Source of the DNA: Fidelibacterota bacterium
Lineage (GTDB): Bacteria > Fidelibacterota > Marinisomatia > Marinisomatales > UBA1611
DNA: 64,000 nucleotides
NCBI GenBank assembly: GCA_018649625.1
Contig: JABIHN010000016.1
Coordinates: forward strand, 23,734-87,733
Reading direction: 5' to 3'
A program made the position numbers and the translations under genes. The notes under the pieces were generated by a model. It had not been told where the DNA came from, did no database searches, and saw nothing but the letters and a program-made list of their open reading frames with translations. Below, piece by piece: positions 1-64,000 of the stretch; the stretch's first letter is position 1, and the number at the start of each line of letters is the position of its first letter.

Positions 1-534
1 AGCCCGGTGCCCATCGTTACAATGATGAATTAATCGATTGAGTAAGTCCAATTCTTTTATGGCTAATTTTTCTCCAGAACGAGCCGCTTTTTCTGTTTTT
101 CGAATCCGTTTTTCTAATGTATCTAAATCAGCTAATAATAATTCAGTTTCAATAGTTTCAGCATCTCGAATTGGATCCACGCTTCCATCAACGTGAGTAA
201 CGTTTTCATCTTCAAAACATCGAACAACATGAATAATGGCAGCAGTCTGTCGAATTTGCCCTAAGAATTGGTTTCCCAAGCCTTCACCTTGACTTGCGCC
301 ACGAACTAATCCTGCAATATCTGTAAACTCTACAGTAGCAGGTAAAATCTTTTCTGGATTATAAATTGCACTTAATTCTTTTAATCGTTTGTCGGGTAAT
401 TCAACAATACCCATATGGGGTTCGATCGTGCAAAAAGGATAGTTTTCTGCCGGAACACTAGATTCTGTGAGAGCGTTAAATAAGGTAGATTTGCCAACGT
501 TGGGCAATCCTACAATTCCACATTGAAGAGCCAT
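1..534 (-). CDS. ychF: Redox-regulated ATPase YchF (Obg family), 3' end runs off the window
   Basis: Not in the ORF track. Manual translation from ATG at 534 gives MALQCGIVGLPNVGKSTLFNALT...NYPFCTIEP...DIAGLVRGASQGEGLGNQFL, the YchF signature. Confidence 0.95.
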   Translation of the reverse strand, partial: MALQCGIVGLPNVGKSTLFNALTESSVPAENYPFCTIEPHMGIVELPDKRLKELSAIYNPEKILPATVEFTDIAGLVRGASQGEGLGNQFLGQIRQTAAIIHVVRCFEDENVTHVDGSVDPIRDAETIETELLLADLDTLEKRIRKTEKAARSGEKLAIKELDLLNRLIHHCNDGHRA

Positions 535-632
535 AGTTTAGTTTATAATGTTAAAGTTGATGAATGAAAAGTAATTGGGAATGATACCGTATCAATAATT
601 AAATAATTTGATTTAATTGAAATAAATCTAAA

Positions 633-1184
633 TTAAAACGAATCAAGTGATGGATCATCGCCAAAATCGTAAGTAAGATTATCAAACAATCCAACTTGAA
701 GGTTTTTAGCGAAATAGATAACTCGATCTTTGCTTGTACTTAATTCTCCATCAGCCCAAACCATATATTTAGTTCCACGTTTCAGGAGTTTTTTTATATC
801 AATTTTATAGGTGATTTTATCATGGTAAGGACGGACTTGCCCTTTGAATTTTAGATCGCCGACACCCAAAGCACGCCCACGTCCGAGTCCTCCAGACCAT
901 GAAAGAAAAAAGCCAACTAATTGCCACATACCGTCAAGTCCAAGGCAACCCGGCATAACAGGGTCTCCTTTAAAATGACAATGAAAAAACCAAAGTTCAT
1001 CCGTTACATCTAACTCTGCAATTATTTGTCCATTTCCATATTTTCCGCCAGTATTATTTATATCAACAATACGGTCTATCATAAGCATCGGGGCTAAAGG
1101 TAGTTTGCCATTTTCCATTCCACCCAGATTGCCTTCGCCACTCTGAATTAAATCTTCTTTTGTATAACTGCTTTTAATAATCAT
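633..1184 (-). CDS. fabA: 3-hydroxyacyl-ACP dehydratase/isomerase FabA
   Basis: LPLAPMLMIDRI and WFFHCHFKGDPVMPGCLGLDGMWQLVGFFL; His/Asp catalytic dyad of FabA type (FabZ has His/Glu). Confidence 0.92.
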   Translation of the reverse strand: MIIKSSYTKEDLIQSGEGNLGGMENGKLPLAPMLMIDRIVDINNTGGKYGNGQIIAELDVTDELWFFHCHFKGDPVMPGCLGLDGMWQLVGFFLSWSGGLGRGRALGVGDLKFKGQVRPYHDKITYKIDIKKLLKRGTKYMVWADGELSTSKDRVIYFAKNLQVGLFDNLTYDFGDDPSLDSF

Positions 1185-1312
1185 TTTAAATTTTAATATC
1201 CTGTCATTTTTTGATGGTGAGAGTACAAAGAAATTATGTAATTATGAACTGACTTTTTATGCCTAAATTTCAAATTAATCGGGTAAATTATTATCTAATT
1301 ATGGGAGAAGAT

Positions 1313-2095
1313 ATGTCTAAATGGGTTTTAATATTAGGTGGTTCAACCGGTCATGGTGCTGCCACAGCAAAGCGATTAGCAAAAGATGGATATGGCATTA
1401 TTGCATTTCATTTTGATCGAGGTGAAGCAAAAAAGCTAGCTGCAGAAACGATTGAAGAAGTAAATAAAACTACGGGTGGCCGTTGCCATTACTTCAATAC
1501 AAATGCTGCATCAGAAGAAAACATGAATAAATACATACCCAAAATCAAAGAAATCACTGGTGGACAACCATTGAAGCTCTTGCTCCATTCCATTGCATTT
1601 GGTACAACAACAAATTTGTTTGGTGAAAAGCCCGTTACTCAACGACAGATGGATATGACGATTCATGTTATGGGGAATGCTCTTCTTTATTGGACTCAAA
1701 ATTTATATGCTGAGGATTTACTTGCAAATGGGTCTCGTGTTATGGGGCTTACAAGTGAAGGGAACTATGTTGCTATGGAAGGATATGGACCAGTAAGTGT
1801 TGCAAAAGTTGCCATGGAAGCTATAATCCGTCAAATTGGTTGGGAGTTAGGGCAATATGGTATTACGGCGAATTCAATCCAAGCAGGCGTTACACCAACT
1901 CGTGCATTGACAAAAATAACAGATGATTGGGAAAAATGGATTGATAATACCAAAAAACGAAACCCGATGCGTAGAACCACAACACCAGAAGATGTGGCTG
2001 GGACAATTTCAATGTTATTACAACCTGAAGCAGATTTCATTAATTGTTCCATTATTTATTGTGATGGAGGAGAATCTCGTTCTGGTTCTTTCTGA
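1313..2095 (+). CDS. SDR oxidoreductase, enoyl-ACP reductase FabL/FabI-like
   Basis: GGSTGHG nucleotide-binding motif, Yx6K catalytic motif (YGPVSVAK), TPEDVA. Start moved to ATG 1313, which follows GGAGAAG. Confidence 0.7.
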   Translation: MSKWVLILGGSTGHGAATAKRLAKDGYGIIAFHFDRGEAKKLAAETIEEVNKTTGGRCHYFNTNAASEENMNKYIPKIKEITGGQPLKLLLHSIAFGTTTNLFGEKPVTQRQMDMTIHVMGNALLYWTQNLYAEDLLANGSRVMGLTSEGNYVAMEGYGPVSVAKVAMEAIIRQIGWELGQYGITANSIQAGVTPTRALTKITDDWEKWIDNTKKRNPMRRTTTPEDVAGTISMLLQPEADFINCSIIYCDGGESRSGSF

Positions 2096-2148
2096 TAGGT
2101 CTTAATTTTTTTTAAACCAGTGTTTCTTAAGTGGTTAATTGAACATCA

Positions 2149-2640
2149 ATGGATTTAATTCAGTTCTTCCAGCAATTTGACTTTCCCATTATCATCTTTC
2201 TTATGAAAGGGGTTACCTTACTGGGTAATGCGTATATATATCCAATTTATCCTATATTTGCTTATTTCGTGCTTAATAAAAGAGATTTTTTATCTTACTT
2301 AGGGATAATAATATTATCGGGAATTATAAATGAAATACTTAAAAATGGTTTTGTTTTACCGCGTCCCCCTGCAGATTTGCATCTGATATCCGTATCAGGA
2401 TTTGGGTTTCCAAGTGGACATGCTCAAATGTCAGTTGTGGTATGGGGATGGCTCGGGTACCACTATAATAGAATCGTACCAGCATTTGTGATGATTTTTA
2501 TAATTGGGTTTTCGAGACTATATCTAGGTGTTCACTTTTCACATCAAATTATTGGTGGCTGGACCATCGGTTTTGTGATATTAATGGGGTGGATTTTTAC
2601 GGAGAGGGTACTAAAAAAAAGTGATTACTTTAGGAAGTAA
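2149..2640 (+). CDS. PAP2-family membrane phosphatase
   Basis: KxxxxxxRP, FPSGHA and SRLYLGVH motifs; several TM segments. Confidence 0.9.
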   Translation: MDLIQFFQQFDFPIIIFLMKGVTLLGNAYIYPIYPIFAYFVLNKRDFLSYLGIIILSGIINEILKNGFVLPRPPADLHLISVSGFGFPSGHAQMSVVVWGWLGYHYNRIVPAFVMIFIIGFSRLYLGVHFSHQIIGGWTIGFVILMGWIFTERVLKKSDYFRK

Positions 2641-3010
2641 CACCTTGAATAATTTTTGATTTGATGAGTCCAACCAAATCATGTGCGTCTTTATTGGGTA
2701 AAATATCAAAACTAAGCTTTGCCTCATTTAATGCATACTCCCACCATCCTTTTTTTGTATAAGCGATGGCTAATTTAAAATGAGATTTCCCCAATACATC
2801 GTATTCTTCACGAGTGAGTGTGCTTTTATCCCCGGAATAAAGACGCGAAACTTCACGGTATTCCATGATGGCTTCATCGAGAAGTCCCTTCTGAAGATAC
2901 CAGTTTCCAAGGTTTAAGTGGCGAGATGGGTCTTCTTGACAGGCACTTATCATTAAGACAAGAATGACTGACAAAATTAACCGTGTATGATGAGATATAA
3001 TGTTTATCAT
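2630..3010 (-). CDS. TPR-repeat lipoprotein
   Basis: Lipobox-like ISAC; TPR patterns HLNLGNWYLQKGLLDEAI and HFKLAIAYTKKG. Start uncertain (3010 vs 3064). Confidence 0.7.
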   Translation of the reverse strand: MINIISHHTRLILSVILVLMISACQEDPSRHLNLGNWYLQKGLLDEAIMEYREVSRLYSGDKSTLTREEYDVLGKSHFKLAIAYTKKGWWEYALNEAKLSFDILPNKDAHDLVGLIKSKIIQGVTS

Positions 3011-3047
3011 AATAGAAGGTGAATTTTTAGTCTTCCTAAGCAAAAAA

Positions 3048-4325
3048 TCAAGAAGAAAATCCATCTAGATGAAATTGGGGTTCTGATGTAGAATTTGGGT
3101 CTCGTACAAGAAATTGTAAAACGAGTATACTGATGAAAAGGCTTGTGGCGATTATATAAAGTGATGTTGTAAAGTCACCTATTCGAATAAGCGAACCGAC
3201 TCCAATAATAAATATTAAAACAAATGGTGCTAGAAAAGAATCTATCAATGCCATATAAGTTTTAGTGTCGCGGTCTTCGGCGAAATTATATACAAGATTC
3301 ATTGCAGATGGCATAAAAGCACCCTGCCCTACACCGATCGCCAAAAATACACCGTAAACCCAAATCATATTTTGAGAGAAAATGGCAAGAATTACAGCTA
3401 TAAAATGACCAATATATGCAAATAACATACTCATTTTATGCCCATATTTATCTCCGAGTTTTCCTGAAAGATAACTTGACGCTCCAGCAGCCAACACATT
3501 TAGGATGGTAAAAAGTCCCGCTTCGCTTAAATCAAAATGAAACTTATTCTGACAATAGACAGCATATAATCCCATGCCAGGCAAATTTGCTGCGAAAAAA
3601 ATTCTAGATAAAATATATTTTTGGAAATTTTTATGTCCAATAATAATGGACTTTGTTTCTTTAATAAAACTTTTTATAGTTTTATGAGTCTGTACGGTTT
3701 TTTTTGGTTTTATTTTAAAAGGAATGAATAAGATTGTGCCAATCAATAAACTAATAAAAAGAATTATGAAACCAATGCCAAAATTTCTTGGGAAAGGTAA
3801 ATCAAGAGTCAATAAATATTGTAAAGCAAAACCACCAACAAAACTTCCAACCCCATTAAATGCAAATCCTAAGCCGAAAAATTTTCCACGTTCAGACTTT
3901 AATGTAGATTGATTAAGAAACTCCGCCCAAATCGGAACAATGATCCCTATGGAAAATGCATACAGCACAAAATAAAATAAATATAATTTCCAAGCAGATT
4001 GAACATAAATAGGATCTAGGACAGTAAAGGTAAAACCCATTAGAAAGGAAACGATTAATATAATGCCATGAAAAAGAATAACTGCTCGTTTTATATTTTG
4101 AATATTTCTACCAAGAGCAGCAATAAATAATGAAGGCAATGCAATTAAAATTGAAAAAAGCCCTGCCGTAGAAACTGCAATACTTTCAGGTGCACCTAAT
4201 TCTCTTAGGAAAAGGGGTACTATTGCATAAAGCGTATGAAAAGCAATTCCAAATCCCCATGCGAATTCATGGATTAGATTATATTTTAAATTATGCTTGT
4301 GATCTAGGAGAGTAAACTCACTCAT
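3048..4325 (-). CDS. MFS transporter
   Basis: About 12 hydrophobic segments; motif A-like GKLGDKYGHK. Confidence 0.85.
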   Translation of the reverse strand: MSEFTLLDHKHNLKYNLIHEFAWGFGIAFHTLYAIVPLFLRELGAPESIAVSTAGLFSILIALPSLFIAALGRNIQNIKRAVILFHGIILIVSFLMGFTFTVLDPIYVQSAWKLYLFYFVLYAFSIGIIVPIWAEFLNQSTLKSERGKFFGLGFAFNGVGSFVGGFALQYLLTLDLPFPRNFGIGFIILFISLLIGTILFIPFKIKPKKTVQTHKTIKSFIKETKSIIIGHKNFQKYILSRIFFAANLPGMGLYAVYCQNKFHFDLSEAGLFTILNVLAAGASSYLSGKLGDKYGHKMSMLFAYIGHFIAVILAIFSQNMIWVYGVFLAIGVGQGAFMPSAMNLVYNFAEDRDTKTYMALIDSFLAPFVLIFIIGVGSLIRIGDFTTSLYIIATSLFISILVLQFLVRDPNSTSEPQFHLDGFSS

Positions 4326-5217
4326 GGGTATTTTCTCGAGTAAGTAATATCATAGAGCCTAGAAGTAATACTGCACCAATAAATTGTGTAAAGCTCAACA
4401 TGCGGCCACGTACGTACCAGTCTAAAAAAACAGCAGATAGTGGCCAAGTTAATTCATAAACAGATGCGTGAGATGCGGGAAGATGCTTTAGACCGTAATA
4501 ATAAATAAAAAGAGCTCCGGCTCCAGTAGACATGACAATAATTACCAAAATCCGCCATTGGCGAGATGTAAGTTCAATGGCTCCAATATCATTTGATGTA
4601 ACCGAATAAATAATAAGAGCCCCAATTGCCGTTAATGAAAGCCTCAGTGCGGTCACCGTTGTGAGCGGTAAGAGATTGAGTGCGTGTTTTCCAAGAACTG
4701 TCGAACTTCCCCAACTAAAGGCTGCCAGTGTTGCTAATAATGCAGCAATTAGTGTTTTATCATTCCAATTTGCTATGGATGTATTACCAAAAGTAACAAG
4801 GTAACCACCCAACATGGCCACCAAAGCTAACCCAATAAATCGTTGAGACAGTTTTTCTTTTAAAATAATTGATGCCAAAGAAATGGCGAAAATCGGTTGA
4901 AGCTTTTGTAATAGAACCACAACTGACAAATCAATATAATCTAAATAACTTAGCGCTTTTGTATAAAAAAACGTACCTAATATTCCACCAAAAATGGATA
5001 TCCAAAAAATGGATATCCAACCTCGTTGCCCTAGGTTTTTAATCTTAGGTAAAGCCTTGATAAGTAAAGGAAGAAATAGAATTGCGCCTAAGCTATGTTC
5101 TAGAGTAACAATTAAAAAGGCTGAAATTGTATAGAGCTCTTGTCTTAGAAATCCATCTAGACTCCATAAAAGGGCGGCGAATACAATTGCAAGCGGTGGA
5201 CCTATTTTTTGCATCAT
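4318..5217 (-). CDS. DMT/EamA-family transporter
   Basis: About 10 TM helices in two repeats; LQPIFAISLASIILKEK EamA motif. Confidence 0.88.
   Translation of the reverse strand: MMQKIGPPLAIVFAALLWSLDGFLRQELYTISAFLIVTLEHSLGAILFLPLLIKALPKIKNLGQRGWISIFWISIFGGILGTFFYTKALSYLDYIDLSVVVLLQKLQPIFAISLASIILKEKLSQRFIGLALVAMLGGYLVTFGNTSIANWNDKTLIAALLATLAAFSWGSSTVLGKHALNLLPLTTVTALRLSLTAIGALIIYSVTSNDIGAIELTSRQWRILVIIVMSTGAGALFIYYYGLKHLPASHASVYELTWPLSAVFLDWYVRGRMLSFTQFIGAVLLLGSMILLTRENTHE
4990..5019. repeat. Perfect 15-bp tandem duplication (AAAAATGGATATCCA)x2 encoding WISIF-WISIF
   Basis: Read directly from the sequence; in frame within the EamA gene. Confidence 0.85.
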
Positions 5218-5377
5218 AAAAATTAAGGGAATAATTGAATTTTATTATGACTTAAATAGAAAAAATCTCTATAGTTTTCCAACAAAATTCAGGAGAGAGC
5301 CTTAGGCTTTTTAATGTGCGAGTAAGGTTTTTTTAAAGGATTTTTATAATGGTTTCTAGGCCTAAATATCTATATTT

Positions 5378-5422
5378 AAAAGAAAAAAAGCCCCGTTATG
5401 ATGTTATATAAACGGAGCTTTT
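5378..5422 (-). terminator. Intrinsic terminator of the PDZ gene
   Basis: Minus strand AAGCTCCGTT-loop-AACGGGGCTT followed by TTTTTCTTTT, about 20 nt after the stop codon. Confidence 0.75.
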
Positions 5423-5444
5423 CATTGGTTGTGGAGTAATATTA

Positions 5445-6362
5445 TCAGGAATCTTTTTTCAGATTTTTCATGTCTGCTTGAAGCTTCTTCATCTCATTTT
5501 TTAATATGTTTAGTTGGATTTTGAACTCGTCAATTTTTTCATTTTCATCGTGAGACTGTAAACGTTTCATCATGTGATGAGCTTTCTTAATGGGTTGATC
5601 GTCATGATCCACATTGAAGAATACATCCACATCTTCTTCATTTCGTTCCGGGTTGTTACCAAAAAACATCATCTTTTTTCCGGAGTTGAAACCCATATCG
5701 AACGATTGTGGGGCTTCTCCCAAGGTGACTTTCATTTTTCGTTTTCGATTCTTACGAATCACTTTTAACTCTATTTTTGAATTGGGTTCATGTCCTCGAA
5801 TTTCTTCCACCAAGTCACTTGCGTCATCTATAAGCTCTTCGGCAACGCTTAAAATAACATCACCTGCTTTCATGCCGGCTTTATCAGCAGGGCTATTTTC
5901 AATAACTTCTGTTACCAAAACACCTCCATTTTTTGCACCGAAATAATCTGCCAATTGTCCATCTAATCCTTGAATTTGAACTCCAAGATATCCATCTCGG
6001 TTTTCTTGGTCATCACACTGCATACTTTTCATAAAAACATGGTCTTCAACATTCATATCGGTTTTTCCCATGAATTGTGCAATATTGATATCAAGACCCA
6101 TTTCTTCAATTTCTTTTACGAGAGATTCCATAGCTTCTTGATTGTTTAAAGGAATTTCAAATTCTTTTTCATCTCCGTTGACTGTAATAAGTAGATTCAT
6201 TGTGTTGTCGTCTATATTGACTTCTACATTCACATTTTTATCTTCTTTTTCATCGTTAGATGCAGTTACGACCATTTTTTTCTTTATGATTGTTTTATCT
6301 TTTTTAGCGTCTGCCCATCCAATAGATAAAACCAGAAGGGTTGATAAAATCATTTTAAACAT
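5445..6362 (-). CDS. Secreted PDZ-domain protein without a protease domain
   Basis: Signal peptide; GYLGVQIQ...GVLVTEVIENSPADKAGMKAGDVI PDZ motif; C-terminal coiled coil. Confidence 0.8.
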   Translation of the reverse strand: MFKMILSTLLVLSIGWADAKKDKTIIKKKMVVTASNDEKEDKNVNVEVNIDDNTMNLLITVNGDEKEFEIPLNNQEAMESLVKEIEEMGLDINIAQFMGKTDMNVEDHVFMKSMQCDDQENRDGYLGVQIQGLDGQLADYFGAKNGGVLVTEVIENSPADKAGMKAGDVILSVAEELIDDASDLVEEIRGHEPNSKIELKVIRKNRKRKMKVTLGEAPQSFDMGFNSGKKMMFFGNNPERNEEDVDVFFNVDHDDQPIKKAHHMMKRLQSHDENEKIDEFKIQLNILKNEMKKLQADMKNLKKDS

Positions 6363-6432
6363 AGTATTTCCTTTTATTTACTTAAATGGGTTAACATCAA
6401 AATCAAAGATTGGTTCCCATTGAAATGTAATA

Positions 6433-7128
6433 TTATATCATTCCTTCCCGTTTCAATGCTTTCAAAGCTTCCGTTTTGCTTAAAGTGCTTAAAGATGATT
6501 CATTATCTCGTATAAAATGAATCACTTTTTTTGCATTAATATAAGAATATTGGCGTAATGCCCAGCCAATAGCTTTTCGTATAAAAAAATCCTTTTCATG
6601 CATTCGTTTTTCACAAAAGTAAAAAAGTCGATCAGAATCTGTATTGTTTTTAAAATTCAATTGATGTAAAAGTGCAGTGCGACGTATCCACATATTCTCA
6701 TGGTCGATCCATTCATCCATTACTTTACCGGACTCCGGATTATTAAAAACAACATTTCCAGAAAAATGGCTGGCAATAGCATCTACTGTGTCCCACCAAG
6801 ATTTTGTTTCAATTAATTTTTGGATAAATGGGATTGAATTGGGCGTGAAATAATTTTTATATCGTTTGCCTAGATCAAGCCCAACATATTGAAATTCTCT
6901 TTTATCCTGCGACCATAAAACAGAGAGAAGGGATTGAAGCTCACTTTCAGATTGAATATTTTGACCCTGCCACCACTCTCGTTGGAGCTTTCTTCGTAAG
7001 GTGCTTTTGATACCCAAAAATGAAAAATGTCCTTTCATATATTGAACCATACGAATGGCATTTTCGGGTTGGGAATTTGATTGAAATAAATATCTGAGCT
7101 TTTCTACTTGAAATGCAGTGTCTTCCAT
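6433..7128 (-). CDS. AlkD-like HEAT-repeat DNA alkylation repair glycosylase
   Basis: YMKGHFSFLGIK, WWDTVD, WIRRTA and FFIRKAIGWALRQY motifs. Start probably ATG 7128. Confidence 0.88.
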   Translation of the reverse strand: MEDTAFQVEKLRYLFQSNSQPENAIRMVQYMKGHFSFLGIKSTLRRKLQREWWQGQNIQSESELQSLLSVLWSQDKREFQYVGLDLGKRYKNYFTPNSIPFIQKLIETKSWWDTVDAIASHFSGNVVFNNPESGKVMDEWIDHENMWIRRTALLHQLNFKNNTDSDRLFYFCEKRMHEKDFFIRKAIGWALRQYSYINAKKVIHFIRDNESSLSTLSKTEALKALKREGMI

Positions 7129-7132
7129 AAAA

Positions 7133-7687
7133 TTAGGCTCGTCCACCAATTCCCATGGCTGAGCCTATATCCATCCCGAGTGAGCCAATTGCTTGCTTCC
7201 ACATTTGTTCAGCATTTACATTAAAAATAAAATCAGAATTAATTGTTTGCATTAACCAGTCTCCATTCTCTATCTCGCGTTCGAGCTGACCTTGTCCCCA
7301 GCCTGAATGACCCAGCATTAATTTGAATCGGATGTCTGGTTTTGTTTGAAGTTCTTTTAATACATGTTGCTGACTTGTCATTGAAATCTTATCTGAAATA
7401 GGAATAGTGCCTTCAGATGAGTAGGATGAATCATGTAAAATGATACCACGCTCTAAAAGAACTGGTCCGCCAAAAAAAATATCATTCACTAAAGAATTGA
7501 TAGTATTATCGCCAATATATAGCTGTTCAAATAGTTCTTTTAAATCAGGCTCTTTGAATTGTTTGTTAATTATCATTCCCATTGCGCCATCTTTATTATG
7601 TTCGCAAATAAAAACCACAGCCTTTGAAAAATAAGGGTCAGTCATGTGGGGCATGGAGATAAGGATTTTGTTTGTTAAAGAACCCAT
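7133..7687 (-). CDS. YqgE/AlgH (UPF0301) family protein
   Basis: DPYFSKAVVFICEH, GGPV and GHSGWGQGQLEREIENGDW. Confidence 0.92.
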   Translation of the reverse strand: MGSLTNKILISMPHMTDPYFSKAVVFICEHNKDGAMGMIINKQFKEPDLKELFEQLYIGDNTINSLVNDIFFGGPVLLERGIILHDSSYSSEGTIPISDKISMTSQQHVLKELQTKPDIRFKLMLGHSGWGQGQLEREIENGDWLMQTINSDFIFNVNAEQMWKQAIGSLGMDIGSAMGIGGRA

Positions 7688-7692
7688 GGCTC

Positions 7693-7721
7693 AAAGTACT
7701 TATTTTGGAATTCGGTGTCAA
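7693..7721 (-). promoter_or_regulatory. Sigma70-type promoter of the yqgE-like gene, probably leaderless
   Basis: Minus strand TTGACA-17 nt-TACTTT-5 nt-ATG with no Shine-Dalgarno sequence. Confidence 0.7.
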
Positions 7722-7909
7722 TAAAAAGTATAAGAATCCTTTGCGGATATTTACAAAGGATTATAGAAATATAATTGGCGAATAACTCCATATTTAATCT
7801 TCATCAAAAAATTATAGAAATAAAGTAAATCGTCTTTGGGGCTAAGTCCCAATAATCTGTAAATTTAAGGATGTTCAAAATCATCACTCATTTCACTAAA
7901 TAAAATAAA

Positions 7910-10753
7910 ATGCCAAAACCAACTGATAAGATAATAATTAAAGGCGCTCGCCAACATAATCTCAAAAATATTAATATTGAGATTCCCCGGGATAAATTTG
8001 TGGTCATTACAGGATTATCTGGTTCTGGGAAATCGTCTCTTGCTTTCGACACAATCTACGCAGAAGGCCAGCGTCGATATGTAGAATCACTTTCATCTTA
8101 TGCTCGACAATTCTTGGGGTTAATGGAAAAACCCGATATGGATGGCATTGAGGGATTGTCTCCCGCTATTTCTATTGAACAAAAAGCCACCGCAAGGAAT
8201 CCTCGGTCTACGGTAGGAACGGTGACTGAAATTCATGATTATTTGCGATTACTTTATGCCCATATTGGAACGCCTCATTGTTGGAAATGTAAAAAACCAA
8301 TTCAAAAACAAACGGTTCAGCAAATAGTTGATATAGTAAGAAAATTTAAATCTGAAACTAAAATTCATATTTTAGCACCTTTAATCCGAGGAAGAAAAGG
8401 TGAACATAAAGGTGTTTTAGATGAAATAAAAAAAGAAGGATTTCTTCGTGTTCGCATTGATGGTGAAGTTATGACTATTGATGATAAAATTATTTTAAAT
8501 AAAAATAAAAAACATACCATTGAAGTTGTGGTTGATCGACTCATAATGAGATCTAATATTCATGAACGCCTAACTGAGTCTATCGAATTAGCATTAAAAA
8601 TTGGGAACGGTATTATCGTAGTTAATGAATTGCCCAATAAGGAGCATTTATTTTCTGAACACTTTGCTTGTCCTGCTTGTGAAGTTTCTATGGAAGAATT
8701 ATCACCTCGGATGTTTTCATTTAATTCTCCTTATGGTGCTTGCCCTAAATGTGATGGATTAGGGGCTCAAATGGAAGTCGATCCAAATTTAATTGTACCG
8801 GATAAATCTAAAAGTTTAATACAGGGTGCAATTTTATCCTTAGGGGAGCAGCCTCGTGGAAATTGGTATGGAAGTATGCTGAAAAGTTTAGCTCGAGTTT
8901 ATAATTTCAACTTTACCACGCCATGGATTAAACTGGATCCAGAAGTGCGTCAGATTTTACTATTTGGAACTGGTGATAAAAAAATTAAGATGCAATATAA
9001 TTCTAAAAGATGGAGCGGTACTTATTCTGGTGGTTGGGAAGGTGCGATTCCAAATTTAATGCGGCGATACACTCAAACAAAATCGGCTGGAATTCGCAAT
9101 TGGATTGAGCAATATATGAGTATGCGTCCTTGTTCCAGTTGTAAAGGAGCCCGTCTTCGCAAAGAAACACTTGGTGTTAAAATAAATCAGAAAAACATTG
9201 GGCAAATTTCTGCTCTCTCGATCCAAAATTTAAGTGCCTTTTTTCAAAATATAGAATTGACGAAAATGGAACATAAAATTGGAGATCAAATATTAAAAGA
9301 AATTGATCAACGATTGAGTTTTTTGGTAAATGTTGGTTTGAATTATCTAACACTAGACCGAACTGCCACCACACTTTCTGGCGGAGAATCTCAGCGAATT
9401 CGTCTTGCAACACAAATTGGCTCTCAACTAATGGGAGTTCTATATATTTTAGATGAACCATCTATCGGACTTCACCCTCGAGATAATAATCGTTTACTCA
9501 ATACATTAAAATCTTTACGAGATATTGGGAATTCAATCTTAGTTGTAGAACATGATCAAGAAACAATTGAAGCAGCAGATTATGTAATTGATTTGGGTCC
9601 CGGTGCGGGAAAGTACGGCGGAGAAATCACTTTTGCCGGTACTCCAAAACAATTGCTTAAATCTAAGACGTCTCTCACCGGAAAATATATTTCAGGTAAA
9701 AAACAAATTAAAATTCCCAAAGTTCGACGAAAACGGTCAAGCAATTTTTTATCATTGAAGGGAGCCACGGGAAATAATTTGAAATCCATTGATGTGGATT
9801 TTCCTTTAGGACGGTTTATTGCAGTAACAGGTGTGTCTGGAAGCGGAAAAAGCACTTTGGTGAATGAAACATTATTGCCGGTGCTTGCAAAGGAATTAAA
9901 TCGGGCAAGGACTTTTCCTTTGGGATATGAATCTATTCAGGGAATAAAGTTTTTGGATAAAGTTGTTGATATTGACCAGAAGCCAATTGGTCGAACGCCA
10001 AGATCTAATCCTGCAACTTATACAGGTGTGTTTACTTTTATTCGTGATTTATTTGCAAAACTTCCAGAATCTAAAATTAGAGGATATAAACCGGGACGCT
10101 TTTCTTTTAATGTAAAAGGAGGTCGGTGTGAATCGTGCTCTGGGGATGGAATAATTAAAATTGAAATGAACTTTCTTCCGGATGTATATGTGACGTGTGA
10201 AGTTTGTGAAGGAAAGCGATATAATCGAGAAACATTAGAAGTGAAATATCGAGGAAAAACAATTGCTGAGGTGTTGGATATGCCTGTATCTGAAGCGTTA
10301 GAGTTTTTTAAAAGTATTCCACCTGTCTTTAAAAAATTGCAAACTTTAAATGATGTAGGATTGGGATATATTCATTTGGGACAACAAGCCACAACGCTTT
10401 CTGGTGGGGAAGCACAACGAGTAAAATTAGCAACAGAGCTTTCTAAAGTTTCATCTGCACGAACACTCTATATTTTAGATGAGCCAACAACAGGTTTGCA
10501 TTTTGAAGATATTAAAATGCTCCTACATGTGCTTCAGCGATTGGTTGAAAGAGGTAATACTGTTTTAGTTATTGAACATAATCTGGATGTAATTAAAACA
10601 GCAGATTGGATAATTGATTTGGGGCCGGAAGGGGGCGATAGAGGTGGAAGTGTTCTTGCGATAGGTACACCAGAAGACATTACAAAGGAAGAAGCATCTT
10701 ATACCGGTTCATTTTTAAAAGAAATTTTTAATACAAAGAAAATTTCTAAATGA
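7910..10753 (+). CDS. uvrA: Excinuclease ABC subunit A
   Basis: Two ABC ATPase modules ([18 protein letters not shown]), LSGGE signatures and CxxC zinc fingers. Confidence 0.99.
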
Positions 10754-10942
10754 AGGTTATTCAATTTTGATTAAAATTTGAATTATTACTCTGTTGATAT
10801 AAACGTTTCAATCTTCTTATTTTATTGCTATAAATTTATTTTTAATATTTAATCACTTTTTTTCTCTCTCTGTCTTTACGATGGCACTTTGAGATTGTAT
10901 CTTTAGAGTCAGTTTAGAACTGATTATCATCCAATTTAATTA

Positions 10943-11965
10943 ATGACAGAGATACATATAACCGACCCCACGCCGTTTGACGAGGACATTATTGTAGAAA
11001 AATCTCTTCGTCCATCTCAATTTGATGAATTCATTGGTCAAAAAGAATTAGTAGATAATTTGAAATTATATATAGAAGCATCCAATGCTAGAGGAGATGC
11101 TTTAGACCACGTTCTTTTATTTGGGCCTCCAGGTTTAGGGAAAACAACTTTAGCCAATATTGTTTCTAAAGAATTGAAGTCCAATATTAAACAAGCGTCG
11201 GGTCCTGTAGTTGAGCGAGCGGGTGACTTGGCTGGCCTGATTACTAATTTAGGTCATAGAGATGTTTTTTTTATTGATGAGATTCATCGGCTCAATGCCG
11301 TTGTAGAAGAGTATTTGTATTCAGCTATGGAAGACTTCTCCATAGATATTATGATTGATAAAGGGCCAAGCGCTCGAAGTGTTCAACTTACTATTGAGCC
11401 ATTTACATTAATTGGGGCAACAACAAGATTAGGGAATCTTACGTCGCCATTACGTGATAGATTCGGTGTTGTTCTTCGTGTAGATTATTATGAAGCGGAA
11501 GATTTATTTCACATTATTAATCGTTCTGCAGAAATACTGGAAGTAGAGATAGACGATGATGGTGCTATGGAATTGGCACGTCGAGCTCGTGGAACTCCTC
11601 GCATTGCAAATCGTATATTAAGAAGGTCTCGTGATTTTGCACAGGTGAAAGCATCTGGAAAAATTGATATTAATGTGGCAAAAGCTTCCTTGGAAAAATT
11701 AGGGATTGATGACATTGGATTAGATGATATGGATCGGAGAATTTTAGAAGTTATCATCGATAAATTTAATGGAGGTCCGGTGGGAGTTAAATCGCTTGCA
11801 GTCGCCATAGGAGAAGAAGCAGTCACAATAGAAGATGTATATGAACCATTCTTAATTAAGGAAGGGTTTTTACATAGAACAGCAAGAGGCCGAATTGCGC
11901 AAGAATCGGCCTATAAGTTATTAGGTAAAAAATTAATAAAGGATCAAAAGAGGTTATTTGAATGA
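10943..11965 (+). CDS. ruvB: Holliday junction helicase RuvB
   Basis: LRP...[21 protein letters not shown] and RGTPRIANR. Confidence 0.99.
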
Positions 11966-13014
11966 TTAATAAAAAGAAAAAATACAAACTGGGCGATTTC
12001 AATTATCGTCTTCCTAAAAAATTTATAGCACAAGATCCCGGATCTCGTAGAGACGGTTCAAAACTGATGGTAATTCATCGAGATACCGGAAAGATAGAGC
12101 ATCGGAGCTTTCCTGATATAACAGATTACATGCGGAAAAATGATTTGCTTATTCTTAACAATACAAAAGTTTTTCCTGCAAGGTTATTTGCGACCAAAGA
12201 TAGAACCGATGCAAAGGTGGAAGTCTTTTTACTTCGCGAATTAGCGAATGATCTTTGGGAAGTTATGGTAAAACCGGCTCGAAAAGTTCGAATCGGAAAT
12301 AAGCTGGTATTTAAAAAGAACCTTATGTGTGATGTGATTGACAATACTGTTTCTGGGGGTCGTGTAGTCCGATTTGAACATGACAGCGATAATCTTCATG
12401 ATATTATTGATAAAATTGGCATTCCCCCCCTCCCTCCCTATATTGATAGAGATGCTAATGCAAAAGATAAAAAGCGATACCAAACAGTATATGCATCAGA
12501 ACGCGGAGCAGTTGCTGCACCAACAGCTGGACTTCATTTTACCGATAAATTATTTGAAAAGGTAAAAAAGAAAGGTATAAAACTTGAAACAGTTACATTG
12601 CATATTGGGCTAGGAACTTTCCGCCCAGTTCAAGTTGAAGACCTAAATCGCCATCAAATGGATTCGGAATATTTCGAAGTATCTCCTAAAACATCCATGG
12701 CAATTAATCATGCTAAAAAACGGCATCACAAGATTATTGCCGTGGGAACATCCACAGTAAGAGCATTGGAAACCATTGCGATTTCTGGATATCAAGTAAC
12801 GCCAAAGCGGGGCTGGACAGATAAATTTATTTATCCTCCGTATCAGTTTAAAATGGTAGATAAGATGATTACCAATTTTCACATGCCTCAATCAACATTA
12901 TTTATGATGGTAAGTTCATTTGCAGATAGAAAGCTGATTAAAAAAGCATATTTAGAAGCCAAGAAAAATGATTATCGTTTTTTGAGTTATGGCGATGCCA
13001 TGATCATTGTTTGA
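11962..13014 (+). CDS. queA: tRNA preQ1 SAM ribosyltransferase-isomerase
   Basis: [30 protein letters not shown] and [10 protein letters not shown]. Confidence 0.98.
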
Positions 13015-13032
13015 TAAAAACACCTATGTAAT

Positions 13033-13725
13033 ATGAAAGTATCTGTCATCATTCCAGCTGCTGGTTCTGGCCAAAGGTTTGGAGAAGAAAAACAATTTAA
13101 ATTGCTTGATGGACGACCCTTACTTTTTCACACATTGATTCCATTTTTAAGGTCAGACTCTATTGATGAAGTGATTGTCGTTGTGCCAGATGTTGATGTT
13201 CAATCAATGCATCGAGATCTTGTTTCGATTTCCGTTGGAAAACCAGTAAAGGTGGTGGCGGGGGGAAAGCGCCGACAGGATTCTGTAAAGAATGGTTTGA
13301 TTGCATCTAATCCAGATTCACAATTAATTTGTATCCATGATGCAGCAAGGCCATTTGTGACTGACAGCTTGATTAATAAAACTATAAATGCCTGCGAAAA
13401 ATTTGATGGTTCGGTGGTGGCAATTCCTGTTAGTGATACTGTGAAGTATGCTGAAAATGAAGTCATTGTGAAAACGCTTGATCGTGAAAATATTTGGCTG
13501 GCACAAACACCTCAAACATTCAATAAAGAAAAATTACTTCAAGCATTAGATAATGCTGAAACAAACCCATTGACTGGAACAGATGAATCCGTTCTTATGG
13601 AAGCCATGGGATTCTCGATTCAACTGGTGGAAGGACATCCGAATAATTTTAAAATCACAACAAAAGATGATTGGGGACGGGCTGAAGATTTTGCCGCGCG
13701 TCAAACTCAAGGCATAGCATTATGA
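13033..13725 (+). CDS. ispD: MEP cytidylyltransferase
   Basis: PAAGSGQRFG, HDAARP, QTPQ and NFKITT. Confidence 0.97.
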   Translation: MKVSVIIPAAGSGQRFGEEKQFKLLDGRPLLFHTLIPFLRSDSIDEVIVVVPDVDVQSMHRDLVSISVGKPVKVVAGGKRRQDSVKNGLIASNPDSQLICIHDAARPFVTDSLINKTINACEKFDGSVVAIPVSDTVKYAENEVIVKTLDRENIWLAQTPQTFNKEKLLQALDNAETNPLTGTDESVLMEAMGFSIQLVEGHPNNFKITTKDDWGRAEDFAARQTQGIAL

Positions 13726-14195
13726 CCCGGACCGGAATCGGATATGATGTTCACCAATTAGCTGATGGTGAAAAACTTATCATCGGCGGTGTAGAAATTC
13801 CATCGCCTATTGGCTCCGTGGGACATTCAGACGGTGATGCATTGATTCATGCTGTAGTAGATGCTCTTTTGGGTGCCGCAGCTTTGGGCGACATTGGTCA
13901 ATTTTTTCCCAGTGAAGATGAAACTTGGAAAGGCGCTTCAAGTAGTCATTTTTTGGCTGATACTGTAAAAAGAATCGGTGATGCAGGATTTAGCATTAAT
14001 AATGTGGATGCCACCATCATTCTCCAAACACCAAAATTGGCAGAATATATTTCTCAAATGAAATATAACCTGGCCTACTCTATGCAAGTTGATGAATCAC
14101 AAGTGTCGGTGAAGGCAACCACAACAGATCGTCTTGGTTTTGTAGGCGATGGCTCGGGGTGGGCGGTGCAAGCAGTGGCGACACTTATAGTTTAA
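13722..14195 (+). CDS. ispF: MECDP synthase
   Basis: GIGYDVH, GHSDGD, DIGQFFP and SVKATT. Confidence 0.98.
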   Translation: MTRTGIGYDVHQLADGEKLIIGGVEIPSPIGSVGHSDGDALIHAVVDALLGAAALGDIGQFFPSEDETWKGASSSHFLADTVKRIGDAGFSINNVDATIILQTPKLAEYISQMKYNLAYSMQVDESQVSVKATTTDRLGFVGDGSGWAVQAVATLIV

Positions 14196-14224
14196 TTCAA
14201 TAAAATCCTTTAATTTCTGTGGCG

Positions 14225-15391
14225 ATGAAGCCCAAGCCTATAATCACGATATTCATTATTGTTTTTAGCACCATATTTTCTTTAAACAGTTGTAAAAAAG
14301 ATTTTGATGAAGAAAATATTCTGAATCTTGATGCATTAAATGGGATTATTTTGGATGCTGAATCGAATTTACCCATTGCAGGTGTTATCGTCCGTTTTTT
14401 GAATTCTGATTATAAAGATACAACAGATCCAAATGGTGTATTTTCTTTTGGAGAAATAACAGTAGAAGATTCTCGACTTTTACTTAAGTCCGATTACTAC
14501 TCAAGAGACACAATCCAAATCAATCAAGAACAGGAAGACACATTAAGTATTGTAATGGAACTCAAACCTCGGTATTCCTGGAAAATTCAAGGGAATATTG
14601 TCTTAGAAAACCAGGAAGAATATAGTAACGGACTTGCATTTATTGCCGGTCCACATATTGCCACATTAACAGATTCGGCCGGTTTATATCAATTTTCCAT
14701 GTGGGAAGCAGATTCTGTATATACCGGTGCTGCAACCCTGTTTTTCTATCTCGAAGATTATTGGATAAAGACTTACGAAATTTTTTTAGAAAACGGCATT
14801 CCGGTGCTTGATACGCTGGATGTAGATGAGAATGGAACCTTGCTGGCAGAAAATCTAATTCAGATTTTTCAAGTTGACTTTTGGGCAGATGATTCGATTT
14901 ATACTTTTGGAGATTCTATCCATTATACCGTAAGTATTACCAATCCGTCAGACATTAACATTATAACTCTGGAAATCCCCATAACTGAAAGTAATGGGTT
15001 TGATTTTTACAGACATGTGGCTCTTTACTCTAATTCAACCTCTTGTGATTGTAGTATTCCAGATGGATTTCAAGAATGGACTTCAAGTATTTTTCCACAA
15101 CGCACGACTATGATTATTGATAAAGTAGGCGTCATCCCTGATTCGTGCAATTTAACCGGAAATTTTAATTTTGGATGTCCCGATACAGGTGATTTATTCC
15201 CTTTACCAATTGGCGTATACGATTTAGGGATTTATTTTAAACCTTGGTATTCTGGCTCGAATACATTTCAAAAAGTTCTTAATTTTGTAAAAGAAGATTG
15301 GTTTACAAAAGGATTTAATCAACGGCTTGATGGTAGGTCAAACATGTTCCCGAGTAAGTTTAAATTTCATCAAATTGAAATCACAGATTAG
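14225..15391 (+). CDS. Putative surface lipoprotein, paralog 1 (carboxypeptidase-regulatory-like beta domains)
   Basis: Lipobox LNSC followed by KKDFDEE; GIILDAESNLPIAGVIV...TDPNGVFSF motif; aligns by eye with 16034..17170. Confidence 0.7.
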   Translation: MKPKPIITIFIIVFSTIFSLNSCKKDFDEENILNLDALNGIILDAESNLPIAGVIVRFLNSDYKDTTDPNGVFSFGEITVEDSRLLLKSDYYSRDTIQINQEQEDTLSIVMELKPRYSWKIQGNIVLENQEEYSNGLAFIAGPHIATLTDSAGLYQFSMWEADSVYTGAATLFFYLEDYWIKTYEIFLENGIPVLDTLDVDENGTLLAENLIQIFQVDFWADDSIYTFGDSIHYTVSITNPSDINIITLEIPITESNGFDFYRHVALYSNSTSCDCSIPDGFQEWTSSIFPQRTTMIIDKVGVIPDSCNLTGNFNFGCPDTGDLFPLPIGVYDLGIYFKPWYSGSNTFQKVLNFVKEDWFTKGFNQRLDGRSNMFPSKFKFHQIEITD

Positions 15392-15404
15392 AAAGGAGTC
15401 AGTC

Positions 15405-16034
15405 ATGAATTGGAGATATTTCATAATTACAATATTATTATCAAATGGATTAAGCGGAGGAAGTATTCACTCTGAAGTCCCTATTAATTATGTGGATGGT
15501 GAAAGGTATTCAACGCTCATTTATTTTAAACTTTATTCTGACAGTTTGATAGAAAAAGGTAGCAAAACATTAGTTCTTAATTCAAACAATTCTGATGGTT
15601 TAAAATTGATTTCCTATTTTAATAAAAATAATCCTTCATTAGTTTCTTATAAATTGCGAGTTATAGATGAACTCGATCAATATTCACTGTTTACACCTGA
15701 AGAAGGAATAAGGTTTAATCCATTCCCAAGAATTACTGCTGATTCAATTAAAGTAAAATTAGGTAATAATTTTTCAATTTCACCAAATCCGTTTAATAAT
15801 TCAATTGAAATTCAATGGGATAAGAACAATTACAATTTTGAAATTGAAATACACAATATCCTTGGAAAAAACATATGGAGTTATACCCCCAAAAATTATA
15901 CGAGTTCGGTTCATTGGAATGCCATTGATGAAAAGGGGAATGAAGTTCCGACTGGAATTTATTTTCTAAATGCTCGCGGTATGAATGGTGGTAAGAATAT
16001 TCATTACAGGGAAAAACTTCTGCTTTTGAAATAA
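15405..16034 (+). CDS. Small secreted protein with T9SS type-A/FlgD-like C-terminal sorting domain
   Basis: AAGGAG before ATG 15405; signal peptide; SPNPFN...IHNILGK...WNAIDEKGNEVPTGIYF...KLLLLK C-terminus. Confidence 0.8.
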   Translation: MNWRYFIITILLSNGLSGGSIHSEVPINYVDGERYSTLIYFKLYSDSLIEKGSKTLVLNSNNSDGLKLISYFNKNNPSLVSYKLRVIDELDQYSLFTPEEGIRFNPFPRITADSIKVKLGNNFSISPNPFNNSIEIQWDKNNYNFEIEIHNILGKNIWSYTPKNYTSSVHWNAIDEKGNEVPTGIYFLNARGMNGGKNIHYREKLLLLK

Positions 16035-17170
16035 TGAAACAATTTTATAAATTACCTTTTCTATTCTTGTTTATTTTTGTTATTACTTGTAGCGATGATT
16101 CAGATGATAAGGAAGAGAACGTTGTTTATTCCGATATTGTGGGCGTTATTAAAGAAATAGGAACAGGATTTCCAATTGAAAATATTTCTGTCAATATTGT
16201 TGAAGAGGGTATCATTAAATCCACCAATATTCATGGTATTTTCAGGATGGATTCTGTGAGTAGTTCGGTTCTAAATCTGATTTTTACCTCATTCCATCAT
16301 GCATCAGATTCCATTCAAGTTTCTTTGCCTATGGAAGATACAATTTTTATAGAGTTAGGGCTAAAATCGCAATTTTCTTGGTCTGTTTCGGGAAACCTTG
16401 TATTGGAAAACCAATCAGAACACAGCAATGCTTTGATATTTATTTCAGGTCCATATCTGGGTGTGGGCAGTGATTCTAGTGGGAATTATCAGTTAAACAT
16501 GTGGGATGCAAGATCAGATTATCATGGCCCTGCAAAGGTTTATTATAAGTTACAGGATTATAAATTGGATAGCGCTAATCTTTTCATTGATAGCGGATAT
16601 GTTAAACTTGACACTTTAGATGTAGATAATAATGGGCAACTTCCTTTTATAGAATTATCCCAATTTTTGAGAGTAGAATCTTGGACAGATACAAGTATCT
16701 TTTCTCCTGGGGATTCCATTCATTATTATATGAAATTTTCAAATTTGACAAATGAAGAATTAAAAGTAAGTGTACCAATGCCCGGGGTGAGTAGGAGTAA
16801 TTATGCTCCGATATTCCTATATAGTGATTCGAGTCAAACTTTTTGGTGTACATTTCCATATTTTAATTTTTTTGGATTGTCCGAAGATGTAATGGACATT
16901 GCTCCAAATGAATCATTCACTATCAGTTTTATTGAATTAGTGTTAGATACGTGTCGTTTTGGGAATCGTATATTTCCAATTGAAATAGATGAATATGTTG
17001 TTACCATGGAATTTAATACACGCCCTCATTCTTGGTTTTTATTGCCAAATGAGCTAAATGAATTTATCAAATTTGATTGGTTTGAAATGTATTTGCATCG
17101 TGGCCTTTCCCCTCAATTTTATCGCTTCCCAAATAAGTTTGAATTAGGGCATATTCAAATTGTAGAATAA
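16034..17170 (+). CDS. Putative surface lipoprotein, paralog 2
   Basis: Lipobox VITC followed by SDDSDDKEE; shares GNxVLENQ, LDTLDVD, GDSIHY and DWF...FPxKF with paralog 1. Confidence 0.7.
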   Translation: MKQFYKLPFLFLFIFVITCSDDSDDKEENVVYSDIVGVIKEIGTGFPIENISVNIVEEGIIKSTNIHGIFRMDSVSSSVLNLIFTSFHHASDSIQVSLPMEDTIFIELGLKSQFSWSVSGNLVLENQSEHSNALIFISGPYLGVGSDSSGNYQLNMWDARSDYHGPAKVYYKLQDYKLDSANLFIDSGYVKLDTLDVDNNGQLPFIELSQFLRVESWTDTSIFSPGDSIHYYMKFSNLTNEELKVSVPMPGVSRSNYAPIFLYSDSSQTFWCTFPYFNFFGLSEDVMDIAPNESFTISFIELVLDTCRFGNRIFPIEIDEYVVTMEFNTRPHSWFLLPNELNEFIKFDWFEMYLHRGLSPQFYRFPNKFELGHIQIVE

Positions 17171-17172
17171 TT

Positions 17173-18012
17173 TTGAAACAAATTATTATTAAATCCCACG
17201 CCAAGGTCAATATTGGTCTCCAGATTCGAGAACAACGGCCTGACGGCTTCCATAACATACATTCTCTTTTCCAAGAGCTGGATTTCCATGATAGGATTAC
17301 GGTAGAAAAAAGAGTTGATGGTTGTGAATTTTCATCCAATGTTGATTGGCTGAAAAATGATGATTCCAACTTATGCGTAAAGGCGTGGCAAAAAATGGTG
17401 GATACTTTTGGGATTGGTGGTGTTTCTATTCAGTTAGAGAAAAGGATTCCCGCCGGTGGCGGATTAGGAGGTGGTTCTTCAAATGCAGCCACAATATTAA
17501 AAGGTCTCCGCCAGCTTTATGAATTGGATTTAAGCGATGATGAATTGGAATCGTTGGGCGTTGATTTAGGAGCGGATGTCCCTTTTTTTATTCGCGGTGG
17601 ATTACAATCAGGAAATGGTATTGGCGACATTTTGAAACCAATTGAGCAATCAATTAATGGTGTTTATCTTTTGGTGGTTCCTGATATCCATATAGATACT
17701 AAGTGGGCATATGATAATGTTAAAAACACTTTGGAGAGGTCGAAAGAGATTGTTAATTTTGCAGGCTTTTTACGAAAGGATCCAATTCCTTTTGAGCTTT
17801 TTGAGAATGATTTTGAAGCAATCGTTGTTCCAACATATCCAGAGATTGGAGAAATAAAGAATTCGTTACGAGCTTGTGGTGCTCGTTTCGCCAGTTTGTC
17901 GGGCTCAGGCTCGACTGTGTTTGGAATTTTTGATGAAGAAGCTGATGCTAAATCGGCTGAGTCACAAATTTCCTCTCTTTACAACACATTTATTACCCGT
18001 CCAATTTTTTAA
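17173..18012 (+). CDS. ispE: CDP-ME kinase
   Basis: AKVNIGL, KRIPAGGGLGGGSSNAA, GADVPFF and LSGSGS; TTG start. Confidence 0.97.
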   Translation: MKQIIIKSHAKVNIGLQIREQRPDGFHNIHSLFQELDFHDRITVEKRVDGCEFSSNVDWLKNDDSNLCVKAWQKMVDTFGIGGVSIQLEKRIPAGGGLGGGSSNAATILKGLRQLYELDLSDDELESLGVDLGADVPFFIRGGLQSGNGIGDILKPIEQSINGVYLLVVPDIHIDTKWAYDNVKNTLERSKEIVNFAGFLRKDPIPFELFENDFEAIVVPTYPEIGEIKNSLRACGARFASLSGSGSTVFGIFDEEADAKSAESQISSLYNTFITRPIF

Positions 18013-18035
18013 TTTGTAACAACACCCAATTTTAT

Positions 18036-18106
18036 TGGGGCGTAGTATAATGGTAGTACACCTGGTTTTGGTCCAGGCAGTTGGGGTTCGACTCCCTACG
18101 CCCCAG
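18036..18106 (+). tRNA. tRNA-Gln(TTG), CCA not encoded
   Basis: Acceptor TGGGGCG/CGCCCCA; anticodon arm CCTGG-TTTTGGT-CCAGG; T-loop TTCGACT; conserved ispE-tRNA-Gln-prs position. Confidence 0.95.
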
Positions 18107-18124
18107 CTTTGATTCATTCGAAAT

Positions 18125-19075
18125 ATGATTATGACAAATAAATTAAAAATATTCAGTGGTCGCAGTAATCCTGCTCTCGCACAAAAAATTGTCCAATCGC
18201 TTGGATGCGAACTTGGAGATATTTCTATTCGTACTTTTTCTGACGGAGAATTATGGATCAAGTTTCAAGAAAATATTCGCGGTCATGATGTATTTCTGAT
18301 TCAATCAACCAGTGGTCCATCAGAAAATATTTTAGAATTAGCCTTAATGGTAGATGCAGCTGTTCGTGCATCGGCAGATCATGTAACAGTTGTTATCCCG
18401 TATTTTGGATATGGTCGTCAAGATAGAAAAGACCAGCCACGTGTCCCTATTTCGTCTAGGGTTATGATTGATATTTTTACTGCAATGGGCGCAGATCGAA
18501 TTATTACAATGGATCTTCACTCAACTCAAATTCAAGGGTTTGCGAAAATCCCTTTTGATCATTTATATAGTAGAATGGTATTATTGGACGCGATTAAAAA
18601 TGAAGGATTGGATCCAAAAAGCACTGTTGTATTAGCACCGGATGTTGGGTCAGCAAAAATGAGTCAGGCTTATGCTAAAAGGCTTGGAATGCATTTTGCG
18701 TTAATTGACAAACGTCGGTATAAACATAATCAGGCTGAAGTAAGTTATCTCATTGGGGAACTAAAAGATATGGATGTTCTCATTGTAGATGATATGATAG
18801 ATACAGCAGGTACTACAGTAAATGCCGCAGAAGCTGCTATGGAAAAAGGTGCCAAATCTGTAACAGCTATTGCTACACATGCTGTGCTATCTGGTCCAGC
18901 GGTTGAAAGACTCAGTGATTCGAGTATTCGGAAAATTATTGTAACAGATACGATTGATATTCCCGAAGAAAAACAAATAGCTAAATTAGAAATCGTATCA
19001 GTAGGAAATATTTTTGGCGAAGCTGTCAATCGGATTCATAAGGGTGAATCTGTGAGTGCTTTGTTTGAATTTTAA
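18125..19075 (+). CDS. prs: Ribose-phosphate pyrophosphokinase
   Basis: FSDGE, PYFGYGRQDRK and VDDMIDTAGT. Confidence 0.98.
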   Translation: MIMTNKLKIFSGRSNPALAQKIVQSLGCELGDISIRTFSDGELWIKFQENIRGHDVFLIQSTSGPSENILELALMVDAAVRASADHVTVVIPYFGYGRQDRKDQPRVPISSRVMIDIFTAMGADRIITMDLHSTQIQGFAKIPFDHLYSRMVLLDAIKNEGLDPKSTVVLAPDVGSAKMSQAYAKRLGMHFALIDKRRYKHNQAEVSYLIGELKDMDVLIVDDMIDTAGTTVNAAEAAMEKGAKSVTAIATHAVLSGPAVERLSDSSIRKIIVTDTIDIPEEKQIAKLEIVSVGNIFGEAVNRIHKGESVSALFEF

Positions 19076-19090
19076 TTAGGAGACAAATCG

Positions 19091-19741
19091 ATGGGATCAT
19101 CGTATTACAAACTAAACATATTAGAAAGAACTCTTACTAGGACAAAAGCTGCGAAAGTGCTTCGACGAGAAGGGTTTATTCCCGGTGTTTTGTATTATGC
19201 CGGAGCAGAAAATGTAAAATTTTCAATTGATAAACTAGTATTGTACCATGCATTGCAGTCTGGACAACGTATTTATGAAATCGACCATGATGGCGATGTA
19301 CAGTTTACCATGATTAAAGAATTGCAATATCATCCAGTTACCGATGAAATCATTCATATTGACCTTATGCGTGTGCGTCGATCAGAAAAAATAACTATTT
19401 CAATTCCTCTAGTGTTAATCGGAGAAGCAATTGGTATAAAGGAAGGTGGAATACTATCACAGGCCCTAAATCAAGTGGAAATCAGTTGTTTTCCAACGGA
19501 TGTTCCTGAGACAATTGAATTGAATATTGATGATTTAGAATTAAATGCTTCTAAAAGCGTTGCAGATATTTCCATTAATAATGAAGATATAGAAATTCTG
19601 TCATCAAGCGATTTGAATGTCGCTTCAATTCATCCGCCTGCAGTTGAAGAAGAACCGGATGATGAGTTGGATGAAGAAGAAACTGAAGGTGAAACTGAAG
19701 ACAGCAAAGAAGGTTCAGGAGACGATTCGAAAGAATCATGA
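19091..19741 (+). CDS. rplY: 50S ribosomal protein L25/Ctc (long form, acidic tail)
   Basis: LRREGFIPGVLY and QYHPVTDEIIHIDL; prs-rplY-pth synteny. Confidence 0.95.
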   Translation: MGSSYYKLNILERTLTRTKAAKVLRREGFIPGVLYYAGAENVKFSIDKLVLYHALQSGQRIYEIDHDGDVQFTMIKELQYHPVTDEIIHIDLMRVRRSEKITISIPLVLIGEAIGIKEGGILSQALNQVEISCFPTDVPETIELNIDDLELNASKSVADISINNEDIEILSSSDLNVASIHPPAVEEEPDDELDEEETEGETEDSKEGSGDDSKES

Positions 19742-20292
19742 TTGCCTTTATTGGTCTAGGTAACCCCGGTGATAAATATGCAAATACAAAACATAATGCA
19801 GGATTTTGGGTGGTGGATGAGTTTGCCAAAAGGCAAAAAATATCCTTTAAACCAGGAAAAGGCGATTTTGTGTATGCTCAACATCAGCGGCGTGAAGTTT
19901 TGTTGATAAAACCAACAACAGGGATGAACCTAAGTGGAAATGCAGTAAAAGAAGTTGCCAATCAGTGGAGTCTTTTGCCTGTAGATATACATGTTATCGT
20001 GGATGATGTGGATTTACCACTTGGGTCAATCCGAATTCGCCCAAAAGGGGGCGACGGATGTCATCGTGGAATGGAAAATATAATTTATCAGCTACAATCA
20101 GACTTATTTCCTAGAATCCGTTTAGGGATTGGCACAGATCAAAATATGCGACCTGCAGAAAAATATGTGTTAAAACCATTTAGAGCGGATGATGAACTTG
20201 AAGTAGAAGTCATGGTTAAGCGTGGCGCAGATGCTTTAACAAATCTTTTGGTCCGTGGGTTAAACCACACCATGAATAATTTTAATTCTTAA
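19738..20292 (+). CDS. pth: Peptidyl-tRNA hydrolase
   Basis: [23 protein letters not shown] and RIRLGIG. Confidence 0.97.
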
Positions 20293-20314
20293 TAATGAAG
20301 GAGAAATAGAACTC

Positions 20315-22438
20315 ATGAGTTCTTACTTAATATATGTGATGGGTGCCGCCGTTTTGGCTATGGTATTCTCATTTTGGAAATCGAGTTGGATTGAAGCCCA
20401 AGATGAAGGAACAGATCGCATGAAATCAATAGGTGCGAGTATTGCTGAAGGCGCCATGGCTTTTTTAAAGGCCGAATATCGTATTTTAGCTATTTTTGTT
20501 GTAGCTGTAGCAATCATGTTAGGATTGGCAAACATGGGGAGAGCAGATTCTAGTCCATTAATTGCTTTGTCATTTATTGTTGGTGCTGTTACATCTGCAC
20601 TTGCAGGATTTTTGGGAATGAAAGTTGCAACCAAAGCTAATAACAGAACAACAAATGCAGCTAGAACAAGTCTTGCAAAAGCATTAAATGTTGCTTTTAC
20701 TGGCGGTTCTGTGATGGGTCTCTCAGTTGTTGGCTTAGGGGTTCTTGGTTTGGGTGGTTTATTTATTTTTTACACTTCCAAATTTGGTAGTAGTACTTCA
20801 CAAATAAATTTAGTTTTAAATGTTATTTCAGGTTTTTCGTTAGGCGCATCATCCATTGCTTTGTTTGCACGAGTGGGTGGGGGTATTTATACCAAAGCAG
20901 CAGATGTTGGTGCTGATTTAGTTGGGAAAGTTGAAGCCGGTATTCCTGAAGATCATCCATTAAACCCTGCTACTATTGCTGATAATGTTGGTGATAATGT
21001 TGGTGATGTTGCTGGAATGGGAGCTGATTTATTTGAATCATACGTTGGGTCTATTGTTGGATCTATGGTATTAGGTGCAAGCATTTATGCTTCAGGAGTT
21101 ACTGACGGGTTTAATTTTGTTCTTCTACCGCTTTATATTGCAGGTGCTGGTATTATTGTTTCTATTATAGGCACTTTTATGGTATCTGTTAAAGAAGGTG
21201 GTGATCCACAAAAAGCACTAAATATTGGTGAATTTGGGAGTTCGGCTATCATGGTTGCGGTTATCTATTTTTTGATAATTAATACATTACCTGCATCTCA
21301 TGCTATGGGTGTTTTTTGGGCAACAGTTATTGGATTAGTTGCTGGCTTGGGAATAGGTATGATAACTGAACATTATACAGGCACTGGAACACCTCCTGTT
21401 TTATCGATTGTTAAACAATCTTTGACTGGACCGGCTACAAATCTTATAGCTGGTTTGGGTGTTGGAATGCAATCTACTGCTATTCCAATTTTAATTCTTG
21501 CTGCTGCTATTATTGGTGCTCATCATTTTGCTGGGCTTTATGGTATTGCAATGGCTGCCTTGGGCATGCTTGCAAACACAGGTATCCAATTAGCAGTTGA
21601 TGCTTATGGTCCAATATCGGATAATGCTGGTGGAATTGCTGAAATGGCTGGATTACCAGAAGAAGTTCGTGAACGCACGGATAAATTAGATGCAGTTGGA
21701 AATACAACTGCTGCTATAGGTAAAGGTTTTGCCATTGGGTCAGCGGCCTTAACTGCTTTAGCATTATTTGCTGCATTTATGGTGCAAACAGGAATTAAAA
21801 CTATTGATATTGCAAATCCGATGGTTATGGCAGGTTTATTTGTTGGTGGTATGTTACCCTTTTTATTTTCTTCTATGGCAATGAATGCTGTAGGTCGTGC
21901 TGCTATGGCAATGATTGAAGAAGTTCGACGTCAATTTAGAGATATTCCAGAATTAAAAGCAGCGCTTGTTGTATTAGGAAAAGGGGATGAATCTACTTGG
22001 ACTGAAGATGAAAAATCGATTTATGAATTAGGATTGACCAAAGCAGAACATGGAAAATGTGTTGAAATTTCAACACAGTCAGCCCTTAGGGAAATGGTGC
22101 TTCCTGGTGTACTTGCTATCTCGAGTCCTGTGATTGTTGGTTTTATTTTTGGTCCAGAAACATTGGGTGGTTTATTAGCCGGTGTTACTGTGTCGGGTGT
22201 ATTGATGGCAATCTTCCAGTCAAATGCTGGTGGCGCTTGGGACAATGCAAAGAAAATGATTGAAGAAGGTGTAGAGGTTGGTGGAGAAATGTTAAAAAAG
22301 GGATCTGAAGCTCATAAAGCTGCTGTTGTAGGTGATACAGTTGGTGATCCTTTTAAAGATACTTCAGGACCATCTCTCAATATTTTAATTAAACTGATGT
22401 CAGTGGTTTCACTGGTTATCGCACCGTTAATTGCGTAA
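20315..22438 (+). CDS. hppA: K+-dependent membrane pyrophosphatase, probably Na+-translocating
   Basis: [26 protein letters not shown] (K+-dependent Ala), DLFESY and [14 protein letters not shown]. Confidence 0.96.
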
Positions 22439-22455
22439 ATAAATAAGGAGACATT

Positions 22456-22983
22456 ATGCGGTATTATGAAACACTCTATATTGTAAATCCAAATCTGGAA
22501 AATGAAGCCCTGGATACTACCATGGCAGAGATTGGTACTGAACTAGAGAAATCAAAATCAAAAATAATCAACCATCGTATGTGGAGCAAAAAACGGCTTG
22601 CATATCACATTGATAAACAAAAATACGGTTCTTACATTTTGTTACAATTTGAAGGTGGGGATCAAGAAGAGATGAACGAGTTCAACACTTGGATGAAACT
22701 AAACAATACAGTTTTACGTCACATGACAATTGTTTTAGAAGAAAAGCCAGACGTTTATAAAGAAGAAGTAAAAGAAGAACCAAAATCAGATCCTGCAAAC
22801 GAATCTAAAGATGCATCCGATGCTAAAACAGAAGATGTAGAATCTTCAGATGAGAAAAGTTCGGAAAAACCAGAAAAAGAATCAACTGAGTCAAAATCAG
22901 AAGGTCAATCACCTGAATCGGATAATGTTGATGAGAAATCAAATGAAGACAATAAAGAAACTGAAGAAAAGGAGGCTGAATAA
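22456..22983 (+). CDS. rpsF: 30S ribosomal protein S6 with long acidic tail
   Basis: [12 protein letters not shown]...KRLAYHI core; rpsF-rpsR-rplI synteny. Confidence 0.95.
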
Positions 22984-23210
22984 TGGCTTTCCAAAGTAGA
23001 AAGAAATTTTGCTATTTTAAAGAAAATGGCATCACAGACATCGATTATAAAGATGTAAAATTATTACGTCGTTTTGTGAATGATCAAGGTAAAATTATGC
23101 CTCGTCGAATCACAGGAAGCAGTGCAAAAATGCATCGTAAATTAGTTCGAGCTGTAAAACGTTCTCGTTCAATTGCATTAATGCCATATGTTGACCGTAG
23201 CTCAGAATAA
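22983..23210 (+). CDS. rpsR: 30S ribosomal protein S18
   Basis: [12 protein letters not shown]...[10 protein letters not shown]. Confidence 0.97.
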
Positions 23211-23216
23211 GGGGAA

Positions 23217-23663
23217 ATGATGGAAATTATATTATTACAAGATGTAAATGGTTTGGGTGAAGCAGGTGATATTGTAGATGTAAAACCTGGGTATGCCCGA
23301 AATAAATTGGTCCCCGATGGATTAGCACTTCGTGCGTCTAAGCGGAATTTGGCTGTAGCAGATGAACGGAAACAGATTGAAAAGAGACGAAAGAATCGCG
23401 TAACTGCTGCCGAGGAAGTTATTGTTGAAAAACTATCTAAAACAGAAATTACCATCGAAGCCCAAGTAGGCGAAGAAGATAAAATGTTTGGCTCTATTAC
23501 CACTATTGATATCCACAAAGCTCTTGTAGAAAAAGGGATTACTGTGGACCGACATGCCATCATGTTAGATGAACCCATCAAAGCGTTGGGAATCTACCAT
23601 GTGCCGGTTCGTGTCACATCTAAATTAAATGGTGATGTGAAGGTCTACGTGATCAAATCATAA
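23217..23663 (+). CDS. rplI: 50S ribosomal protein L9
   Basis: LGEAGDIVDVKPGYARN and KMFGSIT. Confidence 0.97.
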   Translation: MMEIILLQDVNGLGEAGDIVDVKPGYARNKLVPDGLALRASKRNLAVADERKQIEKRRKNRVTAAEEVIVEKLSKTEITIEAQVGEEDKMFGSITTIDIHKALVEKGITVDRHAIMLDEPIKALGIYHVPVRVTSKLNGDVKVYVIKS

Positions 23664-23681
23664 ACAATACTAGATCAATTC

Positions 23682-23730
23682 AACCCCTGCAACTTGGTAT
23701 TTTAATTATCAGGTGCAGGGGTTTTTTATT
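23682..23730 (+). terminator. Intrinsic terminator after rplI
   Basis: AACCCCTGCA...TGCAGGGGTT stem followed by TTTTATT. Confidence 0.8.
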
Positions 23731-23765
23731 GCTCCGCTAAAATCTGACCCATAAACTCATGCCTT

Positions 23766-26003
23766 ATGTTTGCAGATGTTGCCTTCCCTATCTCCGGTTT
23801 TCAAACCTTTACCTACAAGATTCCCAAGGATCTGGTATCGGAAGTGCAAATCGGGTCCCGTGTCACAGTCCAGTTTGGTCCCAGAAAAACACAGGGAATT
23901 GTTACGGGACTAAAAAATGAATCATCCTTCTCTGGTAAAATAAAAGACATTGCAGGATTGGTGGATAATTTGCCCATCATGACCCCGGAGCTCTGGAAAT
24001 TGATCCAATGGATGAGCCAATATTATGTAACCCCATTAGGGCAAGTTGGGAAAGCTGTATTACCGAAAAATTTGTCAACGCGGTACAATCCACCTAAAAG
24101 TTGGATGGTACAAGCCAAGCCAATTTTTGATGACGAAGATTTGGAAGCAGTCAAAAAACGAGCGCCCAAACAATATGAAGTATATCAAAAAATTTGGAAA
24201 GTTAAAAAACCTATCCAAGTTTCATCTCTGAAAGATTTGGCATCGAATCCATTGAATGTATGCAGAGGATTAGAAAAAAGAAAACTTGTAACATTATTTG
24301 AAGAAACATCTTTACCAGACATAACAGGCTTCACGTTTGATCCAATTCATAAAAAAGTATCCTTTAATTCGCATCAACAAGTAGCAGTTGATGCAATATG
24401 TAAATCACTGGATAAAAAAGAATATTCACCTTTTCTTTTACATGGTGTAACGGGAAGTGGTAAAACCGAAATTTATGTAGAGGGTGTTCGTCATTGCCTT
24501 GCTCAAAAAAGAACTGCTATTATTTTACTACCAGAAATTTCACTCACACCACAAATTGCTGGCCGATTTCGAGCTGTATTTGGAGATACGATTGCATTAT
24601 GGCATTCAAAACTTACTCAAGCGCAACGCTCATGGACGTGGAAAGAAATTTGCAAGGGAACCTTCAAGGTTGTGATTGGTGCCCGGAGCGCAGTATTTGC
24701 ACCCTTAAAACATCTCGGTCTTATTGTGATTGATGAAGAACAGGAGTCGTCTTTTCGTCAGGATTCTCCCGCACCAAGATATCATGCTCGTGACGTTGCT
24801 TTGATGCGTGCAACCTATGAAGGGGCTTCCGTTGTTTTATCTAGTGCCACTCCTAGTCTTGAAAGTTATTATAATTATCTTCATAAAAAACTAAGTTATC
24901 TCCATTTACCTGAACGATATGGTGGCGCAAAATACCCTCATGTCCATTTGGTAGATATGTTATCTGATCAAGAAGAATCAGGGAAATATGGACAAATATT
25001 TTCGGGATTGCTTCAAGATAAAATTGAAGATCGTCTCAATAAAAAAGAACAAATTATATTACTTCAGAATCGAAGAGGGTATTCTCCTGTAATTCGGTGT
25101 GGAGATTGCGGTGAAATTGTAATGTGCCCTCAATGTAAGGTTGCTTTAACATTTCATAGTAAAGGATCTCAACTTATTTGTCACTTTTGTGGGCATATTG
25201 AAATAAAACAACGTGAAACTTGTATTCATTGTAGGTGCTCTAATATGAAATATTCTGGTACGGGTACACAAAGAGTGGAATCCATTCTCGAAGAAACATT
25301 CCCTCAAGCAAGAGTCGCTAGATTGGATATGGATACGGCAGGAACAAGCCAAGGATTGATTTCAATTTTAAAAGCATTTGCGAATGGAGAGATTGATATA
25401 TTATTGGGAACACAAATGATCGCCAAAGGATTGGATTTTCCAAATGCGACATTGGTGGGAATTATTAATGCAGATCTTGGGCTTCATTTACCGGATTTTC
25501 GTTCCGGTGAACGTATTTTTCAATTAATTTATCAGGCATCTGGAAGAGCTGGAAGGCGAAAAATTCCAGGAGAAGTGGTAATTCAAACTTATGTTCCGGA
25601 TAATCCGGTCATTAAAAATGCGGCAAAATTAGATATGATTAAATATTATAATATCGCATTAAGTGAGCGAAATGAGTTAAAATACCCTCCATTTAGTTGG
25701 ATGGCAAAAATTGAAATTACGGGGGAAAACCAAATAGCTGTAGATTCTTTATCGGAACGAATATCGAAATTATTGAATGGAAAATATAAAGGATTAGACG
25801 TTTTGGGACCAGCACCATGTTATTTAGAAAAACTTCGGAACCAATATAGGTTTCAAATCGTCTTTAAGTCATTAAAGTCTATAGATCCCAATGGATATAG
25901 ACTTCACAAATTTATTCAGGATAATTTTATGGATATTCAAAAAAAGTACCGTCCAGGAAAAAATAGGATTAATATTCATTTTGATCCGCTTAGTTTAATA
26001 TAA
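23766..26003 (+). CDS. priA: Primosomal protein N'
   Basis: GVTGSGKTE, IDEE, SATPSLES, CxxC cluster and GTQMIAKGLDFP. Confidence 0.98.
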   Translation: MFADVAFPISGFQTFTYKIPKDLVSEVQIGSRVTVQFGPRKTQGIVTGLKNESSFSGKIKDIAGLVDNLPIMTPELWKLIQWMSQYYVTPLGQVGKAVLPKNLSTRYNPPKSWMVQAKPIFDDEDLEAVKKRAPKQYEVYQKIWKVKKPIQVSSLKDLASNPLNVCRGLEKRKLVTLFEETSLPDITGFTFDPIHKKVSFNSHQQVAVDAICKSLDKKEYSPFLLHGVTGSGKTEIYVEGVRHCLAQKRTAIILLPEISLTPQIAGRFRAVFGDTIALWHSKLTQAQRSWTWKEICKGTFKVVIGARSAVFAPLKHLGLIVIDEEQESSFRQDSPAPRYHARDVALMRATYEGASVVLSSATPSLESYYNYLHKKLSYLHLPERYGGAKYPHVHLVDMLSDQEESGKYGQIFSGLLQDKIEDRLNKKEQIILLQNRRGYSPVIRCGDCGEIVMCPQCKVALTFHSKGSQLICHFCGHIEIKQRETCIHCRCSNMKYSGTGTQRVESILEETFPQARVARLDMDTAGTSQGLISILKAFANGEIDILLGTQMIAKGLDFPNATLVGIINADLGLHLPDFRSGERIFQLIYQASGRAGRRKIPGEVVIQTYVPDNPVIKNAAKLDMIKYYNIALSERNELKYPPFSWMAKIEITGENQIAVDSLSERISKLLNGKYKGLDVLGPAPCYLEKLRNQYRFQIVFKSLKSIDPNGYRLHKFIQDNFMDIQKKYRPGKNRINIHFDPLSLI

Positions 26004-26918
26004 ATGATAAATAGAAAACAGACTCTAATAATCTTACTTCAATTTTCAATATCTATTTGTATTGCTGAGACAGGTTATCCAGGATTTGATGTATTTACAT
26101 CATCTTCTCAATTAGGATTGGGTGGAGCAGGTTATTTATTTTCATCACCAATTTCATCCAAAGTAAATCCTGCTGTCTCTGATACGGGTAAATATTTTTC
26201 AACATCAATTATTCGATATCAAGCGGGAATTACTAGTCAAAGTGTTGGGATGAGTCTCCCCTGGAATAAAGGGATGACTACTTTTTCAATTCGCCACATT
26301 TCTTATGGAACCTTTGATGGATATGATAATAATTTTCAATCAACAGGGACATATCAATCTAGTGATACTTGGGTTCAAGGTGGATATTCAAAACAATTGA
26401 ATACACTCCCGTTGAGCATTGGTGCGTCAACTCAAATTTATTCTTCATCTTTAAAAGATTCTCAAATTAAAGCAATATTATTGTCCGTAGGAGGGGAATT
26501 TTATATACATAAAATTCAATCCACATTTGGTTTATCATTGCATAATTTAGGGAAAACATTTAGAAGTAATAATTTTGCAAATGGATCCCTTAGTCCTAAA
26601 ACAGTTATTAGTACTTCAAAAAAAATTACTCACCTCCCTCTCACCTTATTTTTTGATACAGTATTTTCAAAATCTCAACAGGAACCTGAAGTATTTATTG
26701 GAGGAAATTTCAAATTAAAAAATGATATTTACATTAAGTGGGGGACATCTACTCGGAAAATATCTCATAATACTAAACAAGATTTTCTTCGTTCGGTCTT
26801 TGGAGCTTCGGGTCTTGGATTTGGTTTTTCTTCCGGGAGTATCAGTATTCACTATGGTACTTTTATTTTTGGAACGGGATCTACCATCCATGGTTTAGAA
26901 ATTGGAATTCAACTATAA
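26004..26918 (+). CDS. PorV/PorQ-family outer-membrane beta-barrel (T9SS-associated)
   Basis: Signal peptide; LGLGGA...NPA; YGTFDGYDNNFQSTGTYQSSD...GYSK; alternating beta-strand C-terminus. Confidence 0.6.
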   Translation: MINRKQTLIILLQFSISICIAETGYPGFDVFTSSSQLGLGGAGYLFSSPISSKVNPAVSDTGKYFSTSIIRYQAGITSQSVGMSLPWNKGMTTFSIRHISYGTFDGYDNNFQSTGTYQSSDTWVQGGYSKQLNTLPLSIGASTQIYSSSLKDSQIKAILLSVGGEFYIHKIQSTFGLSLHNLGKTFRSNNFANGSLSPKTVISTSKKITHLPLTLFFDTVFSKSQQEPEVFIGGNFKLKNDIYIKWGTSTRKISHNTKQDFLRSVFGASGLGFGFSSGSISIHYGTFIFGTGSTIHGLEIGIQL

Positions 26919-28120
26919 TGTTTAAAAAAATTATTTTTCTCATTTTCATCGGAATGATTTCTGCGCAAAATAATTATCCAATTGTATTAGTTCATGGATT
27001 TATGGGTTGGGGTACTGAAGAGATGGGCGGGTACAAGTATTGGGGCGGTTCAGAAGATTACGCCCAATTTCTTAGAGATGAAGGTCATACTGTTTTTACT
27101 GTTTCCATAGGCCCTGTTTCATCTAATTGGGAGCGTGCTATAGAAGTTTACTCTCAATTAAAAGGTGGTCAGGTAGATTATGGGAAAGCACATTCCAATC
27201 AATTTTCACTCATTCAAAAACCTGAAGGTAAAATTTATACTGCACTTTACCCAGAATGGGATGAAAACCATCCAGTTCATCTTATTGGACATAGCATGGG
27301 CGGGCAAACGGCTAGAATGTTACAATACTTATTAACCCATGAAATAATGGAAGATGATAATAATGGAATTGCTGAAGAATCGAGTCTGCTGAGTGGTCTT
27401 CATCAGAATTGGATTCGGAGTATTACATCAATATCTACGCCTCATGATGGAACTACATTGGCAGATATTGTAACTCGGACGATGCCATTTGTACAGTATT
27501 TTGTTGGATTGGCTGGCGTTGTGGGTACCCGTTTTTATGAATTCGATTTAGAACAATGGGGTTTTTCTCGTGAAGAAGAAGAATCTTGGACTGGATATGT
27601 CAAGCGAATGAGAACTCATAATGCTTGGGATTCAAAAAATATGAGTTCGTGGGAGTTAAGTATTGAAGGCGCTAAAGAATTAAATGCATTTCTTCAAGTT
27701 GATCCGGATGTGTATTATTTCTCGATTAGTACCACAACGACAATTAAAAAAGATGAATCTCAATATCATATTCCTATTAATGGGACATCTCTTTTAACAC
27801 GAACACGATCAAAGATAATTGGCTCAAGAGTTGGATATTGGAACGATGGCTCCGCAACAGATTCTACTTGGTATGAAAATGATGGGATTGTTAACACGCG
27901 ATCTATGCGAGGTCCCACTACAGGTGCGAATGGCCCTGACCCAATTGTAAAATATGATGAAAATGAATTATTAATACCTGGACAATGGTATACACTCGGT
28001 CCTTTCCAGATTGATCACTGGAATATTGTGGGGCATCTTGGTACTGAAGAGGCTAATGCTTTTGCAAAACAAATACTATTCAATCAAGCAGTTCGATTAA
28101 AGGCGCTTCCATCTTTTTGA
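26918..28120 (+). CDS. Secreted triacylglycerol lipase (Staphylococcus/Geobacillus family I.5/I.6-like)
   Basis: YPIVLVHGF, SSNWERA, GHSMGG nucleophile, ENDGIVN and IDHW. Confidence 0.9.
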   Translation: MFKKIIFLIFIGMISAQNNYPIVLVHGFMGWGTEEMGGYKYWGGSEDYAQFLRDEGHTVFTVSIGPVSSNWERAIEVYSQLKGGQVDYGKAHSNQFSLIQKPEGKIYTALYPEWDENHPVHLIGHSMGGQTARMLQYLLTHEIMEDDNNGIAEESSLLSGLHQNWIRSITSISTPHDGTTLADIVTRTMPFVQYFVGLAGVVGTRFYEFDLEQWGFSREEEESWTGYVKRMRTHNAWDSKNMSSWELSIEGAKELNAFLQVDPDVYYFSISTTTTIKKDESQYHIPINGTSLLTRTRSKIIGSRVGYWNDGSATDSTWYENDGIVNTRSMRGPTTGANGPDPIVKYDENELLIPGQWYTLGPFQIDHWNIVGHLGTEEANAFAKQILFNQAVRLKALPSF

Positions 28121-28959
28121 ATACTGTTTATTATCATATTAAACTATTTCGCCCTCTTAATGTCTTTATAGCTGGGCTTGCCATGATTATTGCATCAGCA
28201 ATAATGGGAACACTTCACGAAATAGAAATAGTCCTAATCGTGATGTTAGTTGTCATGAGTTTTGCTGCTGCTGCAAATGCCTTGAATGATGTTGTGGATG
28301 TTGAGATTGACCGTATTAACCGTCCCATGCGACCCATCCCATCGGGAAATGTAAAAAAAAGTTCAGCACTGATTCTTTCGTGTTTACTTTTTATTGTGGG
28401 AACAATATTGTGTTTGAAACTTCCTGAATCTGCTAAAGTTATTGGTATTGTAATAGCTATGCCTTTGATGATTATTTATAGCAAGTATTTGAAAGGCCTT
28501 CCTCTTATTGGCAATATTACAATTGCATTTATTTTAGGATTATCATTTCTTTTTTGTGGAGCGGCATTCAATGCTACAACGTCTATGTGGATTCCTATGG
28601 TATTGGCGTTTGGACTAACTTTAGTCCGAGAATTGGTAAAAGATATTGCCGATATGGATGGAGACCAATCTCTAGGACTAAAAACATTTCCAATTGTGGT
28701 AGGCATTGAAAAAGCAATTCAATTAACAATTTTTCTTAGTGCGTGTATTGGGGTGGTTGCTTTTCTTCCATTTCTTAATGGAATATATGGCATTTGGTAT
28801 GGCATTTTGTTAATACTCGGCGTTGAGATTCCTTTGGGTGTCGTTGTAGCTTCTCTACTGAATAATCCGGGAATTTCGTCCGCAAGCCATGCTGCTCGGA
28901 TCTTAAAATTTAGTACATTAATGGGACTAATCGCAATTTACGCAGGAACACTTTCATGA
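28117..28959 (+). CDS. UbiA-family prenyltransferase, DGGGP-synthase-like
   Basis: NDVVDVEIDRINRPMRPIPSG and RELVKDIADMDGD Asp-rich motifs; many TM helices. Confidence 0.82.
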   Translation: MNTVYYHIKLFRPLNVFIAGLAMIIASAIMGTLHEIEIVLIVMLVVMSFAAAANALNDVVDVEIDRINRPMRPIPSGNVKKSSALILSCLLFIVGTILCLKLPESAKVIGIVIAMPLMIIYSKYLKGLPLIGNITIAFILGLSFLFCGAAFNATTSMWIPMVLAFGLTLVRELVKDIADMDGDQSLGLKTFPIVVGIEKAIQLTIFLSACIGVVAFLPFLNGIYGIWYGILLILGVEIPLGVVVASLLNNPGISSASHAARILKFSTLMGLIAIYAGTLS

Positions 28960-31900
28960 CATCTGAATTCGTCCACTTACATAACCATTCTGACTATAGT
29001 CTCCTCGATGGTGCACAACGCATTGATCAATTGGTGAATACCATTGATGATTTAAATATGGATTCAGTAGCGCTGACTGAACATGGGAATATGTTTAGTG
29101 TAGTTCCTTATTATAATCGTGCAAAAAAAGCAGGGATTAAACCAATTATTGGATGTGAGATTTATGTAGCAACAGGGTCTCGTTTTGAGAAAAAAACAAC
29201 AGTAGAAGGTGGATGGGGTAATAATCACCTAATCTTGTTAGCTCAAAATTACACAGGATATAAAAATTTAATGAAACTGGTTACGGCCGGTTATTTAGAA
29301 GGGTTTTACTACCGACCAAGGGTAGATGTTGAGCTTCTTCGTCAATTTAGTGAAGGACTGATTTGTATGTCCGCCTGTTTAAAAGGCGAAGTTCCAGAAA
29401 AAATGTTGAAGGGCGATTATGAAGGAGCAAAAGCAGCAGCACTTAGATTTGCAGAGATATTTCCAGATCGATATTATTTAGAAATTCAAAATCACGGTAT
29501 TCCTGAAGAAGAAGCGAATATAAAGAATATGAAAAAATTAGCGGCAGATTTAAACCTACCGTTAGTTTGTACTAATGATGCCCATTACGCAAAACAATCT
29601 CATTGGGAAGCTCATGATATTCACATTTGTCTTGGGACGGGAAATGTAAGAAGTGATGAAAAGCGATTGCGATATGCCACGCCGGAATTCTATTTCAAAA
29701 CTCAAGATGAAATGTTTAATCTTTTCAAAGAATTTCCTCAAGCGATTGAAAATACAAGACGAATTGCTGATAGCATTAATGTAGAATTAAAAATGGGTGA
29801 ATATCATTTGCCAAATTTCCCCATTCCTGAAGGTTCTCCCACAAAGGATCCTGATGAATATTTGAAAATTTTAACCCAAGCTGGGGCAGGGCTTCTTTAT
29901 GGCGAAATAACGCCATCAATCCAAAAAAGAATTGATCATGAACTTTTGGTTATAAAAAACATGGGGTTTGCTGGCTATTTTTTAATTACAGCAGATTTTG
30001 TTCAATATTCAAAAGACCAAATGATTCCAGTCGGTCCCGGTCGTGGGTCTGCTGCTGGAAGTATTGTATCTTATGCGTTGGGTATTACAAGTATAGATCC
30101 TTTAAAACATGACCTTCTTTTTGAACGTTTCTTAAATCCGAATAGAGTAAGTATGCCGGATATTGATATTGATTTTTGTATTGAACGTCGTGGCGAAGTC
30201 ATTGATTATATCAAAGATCAGTATGGTGAAAATTCGGTAACTCAAATTATCACTTTTGGAAAAATGAGAGCCAAACAGGTAGTGCGTGATGTCGGTCGTG
30301 TGATGGGATATTCATTTGGAGAAGTAAATAAAATTGCGAAGGCAATTCCGAATGAATTAAATATCACACTGGATAAGGCGCTTGAAAAAAGTCCGGATCT
30401 TCAACAGATGGCAGAAGGCGATTACAAAGAATTAATGACTCATTCCAAAGTATTGGAAGGGATGAATCGTCATGCATCAATCCACGCTGCAGGCGTAGTA
30501 ATTGTTCCCGGTGATCTTACCGATTATATCCCACTTTATAAATCTTCTACAGATGATATAACAAGCCAATACGACATGAAAGGTCTCGAAGAGCTAGGGC
30601 TTTTAAAAATGGATTTTCTTGGGCTGCGAACTTTAACTGTAATTGATAAAGCTGTAAAATTAATTGCACAAAAAGGGAAAATTGTTAATATAGAAAAAAT
30701 ATCATTTGAAGATGAAAAAGTTTATGAGCTTTTTGCTAAAGGATTGACAATTGGCGTATTTCAGTTTGAATCTTCTGGGATGCGTGAGTTTTTAAAAAAA
30801 CTAAAACCAACCGTGATTGAAGATTTAATTGCTATGAATGCATTATACCGTCCGGGTCCGATGGAAAATATTGATGATTTCATTTCTAGAAAACATGGTG
30901 AAAAGAAAATTGTGTATTCACATGCTCTTCTGGAGTCGATTTTAAAAGAAACTTATGGAATTATCGTATATCAGGAACAAGTAATGCAAATTGCTCACGA
31001 GGTTGCTGATTTTACCTTAGCAGAAGCGGATATTATGCGTCGCGCCATGGGGAAAAAGCAAGATAAGGTGATGGATGAATTGTCTGTGAAATTTGTGGAA
31101 GGCTCAGGTAAAAAAGGAATATCTAAGAAAAAAGCTGAAGAGATTTTTCTATTAATTAAAAAGTTTGCAAAATATGGATTTAATAAAAGTCATTCAGCGG
31201 CTTACGCATATATTGCGTATCAAACTGCTTGGTTAAAAACTTATTACCCTGCTGAATTTATGAGCGCAAATCTTTCCAGTGAAATTGGGAAAATGGACAG
31301 AGTTGTAATTTTAATAAATGAATGTAAAAAATTAGAATTAGACGTAACACCACCAGATATAAATGTTTCGTATCAAGAGTTTAGACCGGTGAATGAAACT
31401 AAAATTTCCTATGGGTTAAATGCCATAAAAAACGTGGGTACAAAAGCATTAGAAACCATTATTGATGAACGCAGTAAAAATGGAAAATATGAATCTATTT
31501 TTGATTTATGTGCTCGCATAGATCAACAGAAAGTAAATAAGCGAGTGATAGAAAGTATGATTATGTCGGGTACAATGGATTCATTAGATGGAAACCGTGC
31601 TCAACAATTTTCTGCTATCGATGAAGCAATAAGATATGGTCAGCAGATGCAAAGTGAAAAAGATCGCAATCAATTTGACTTGTTTGGTGGTGGCAATCAG
31701 GATGATATATTAATTAAAACACCCATTCTTCAGCAAATGGCTGATTGGTCAGAAAAGGATTCATTAGCGAAAGAAAAAGAAGTTCTTGGTTCATATATTT
31801 CAGGTCATCCCCTTTTAGAACATGCGGAAGATTTGGAAGAATTCACATCCATTACTTTTGGAGAAGAGCAGGAATTTTCAAAAAATGATACCATTGTCGT

Positions 31901-32390
31901 TGGTGGAATGATTACTCGAATTGTAAACCGGTTTGATCGTCGAAACCGTGAAATGGCATTTTTTGATATGGATTGTCTTGGTGGACAAGCTGAAGTGATT
32001 GCATTCAGTGATTGTTTTAAATCTTATGGAAATTTAATCGAAGAAGGTAATGTGGTGTTCGTTAGAGGGAAACCGTCAGATGGAACCGATTTTTCTGATT
32101 TAAAAATTATGGGAGATGAAATCATTCCTGTGGATAGAGTACGTAATCGATTATCACAAAAATTGAATATTAAATTTCCGTCTGGAGAAATCAAACCTGA
32201 AGATATTGATGAGTTGATGAATATTTCAAAACGATATCCGGGTGAATGTAAATTGATTTTTCATTTACCGAATAATGGATCTCCGCGTCCTATGAAAGTG
32301 ATGGCTCATAATATTAAAATATCTACTGAACGAGAATATATTCGAACACTAAGAACAAAGTACGGTAAGGATAATGTTTGGGTTGAATAA
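28956..32390 (+). CDS. dnaE: DNA polymerase III alpha subunit
   Basis: PHP domain HLHNHSDYSLLDG; GRGSAAGS, MPDIDIDF and YGFNKSH. Confidence 0.99.
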   Translation: MTSEFVHLHNHSDYSLLDGAQRIDQLVNTIDDLNMDSVALTEHGNMFSVVPYYNRAKKAGIKPIIGCEIYVATGSRFEKKTTVEGGWGNNHLILLAQNYTGYKNLMKLVTAGYLEGFYYRPRVDVELLRQFSEGLICMSACLKGEVPEKMLKGDYEGAKAAALRFAEIFPDRYYLEIQNHGIPEEEANIKNMKKLAADLNLPLVCTNDAHYAKQSHWEAHDIHICLGTGNVRSDEKRLRYATPEFYFKTQDEMFNLFKEFPQAIENTRRIADSINVELKMGEYHLPNFPIPEGSPTKDPDEYLKILTQAGAGLLYGEITPSIQKRIDHELLVIKNMGFAGYFLITADFVQYSKDQMIPVGPGRGSAAGSIVSYALGITSIDPLKHDLLFERFLNPNRVSMPDIDIDFCIERRGEVIDYIKDQYGENSVTQIITFGKMRAKQVVRDVGRVMGYSFGEVNKIAKAIPNELNITLDKALEKSPDLQQMAEGDYKELMTHSKVLEGMNRHASIHAAGVVIVPGDLTDYIPLYKSSTDDITSQYDMKGLEELGLLKMDFLGLRTLTVIDKAVKLIAQKGKIVNIEKISFEDEKVYELFAKGLTIGVFQFESSGMREFLKKLKPTVIEDLIAMNALYRPGPMENIDDFISRKHGEKKIVYSHALLESILKETYGIIVYQEQVMQIAHEVADFTLAEADIMRRAMGKKQDKVMDELSVKFVEGSGKKGISKKKAEEIFLLIKKFAKYGFNKSHSAAYAYIAYQTAWLKTYYPAEFMSANLSSEIGKMDRVVILINECKKLELDVTPPDINVSYQEFRPVNETKISYGLNAIKNVGTKALETIIDERSKNGKYESIFDLCARIDQQKVNKRVIESMIMSGTMDSLDGNRAQQFSAIDEAIRYGQQMQSEKDRNQFDLFGGGNQDDILIKTPILQQMADWSEKDSLAKEKEVLGSYISGHPLLEHAEDLEEFTSITFGEEQEFSKNDTIVVGGMITRIVNRFDRRNREMAFFDMDCLGGQAEVIAFSDCFKSYGNLIEEGNVVFVRGKPSDGTDFSDLKIMGDEIIPVDRVRNRLSQKLNIKFPSGEIKPEDIDELMNISKRYPGECKLIFHLPNNGSPRPMKVMAHNIKISTEREYIRTLRTKYGKDNVWVE

Positions 32391-32480
32391 TATTTTAAAT
32401 ATTAGAATAGAAACATGTTCAAATATTCCAACTACCCCAGATAAAAACATGAGAATTTTAACCTTTAAATACTTTTCTAA

Positions 32481-32924
32481 ATGATTGCTGTTATTCAGCG
32501 GTGTTCTCGAGGGAAAGTCACGGTTTCTGAAAAGGTTGTAGGTAAAATTGAACAGGGACTTGTAATATTACTTGGCGTCCAAATAGATGATACTGAAAAT
32601 GACGTAAATTATCTTGTGAATAAAATTTCTGGTTTGCGCATATTTAGAGATGAGAATGACAAAATGAATTTATCCATTAAAGATATAAATGGCTCAGTTT
32701 TAGTTATTAGTCAATTCACTTTATGTGGCAACACAAAAAAAGGTCGGCGACCAAGTTTTATAAATGCGGCTCCACCAGAAGACGGGAATCGGCTCTACGA
32801 ATATTTTATGACCGAAATTGAAAAGGAAAGCGTACCTGTTGAATCTGGTGAGTTTGGCGCAGATATGAAAGTTGAGTTGGTGAATGATGGCCCAGTCACA
32901 TTTGTTTTAAATAGTAAAGATTAA
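32481..32924 (+). CDS. dtd: D-aminoacyl-tRNA deacylase
   Basis: SQFTL, GRRPSF and NDGPVT. Confidence 0.98.
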   Translation: MIAVIQRCSRGKVTVSEKVVGKIEQGLVILLGVQIDDTENDVNYLVNKISGLRIFRDENDKMNLSIKDINGSVLVISQFTLCGNTKKGRRPSFINAAPPEDGNRLYEYFMTEIEKESVPVESGEFGADMKVELVNDGPVTFVLNSKD

Positions 32925-32925
32925 A

Positions 32926-33039
32926 TTATTTCATCAAACCCAATTTCTGTATTTTTCGATTTTCCCCACCCACCAATTCCACAAAATAGATTTCGCTGGA
33001 AATTTGGGATGAATTCCACTGTACTACTTGTTCTTTTGA
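32926..33039 (-). pseudogene. Remnant 3' end of a T9SS/FlgD-type C-terminal sorting-domain gene
   Basis: Manual translation SKEQVVQWNSSQISSEIYFVELVGGENRKIQKLGLMK* with no start codon and an in-frame stop just upstream. Confidence 0.65.
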
Positions 33040-33140
33040 TTAAATAAAGTTACACCAATCTAAATTAAATCAAAATCGCTCTAAACAGAGATATAATCTG
33101 GGGTATGAAGTGAGTGGCACAATGTTTAATTTTCATACCT

Positions 33141-33545
33141 ATGGAACAAAAAATTAGAATTATTATGGCGAAGCCCGGATTAGATGGCCATGACCGCGGA
33201 ATTAAGGTTTTAGCTGCTGCTTACCGTGATGCCGGAATGGAAGTTATTTATCTTGGACTACGTCAAACACCGGAAATGATAGTGTCTGCAGCTCAACAAG
33301 AAGATGCCGATGTTATTGCTCTTTCTAGTTTAAACAATGCTCATAATACTATTTTTCGCAATGTACTCAGCCTTATGAAAGAGAAAGGCTTAAATGATGT
33401 TCTTTTAGTCGGTGGGGGGATTATTCCTAAAAAGGATGTGGAAGATTTAGAAAATGAAGGTGTGGGAAAATTATTTGGTCCCGGAACTCCAGTTCAGCAG
33501 ACGGTGGATTTTATAACTCAATGGGTTAATACCAATAGAAGATAG
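33141..33545 (+). CDS. Stand-alone cobalamin-binding subunit of an acyl-CoA (methylmalonyl-CoA-type) mutase
   Basis: AKPGLDGHDRG (DxHxxG), GLRQTPE, GGGIIP and FGPGT. Confidence 0.92.
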   Translation: MEQKIRIIMAKPGLDGHDRGIKVLAAAYRDAGMEVIYLGLRQTPEMIVSAAQQEDADVIALSSLNNAHNTIFRNVLSLMKEKGLNDVLLVGGGIIPKKDVEDLENEGVGKLFGPGTPVQQTVDFITQWVNTNRR

Positions 33546-33550
33546 GTAGA

Positions 33551-34267
33551 GTGGATTTAAATAATCAAATTGAATTAGAATTGTATTTTGCCGATCATTT
33601 TGATACAATTCTGTTTCCTGTATTGGCAGATATTTATTTAGAGCAAAATGATTTTAAGCGTGCGCGTAAAGTTTGCGAAATTGGTTTAGGATATCATAAA
33701 AATGACCCATCGGGTCGATTTATACTGGCGCGACTCGAAAAAGCTGAAGGCAATTTAAAAGAAGTAGAGAATGAATTAGAACGTGTTTTATTGTATTCTG
33801 ATGACCATCTCGCCGCCGCATTAATGTTATGTGAAATACAAACAGTTTTGGGTCGAGCATCAAGCCGTTTGTTAAAAACTTGGAAACATGTTCTCGCAAT
33901 TGACCCCAATAATAAAACAGCACAAGACTTCATTAAAAAAGTTGAATGGGGAAATGAAAAAGCTGCACAGAAAAAAATCCTATCCCCTAAAAAAGAAATT
34001 AAAAATACAGTTGTTCACAAAAATGCAATCGCTCCTCCAAAAATAAAAATAACGCCTGAGCCTCTTTTAGATCACCCTACAGAACCATTAAAAGTAAGTT
34101 CACGTTTAGCGACATTCACGTTAGTTGCAGTTCTTAAAAACCAAGGATTGTTTGACCAAGCATTGGAAGTATTAGATGCCTTGGAAGAGAAAGGGCAAAA
34201 CCTCAAGTCCATTGCACTTGAGCGGGAAACGATTCAAACATTAATAAAAAATATACATAAGAGTTAA
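33551..34267 (+). CDS. TPR-like hypothetical protein
   Basis: FPVLADIYLEQNDFKRARKVCEIGL and ATFTLVAVLKNQGLFDQALEVL TPR-like helices; GTG start. Confidence 0.65.
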   Translation: MDLNNQIELELYFADHFDTILFPVLADIYLEQNDFKRARKVCEIGLGYHKNDPSGRFILARLEKAEGNLKEVENELERVLLYSDDHLAAALMLCEIQTVLGRASSRLLKTWKHVLAIDPNNKTAQDFIKKVEWGNEKAAQKKILSPKKEIKNTVVHKNAIAPPKIKITPEPLLDHPTEPLKVSSRLATFTLVAVLKNQGLFDQALEVLDALEEKGQNLKSIALERETIQTLIKNIHKS

Positions 34268-34276
34268 TTAAAAAAT

Positions 34277-35359
34277 ATGAGCAATTCAATTTATTCAAAA
34301 CGTCAAGAGAATCTAAGTAATGTGTTAGCCAAAAAAGGGTTAGATGGAATCTTAATCACTAATTTGACAAATATTCGATATATTTCAGGATTTACGGGTT
34401 CTGCTGCATCTTGTTTAGTGACGCCAGAAGGTAAATATTTTATTACTGATGGTCGCTATATTGAGCAGTCAAAAGAACAAGTAAAAGGATTTGAAAGATT
34501 TATTGATATGAGTTCACACTTTGCTCAGATAAAAAATAATAAATTAAATCCAAACGGATTCAAATTAGCTTTTGAGGGCGACCATATGAGTTTTGCCCAA
34601 TATAAGAGAATGACCGCAGCATTCCCCAATACAAAATGGGAAAACTCATCTATGATTTTGGAAAATTTGGCTGCTGTAAAAGATCAATCGGAATTAGATT
34701 ATCTCCGTATAGCTGTAGAAGTAACTGATAAAGTATATGAAGAAATTTTGCCCATGCTTCGTCCAGGTTTTACCGAAAAACAGGTTGCGAATGCAATGGT
34801 TTCAAAATACCGTGAGTATGCAGAAGGCGAAGCCTATTCTCCCATTGTTGCTACGGGTCCCAATGGTGCATTGCCACATGCAATTCCAACAGATAGAGAA
34901 TTCAAAAAAGGGGATTTTATTGTCATTGATGCCGCCGCAAAATATGGCGGATATCATGCAGATATGACTCGAACGCCTGTTGTCGGTGAAGCTTCTGAAA
35001 AACATAAAGAAGTTTATAGTATTGTCAAAGAAGCCCAGAAACGTGGGTGTGACACGGCTAAGGCTGGTGTTGCTTGCAGTGTTGTGGATGCATCTACGCG
35101 GGATTATATAAAAGAGATGGGTTATAGTGAATATTACACTCATGGAACCGGACATGGTCTTGGGTTAGAAATTCACACATCACCACGGTTTAATCCGGAA
35201 AGTAAAGATATCCTAGCAGTGAATAATGTGATGACAATTGAACCTGGAATTTATATTGCAGGTTGGGGTGGAGTTCGGATAGAGGATGATGTCATTATTA
35301 ATGAAAACGATTGTGAAATATTAAATAAAACCACTAAAGAATTGGTCATCCTGAATTAA
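34277..35359 (+). CDS. Xaa-Pro peptidase (M24B)
   Basis: YISGFTGS, DMTRT, HGTGHGLGLEIH, TIEPGIY and GVRIED. Confidence 0.95.
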   Translation: MSNSIYSKRQENLSNVLAKKGLDGILITNLTNIRYISGFTGSAASCLVTPEGKYFITDGRYIEQSKEQVKGFERFIDMSSHFAQIKNNKLNPNGFKLAFEGDHMSFAQYKRMTAAFPNTKWENSSMILENLAAVKDQSELDYLRIAVEVTDKVYEEILPMLRPGFTEKQVANAMVSKYREYAEGEAYSPIVATGPNGALPHAIPTDREFKKGDFIVIDAAAKYGGYHADMTRTPVVGEASEKHKEVYSIVKEAQKRGCDTAKAGVACSVVDASTRDYIKEMGYSEYYTHGTGHGLGLEIHTSPRFNPESKDILAVNNVMTIEPGIYIAGWGGVRIEDDVIINENDCEILNKTTKELVILN

Positions 35360-35435
35360 TATATTTCCCTGCCCAATATATAATGAGTGATTAATAATTA
35401 GCTCATCATTCTCAGCGCTCTTTTCTTTCTAAAAC

Positions 35436-36170
35436 ATGATTGATATTTACACAAAACCCAAACTCTATGATGCTATTCATCAAAATTATAGTTGGGATAA
35501 AGATTTAATTACTTTATTGGCAAAAGATATTGGAGGTCCTGTTTTAGAATTAGCAGCAGGAACAGGTAGACTTACTTCTTTATTTTTAGATCTTGGACTT
35601 GAGTATACAGGCATTGATTTAAGTTCTGAGTTTTTATCTGTAGCCAATAAAAAGTATGGGAATCATGCAACTTTTATTCAAGGTGATATGTGTCAATTTG
35701 AGTTGAAAAAACAGTTCAAATTTATATTTATTGGATTTAATTCTTTTCTCCACAACCTAACAGATGATGATGCCAGACAATGTCTTCAATCCATTCAGAA
35801 TCATTTAATGAATGATGGTACATTTTTAGTTTCTATTTTTAAACCGGATCCATCATTTTTATATCGTGAAAAAGGGAAGCTTTATCCAGCTACGTCATTA
35901 TTTGATTTTGAAGGTAAACAATGCAGGATTATGGAAACAAATGATTTTAATGATGAAACACACGTGAATCACTTAACCTGGCGCTTAGAACGAGATGGAA
36001 ATCTGGAGACTGAAGAATACCAATTTAAGATGCGAATGTTTTATCCGCATGTTATGGATATTTTATTGAGTGATTCGGGGCTAAGAATCAAAGAAAAAAT
36101 GGGCGATTATGATGGCTCACCCATGGATGAAGAAAGTGGGATGCAAATTTATGTCTGTGAAAAAACCTAA
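35436..36170 (+). CDS. Class I SAM-dependent methyltransferase
   Basis: VLELAAGTGR, GIDLS and QGDM. Confidence 0.9.
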   Translation: MIDIYTKPKLYDAIHQNYSWDKDLITLLAKDIGGPVLELAAGTGRLTSLFLDLGLEYTGIDLSSEFLSVANKKYGNHATFIQGDMCQFELKKQFKFIFIGFNSFLHNLTDDDARQCLQSIQNHLMNDGTFLVSIFKPDPSFLYREKGKLYPATSLFDFEGKQCRIMETNDFNDETHVNHLTWRLERDGNLETEEYQFKMRMFYPHVMDILLSDSGLRIKEKMGDYDGSPMDEESGMQIYVCEKT

Positions 36171-36789
36171 AAAATTATCGATTCAAAAAGCAGTTTCTGC
36201 TTTAAAAATATTAGATCCTGAATTGGTAACCCTTTTGGATGCATTTAAGATAGATGATTTATATCCAGAAACGGATTATTTTAAATCTTTAACTCGCGCA
36301 ATTATTTATCAGCAATTAAGCGGTAAAGCAGCTAAAACGATTTCAGATAGATTTGTTGCACTTTACTCAGGGAAAGATTATCCGTCTCCAAATGATGTAT
36401 TAAATACCGAGCATAAAATTTTACGGTCAGTAGGGCTTTCAAATGCCAAAGCAAATTATATAAAAAATATTTCTCAAGCTTTTTTAGATGGAACTGTTGA
36501 TTATAAAAATTTAGATAACCTTTCTGATGAAGAAATCATGGAACAACTCCTTACCATCAAAGGTGTGGGACCTTGGACTGCACAAATGTTTCTTATGTTT
36601 ACCTTAAATCGACCAGATGTTTTTCCGATTGGCGACTTAGGTGTTCAAAAAGGGTTTCAACAGTATTTTAAATTAAACAAATTACCAACACCAAAAGAAA
36701 TGAATCAAAGAGCCAAACAGTGGAAACCATTTCGAACTGTAGTGTCCTTTTATTTCTGGAAAGTAGTGGATGGCCCATTTGAGTGGTGA
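36151..36789 (+). CDS. DNA-3-methyladenine glycosylase II (AlkA-like, HhH-GPD)
   Basis: IIYQQLSGKAA, LRSVGLS and IKGVGPWTAQM...DVFPIGDLG. Confidence 0.92.
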   Translation: MSVKKPKKLSIQKAVSALKILDPELVTLLDAFKIDDLYPETDYFKSLTRAIIYQQLSGKAAKTISDRFVALYSGKDYPSPNDVLNTEHKILRSVGLSNAKANYIKNISQAFLDGTVDYKNLDNLSDEEIMEQLLTIKGVGPWTAQMFLMFTLNRPDVFPIGDLGVQKGFQQYFKLNKLPTPKEMNQRAKQWKPFRTVVSFYFWKVVDGPFEW

Positions 36790-36790
36790 A

Positions 36791-37417
36791 ATGATAAAAA
36801 CTATATTTTTTGATATTGGTGGTGTTTTGATAAATATTCACCCTGAAAAAACATTCCAATATTTAAGCGATTGCACAGATATATCGGTAGAAGAAATTCG
36901 GGATCGATTTCCTGTGATTGCCCATGATGAATATGAAAAGGGTAATCTCACAAATACAGAATGGTATTTAGCTGTTAAAGATTCATTACCTCAACCTTGT
37001 TGCCTGAAAGAAGTAGATTTTTGGCGTGCCTGGAAATTGCTATTGGGAGAAGAAAAAGAGACAGTAAAACTTCTTAGAAAATTAAGAGAGACCTATTCTA
37101 TTTGGTTATTATCTAACACCAATCCACAACATATTCGAGATGAGATTGAACAGCGCTACACATTTCCACAGTTAGTTCATGGAACAGTATATTCATTTGA
37201 TGTAGGATTACGAAAACCCGATAAAGAGATTTATATTACTGCAGCCCAGTTAGCTGATACATGCCCTAAAGACTCAATTTTTATTGACGATTTGGAAGAG
37301 AATATACATTCAGCAATCAAAGAAGGTTTTACAGGCATCCATTTTAAAACCATTGAACAATTAGAAATAGATTTGGAAATGCTGGGGCTTTTCCAAAAAG
37401 AAAAGGAATCCCTATGA
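36791..37417 (+). CDS. HAD-family phosphatase (YihX-like)
   Basis: FFDIGGVL, LSNTN, RKPD and FIDD. Confidence 0.9.
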   Translation: MIKTIFFDIGGVLINIHPEKTFQYLSDCTDISVEEIRDRFPVIAHDEYEKGNLTNTEWYLAVKDSLPQPCCLKEVDFWRAWKLLLGEEKETVKLLRKLRETYSIWLLSNTNPQHIRDEIEQRYTFPQLVHGTVYSFDVGLRKPDKEIYITAAQLADTCPKDSIFIDDLEENIHSAIKEGFTGIHFKTIEQLEIDLEMLGLFQKEKESL

Positions 37418-40368
37418 AATATTTTTTCACCAGTCTTATATTGACCATTAGTTTACTTCATGCCACTGGTGCCTGGATGATGAGTGGTAGATCACATCCT
37501 GAACTTAAATGGCACACCATGGAAACAGATCATTTTGATATTCATTACCACGAAAGCATTCGTGAAATTGCAGTACAGGGCGCATCCATAGCAGAACAAG
37601 TTCGCCCAATGCTTATGAAGCAAATGGGGCTAGATACGCTTCCTCGTCTCGATATTGTATTTACATCAGAAGATGAAATATTGAATGGTTTTGCAATGCC
37701 AAGTAATCATACTGTGATTTGGGTTGATCAAAATGATGCCGCTCTTTGGGTTGGTGATGAAAAATGGCTTCGAACCGTTTTAGCCCATGAACTCCAACAT
37801 TTAGTTTATTTTAATACAATTAAGACGTGGTTACCAGACCCGATGAATAGTATGGTAGCAGGAGTTCCTGGTTGGATTGTGGAAGGGATTGCTGAATACT
37901 ATACTGAAAAATGGCGACCTTTTCGTTATGACATTTCTCATAAAGGCCATGTTATAAAAAACACAGTACATAAAATTCAAGATCCTCATAATGATGGGTT
38001 TTCTAAAAGTCTTTATCTAGCAGATCGCTTTGGAGATTCAACAATTGTTAAAATTTTAAGTCATAGAAATAAAGCCGGATTATTAGACTTTAAGGAATCA
38101 TTTAAAAAGCACACAGGCATAAAACTGAAACAATTCAATGAAGATTGGCGTCGCCACATGAATACGTTTTTTTTTGGTCAACGAGCTCAGAAAGAGCGAG
38201 TTGAAGATGTGGGGAAAGTTCATAAGCTTCCATTGAAACGAATGGCCGCTTTTGATTATTTTACTGATACGTTACGGGTGGCAATGATTGGTCAATTATC
38301 AAAAGGTCAAGGTGATTTATCTTTAGTGGTTGCAACGCGAGATACAGCCAAAGAAAGAAAAGAACGGAAAGGGCGGATTAAAAAAGCTGAAAAAAAAGGT
38401 AAGAAGCCTAAAAAGGTTAAACCCAAATGGAAGATTAAGGAATATGATCATGGTGTATTCGGTGAACTAATTCAAAACCTAGATGTATCTCCAGATGGAA
38501 AATCCATTGTATATCCAAAATATCGTTATGGTAAAAATCAATCCATTCTCTTTGATATTTGGAAATTGGATATAGACTCCAATAAAAAAACAATACTCAC
38601 ATCATCTATGCGAGCCAATCATCCTAAGTTTTCTCCTGATGGAAATAAGATTGTTTTTGTAGCCCATGAAAATTCTACGACCCAACTTTATACCATGAAC
38701 TCTGATGGAACCGATATAACGTCCTTAACGATGAATGAAGGTGATACTCAGGTCATTACGCCTATGTGGAGCCCAAATGGAAAATCGATCGCATTCGCAC
38801 AATCCGACCCTGACGGTTTGATGGATTTGCATATTATTGATTTAAAAAATGGGCGAGTGAAGCAAATAATAGAAAGCAATGAAGGAGATTATTCTCCAAT
38901 TTGGCATCCTGATGGCGAAAATATATCCTATACTGGGCTTTATGATTATACACCTAATCTTTTTACCTATAATATTAAAACAGGTGAAACCATCCAAAAC
39001 ACAGATATTGGAGATATAATCGTAGGATCACATTGGAATTACGAATCATCATCTATCACTGCTATGACTTTAAAGACTGTCGATTCATCTAGAGTGGTTG
39101 ATATTGATCCATCCAGAATTGCTAATAAAGTTGATCTAAAAATGAACCCGGCATTTTCTTCATGGCGAACCAAGGCTCCAGATAATCCTTTGGAAAATAT
39201 TAACCCTAAATTAGATGTAACAATCAATCAAGAAATACCTTACAAGTTTTATAAACATATTTCCCATTTAGGAACATTAGTATTGCCCGATGATGAGAGT
39301 CTTTTTTTAAATACAGCTTTTACAGACGGGATGGGGCGCCATTTAATTACCGGACTTTACTATACTGATTTTGATTCAGTCCATGCTTCAATGTTTCAAT
39401 ATTTAAATAATACAGGATTTCCCTTGGGTGGTTCGTGGGGAATAAATTATTACAAAGATTTCTTTTTTACATTTCAATTTTATAATCGTAATCAAATACC
39501 ACTCCTAGAGTTATTTAATGGTGCATCTCTATGGTGGAAAATGCCTTATAACTTTGGAAAGTCTAGAAATGCGAATCATTCCATTGGTTTTGCATTGGGC
39601 TTAATGGATAGAATCGCGACAGATTTTACTGATTCTTTAGATGTATTCCTTCTTCCTGAAAGCGGAAAGGAAGGGAAAATATCCTTAAATTATTCTTTCA
39701 AAAATCAAAGAAATCATAAACGAAATATGTTCGCTCCAAATCAAGGATTTGGCTTGAGCATAAATCATGATATTGTAACAACAGTGATTTGGGGTAATAA
39801 GGATTACAATAAAACTAATTTAGATATATTTACGAATCAGAAGACGGGCCCATTATCATTTTATATTAGAGGTCGGTATGAAAAATTAACAGGGAAACCA
39901 TTTTCACAAGATCAATTGGGAATCTTTGATATTCCAAACTATTATATTGCAGGTTCATTTACACCTGGAAGAGAATACATGAGTCCACGAGGGTTCTCAG
40001 GAGCTAGAAAGGGTGATCAAGCATTTATGGGAACCGTTGAACTTAGAGCGCCCGTAGCACCCATTGATGTTGTGGATTTATTGAAAATTTTTCAATTGGG
40101 ATATCCGACTATTGCACTGATTTCTGATTTTGGAAATGCCTGGGATGAAGGTGATAATAAACAGAAAATGATTTTTACAACGGGTGCGGAATTCAGATTT
40201 GCATTATCATTGGCAAAATCACCTTTATTTATTTTTAGTTTTGGGTGGGCTCAGACACCAGTTGAGTGGGGAGACGATTGGAAAAAATATGTTAATTTGA
40301 AAAAAGATGAAAAAGTTGATTTTGGTCCTCACCCGTATTTCCAAATGACGCTCATTAATCCATTTTAG
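37414..40368 (+). CDS. Secreted metallopeptidase + PD40/TolB propeller + probable Omp85-like barrel fusion
   Basis: AHELQH...EGIAEY zinc motif; repeated SPDG/WSPNG/WHPDG; C-terminal PRGFSG and terminal Phe. Confidence 0.7.
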   Translation: MKYFFTSLILTISLLHATGAWMMSGRSHPELKWHTMETDHFDIHYHESIREIAVQGASIAEQVRPMLMKQMGLDTLPRLDIVFTSEDEILNGFAMPSNHTVIWVDQNDAALWVGDEKWLRTVLAHELQHLVYFNTIKTWLPDPMNSMVAGVPGWIVEGIAEYYTEKWRPFRYDISHKGHVIKNTVHKIQDPHNDGFSKSLYLADRFGDSTIVKILSHRNKAGLLDFKESFKKHTGIKLKQFNEDWRRHMNTFFFGQRAQKERVEDVGKVHKLPLKRMAAFDYFTDTLRVAMIGQLSKGQGDLSLVVATRDTAKERKERKGRIKKAEKKGKKPKKVKPKWKIKEYDHGVFGELIQNLDVSPDGKSIVYPKYRYGKNQSILFDIWKLDIDSNKKTILTSSMRANHPKFSPDGNKIVFVAHENSTTQLYTMNSDGTDITSLTMNEGDTQVITPMWSPNGKSIAFAQSDPDGLMDLHIIDLKNGRVKQIIESNEGDYSPIWHPDGENISYTGLYDYTPNLFTYNIKTGETIQNTDIGDIIVGSHWNYESSSITAMTLKTVDSSRVVDIDPSRIANKVDLKMNPAFSSWRTKAPDNPLENINPKLDVTINQEIPYKFYKHISHLGTLVLPDDESLFLNTAFTDGMGRHLITGLYYTDFDSVHASMFQYLNNTGFPLGGSWGINYYKDFFFTFQFYNRNQIPLLELFNGASLWWKMPYNFGKSRNANHSIGFALGLMDRIATDFTDSLDVFLLPESGKEGKISLNYSFKNQRNHKRNMFAPNQGFGLSINHDIVTTVIWGNKDYNKTNLDIFTNQKTGPLSFYIRGRYEKLTGKPFSQDQLGIFDIPNYYIAGSFTPGREYMSPRGFSGARKGDQAFMGTVELRAPVAPIDVVDLLKIFQLGYPTIALISDFGNAWDEGDNKQKMIFTTGAEFRFALSLAKSPLFIFSFGWAQTPVEWGDDWKKYVNLKKDEKVDFGPHPYFQMTLINPF

Positions 40369-40376
40369 GAAAAGAA

Positions 40377-40757
40377 ATGAAAAATACAATTACGTGGTTT
40401 GAGATCAATGTGGCTAATCTTAAAAGAAGTATTAAATTTTATAATCATGTTTTAGAAACAGAAATTAGAATTATGAACATGGACGATTTTCCCGCCATGG
40501 GTGTTTTCCCTGATGAAGGTGTAAATGGTGCTTTAGTAGAAGAAGAAGGATATGAAGCTCCCGAGCACAGTGGCGTTATGCTCTATTTTGATGGTAGTAC
40601 CGGGATTGATTCTTATTTAAAACGAGTGGAAGAAGCTGGTGGGTTTATTATGGTTCCTAGAACAATTGTTACGGAAGACATTGGATTTTGGGGAGCATTT
40701 GAAGATTTAGATGGGAATGTATTGGCCTTTTTTGAACCACCTCTTATAAGCAAATAA
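40377..40757 (+). CDS. VOC/glyoxalase family protein
   Basis: WFEINV...FYNHVL and FEDLDGN. Confidence 0.9.
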   Translation: MKNTITWFEINVANLKRSIKFYNHVLETEIRIMNMDDFPAMGVFPDEGVNGALVEEEGYEAPEHSGVMLYFDGSTGIDSYLKRVEEAGGFIMVPRTIVTEDIGFWGAFEDLDGNVLAFFEPPLISK

Positions 40758-40771
40758 AGTGAAAAGGTGAA

Positions 40772-41845
40772 TTAAAATTCTTTACCCAGTCTTTGGTATT
40801 CTAGCAGGGGTTGGCTTTCAAAATTTTGGATCCGTTTTTCAATTTTACCACAAACATCGTCCCTTACGCACTTGCTTGCTACTTTGATCGCATTGGATAT
40901 TGCCTTTCCGTTGGAGCGTCCATGTGCAAGAATCACCATTTTTTCAAATCCTAATAGTGGTGCACCGCCATATTCTGCATAATCCGTTATTTCTTTTAAT
41001 AACGTTAATCCTTTTCTTAAAAAGAATAGTCCAAGCTTCCATCCTATTTTAGCGCGCCAGGCCATTTTTGTTAGTTGGCCTAAACTTTTGGCTGCTCCTT
41101 CAAGTGTTTTTATGACGATGTTTCCTACGAATCCCTCGGTCACCACAACATCCACAATTCCGCGTAAAATATCCTTTCCTTCAACGTTTCCTGAAAAATT
41201 TAAATGAGATGTATTTTTTAATAATTGGTATGTGGTTTTCATTTTTTCACCACCTTTTGTGGCTTCCTCTCCTATATTGAGTAAAGCAACTGAAGGATTT
41301 TCAACTCCCCTAACATTTTCTACATAGGCAGCACCCATGATGGCAAATTGAACCAGCTCTTCCGCTTCACATTTTACACTTGCCCCTACATCTAGCATTA
41401 AAGCAAGATGGTCGTCATTTTTAAATTCGTTTAATGTAGGGTAAACCGTTGCAATGGCCGTACGTCTGATGCCTTGAATTCTGGTAAGGAATTTTGCTGC
41501 AGCCAATACGACTGCGCCTGTACTGCCAGCCGATACCAAAGCGTCGGCTTTTCCTTCATGCACTAATTGAGCGGCGACCAGGATGGATGCTCCGGGCTTT
41601 TTTTCGAGGGATTCTCTTGGAGATTCATCCATTCCAATGAATTCCGGTGCATGAATTATTTCTAACGAACCATTTGGATACGATTTTTTTTCAAGCGCTT
41701 TCTTTAATTCTATTTGATCTCCTACTAACAAAATACGGACTGGGTTAGAATTAGCGGCGATGATGGCGCCTTTTACATTGGGCTCTAAACCTTGGTCTCC
41801 TCCCATGGCATCCAATGCTATTGTTATTTTTGAATTGATTAACAT
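40772..41845 (-). CDS. plsX: Phosphate acyltransferase PlsX
   Basis: IALDAMGGD, LLNIGEEATKG, GFVGNIVIK, YGGAPLLG and HGRS. Confidence 0.96.
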   Translation of the reverse strand: MLINSKITIALDAMGGDQGLEPNVKGAIIAANSNPVRILLVGDQIELKKALEKKSYPNGSLEIIHAPEFIGMDESPRESLEKKPGASILVAAQLVHEGKADALVSAGSTGAVVLAAAKFLTRIQGIRRTAIATVYPTLNEFKNDDHLALMLDVGASVKCEAEELVQFAIMGAAYVENVRGVENPSVALLNIGEEATKGGEKMKTTYQLLKNTSHLNFSGNVEGKDILRGIVDVVVTEGFVGNIVIKTLEGAAKSLGQLTKMAWRAKIGWKLGLFFLRKGLTLLKEITDYAEYGGAPLLGFEKMVILAHGRSNGKAISNAIKVASKCVRDDVCGKIEKRIQNFESQPLLEYQRLGKEF

Positions 41846-41863
41846 ATTACCTGACTATTGGAC

Positions 41864-43318
41864 TTAAAACCAATAATGCCTTAAAGAGATAGAAAAGAAT
41901 AATCCAGTTGCATCGATGGTCGGTGCCTCTTCAATCCAAATTGCTGGTTCTTGTTTTGTTTTATCGTTTCCATTATCATCTTGTTCACCCGTTTTAACTG
42001 TATGTGTCCATTTAGATTTATTATTTAGAAAAACGTTATTGAATGAAAAAATGAGATCTTGGTGTTTCCCAATTTGTATTCCAACGTTCAATCCAATACT
42101 GGGTAAAATAGAACCGGAAGTAACCAAATTATCATCATCGTCAATTCTAGATACAATTATAAAAGGTATTTCCAATGATGAGTAAAATGAAGTTCCAAAT
42201 CCGGATAGTAAGTTGAAATTAAATGATGGGCCGATTCCACCGTAAAAATCCATATCGTGTCTTGAATCAGAAATAAGGCCTATTGATCCATTGAGACTTC
42301 CGGAAAAAGTATTAAAAGTATTAAATAAATATTTCCCGGTTAAATCATATCGATTTTCTTCGCTGTATGAAAAACTTAAATCAACAATAATTGGATTGGT
42401 TAACATTTCATAAGCTTTATGACCTTCTTTTACCTTGTGCCATTTTCGAATGATTTTAGCCTTACTAGCATCGAGACCCACTTCAGTAATACGAGCAAGT
42501 CCTCGGGTTTTTCCGGGTAAATTTATTGTTTTTCCTTTATAGGTTTTTTGTCTATCTTTTGAAGAAATTTCAAAATAATCTCCAATTTGTAACCCCAGAT
42601 TTTCTCCAGAAAAAATTGAAATATAAGCGCCATTAACTTCAATGATTTCACTGGTAATTGTATATAGCTCTTTTAATTTTAGTCTCATTTGATACTCAAT
42701 AAATGAGAGCGCCCTTTCTAAAGAAGCATCATGATTTCCGCCTATATAAACAGCATTTAGATTAAAGGAATTTTTAGTGACACCTGTTTCTACATTCACT
42801 AACCGGACATTGGCTTTAAGTATAGTTCTAATATTATTTTCTAATTCTAATTGCCTTTTTTCTTTTTGACTACTTGTATTATCTAGTGCAACTGTAACGG
42901 TTTTTTTTACGACCCATGAAAATAAAGTTTCATCTTTATCATCTTTATCATCTTTATCGTCCTTTTCTTTGGGAACACCTTTTTGACCAAAGTGAACAAT
43001 ATCGACAATTAAAGCTTCTTCAGCAGAAGCCAGTTCGCCCAATTCTCCAATTTGATTATCGCTCACCATTCCAGATAATTGAAACTTTTGTTCTTCAAGG
43101 AGTTGATCAATAAGATTTCTATCAATCACTTCAAATCGCCCTACGGCACTCGCTTGTTCAGAAAGGATAGAAAGGACTTTGTCGGTAATTTCTTCATATT
43201 TACCAGTTGAAGCAGGTAGAATCATTAGAGCTTTCTTTTCAAGCGTTAAGTCATCATCTAATTTTTGGGCTGAGGGTAAAGCGATAATAAATATGAAGAA
43301 TAAAAATTTATATTTCAT
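41864..43318 (-). CDS. CsgG/FlgT-like secreted protein with probable C-terminal beta-barrel
   Basis: GRFEVIDRNLIDQLLEEQKFQLSG (CsgG/HfaB-like), VRLVNVETG and GENLGLQIGDYF (FlgT-C-like); ends HYWF. Confidence 0.6.
   Translation of the reverse strand: MKYKFLFFIFIIALPSAQKLDDDLTLEKKALMILPASTGKYEEITDKVLSILSEQASAVGRFEVIDRNLIDQLLEEQKFQLSGMVSDNQIGELGELASAEEALIVDIVHFGQKGVPKEKDDKDDKDDKDETLFSWVVKKTVTVALDNTSSQKEKRQLELENNIRTILKANVRLVNVETGVTKNSFNLNAVYIGGNHDASLERALSFIEYQMRLKLKELYTITSEIIEVNGAYISIFSGENLGLQIGDYFEISSKDRQKTYKGKTINLPGKTRGLARITEVGLDASKAKIIRKWHKVKEGHKAYEMLTNPIIVDLSFSYSEENRYDLTGKYLFNTFNTFSGSLNGSIGLISDSRHDMDFYGGIGPSFNFNLLSGFGTSFYSSLEIPFIIVSRIDDDDNLVTSGSILPSIGLNVGIQIGKHQDLIFSFNNVFLNNKSKWTHTVKTGEQDDNGNDKTKQEPAIWIEEAPTIDATGLFFSISLRHYWF
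42930..42965. repeat. 9-bp tandem repeat, (TCATCTTTA)x3 plus one degenerate unit, encoding KDDKDDKDDKDE
   Basis: Read directly from the sequence. Confidence 0.85.
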
Positions 43319-44034
43319 TATAAATCCCACTCTAAGGGTTGATTATAAGCAAGAGTAAAAAACACAGAAGCTGTCTCATCGGTATAAGACTCACCGGTAG
43401 ATAAGTCTTGGGTAAGTCCGAAAATAACAGCTATTTTATTTTGAATTGCCAGTTGAATTTCTCCAACCAATTGCATTCTAGAAAAATCTATATTATTAAC
43501 CAATTTGCTCACTTGATGAAAATAATTAATTTCAATTTTTGTTTTGAATCGAGTGAAATCTCGATCCGAAGTAAATCCGGTTTTAGCATAGGATGTTTTT
43601 TGTACTGAGTTTAGATAGTCAGAATTATCAAAAGCAAATCCCATTTCTAATGTCATATTCCCTGTGTCTGAATTTTGGAATAGCCATCCAAAACCTTGAT
43701 TGAAATGGTATCGTAAATTTACATCAATGAATGTATTTTTTTCATAGATGAGAGTATTAAATGTATATAATCTTTCAATTGACATGAAACGTCTACTTGT
43801 TTTTTGTCGAATTTTAATTTCCTGATTTTGATCAAAAAAGTGGCCATAAAAACGAAAATCATGGAATGTATACGAAGTGGTTCTTTTTAGTCGAGCATAG
43901 CTTGCAAGCCCTACAGAGTTAGAGCTTGCTCGAACAATTCCTAAACGGGAATACTGCCTCCACCCTATATTTTCTGATTCAGAATCGTGGGCAAGAATCA
44001 CTGAAAAAAAAATAATGGGAATAAAGTATTTCAT
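43318..44034 (-). CDS. Putative small outer-membrane beta-barrel (DUF481-like)
   Basis: Signal peptide; amphipathic aromatic-rich strands; RYHFNQGFGW. Confidence 0.5.
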   Translation of the reverse strand: MKYFIPIIFFSVILAHDSESENIGWRQYSRLGIVRASSNSVGLASYARLKRTTSYTFHDFRFYGHFFDQNQEIKIRQKTSRRFMSIERLYTFNTLIYEKNTFIDVNLRYHFNQGFGWLFQNSDTGNMTLEMGFAFDNSDYLNSVQKTSYAKTGFTSDRDFTRFKTKIEINYFHQVSKLVNNIDFSRMQLVGEIQLAIQNKIAVIFGLTQDLSTGESYTDETASVFFTLAYNQPLEWDL

Positions 44035-44795
44035 TATTCTTTAATCTTTTTCCCGCTTTGCATAAGTAGAATGGCGGTGGTGGTGAAAAGTGCTGTCAAA
44101 AAGATTGCCATCCAAAAACTAGTGCTAATTGAGGAGTTACTAATACCTAGAATGGTATAACGAATACCGTTAATCATATAATAAATAGGATTGATGTAAC
44201 TTAATTTTTGTGCCCATTCTGGTAACATATTAATAGAATAAAAAATGCCACCAAGAAAGCTTAATGGGGTTAAGAAAAAATTCTGCATCATGGCTAGCTG
44301 ATCCCAGCTTTCCGCAAGTTGACCTAATAAAAGTCCCATACTCGCAAATGCCCAAGAAACTAAAAAGATGAATCCAATTGTTCCCATTACATTCATTACA
44401 GGCAATCCAATTAAAAGAACACCAAGTAATAAGACTAAAACTCCATTGACAACTCCTCGAACTGTTCCACCAATAATGTATGCGAGTGCAATCTCTGCTC
44501 CAGATAATGGTGCTGTTAATAAATCAGGTAATTGTTGAAGGAGTTTCATTTGAAGCATGGATGATGCTGTATTGGATGTTGCATTGGTTAGGGTATTCAT
44601 CATGATGAGTCCAGGCAAAATGAATAAGGTATAAGGGACACCCTGTATATCAGAAATACGTTGTTCTAGAGTAAAACCAAAAACAGTTATATACAATCCA
44701 GATGAAATTAGTCCAGGTAAAACTGTTTGTCTATATACAGAAAAAAAACGTCCCACTTCCCGCTGAATTAAAGTACTGAGACCAATCCAATTCAT
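44034..44795 (-). CDS. ABC-2 permease (YadH-like)
   Basis: FILPGLIMM, LSFLGGIFYS and NPIYYMINGIR; start ATG 44795 overlaps the upstream stop. Confidence 0.92.
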   Translation of the reverse strand: MNWIGLSTLIQREVGRFFSVYRQTVLPGLISSGLYITVFGFTLEQRISDIQGVPYTLFILPGLIMMNTLTNATSNTASSMLQMKLLQQLPDLLTAPLSGAEIALAYIIGGTVRGVVNGVLVLLLGVLLIGLPVMNVMGTIGFIFLVSWAFASMGLLLGQLAESWDQLAMMQNFFLTPLSFLGGIFYSINMLPEWAQKLSYINPIYYMINGIRYTILGISNSSISTSFWMAIFLTALFTTTAILLMQSGKKIKE

Positions 44796-45718
44796 TCGTT
44801 TATCCCTTTTCCGGTCAAATTCAAGAAGACATCTTCCAAGGAAGATACATTGCATTCTATACTTTGAATCTGTACATCTGTTTTAGATAATTGTTGAATT
44901 ATTTGAGGCATTGCTGAGTCGGGATTTTTTACAGAAAAATGATATCTGTTTTCTTCACGAGTATATGTGAATTCTGAAAGATATGATTCATCGGCATTTT
45001 CAATTTTCCCTAGTTGTACAGTAATTCCTGCTTTGCCAAGTTCATCTGTCAGATTTTTTGGGGATCCTTCTTTTAATATTTTACCTTTATTAATAATGGC
45101 AACATTTTCACAGAGCATTTCTGCTTCTTCAATATAATGAGTTGTAAGTAAGATGGTTTTTCCCCCGGAATGCATATCTCTAAGATAGTCCCAGAGGTCT
45201 CGTCGAAGTTCTACATCTACACCGGCAGTTGGTTCATCTAAAATAATTATTTCAGGATCATGAACTAAAGCCTTTGCTAATTGAAATCGGCGTTTCATTC
45301 CTCCGGATAGTTGACGCAATCGAGACTCACGTTTTTCAGATAAACCTAATCGCTCGAGTAAATCATTAATTTTTGGTTTGGCTTCTGCTGGTTTGAGTCC
45401 ATAATAACCAGCTTGGAAAAAAAGCAGTTTTTCAATAGGGAAAAACCAATCTACTGAAAGTTCTTGTGCGGCAATCCCAATTTTAGAACGAGTGAATCTG
45501 TAGTTTTTTACGGTATCTTTTCCAAAGACATTTGTAGTACCATTGTCTCGAAAAACGAGCCCGGTGAGGATATTAATTAATGTTGTTTTTCCAGCGCCAT
45601 TTGGACCAAGTAATCCAAAAAACTCTCCTTTTTGAATCGTGATATCCACGCCACGAAGCGCCTGAACATCCCCATAGGACTTAGTTAATCCTGAAACTTC
45701 AATGGCGGGAATTGACAT
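44792..45718 (-). CDS. ABC transporter ATP-binding protein (YadG-like)
   Basis: GPNGAGKTT, LSGGMKRR and LDEPTAGVD. Confidence 0.95.
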   Translation of the reverse strand: MSIPAIEVSGLTKSYGDVQALRGVDITIQKGEFFGLLGPNGAGKTTLINILTGLVFRDNGTTNVFGKDTVKNYRFTRSKIGIAAQELSVDWFFPIEKLLFFQAGYYGLKPAEAKPKINDLLERLGLSEKRESRLRQLSGGMKRRFQLAKALVHDPEIIILDEPTAGVDVELRRDLWDYLRDMHSGGKTILLTTHYIEEAEMLCENVAIINKGKILKEGSPKNLTDELGKAGITVQLGKIENADESYLSEFTYTREENRYHFSVKNPDSAMPQIIQQLSKTDVQIQSIECNVSSLEDVFLNLTGKGINE

Positions 45719-45723
45719 GGGGT

Positions 45724-46047
45724 TTATTCGAAGCCAATATGGTGTTCGAATGGGCTCGGGAAATCAAAGCCGTCTGCACCAGGAAAATGGGCAATAGAAA
45801 CTATAAAACCCCAAGGGATCATGATAGATGCTTCTACTTTTTTTGTTTTAGCTTTTCCTTTACCTGTGACATTTGGAACTGAAAATTTAGGATGACTAAT
45901 CCACATTCCAAATTCGTCATATCCGTTGACCTGTACGAATAATTTATCTTCGTCAATGCCGATTTTTTTTAAGGGTTCGTGGTTATCCAGGACAATTAAT
46001 ATTAAATCCCCAACCACATCTTCTATTTTCATCATGTCTTTTCTCAT
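45724..46047 (-). CDS. Hypothetical protein, possible Sm-like fold
   Basis: Fills the gap in a tightly packed operon; V-x-G-Y-D-E-F-G-M-W-I and I-P-W-x-x-I-x-S-I patterns. Confidence 0.6.
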   Translation of the reverse strand: MRKDMMKIEDVVGDLILIVLDNHEPLKKIGIDEDKLFVQVNGYDEFGMWISHPKFSVPNVTGKGKAKTKKVEASIMIPWGFIVSIAHFPGADGFDFPSPFEHHIGFE

Positions 46048-46050
46048 ACG

Positions 46051-49701
<3,651 letters not shown>

Positions 49702-49752
49702 AGCTTACCTAACTTGTTGATAATTACTAATAAAAATGATTTAAGCATTTTT

Positions 49753-50235
49753 TTATTCATCCAGTTTCAAGCATTCAAACCAAGGCTCGCTATTTAGATC
49801 AGAAATAAATAAATCTCGGTTATCTTTTTCGTCAATTTTTTCGGCACTTGATTTTGCTTTTAAAAAATACTCATTTAATTTTATTGAATTTCCGGCTGCT
49901 CCATATGCTCGAGCAAGAGCCTCGTAGGCATAAGCCAGATCAAACCCCTCGAGTTTTAAAGACTCTGTAAGATTCCAACACTTTTTTGCATGGGACAAAG
50001 CATTTTCACTTTTGCCTAATACGGAATAAACGTGAGAAATCATCCATTCACCGCGTTGTTGATTTAAAGGCTGAAATTCGGAAGACCGCTCCCAGTGATA
50101 TAAAGATGCTTTTGCAAAAGCAATCATACGGTTATCATCTTGGGGTTCTCTTTTTTTGTTTTCCAATAGGGTCCACGTTTGTTGATTGAGCTCTACTCCT
50201 AAATAATGATGTAGTTTCTTCATTGATCTCTCCAT
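49753..50235 (-). CDS. Helical, TPR-like hypothetical protein
   Basis: ASLYHW, RGEWMISHVY and AYAYEALARA helical repeats. Confidence 0.6.
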   Translation of the reverse strand: MERSMKKLHHYLGVELNQQTWTLLENKKREPQDDNRMIAFAKASLYHWERSSEFQPLNQQRGEWMISHVYSVLGKSENALSHAKKCWNLTESLKLEGFDLAYAYEALARAYGAAGNSIKLNEYFLKAKSSAEKIDEKDNRDLFISDLNSEPWFECLKLDE

Positions 50236-50655
50236 TTAATTTCCTCCAATTGTAAGACAGTTTTTTCGCCACTTGTCTTCTTTAATATTTCCTCGGACAA
50301 AAAAATCTTTTGAACATTCAATTTCTGTTTTTGCAATAGTAGGGTACGCATTTTCTCCAAAATGCATGACGAGTATAGAATGGGTAAAAATAGTTTTTGA
50401 AATATTAGTAAATCGACTTACCGCATTAAAACTAAACAATAATGCATCATTTACATCTTCAATTGTTGATTCAATTTCTAATTGAAAAGTCATTTCTCCG
50501 CGATTCAAATAAAACCGTTGTCCAATTAGTGTAGGAGCATTTTCGGTTGAAAGGAAATAATTCTTTAGCATGCCAGAAATTTGAGCATCATCATATTTGG
50601 GTGTATTCGAAAATAATATTTGTAAAAAAATAAATGGTATAAGCTGTTTTATCAT
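50236..50655 (-). CDS. Secreted hypothetical protein
   Basis: Signal-peptide-like N-terminus; abuts both neighbours. Confidence 0.55.
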   Translation of the reverse strand: MIKQLIPFIFLQILFSNTPKYDDAQISGMLKNYFLSTENAPTLIGQRFYLNRGEMTFQLEIESTIEDVNDALLFSFNAVSRFTNISKTIFTHSILVMHFGENAYPTIAKTEIECSKDFFVRGNIKEDKWRKNCLTIGGN

Positions 50656-50660
50656 TGCAA

Positions 50661-51626
50661 TTAATTTTTTCTCTTTATAAGAATTCCTATAAAAACAAGG
50701 GTAAGTAATCCGATAGAAATTAAGGTTTTTTGAAACCGATCTGTAGTATAGATCACGGATTTTCCATTCAATTTAAATGAATCTGACAGAAGAGAATCTA
50801 TACCGAAATTCCAAATTAAAGTATCAGCAATGATTTCAACAGCGTTGGTAAAAATGGGTTTTCCTGGCATAATGACTTTTAGAATAAATGTATCATCATT
50901 TAAATCCAAAGTTGATTGAAGAATTTTTTCATGGTACAACATTGCAGATGCCAATTCCGATGGAAAATTTGGTTCAACATCAAATGGCTTTAATAATTTT
51001 GTTAAATATGCGACACGATTATTTTGAATTAATTTTAAATCTTTCATTGTTGTCACTCGAGCAAATGAATTTCGTAAATGATTTACAAATCTTTGATTTC
51101 GTACTTTTTGTTTTTGGGATAATGAATGTGATGAAATATCATTCAACCCTTTTTGCATTAATACTGTAAGTGCTTCGGGGAGCCAATACAGAGAATCTGT
51201 CTTTTCATTTTTTATTGCGTCATATAATTTTGGAAATTCATTTTTAATTTTTCGTCCACCAAGGGAAAGTGAAAATTCATATTCTGTTTTATACCAAGAT
51301 TTATTTGTTGACCTAGTAAATGAATAACCAAGTGGAAGTTTATCCTTCTTGAAAAATAAAATGGATGAATCTTTAAGGATACCTTCTGTAGACATGACCC
51401 AATTTTTTTCATTATCAATCTCAATGACCTTTGTTGATGTTACCCATTGAGATAATGCCTGAGGATGTAAAAAATCCTGATTATAGATATCGATTGAATC
51501 GCCTTTGCTATTAAACATAAAATATGTTTGTCCATTTGGTTGAAGATGAATGAATATTCGATTTTCAACACATGAAGTCAAAATAAGGACTAGCAGGAAA
51601 AAAAGAATCTTAAAGTGGTGTCTCAT
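50661..51626 (-). CDS. Lipoprotein with C-terminal membrane anchor (LppM/DUF3153-like)
   Basis: Lipobox LTSC; MPGK...TNA...TLIW motif; C-terminal TM helix followed by KRKN. Confidence 0.55.
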   Translation of the reverse strand: MRHHFKILFFLLVLILTSCVENRIFIHLQPNGQTYFMFNSKGDSIDIYNQDFLHPQALSQWVTSTKVIEIDNEKNWVMSTEGILKDSSILFFKKDKLPLGYSFTRSTNKSWYKTEYEFSLSLGGRKIKNEFPKLYDAIKNEKTDSLYWLPEALTVLMQKGLNDISSHSLSQKQKVRNQRFVNHLRNSFARVTTMKDLKLIQNNRVAYLTKLLKPFDVEPNFPSELASAMLYHEKILQSTLDLNDDTFILKVIMPGKPIFTNAVEIIADTLIWNFGIDSLLSDSFKLNGKSVIYTTDRFQKTLISIGLLTLVFIGILIKRKN

Positions 51627-51715
51627 GAAACTGAAATTACATATATATTTTATCTTATGGGGAGTTGCACTGCTCTAGTCAAATATGTTATTTTCTCTTA
51701 CTATCAAGAGGCTAT

Positions 51716-52561
51716 ATGCTCAAACATCTAATCACATACTTAATTTTCATTACTAGTTTACTAGCAATTGATGCTCCTCGATCATCCGTAGTACGTACTG
51801 ATTATGGATTCATTGATTATGCAAATCGGGTAATCGTTGCGAGAGGCACAGCAATTGTTACCGCACGAAAAACATCTGAAGGAGATTTTCAAGTTATTGA
51901 AAAAAACCTGAAATTATCTAAAGGAGAAGCGCGTGCTCGTGCTAGGGAAAATCTTTTAGATTTGATAAAAATTGTAAACTTCGATAGTCGAACAGTTGGC
52001 GAACTTATGACAAATGATCGAATGATAGAAAGCCGTATTGAAACATTGGTTGGCAGTGCCTTTCAACAGGGTGCAATTGAATATCTTGAACAGAATGAAG
52101 TCGCAATTGCATTGGTGATTAAGATGTCTGGTTTGGCGGAAATAATGGTTGATGCTGGTGGATATATGAGCGAAACGATAGCACAGTCTACCTATCTTAT
52201 GACGCGCGCTTCAACGCCGAAAAGTGAACGCACTTCAGGAATCATTATTGATGCTAGAAATATTTATCATATTCCAGCTATGGTTCCAAAAGTATTTAAT
52301 GAAAATGAAAAATTAGTTTATGGACCTCGTCATTATACACGATCTCGCTCAGTAAATCGTGGCCCGATAGGTTATGCCCATTCAGTAGAAGATGACAATG
52401 TTCGACGTCGCGTAGGAAATAATCCGTTATTAGTTGAAGCAGTTTCTAGTAATGATGACGTGAATTTAAAAATCTCAAATCTGGATGCTGAACGAATTCG
52501 AAATGTAGAAAAAAAGTTTGGACTTCTCACTAATTGTAAAGTTCTTGTTTTACTTAAATAA
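51716..52561 (+). CDS. LPP20-like secreted protein
   Basis: Signal peptide; ARARARENL; GIIIDAR...PAMVP...VYG...RVGNNP pattern. Start ATG 51716 follows GAGG. Confidence 0.55.
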   Translation: MLKHLITYLIFITSLLAIDAPRSSVVRTDYGFIDYANRVIVARGTAIVTARKTSEGDFQVIEKNLKLSKGEARARARENLLDLIKIVNFDSRTVGELMTNDRMIESRIETLVGSAFQQGAIEYLEQNEVAIALVIKMSGLAEIMVDAGGYMSETIAQSTYLMTRASTPKSERTSGIIIDARNIYHIPAMVPKVFNENEKLVYGPRHYTRSRSVNRGPIGYAHSVEDDNVRRRVGNNPLLVEAVSSNDDVNLKISNLDAERIRNVEKKFGLLTNCKVLVLLK

Positions 52562-52619
52562 ATTTATAATTCCGCCTGAACAAGGTTTGGATTTCAAAAA
52601 AAACCTGTGAAATTCCAGC

Positions 52620-53708
52620 ATGGAAATTTCTAAAACGGCCATCCTTTTATTACAAGATGGCCGTTTTTTTTATGGTAAGAATTTTGGATCTGATGGAGAA
52701 ACCATTGGTGAAGTTTGTTTTAATACAGGCATGACTGGTTATCAGGAAATTTTGACTGATCCATCTTATTGTCGACAAATTGTTACCATGACTTCGCCAC
52801 ATATTGGGAATTACGGCGTGAATCTAGAAGATATAGAATCAGATCGCATTCAAGTTGCGGGATTTGTTATTAAGGAAGAAACCATCACGCCATCCAATTG
52901 GCAGTCAACCCAATCTATTGGGGATTATCTAAAAGAACAAAACATCGTTGGAATCCAAGCAATTGATACGCGAGCCTTAACGCGACATATCAGGAATCAT
53001 GGCGCTATGAATGGAATTATATCCACTCTTGATTCAAATTTAGAGAGCCTTAAGGAAAAATTATCACAAGTGTCAAGCATGTCAGGTCAAGATTTAGCTA
53101 AAGAAGTGAGTTGTGATAATTTTTATCATTACACAAAAAGAAAAAACTATCCATACAAAATAGCTGCCATTGATTTTGGCATTAAATCAAATATACTTCG
53201 ATTATTAGAAAGCTATGCTTGTGATATAACTGTTTTTCCTGCAAATGTAACATCAAGAGAAATATTGAACTTCAATCCTGACGGTGTATTTTTAAGCAAT
53301 GGACCCGGTGATCCAGATGCAGTAAAATATGGAATTAATACTGTAAAAGAATTGTTAGGGAAAAAACCTATTTTTGGTATTTGCCTTGGACATCAAATAT
53401 TAGCTCTCGCTTTAGGTGCAAAAACATTCAAATTAAAATTTGGTCACAGAGGGATTAATCATCCTGTAAAAAATTTGAATACTGGAAAAATAGAAATCAC
53501 AAGTCAAAATCATGGTTTTGCGGTGGATTTGGATTCGCTTCCATCAAACGTGAGTCCGACTCATGTAAACTTAAACGATAATACATCTGCCGGAATCCGA
53601 TGTGATGAATTGCGCGCTTTTTCAGTGCAATATCATCCAGAGTCAAGCCCAGGTCCCCATGATAGTCGATATCTATTTGAGCGTTTTATAGGTATGATGA
53701 GAAAATGA
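52620..53708 (+). CDS. carA: Carbamoyl-phosphate synthase small subunit
   Basis: GEVCFNTGMTGYQE, SNGPGDP, GICLGHQ and QYHPE. Confidence 0.99.
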   Translation: MEISKTAILLLQDGRFFYGKNFGSDGETIGEVCFNTGMTGYQEILTDPSYCRQIVTMTSPHIGNYGVNLEDIESDRIQVAGFVIKEETITPSNWQSTQSIGDYLKEQNIVGIQAIDTRALTRHIRNHGAMNGIISTLDSNLESLKEKLSQVSSMSGQDLAKEVSCDNFYHYTKRKNYPYKIAAIDFGIKSNILRLLESYACDITVFPANVTSREILNFNPDGVFLSNGPGDPDAVKYGINTVKELLGKKPIFGICLGHQILALALGAKTFKLKFGHRGINHPVKNLNTGKIEITSQNHGFAVDLDSLPSNVSPTHVNLNDNTSAGIRCDELRAFSVQYHPESSPGPHDSRYLFERFIGMMRK

Positions 53709-54610
53709 TTTTAGAAATAAAAAATCTGTCAAAATCATTTGGAACAAGAAAAGCTGTTGAGAATTTATCGTTAGAAATTCCTGAAGGATCTGTCTTCGGG
53801 TTTTTAGGACCAAATGGTAGCGGAAAATCTACAACCATTCGTATGATGACAGATTTAATCCGACCCGATGAAGGGGAAGTTTTTATTCAGGGAAAATCTG
53901 TTCAGAAAAATCATCATAAGGCTTTGGGGAGTGTAGGTGCATTAATTGAAAAGGCTGATTTTTATAAACATCTTTCAGCCAAAACGAATTTAGAAATGTT
54001 GGCGCGGATGGATGGCATAGATTTTTCCAGGATAAACTATGTTTTAGATAAAACCGGTTTGAAAAATCGTGGGGAAGATAAAGTAAAAACATATTCCCAA
54101 GGAATGAAGCAAAGATTGGGGATTGCTCAAGCACTTTTGTCTAACCCAAAATTGTTAATTTTGGATGAGCCAACCAATGGATTAGACCCCCAAGGAATGA
54201 AAGATGTTCGAGACCTTATTAAAGATTTATCTTCGGAAGGGATAACCATTTTCATTTCAAGTCATTTATTGGATGAAGTTCAAAAAATTTGTTCCCATGT
54301 TGCTATGATTCGCCTGGGGAAATTGATTATGACGGGTGAAGTGAACGACTTATTAACTGAAGCTGGGGTTATTACAACAGAAGTATCCGTTTCCCAACTT
54401 GACAAGGCATACGCACTATTGCAGTCAATTGATTGGGTGTATCAAACTCAGATTGTAGATGAAACGTTGCGGGTAAGTTTAAAGAAAAATCATATTTCGG
54501 ACTTGGTGCAATTGTTAGTTCAAAACGAGATACAAATCTCCGCTGTAATTCCAAGAACCAGTTTAGAAGATTTGTATTTATCCAAAGTGGGTATGGAGAA
54601 TATTCTTTAA
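53705..54610 (+). CDS. ABC transporter ATP-binding protein (BcrA-like)
   Basis: GPNGSGKST, YSQGMKQRLG and LDEPTNGLDP. Confidence 0.93.
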   Translation: MILEIKNLSKSFGTRKAVENLSLEIPEGSVFGFLGPNGSGKSTTIRMMTDLIRPDEGEVFIQGKSVQKNHHKALGSVGALIEKADFYKHLSAKTNLEMLARMDGIDFSRINYVLDKTGLKNRGEDKVKTYSQGMKQRLGIAQALLSNPKLLILDEPTNGLDPQGMKDVRDLIKDLSSEGITIFISSHLLDEVQKICSHVAMIRLGKLIMTGEVNDLLTEAGVITTEVSVSQLDKAYALLQSIDWVYQTQIVDETLRVSLKKNHISDLVQLLVQNEIQISAVIPRTSLEDLYLSKVGMENIL

Positions 54611-55446
54611 TGCTTGGGCTAATTTATAACGAACTTTTAGTGATAACAGGACGATGGCGGAGTTATATAGGTTTTATTGGTATCTCAATATTGATGCCTC
54701 TTATTTTATGGGGATTTTCTGCTGGTGAAGATAGTATTAATTCTGAATATACCAGTCAGCTTAGTGGGTCTTTTATGATGGTGGGTTCTATCTTTAATTC
54801 CATGCTTGCAACGTATATTATTATGAATGCGTTTTGGATCCATATTCCGTTTTTAGTTACATTAGCAGCTGGAGATTCAGTGGCAGCGGATGGTGCCAGC
54901 GGAATTTTTAGAATTACACTTATTCGATCTACTAGTCGGTTAAAAATTTTAGTTTCCAAATTGATTGCTACATATATCTACACGGCATCACTTTTGATTT
55001 TTTGTGCATTTTGGAGTTTAGGAATCGGATCTTTGGTTTTGGGTGTGGGTGATTTGATTGTGATTGATAAGGGCATATTAGTTTTAGAGCAAGGTGAAGC
55101 ATGGCTCCGAATGGTATTGGGGTTTTCATTGGCGATTATTGTAATGTGGATGGTAGCAACACTTTGTTTTATGTTTTCTGCAATGACGAATAATAGTGTT
55201 GGTCCAATAATCGGCACCATGTTTCTTATTATTATTGGATATATGATAACTGCAATTCCTTTAGATTTTTTTGAAGATATAGAGCCTTTTATTTTTGTCA
55301 GCTATTTTGATGTGTGGTTAGATGCTTTTAAAGATCCAATTCCATGGAAAAGTATCATTAAAAAAACAAGTATTCTTATTCTTCACTCAATTGTGTTTTT
55401 TAAAATTGCTACTGTGGTTTTTATAAAGAAGGATATTAAAACATGA
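54610..55446 (+). CDS. ABC-2 family permease
   Basis: About six TM helices; TLIRSTSRLKILVSK motif; coupled to the ATPase gene. Confidence 0.85.
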   Translation: MLGLIYNELLVITGRWRSYIGFIGISILMPLILWGFSAGEDSINSEYTSQLSGSFMMVGSIFNSMLATYIIMNAFWIHIPFLVTLAAGDSVAADGASGIFRITLIRSTSRLKILVSKLIATYIYTASLLIFCAFWSLGIGSLVLGVGDLIVIDKGILVLEQGEAWLRMVLGFSLAIIVMWMVATLCFMFSAMTNNSVGPIIGTMFLIIIGYMITAIPLDFFEDIEPFIFVSYFDVWLDAFKDPIPWKSIIKKTSILILHSIVFFKIATVVFIKKDIKT

Positions 55447-56198
55447 AATTTATGTTTTTATTTGCAAGTTTAATCTGCTCGGGTGTGTGGGCGCAAGTTC
55501 CTAGTTTGGAAGAAATTCAAAAAAATGTATTAGCTCAATTTGATCAAATTGATGATTATAGAGTGGATATGAAAATATCCGTAAAAATGACCGGGTTTCG
55601 AATGCCACGTAAAAAAATTCGGATGTATTATAAAAAACCGAATAAAATGAAAATTATAGCTGATGGATTTGCGATTTTACCTAACACGGGTATGGGTGGT
55701 AATCCCAATGAATTTTTTAATATGTTTGAAAATATCATAGATATATCTGAAGCCAAAATAGATGAAACAACTTATTATAAAATTACAGGAATTGTAAATC
55801 AAGATTCGTTAAAAATACCAATTTCCACAGATGAAAGTGACTTATTGAAAATTAAAATGGATGTGTTTATTGATGTAGATCATTGGACACTTAATCAGGT
55901 GGATGTTTCTTTAAATTCAAAAAAAATATTCACATTTGAAACGACTTACACTGAGATTGATGGAATACTTGTACCCGGAATATCTGAATTTAGATTAGGG
56001 ATTGAAGGTATTAGCAAATGGGTTACGCACAATCCACACTCATTTGGAGGCCCGTCTTCTGGAACAAGTGATTTTGAAACTATAGCAAAAAAAGCGGGGT
56101 ATGATCCGGAAAAAGATGAATTTGCCGGGAAAATATCTATAACATTTTCCAAATATAAATTGAATAAAGGACTGAAAGATAAAATTTTCAAGAAATGA
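55443..56198 (+). CDS. LolA-like periplasmic lipoprotein/lipid carrier fold protein
   Basis: Signal peptide; IDDYRVD...YYKKPNKMKI; C-terminal FSKYKLNKGLKDKIF, typical of LolA-like sorting proteins. Confidence 0.6.
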   Translation: MKFMFLFASLICSGVWAQVPSLEEIQKNVLAQFDQIDDYRVDMKISVKMTGFRMPRKKIRMYYKKPNKMKIIADGFAILPNTGMGGNPNEFFNMFENIIDISEAKIDETTYYKITGIVNQDSLKIPISTDESDLLKIKMDVFIDVDHWTLNQVDVSLNSKKIFTFETTYTEIDGILVPGISEFRLGIEGISKWVTHNPHSFGGPSSGTSDFETIAKKAGYDPEKDEFAGKISITFSKYKLNKGLKDKIFKK

Positions 56199-56248
56199 AT
56201 TTGATATTTTAGTTACCTTATAACATAATCATTTGAATACAGAATAAG

Positions 56249-59200
56249 ATGCCTAAACGAACAGATATTAAATCGATTTTAATTATTGGCGCCGGACCCA
56301 TTGTCATCGGCCAAGCCTGCGAATTTGATTACTCGGGGACTCAAGCCACCCGTGCATTAATGGAAGAGGGTTATCGTGTGATTTTGGTGAACTCCAATCC
56401 TGCCACCATAATGACGGATCCAGATTTAGCGGATGCTACCTATATTGAACCCTTAACCATTGAATATGTAACAGCTATTATTGAGAAAGAACATCCGGAT
56501 GCAATCTTGCCAACTGTGGGCGGACAGACTGCACTTAATTTGACGATGGATTTGCACAAAATGGGTATTCTTGAAAAATACAAAGTTCAATTGATTGGTG
56601 CTCAGGTAGATGCTATTGATAAAGCAGAAGATCGAGAGCGATTTAAAAAAGCGATGGATGAAGTTGGGATCAATACGGCAAAAGGCGGATTTGTTCATTC
56701 ATGGGAAGATGCAAAATCATTATTGGAAGAAATGCAATTTCCCATTATAATTCGTCCATCCTTTACAATGGGCGGCACCGGTGGTTCGGTAGCGTATAAT
56801 GGAGATGAATTTAAGGAATTAATCGAAATTGGACTCAATGCAAGCCCGAGTAATGAAGTCCTTATGGAAGAATCGCTTTTGGGTTGGAAAGAGTTTGAAA
56901 TGGAAGTGGTACGAGATAAAGCGGACAACGCTATAATTATTTGTTCCATTGAAAACATTGATCCAATGGGCATCCATACAGGTGACTCGGTAACCGTTGC
57001 ACCAGCCATGACTTTATCAGATAAAGAATATCAGCAAATGCGAAATTGGTCAATAAAATGTTTGCGAACCATTGGCGTGGAAACGGGTGGCTCTAATGTT
57101 CAATTTGCTGTAAATCCTGAAAATGGTAGAATGATTGTGATTGAAATGAATCCTCGAGTAAGTCGATCATCTGCTTTGGCTTCTAAAGCCACGGGATTTC
57201 CCATTGCAAAAGTAGCAGCAAAATTAGCAGTAGGTTACACATTGGATGAACTTCCCAATGATATCACAGGGAAAACATTGGCTGCATTTGAACCTACCAT
57301 TGATTACATTGTAACGAAGGTGCCCCGTTTTGATTTTGAAAAATTTCCTACTGCATCAGGACATTTGGGCGTCCAAATGCAAAGTGTGGGAGAAGCCATG
57401 TCTATTGGGCGAACATTCCGAGAAAGTTTACAAAAAGCATTTCGATCTCTAGAAGTAGGATTGGATGGGTTAGAGCCAAAACCGATAGCGGATGGAGATC
57501 AAGATGTGAGTCGAGCACGCGCTTTAGATATGTCCACATTGCGATATGGAACTGCATTCAGATTGTTAAAAGTTCGACAAGCTTTAATAGAAGGAAAATC
57601 AGTAGAAGAATTATTTTCTATTACCAAAATAGATCCATGGTTTTTACATCAAATTAAATTATTGGTAGAGACGCGGCATGCCGCATCTCTACATCAATTA
57701 AAACAAAATGGGTTTTCTGATAAACAAATTGGGCGAATGTGGTCTAAGTCCGAGATGGAAATCCGAGAATTACGAAAAAGCGAGCATGTTCACCCTTCCT
57801 ATAAAGTTGTGGATACCTGTGCGGCTGAATTTGATGCACAGACTCCATATTGTTATTCAACTTATGATGAAGAGAATGAAATTGAACCATTAGTTGGGAA
57901 AAAGATTATGATTTTGGGTGGCGGTCCGAATCGAATTGGTCAAGGAATCGAATTTGATTATTGTTGTGTCCAAGCAGTTTTTGGATTGCAAGACCTTGGC
58001 TATAAAACAATTATGGTCAATTGTAATCCGGAAACGATAAGTACTGATTTTGATTTAGTAGATCGTTTATATTTTGAACCGGTAACTTTTGAAGATGTAC
58101 TAAATATTGTTGAATTTGAAAAACCAGATGGCGTTTTAGTTCAATTTGGCGGGCAAACACCGCTCAAAATTGCGAAAGCATTATCAGATGCGAATGTTCC
58201 CATAATAGGCACATCGCCCGAGAATATTGATTTGGCCGAAAATCGGGAAAAATTTGGTAGAATTTTGGATAAATTGAAAGTAACCTGTCCGAAATATGGA
58301 ACAGGTAGAACACTGGATGAAGTGGTATTCGTTGCGGAAAAAATTGGTTTTCCCGTTCTTGCTAGACCCAGTTATGTCCTGGGTGGACGTGCTATGGAAA
58401 TAGTTTATTCCAAAGAACAATTAATTGATTATATTGCTCGATCTGCAGATGTCACAGATGGGCACCCTATTTTAATTGATGAATTCCTCGAAGATGCTTT
58501 TGAATTTGATGTAGATGCTCTCAGCGATGGAGAAACGGTTCATATTGGTGCAATTATGCAACATATTGAAGAAGCGGGCATTCATTCCGGGGATTCTGCG
58601 TGCGTATTACCACCTTATCGTATTACCACAAAAGCTATGGAAGAAATAGGCCGAATTACTACAGCGCTTGCGTTAGAACTAAAAGTTATTGGATTAATTA
58701 ATCTGCAGTTTGCATTCAAGAAGAATCAAGTTTATGTGTTGGAAGTAAATCCAAGAGCAAGCAGAACGATTCCATTTGTAAGTAAGGCAACAAATGTTCC
58801 TTTGGCTCGAATTGCTGCAAAATTAGCCACTGGAGAAAAATTAATAGATTTGGACCTTAAACCATGGGATGATATTAACCATGTCGCTGTAAAAGAAGCA
58901 GTTCTCCCTTTCAATAAATTTCCTGAAGAGTCTATATTCTTAAGCCCTGAAATGAAATCCACAGGTGAAGTGATGGGGATATCCAATTCACTGGGAGAAT
59001 CTTTTCGAAGAGCATTTTTTAGTGCTGGAAATAATGTTCCAAACTTTGGTTGCGTCTTTATTTCTGTGAATGATTCAGATAAGTTGGATGTGATTCGTAT
59101 TGCGAGAGATCTTAATGAAATTGGATTTAAATTGGTGGGAACTTCAGGTACAGCAAAAGAATTACGAAGAAACGGGCTTCCAATTGATTCGGTATTTAAA

Positions 59201-59437
59201 GTAGGTGAGGGGCGTCCAAATGTTGTGGATGGAATTAAAAATGGAGATATCAATCTAGTCATTAATACACCTATGGGAGCACAAGCGAGATATGATGAAG
59301 AATCCATTGGTAGAGCCTGTATTCAAAAAGGGATAGTGGCCATAACGACATTATCTGGTGCAGAAGCAGCTGTGAGAGCAATTCGACGTGCAAATCAACC
59401 AATAATTGTCAAAACTATTCAAGAATATCACGCTTAA
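56249..59437 (+). CDS. carB: Carbamoyl-phosphate synthase large subunit
   Basis: MPKRTDI...[17 protein letters not shown], duplicated ATP-grasp domains and MGS domain. Confidence 0.99.
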
Positions 59438-59522
59438 AGTTCTAATTGCTTATTCAAGAAAAATTCAATATTATTTTTATCACTATCTATCCAATTTAGG
59501 ATAGGTCAAATCAAATTATTAA

Positions 59523-60920
59523 ATGAAAGATAAATTAAAAAATAATCAAGGTCAAGAATTGGACGTAAAAACATCTGATTTGGATACTGTTATCGATGCC
59601 AATAAAAACCTCTATGATAAGTTAAATAAACTGCCCGAGATTGAAGCTTTAGAAGCCATTGTCTTAGATGAAGAAATTGAAGATACATCTGCTGATAAAT
59701 CTCATCCTTTTCTTAAAATATTTAATAAGCTGCATGGTTTATATATTGAAAATGAGCTCGTTCGATATGCTGCTTGGTCAATTGTATTAATATTAATCTC
59801 AACATCTGCTCTTACAATTGTTGAATATGATATGTTTAAAGAGAGCGTGACGGATCATGTTGGGGATACATTTATTTTTGGTGGGGATCAGCCAAATTGG
59901 TTAGATACATTTTTCCACACATTTTGGTGGTCAATTGTTACATTTACCACTGTTGGGTATGGTGATGTAAGTCCAGTAACTCATCTTGGAAAATTTCTTA
60001 CTATTATTATAATGCTTTTAAATTTTGGCGTCGTCACATTATTGGGCGGGGCTGTTGCATCTGTTTTGGTTGCACAACGATTAACGGGAGATGATACATT
60101 GGACGAAAATAAATTTAATGGCCACTTGGTCATTGCGGGATGGAATTCATATGTTCCATCAATTTTAAAACTAATTGACGCCAATCAAGATGCAACAGAT
60201 GTTGTTATTTTGGTGAATGAAACAGACCCTGATATTATTCAGCGAGGGTTATCGGATTATGAAAGATTGGATATCACTCATATTCCTGAGAATTTTACCA
60301 ATGAATCAACATTGAGGAAAGCATTTCTGGAAAAAGCGGATACTTTCATGATATTACCTGATAATTCAGGTTTATTGCCTCATGAGCAACCCGATGAAGA
60401 TAAAACAGTCTTAACTTGTTTAACTGCAAAAGCTATTTCAGAATCTTGTAATGTTATTGCTCATGTTTTAGATCCTGAAAATGTTTCCCATCTTCAGCGA
60501 GCAAATGCAAATGAGATTGTGATTCCCGACGATCATGTACCTCACCTTTTAGCAAAACACGTTACTGATCCGGGTGTCCCACAATTTTTTGATGATCTCA
60601 TATTACAGGAAGAAAAAGATAAGGGGCTCCAAGAAGTTAAAATACCAAAAAGTTTAATTGGAAAAGCTCATAATAAAATATCTGCTTTTTATAAATTCAA
60701 ATACAATTGGCTTTTAGTTGGGTATGCGGTACGAAAAGCTGGATTTAGTTTAGATGATCAAATGGGAGAGAGTGGTAGTCCACTTATTCGAAGTATGATT
60801 AGGGAGCAGTTGGAAGGTGCGGGAGTTAATCTAACAAGTGATGAACATGTAGTTGTGGAAATTAACCCATCGGATGACTATAAAATTGATGAAAAACATA
60901 GCGCATTGGTCTTGAGGTAA
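59523..60920 (+). CDS. 2-TM potassium channel with RCK domain (MthK-like)
   Basis: FWWSIVTFTTVGYGD selectivity filter; HLVIAGWN RCK start; HLQRANANEIV. Confidence 0.93.
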   Translation: MKDKLKNNQGQELDVKTSDLDTVIDANKNLYDKLNKLPEIEALEAIVLDEEIEDTSADKSHPFLKIFNKLHGLYIENELVRYAAWSIVLILISTSALTIVEYDMFKESVTDHVGDTFIFGGDQPNWLDTFFHTFWWSIVTFTTVGYGDVSPVTHLGKFLTIIIMLLNFGVVTLLGGAVASVLVAQRLTGDDTLDENKFNGHLVIAGWNSYVPSILKLIDANQDATDVVILVNETDPDIIQRGLSDYERLDITHIPENFTNESTLRKAFLEKADTFMILPDNSGLLPHEQPDEDKTVLTCLTAKAISESCNVIAHVLDPENVSHLQRANANEIVIPDDHVPHLLAKHVTDPGVPQFFDDLILQEEKDKGLQEVKIPKSLIGKAHNKISAFYKFKYNWLLVGYAVRKAGFSLDDQMGESGSPLIRSMIREQLEGAGVNLTSDEHVVVEINPSDDYKIDEKHSALVLR

Positions 60921-60923
60921 AAT

Positions 60924-61487
60924 ATGAATCCTACAGCAGAACAAATACAAAAGATTAACCATTTTAGTAAAGTACCTTTGGATATGTGTAAGAAAATTGC
61001 TTCAGCGGTTGAATTACAGGAATGTCAGCCTAAAAAAGCCTTATTGACTGAAGGAGACACAGGTGATACCATGGTCCTTGTTTTTCAAGGACAAGTTGAA
61101 GTGTCAAAAAATATGATGGTAAAAACAGCCAGTGGACTGGCAACATCAAGAAAACCGATTATTCGTTTAGAAACAACAGACCCTCCACCAAAATCGCCAC
61201 CTATAACAGAGCCTACTGTTTTTGTGGTTGAAGCACCTGCGTTTGGAATTGGTGAATTTTCACTCGTTTTAGATGATGCAATCCGGACGGCTCATGTTCA
61301 TGCAACTACACCTGTTCAATATGGAATTCTTACCTTAGAAGATTTTTCACGGATTGTAAAAGACAATCCTGAAATTGGTGGATTTGTATATTTTGAAGTT
61401 GCGAAGGCTGCAGTGCAAAATTTGGCAACAGCCAGCGCTGATATATCAAACCTAACTCAAGCTTTCTTTTTTGCTTTAACTAGATAG
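60924..61487 (+). CDS. Stand-alone cyclic-nucleotide-binding domain protein
   Basis: EGDTGDTMVLVFQGQVEV; phosphate-binding cassette GEFSL...RTAHV; no HTH. Confidence 0.85.
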   Translation: MNPTAEQIQKINHFSKVPLDMCKKIASAVELQECQPKKALLTEGDTGDTMVLVFQGQVEVSKNMMVKTASGLATSRKPIIRLETTDPPPKSPPITEPTVFVVEAPAFGIGEFSLVLDDAIRTAHVHATTPVQYGILTLEDFSRIVKDNPEIGGFVYFEVAKAAVQNLATASADISNLTQAFFFALTR

Positions 61488-61518
61488 AATTTTGTACCCA
61501 GTTTAAAATTTAATAATA

Positions 61519-63771
61519 CTATTTTTGAATTTCTAACCTTTCACCCGATTTAGGTTTTTTTATTTCCAGATCCAATTCCCAAATAGCAACAGCATCTTGG
61601 ATAAGCATCACTTCATTCTCATGAATAAATTCATCTGCATTTGCAATATCGATGAATGAATTGAGAAGGGCATGCAATTGACCCGAATTTATTTCATCTG
61701 ACTTTTTGATGTTCAATAATGAATCTTCATACTGTTTTTGTCTTGAGCCTTCATTTTTAAGATCAATGAATTTTCCGGTAGCCAAACCAAAATCTATATT
61801 AAAACTCTCATTTGTAACGTCCTTTACAAATTTCCCAAAACTCTCAAATATAACGCCTTTCTCTGATTCATCAATTTCCTGATCAGCAAAAAAGGAAATA
61901 CATAAAAGAGAATAAAGAATATCGTGATCCAAAGTCCAATCCACTTTTGGTTCATCTTCAGATTTTTCACGAGCCGAAATTTTGCGCTGTAAATCTTCCA
62001 TACGCTCTTTATCTGCATCATTTAAGTATCCATCCTGTTTTTGGCGTTTTTGCATCAATTTATCGGCTTCAAGGGATAAGAATTGCACATCACGTTCAAG
62101 AGCTTCCAGTCGATTATCCATGAGCTGGAATAGGAGTTCTTTAAATTTTTCCAGCTGATCTTTTTCTGGTGCGAAATAAATATTTAGATTACCACGGTCA
62201 GTATCTTCCCAAAAGGTGGGTCCAAAAATAGATAATAGAAAGCATTGAGTATTAGCGTTTGCTTTAAAAGATTTTTCATCAAAGTAAGCAAGGTCATCCA
62301 AATAATCTTCTGCGATGGCAGTGGCAAAATCTTTTTTATCTACTGATAAATAGAAAAGTGCTAGTCCAATTTGAATTCTCCGAGTTCCATTATTCCCACC
62401 TAAAATTCCTTTATCCACTCCATCTTTTGAATAGCCAGGCGGTTTATCTAATTGAAGTACAAGTTTCAATAAATCCATTTGATCTTCATCGTTCCATCCT
62501 TTTTCATGAATGAGGACTTGACACTTTCTTAATTCAAATGTGAGTGTATCTACAATAAAGTAAAGAGATGGATTTCCTTCAGCATTTTTATAAATATCAT
62601 TAGCGTAGAATTTGAATTTATCATAACAATACTTTGCCATATCTACCCGATCAGCTTTGACGTATTCCTGAATCATATTTGAATAATGAAATGACAGATT
62701 ATACAAATTTCGAGGTTCATTGTTTTTATATGCATGCTTCATGGCAAACCGAAAAAGAGTATTAAACCGGATATTCACATTATCCATAATTATATTATCA
62801 TCCATTTCGATACATGTAATTCCAATATCCACTAACTCAGCAGGAATGAGAGATGCAATATCAAAACGGTCATTTTCAATCATTTTTATATACGAATTCC
62901 CTAATAGTCGAAATGTTTTAATTTCATAAAAGGTTAGAGAGTCAGCCATATCTTGATATTGAATATCTGTATAAGTCCGAAAGGTTGCATTTGCTTTGAT
63001 TGTAGATGTAAGATGAAAAAAAGTTGGATTAAAGCTCGATTTTTCACGAATGTAGGTTTGAATAATTGTACTAATCTCGCTGATAATTTCTGTCTGCGTT
63101 TCTTTGAATTCTGTAAATGCCAACAAATCATCTAATTGGTCTAATGACCCCATAATTTCTTTTTGATATTCTTCCACAACATCAATGTTATTTTTCATAG
63201 CAGAGAAGATAGACGGTTTATTCATTTTATAGATAAATGATTTTATTATACCCGAAATTGTGATTACAACATTACTTGTTTTTGAATAAAGTAATATATA
63301 AAAAATGTATGGTAGAGTAAAAATAGAAGCGAGAAAAAGATAGACATACGTGTTTAATACAACACTTGATACACGGCCTAAAGGCTCAACGTAAAACATA
63401 ATTATAACAGCGTGCAAAGATGCAATAATTAAAAACCATACATAATTTATGCTCAACCAGTCTTTGACAAAGAGGTCCATTAATTTTGGCGATGATTCAG
63501 CTGCAATAGCAACCACAATGATTAAAGTTCCTAAAACCATTGCTAAAACGCCTCCCCATATTTCAGGAGCAAAACCAAGGTCAATGTTTTTATGGTCTGA
63601 TAATACTATATTGAAAGTTGTTTCTAGAAAATTCGCAATAGATGGAAAATATGAATGAAATAGAATATCAGTAATTATTATAGAAATAAAAACTAAGACA
63701 AAACTAATAATAGTTCGGTACTGAAATTGAAGGCTATTTAATTTTACTAGAGTTAGATAAATTTTTTCCAT
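61519..63771 (-). CDS. DUF2254-like membrane protein fused to a C-terminal TerB-like domain
   Basis: About four N-terminal TM helices; long helical region with FWEDTDRG; coiled coil; paired ADQEIDESE / ADEFIHENE TerB motifs. Confidence 0.65.
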   Translation of the reverse strand: MEKIYLTLVKLNSLQFQYRTIISFVLVFISIIITDILFHSYFPSIANFLETTFNIVLSDHKNIDLGFAPEIWGGVLAMVLGTLIIVVAIAAESSPKLMDLFVKDWLSINYVWFLIIASLHAVIIMFYVEPLGRVSSVVLNTYVYLFLASIFTLPYIFYILLYSKTSNVVITISGIIKSFIYKMNKPSIFSAMKNNIDVVEEYQKEIMGSLDQLDDLLAFTEFKETQTEIISEISTIIQTYIREKSSFNPTFFHLTSTIKANATFRTYTDIQYQDMADSLTFYEIKTFRLLGNSYIKMIENDRFDIASLIPAELVDIGITCIEMDDNIIMDNVNIRFNTLFRFAMKHAYKNNEPRNLYNLSFHYSNMIQEYVKADRVDMAKYCYDKFKFYANDIYKNAEGNPSLYFIVDTLTFELRKCQVLIHEKGWNDEDQMDLLKLVLQLDKPPGYSKDGVDKGILGGNNGTRRIQIGLALFYLSVDKKDFATAIAEDYLDDLAYFDEKSFKANANTQCFLLSIFGPTFWEDTDRGNLNIYFAPEKDQLEKFKELLFQLMDNRLEALERDVQFLSLEADKLMQKRQKQDGYLNDADKERMEDLQRKISAREKSEDEPKVDWTLDHDILYSLLCISFFADQEIDESEKGVIFESFGKFVKDVTNESFNIDFGLATGKFIDLKNEGSRQKQYEDSLLNIKKSDEINSGQLHALLNSFIDIANADEFIHENEVMLIQDAVAIWELDLEIKKPKSGERLEIQK

Positions 63772-64000
63772 AGAGTATTTTAGTTTAAATCAGCTTTAAT
63801 TAAGAAGCCGTAGGCTGGTTGCATTTGACTAATGAAGTATAAAGTTGGGTCATAATGATTGATTATTTGGTAAGAATAGAAAAGAAAATCTACAATAAAG
63901 AGCGAGTTTTAACAATATTTCATGTTAAAAAATAAAGCAAATGTTATTTTCTAGAAATCTTGACCTTGGATGTTACAAATCATAATTTTTAGCTGTATCT

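Follow-up and report, generated by a model that had tools for sequence, protein, structure and literature searches.

A widespread two-gene module of an MthK-like RCK potassium channel and a separately encoded cyclic-nucleotide-binding protein, with a proposed role of the latter in channel gating

The window analyzed here is a stretch of 64,000 nucleotides from a Fidelibacterota bacterium (contig JABIHN010000016.1, positions 23,734 to 87,733). Two consecutive genes of its forward strand are considered, one encoding a K+ channel with two transmembrane segments (2-TM), a TVGYG filter and an RCK domain, and the other a 187-aa protein limited to a cyclic-nucleotide-binding domain (CNBD). Both are separated by three nt, and a GAGG motif lies in the last codons of the channel gene. 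This organization was already described in a first-pass annotation of the sequence and was confirmed here by open reading frames and domain matches. Features are as follows, in window positions:

59523..60920, forward strand: 465-aa K+ channel of the 2-TM type with one RCK domain (ORF and domain matches)
59949..59963, forward strand: TVGYG selectivity filter, residues 143-147 (sequence)
60087..60101, forward strand: GGAG (60087) and in-frame TTG codon of Leu193 (60099), likely internal start for a soluble RCK (codon conservation, Shine-Dalgarno-like motif, MthK register)
60129..60527, forward strand: RCK N-lobe (TrkA_N) lacking GxGxxG, with His314 and Leu316 at the positions of MthK Glu210 and Glu212 (sequence)
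60741..60851, forward strand: helical insert of 35-40 residues (approximately 407-443) in the RCK C-lobe, candidate CNBD docking site (alignment, model)
60914..60918, forward strand: GAGGT ribosome-binding motif of the CNBD gene, inside the last codons of the channel gene (sequence)
60924..61487, forward strand: 187-aa CRP-like cyclic-nucleotide-binding protein, stand-alone and lacking an HTH (ORF, Pfam, model)
61173..61217, forward strand: clade-specific Pro-rich loop at residues 84-98, preceded by an elongated beta4-beta5 hairpin
61251..61292, forward strand: phosphate-binding cassette, G110-E111...R121-T122-A123 (sequence, alignment)
61428..61481, forward strand: residues 169-186, the conserved tail part of the long C-helix (149-186 in the model) and a candidate surface for dimerization and for docking on the channel

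The channel starts with an acidic extension of about 75 aa, followed by Pfam matches to Ion_trans_2 (residues 112-182) and TrkA_N (203-335). In a set of 160 pairs, which includes near-duplicates and has an effective number of about 64-65, the filter of the channels read TVGYGD in 144 cases, was not covered or unmatched in 11 and displayed variants in five. MthK was the solved structure closest in sequence (E 1.8e-15), and the model of the cytoplasmic part matched the MthK RCK over 205 residues (Z 18.8, rmsd 2.1 A). As in MthK-type channels, a TxGYG 2-TM pore is combined with a single C-terminal RCK domain made of N- and C-lobes; an octameric gating ring and K+ conductance, further traits of this channel type, are putative here. 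The arrangement typical of CNG channels, six transmembrane segments and a CNBD in one chain, was not encountered, as every paired locus that was read displayed a 2-TM channel, a stop codon and a separate CNBD gene.

The RCK domain departed from known ligand-binding relatives at two sites. The GxGxxG dinucleotide loop of KTN/RCK proteins (KtrA, TrkA) was not found, its place being taken by G-W-N/K-x-x-x without a second conserved Gly. The Ca2+ site of MthK consists of Asp184, Glu210 and Glu212 (entries D184N and E212Q were among the structure matches); in the window channel both Glu residues are replaced, by His314 and Leu316, and position 314 was either His or Tyr in 52 out of 52 members of the window's clade. 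The lack of these two glutamates and of the KTN nucleotide motif fits a situation in which sensing was handed over to the partner CNBD. Channels of type B displayed Glu at the position of MthK Glu210 in 19 out of 19 cases, and Ca2+ sensing may persist among them. In the ESM Atlas, a cluster rich in Thermodesulfobacteriota was seen for type B.

The channel gene probably has a second product. Eight residues before the first RCK strand, a Leu column of the window's clade and type A displayed TTG in 129 of its 132 Leu codons, as compared with TTG shares of 11-28 % at seven other conserved Leu columns. This proportion was still 50 out of 53 after thinning to less than 80 % identity, and five of the nine rows lacking Leu in this column had ATG or GTG instead. 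A Shine-Dalgarno-like motif preceded the codon in 130 of the 139 rows examined. In the structural register with MthK residues 106-322, Leu193 corresponds to MthK Met107, the residue at which the separately expressed soluble RCK of MthK begins according to the available sections of PMC2573919. An internal start that yields a soluble RCK is thus likely here as well, and its conservation at the Met107 position makes a ring of eight RCK domains likely.

The CNBD of the window scored slightly below the Pfam cut-off for cNMP_binding (E 8.6e-6, 26.1 bits against 27.5), probably due to its inserts; its relatives exceeded this cut-off. The AlphaFold2 model (pLDDT 92) consisted of a beta-roll with B and C helices and matched the CNBDs of CRP/GlxR and PKG. 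No HTH was found, the C-helix being the end of the protein in the model, and the match to the CRP profile was restricted to residues 109-177 and reached 22.6 bits, the cut-off being 266. As modeled, without HTH, the protein is not a CRP/FNR transcription factor. The intact GE...RTA cassette and missing HTH reported in the first-pass annotation were both recovered, and G, E and R were present in 160, 154 and 157 of the 160 paired CNBDs, respectively, the Arg being followed by Thr in 127 and by Ser in 27. The Pro-rich insert noted there is real, yet, being confined to the window's clade and a sister clade from Chloroflexota, it is clade-specific and not a defining feature of the family. A more general trait was the tail of the C-helix, with a mean column entropy of 1.54 next to 1.42 for the cassette and 2.1-2.7 for other well-filled regions.

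Conservation of the pair across genomes, which had been proposed as a check, was evident in all groups considered. A CNBD-side scan of species-representative genomes returned 58 loci, 56 of which harbored a full-length CNBD gene directly behind the channel gene (gap of -38 to +61 nt); the remaining two were a 20-residue fragment at a contig edge and a non-family match of 24 %. These 56 paired loci represented, per their records, Marinimicrobia, Chloroflexota, Poribacteria and Spirochaetales. The more distant form of the pair, type A (about 375 and 170 aa), was adjacent in 76 out of 80 metagenome loci. The other four comprised L133 with a 600-nt spacer, L139, which was unread, and two loci starting at contig edges; the spacer of L133 (2356-2961) included a 122-aa ORF between channel and CNBD. 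Among 151 genomes of Chloroflexota, nine out of nine family members examined adjoined a channel gene, one unpublished genome being left out. A channel match was found in 208 out of 300 Marinisomatota genomes and a family CNBD in 205 of these 208, as counted by comparing result rows by eye. The three exceptions were two channels running off their contigs and one weak match (G008), and two of the 92 genomes without a channel match displayed a weak CNBD match. All 20 distant loci picked by channel match had the CNBD next to it. In 201 Spirochaetota genomes, the 82 best channel matches that reached the C-lobe or paired by position were considered; 80 of them had an adjacent CNBD (68 by coordinates, 12 by reading the locus) and two ended at contig edges.

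Controls gave the opposite picture. No CNBD was found beside other RCK channels in the DNA fetched for 20 loci (17 informative, three contig ends), and no channel beside 12 CNBDs from outside the family. The genomes counted are related, and the above numbers reflect a few old lineages rather than independent trials; the pairing is far beyond chance, and the two-gene module is real, old and widespread. Two genomes (G051 and G266) contained two channel types, each accompanied by its own CNBD. Genomic neighborhoods differed between clades: carB and a gene of 750 aa flanked the pair in the close clade only, and most type A loci were flanked by valS and by a gene resembling RNA methyltransferases, as judged from the sequences. 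The pairing is not explained by general synteny, since these flanks are limited to clades and other phyla display other neighbors.

The divergent pair beside carB characterized the window's family (f1), which displayed no type A CNBD match above 1e-28; other Marinisomatota families harbored type A. As the divergent pair was also present in Chloroflexota, Poribacteria and one spirochaete bin, both genes may have been transferred together. The 151 genomes searched from the phylum of L058 yielded no family CNBD, and plasmid matches were generic CRP-type domains only. The 750-aa gene of the window (61519-63771, reverse strand) is convergent to the pair and encodes a membrane protein whose C-terminus weakly matched TerB-like domains; its conservation next to channel and CNBD was limited to the close clade of Marinisomatota. 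Metatranscriptome contigs bridged the channel-CNBD junction in four out of four runs, yet spanned the whole 12 kb and entered this convergent gene, so that they do not demonstrate transcription or an operon. A promoter and terminator scan yielded matches at chance level.

A candidate contact site was identified in the channel. The helical insert of the C-lobe was displayed by 12 out of 12 paired channels and by none of 17 unpaired controls aligned with them; modeled without a partner, it formed two helices of low confidence. Three main insert sequence types were distinguished, and to each corresponded a particular type of C-helix tail in the CNBD. Trees calculated for 69 pairs displayed three matching clades with a distance correlation of 0.91. 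Linked genes share descent, and the matching trees and motif types are therefore consistent with contact rather than proof of it. Mean-field coupling between channel and CNBD over the 160 pairs, with the small effective number given above, produced noise and no usable contact. Four Chloroflexota loci (L224-L227) took an intermediate position with respect to type A and the clade of the window, with a Pro-rich loop and a tail and insert of mixed type.

Taken on genomic evidence, contact between the CNBD and the channel is likely. The first-pass annotation had suggested a CNBD that acts on an RCK channel in trans; the almost complete co-conservation, the agreement of the trees and an insert restricted to paired channels speak for this association, while nucleotide binding and gating are parts that we infer. 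We consider it reasonably probable that the CNBD docks on the RCK gating ring and relays a cAMP signal to the gate. Four steps, given here in order of falling support, would be involved. The channel gene would give rise to full-length subunits and to soluble RCK domains, which, like those of MthK, would assemble into a ring of eight RCK domains. The CNBD would, probably as a dimer similar to CRP, grip the C-lobe insert via the conserved tail of its C-helix. It would bind a 3',5'-cyclic nucleotide, most likely cAMP. Finally, a ligand-driven shift of the C-helix would tighten or release the contact with the insert and, through the ring, open or close the gate. The complete picture, to which we give about an even chance, would be a widespread class of bacterial K+ channels with an MthK-like RCK ring gated by cAMP via a detachable CRP-like subunit held on a helical flap, encoded by an operon with three products (pore subunit, soluble RCK and sensor) and representing a second route to cyclic-nucleotide gating without CNG/HCN architecture.

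The same linkage and insert data would fit equally well a structural or inhibitory subunit bound to the ring, in which the nucleotide would not drive gating or would only tune it secondarily; ligand-free CNBH domains of KCNH channels offer a model for this. Conservation of the C-helix tail is similar to that of the cassette, and three spirochaete loci (L193-L195) retained the CNBD gene beside the channel despite having lost the cassette Glu and Arg, which indicates that the pairing does not depend on nucleotide binding in every case. Their CNBD is a candidate ligand-free variant. These loci are close kin, so that the three exceptions amount to about one event; co-loss of cassette and cyclases was looked for and not seen, their genomes holding seven to nine cyclase matches. 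Against a structural role in general stands the conservation of the cassette Glu and Arg (154 and 157 out of 160) across clades that are only about 20-28 % identical, and we regard this explanation as unlikely, if the most serious of the alternatives. Somewhat less probable still is an absence of any contact, both proteins serving one response through co-transcription and the CNBD acting elsewhere, for instance on CRP, as a pairing partner or buffer, or as a buffer of cAMP. It folds like the N-terminal domain of CRP and has a long C-helix, two full CRP/FNR proteins are encoded in the source genome (G000), and no fusion with the channel was found. Such independence would, however, leave unexplained why the insert is restricted to paired channels, why insert and tail types change together and why G051 and G266 harbor a separate CNBD beside each channel type.

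Docking as proposed above could also be combined with another ligand, cGMP or a further cyclic nucleotide such as cUMP or cCMP. The first-pass annotation had read the Arg-Thr of the cassette as a hint of cGMP binding, and the CNBDs of Pycsar effectors, to which a weak similarity was found (E 1e-7 to 1e-9), point in the direction of other nucleotides. The available sections of PMC6093708 state that a Thr following the cassette Arg is able to contact syn-cGMP; they also state that SthK, which has the equivalent Thr (T378), strongly discriminates against cGMP for opening, cGMP being a very poor partial agonist. The hint was not supported in the present family, as the Thr found in 127 of the 160 paired CNBDs was replaced by Ser in 27. 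Of the positions that determine base specificity, the three class III cyclases of the source genome carry Lys/Thr or Lys/Asp, which corresponds to the adenylyl pattern. CNBD position 171, presumably equivalent to CRP Ser128 (by-eye alignment to CRP), was Ser, Thr or Asn in 159 out of 160. No cyclase gene was found as a conserved neighbor of the pair in loci from several clades, which likewise does not favor a ligand other than cAMP. Altogether a ligand different from cAMP appears improbable and is the least supported of the three alternatives. By row comparison, a class III cyclase was present in 201 of the 208 channel-bearing Marinisomatota genomes versus 55 of the 92 without a channel, a gap largely caused by one streamlined family (pairs in 0/29, cyclases in 1/29). 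G000 also encodes a diadenylate cyclase, and an input of c-di-AMP on the RCK itself is therefore possible.

The module shares features with several known systems. To our knowledge, the sensor of described cyclic-nucleotide-gated K+ channels is part of the channel chain, and RCK rings described so far bind their ligands directly. The present channel resembles MthK in its 2-TM TVGYG pore, its one RCK and the likely internal start at the Met107 position, and differs from it by the C-lobe insert of 35-40 residues, by His/Leu at Glu210/Glu212 in the window's clade and by the CNBD gene directly after it. MloK1 and SthK display a K+ filter and a CNBD with canonical cassette, including Arg-Thr in the case of SthK; they are, in contrast, 6-TM proteins with the CNBD in the chain and no RCK ring. 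KefC is an antiporter-type efflux system whose ancillary subunit, KefF, is flavodoxin-like, and no cyclic nucleotide is known to be involved. The likeness here is that of an RCK/KTN K+ transporter with a C-terminal domain binding a separately encoded small protein (title of PDB 3l9w). The N-terminal domain of CRP/GlxR and the stand-alone CNBDs of PDB 3gyd and 2pqq have the same fold, cassette spacing and long C-helix, whereas the present CNBD lacks a DNA-binding domain and has an elongated beta4-beta5 hairpin, a conserved extended C-helix tail and a fixed place behind an RCK channel gene. POPDC proteins, which bind cAMP and, as separate proteins, bind and regulate the K+ channel TREK-1 (abstract of PMC12256823), are membrane proteins from animals whose target is a two-pore channel without RCK ring, and hence an analogy, not relatives.

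The arrangement was unfamiliar to the first-pass annotation, and our literature searches, whose scope mostly excluded subscription reviews of prokaryotic K+ channels, retrieved no description of an RCK channel paired with a separate CNBD. In its available sections, a survey of microbial K+ channels mentioned CNBDs on 6-TM channels only (PMC2234077), and those of a 2025 review of K+ channel modularity contained no such pair (PMC12332018). If true, an RCK ring with a separate sensor would combine both of the best-studied modes of K+ channel gating and show how a ring acquires a new ligand through an added subunit. For many spirochaetes, and for most of the genomes sampled from an abundant marine phylum, this would mean a connection between cAMP and either membrane potential or K+ balance. 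A two-part cAMP-controlled channel might also serve as an engineered actuator.

Fused forms were searched for separately. None was detected among 99 longer proteins, which is weak evidence; among the best 150 matches of an exhaustive search, the 48 reaching the C-helix tail were all stand-alone proteins of 164-194 aa (counted by eye). A 587-aa open frame in L175 was rejected as a fusion, being a GC-rich overlap. A role of the pair in Pycsar defence was also dropped, as the CNBD likeness was weak and generic and no cyclase was a conserved neighbor.

Some loci displayed unusual additions. In L246 (646-4182, forward strand), a class III cyclase of 1178 aa with AAA and TPR domains was convergent to the CNBD gene, with an overlap of 4 nt; the same arrangement was located by coordinates in G197 and G230 and was limited to one genus. 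Two spirochaete family channels ended open frames of 1211 and 1258 aa (L198, 1942-5577, reverse strand, and L199, 1284-5060, forward strand, respectively), the N-terminal 800 residues or so of which were mostly acidic and displayed no Pfam match over the cut-off. Poribacteria channels from L047, L049 and L055 (3586-5004, forward strand) carried an N-terminal CxxC...CxxC segment resembling a zinc ribbon, with a weak match to Zn_ribbon_LysW.
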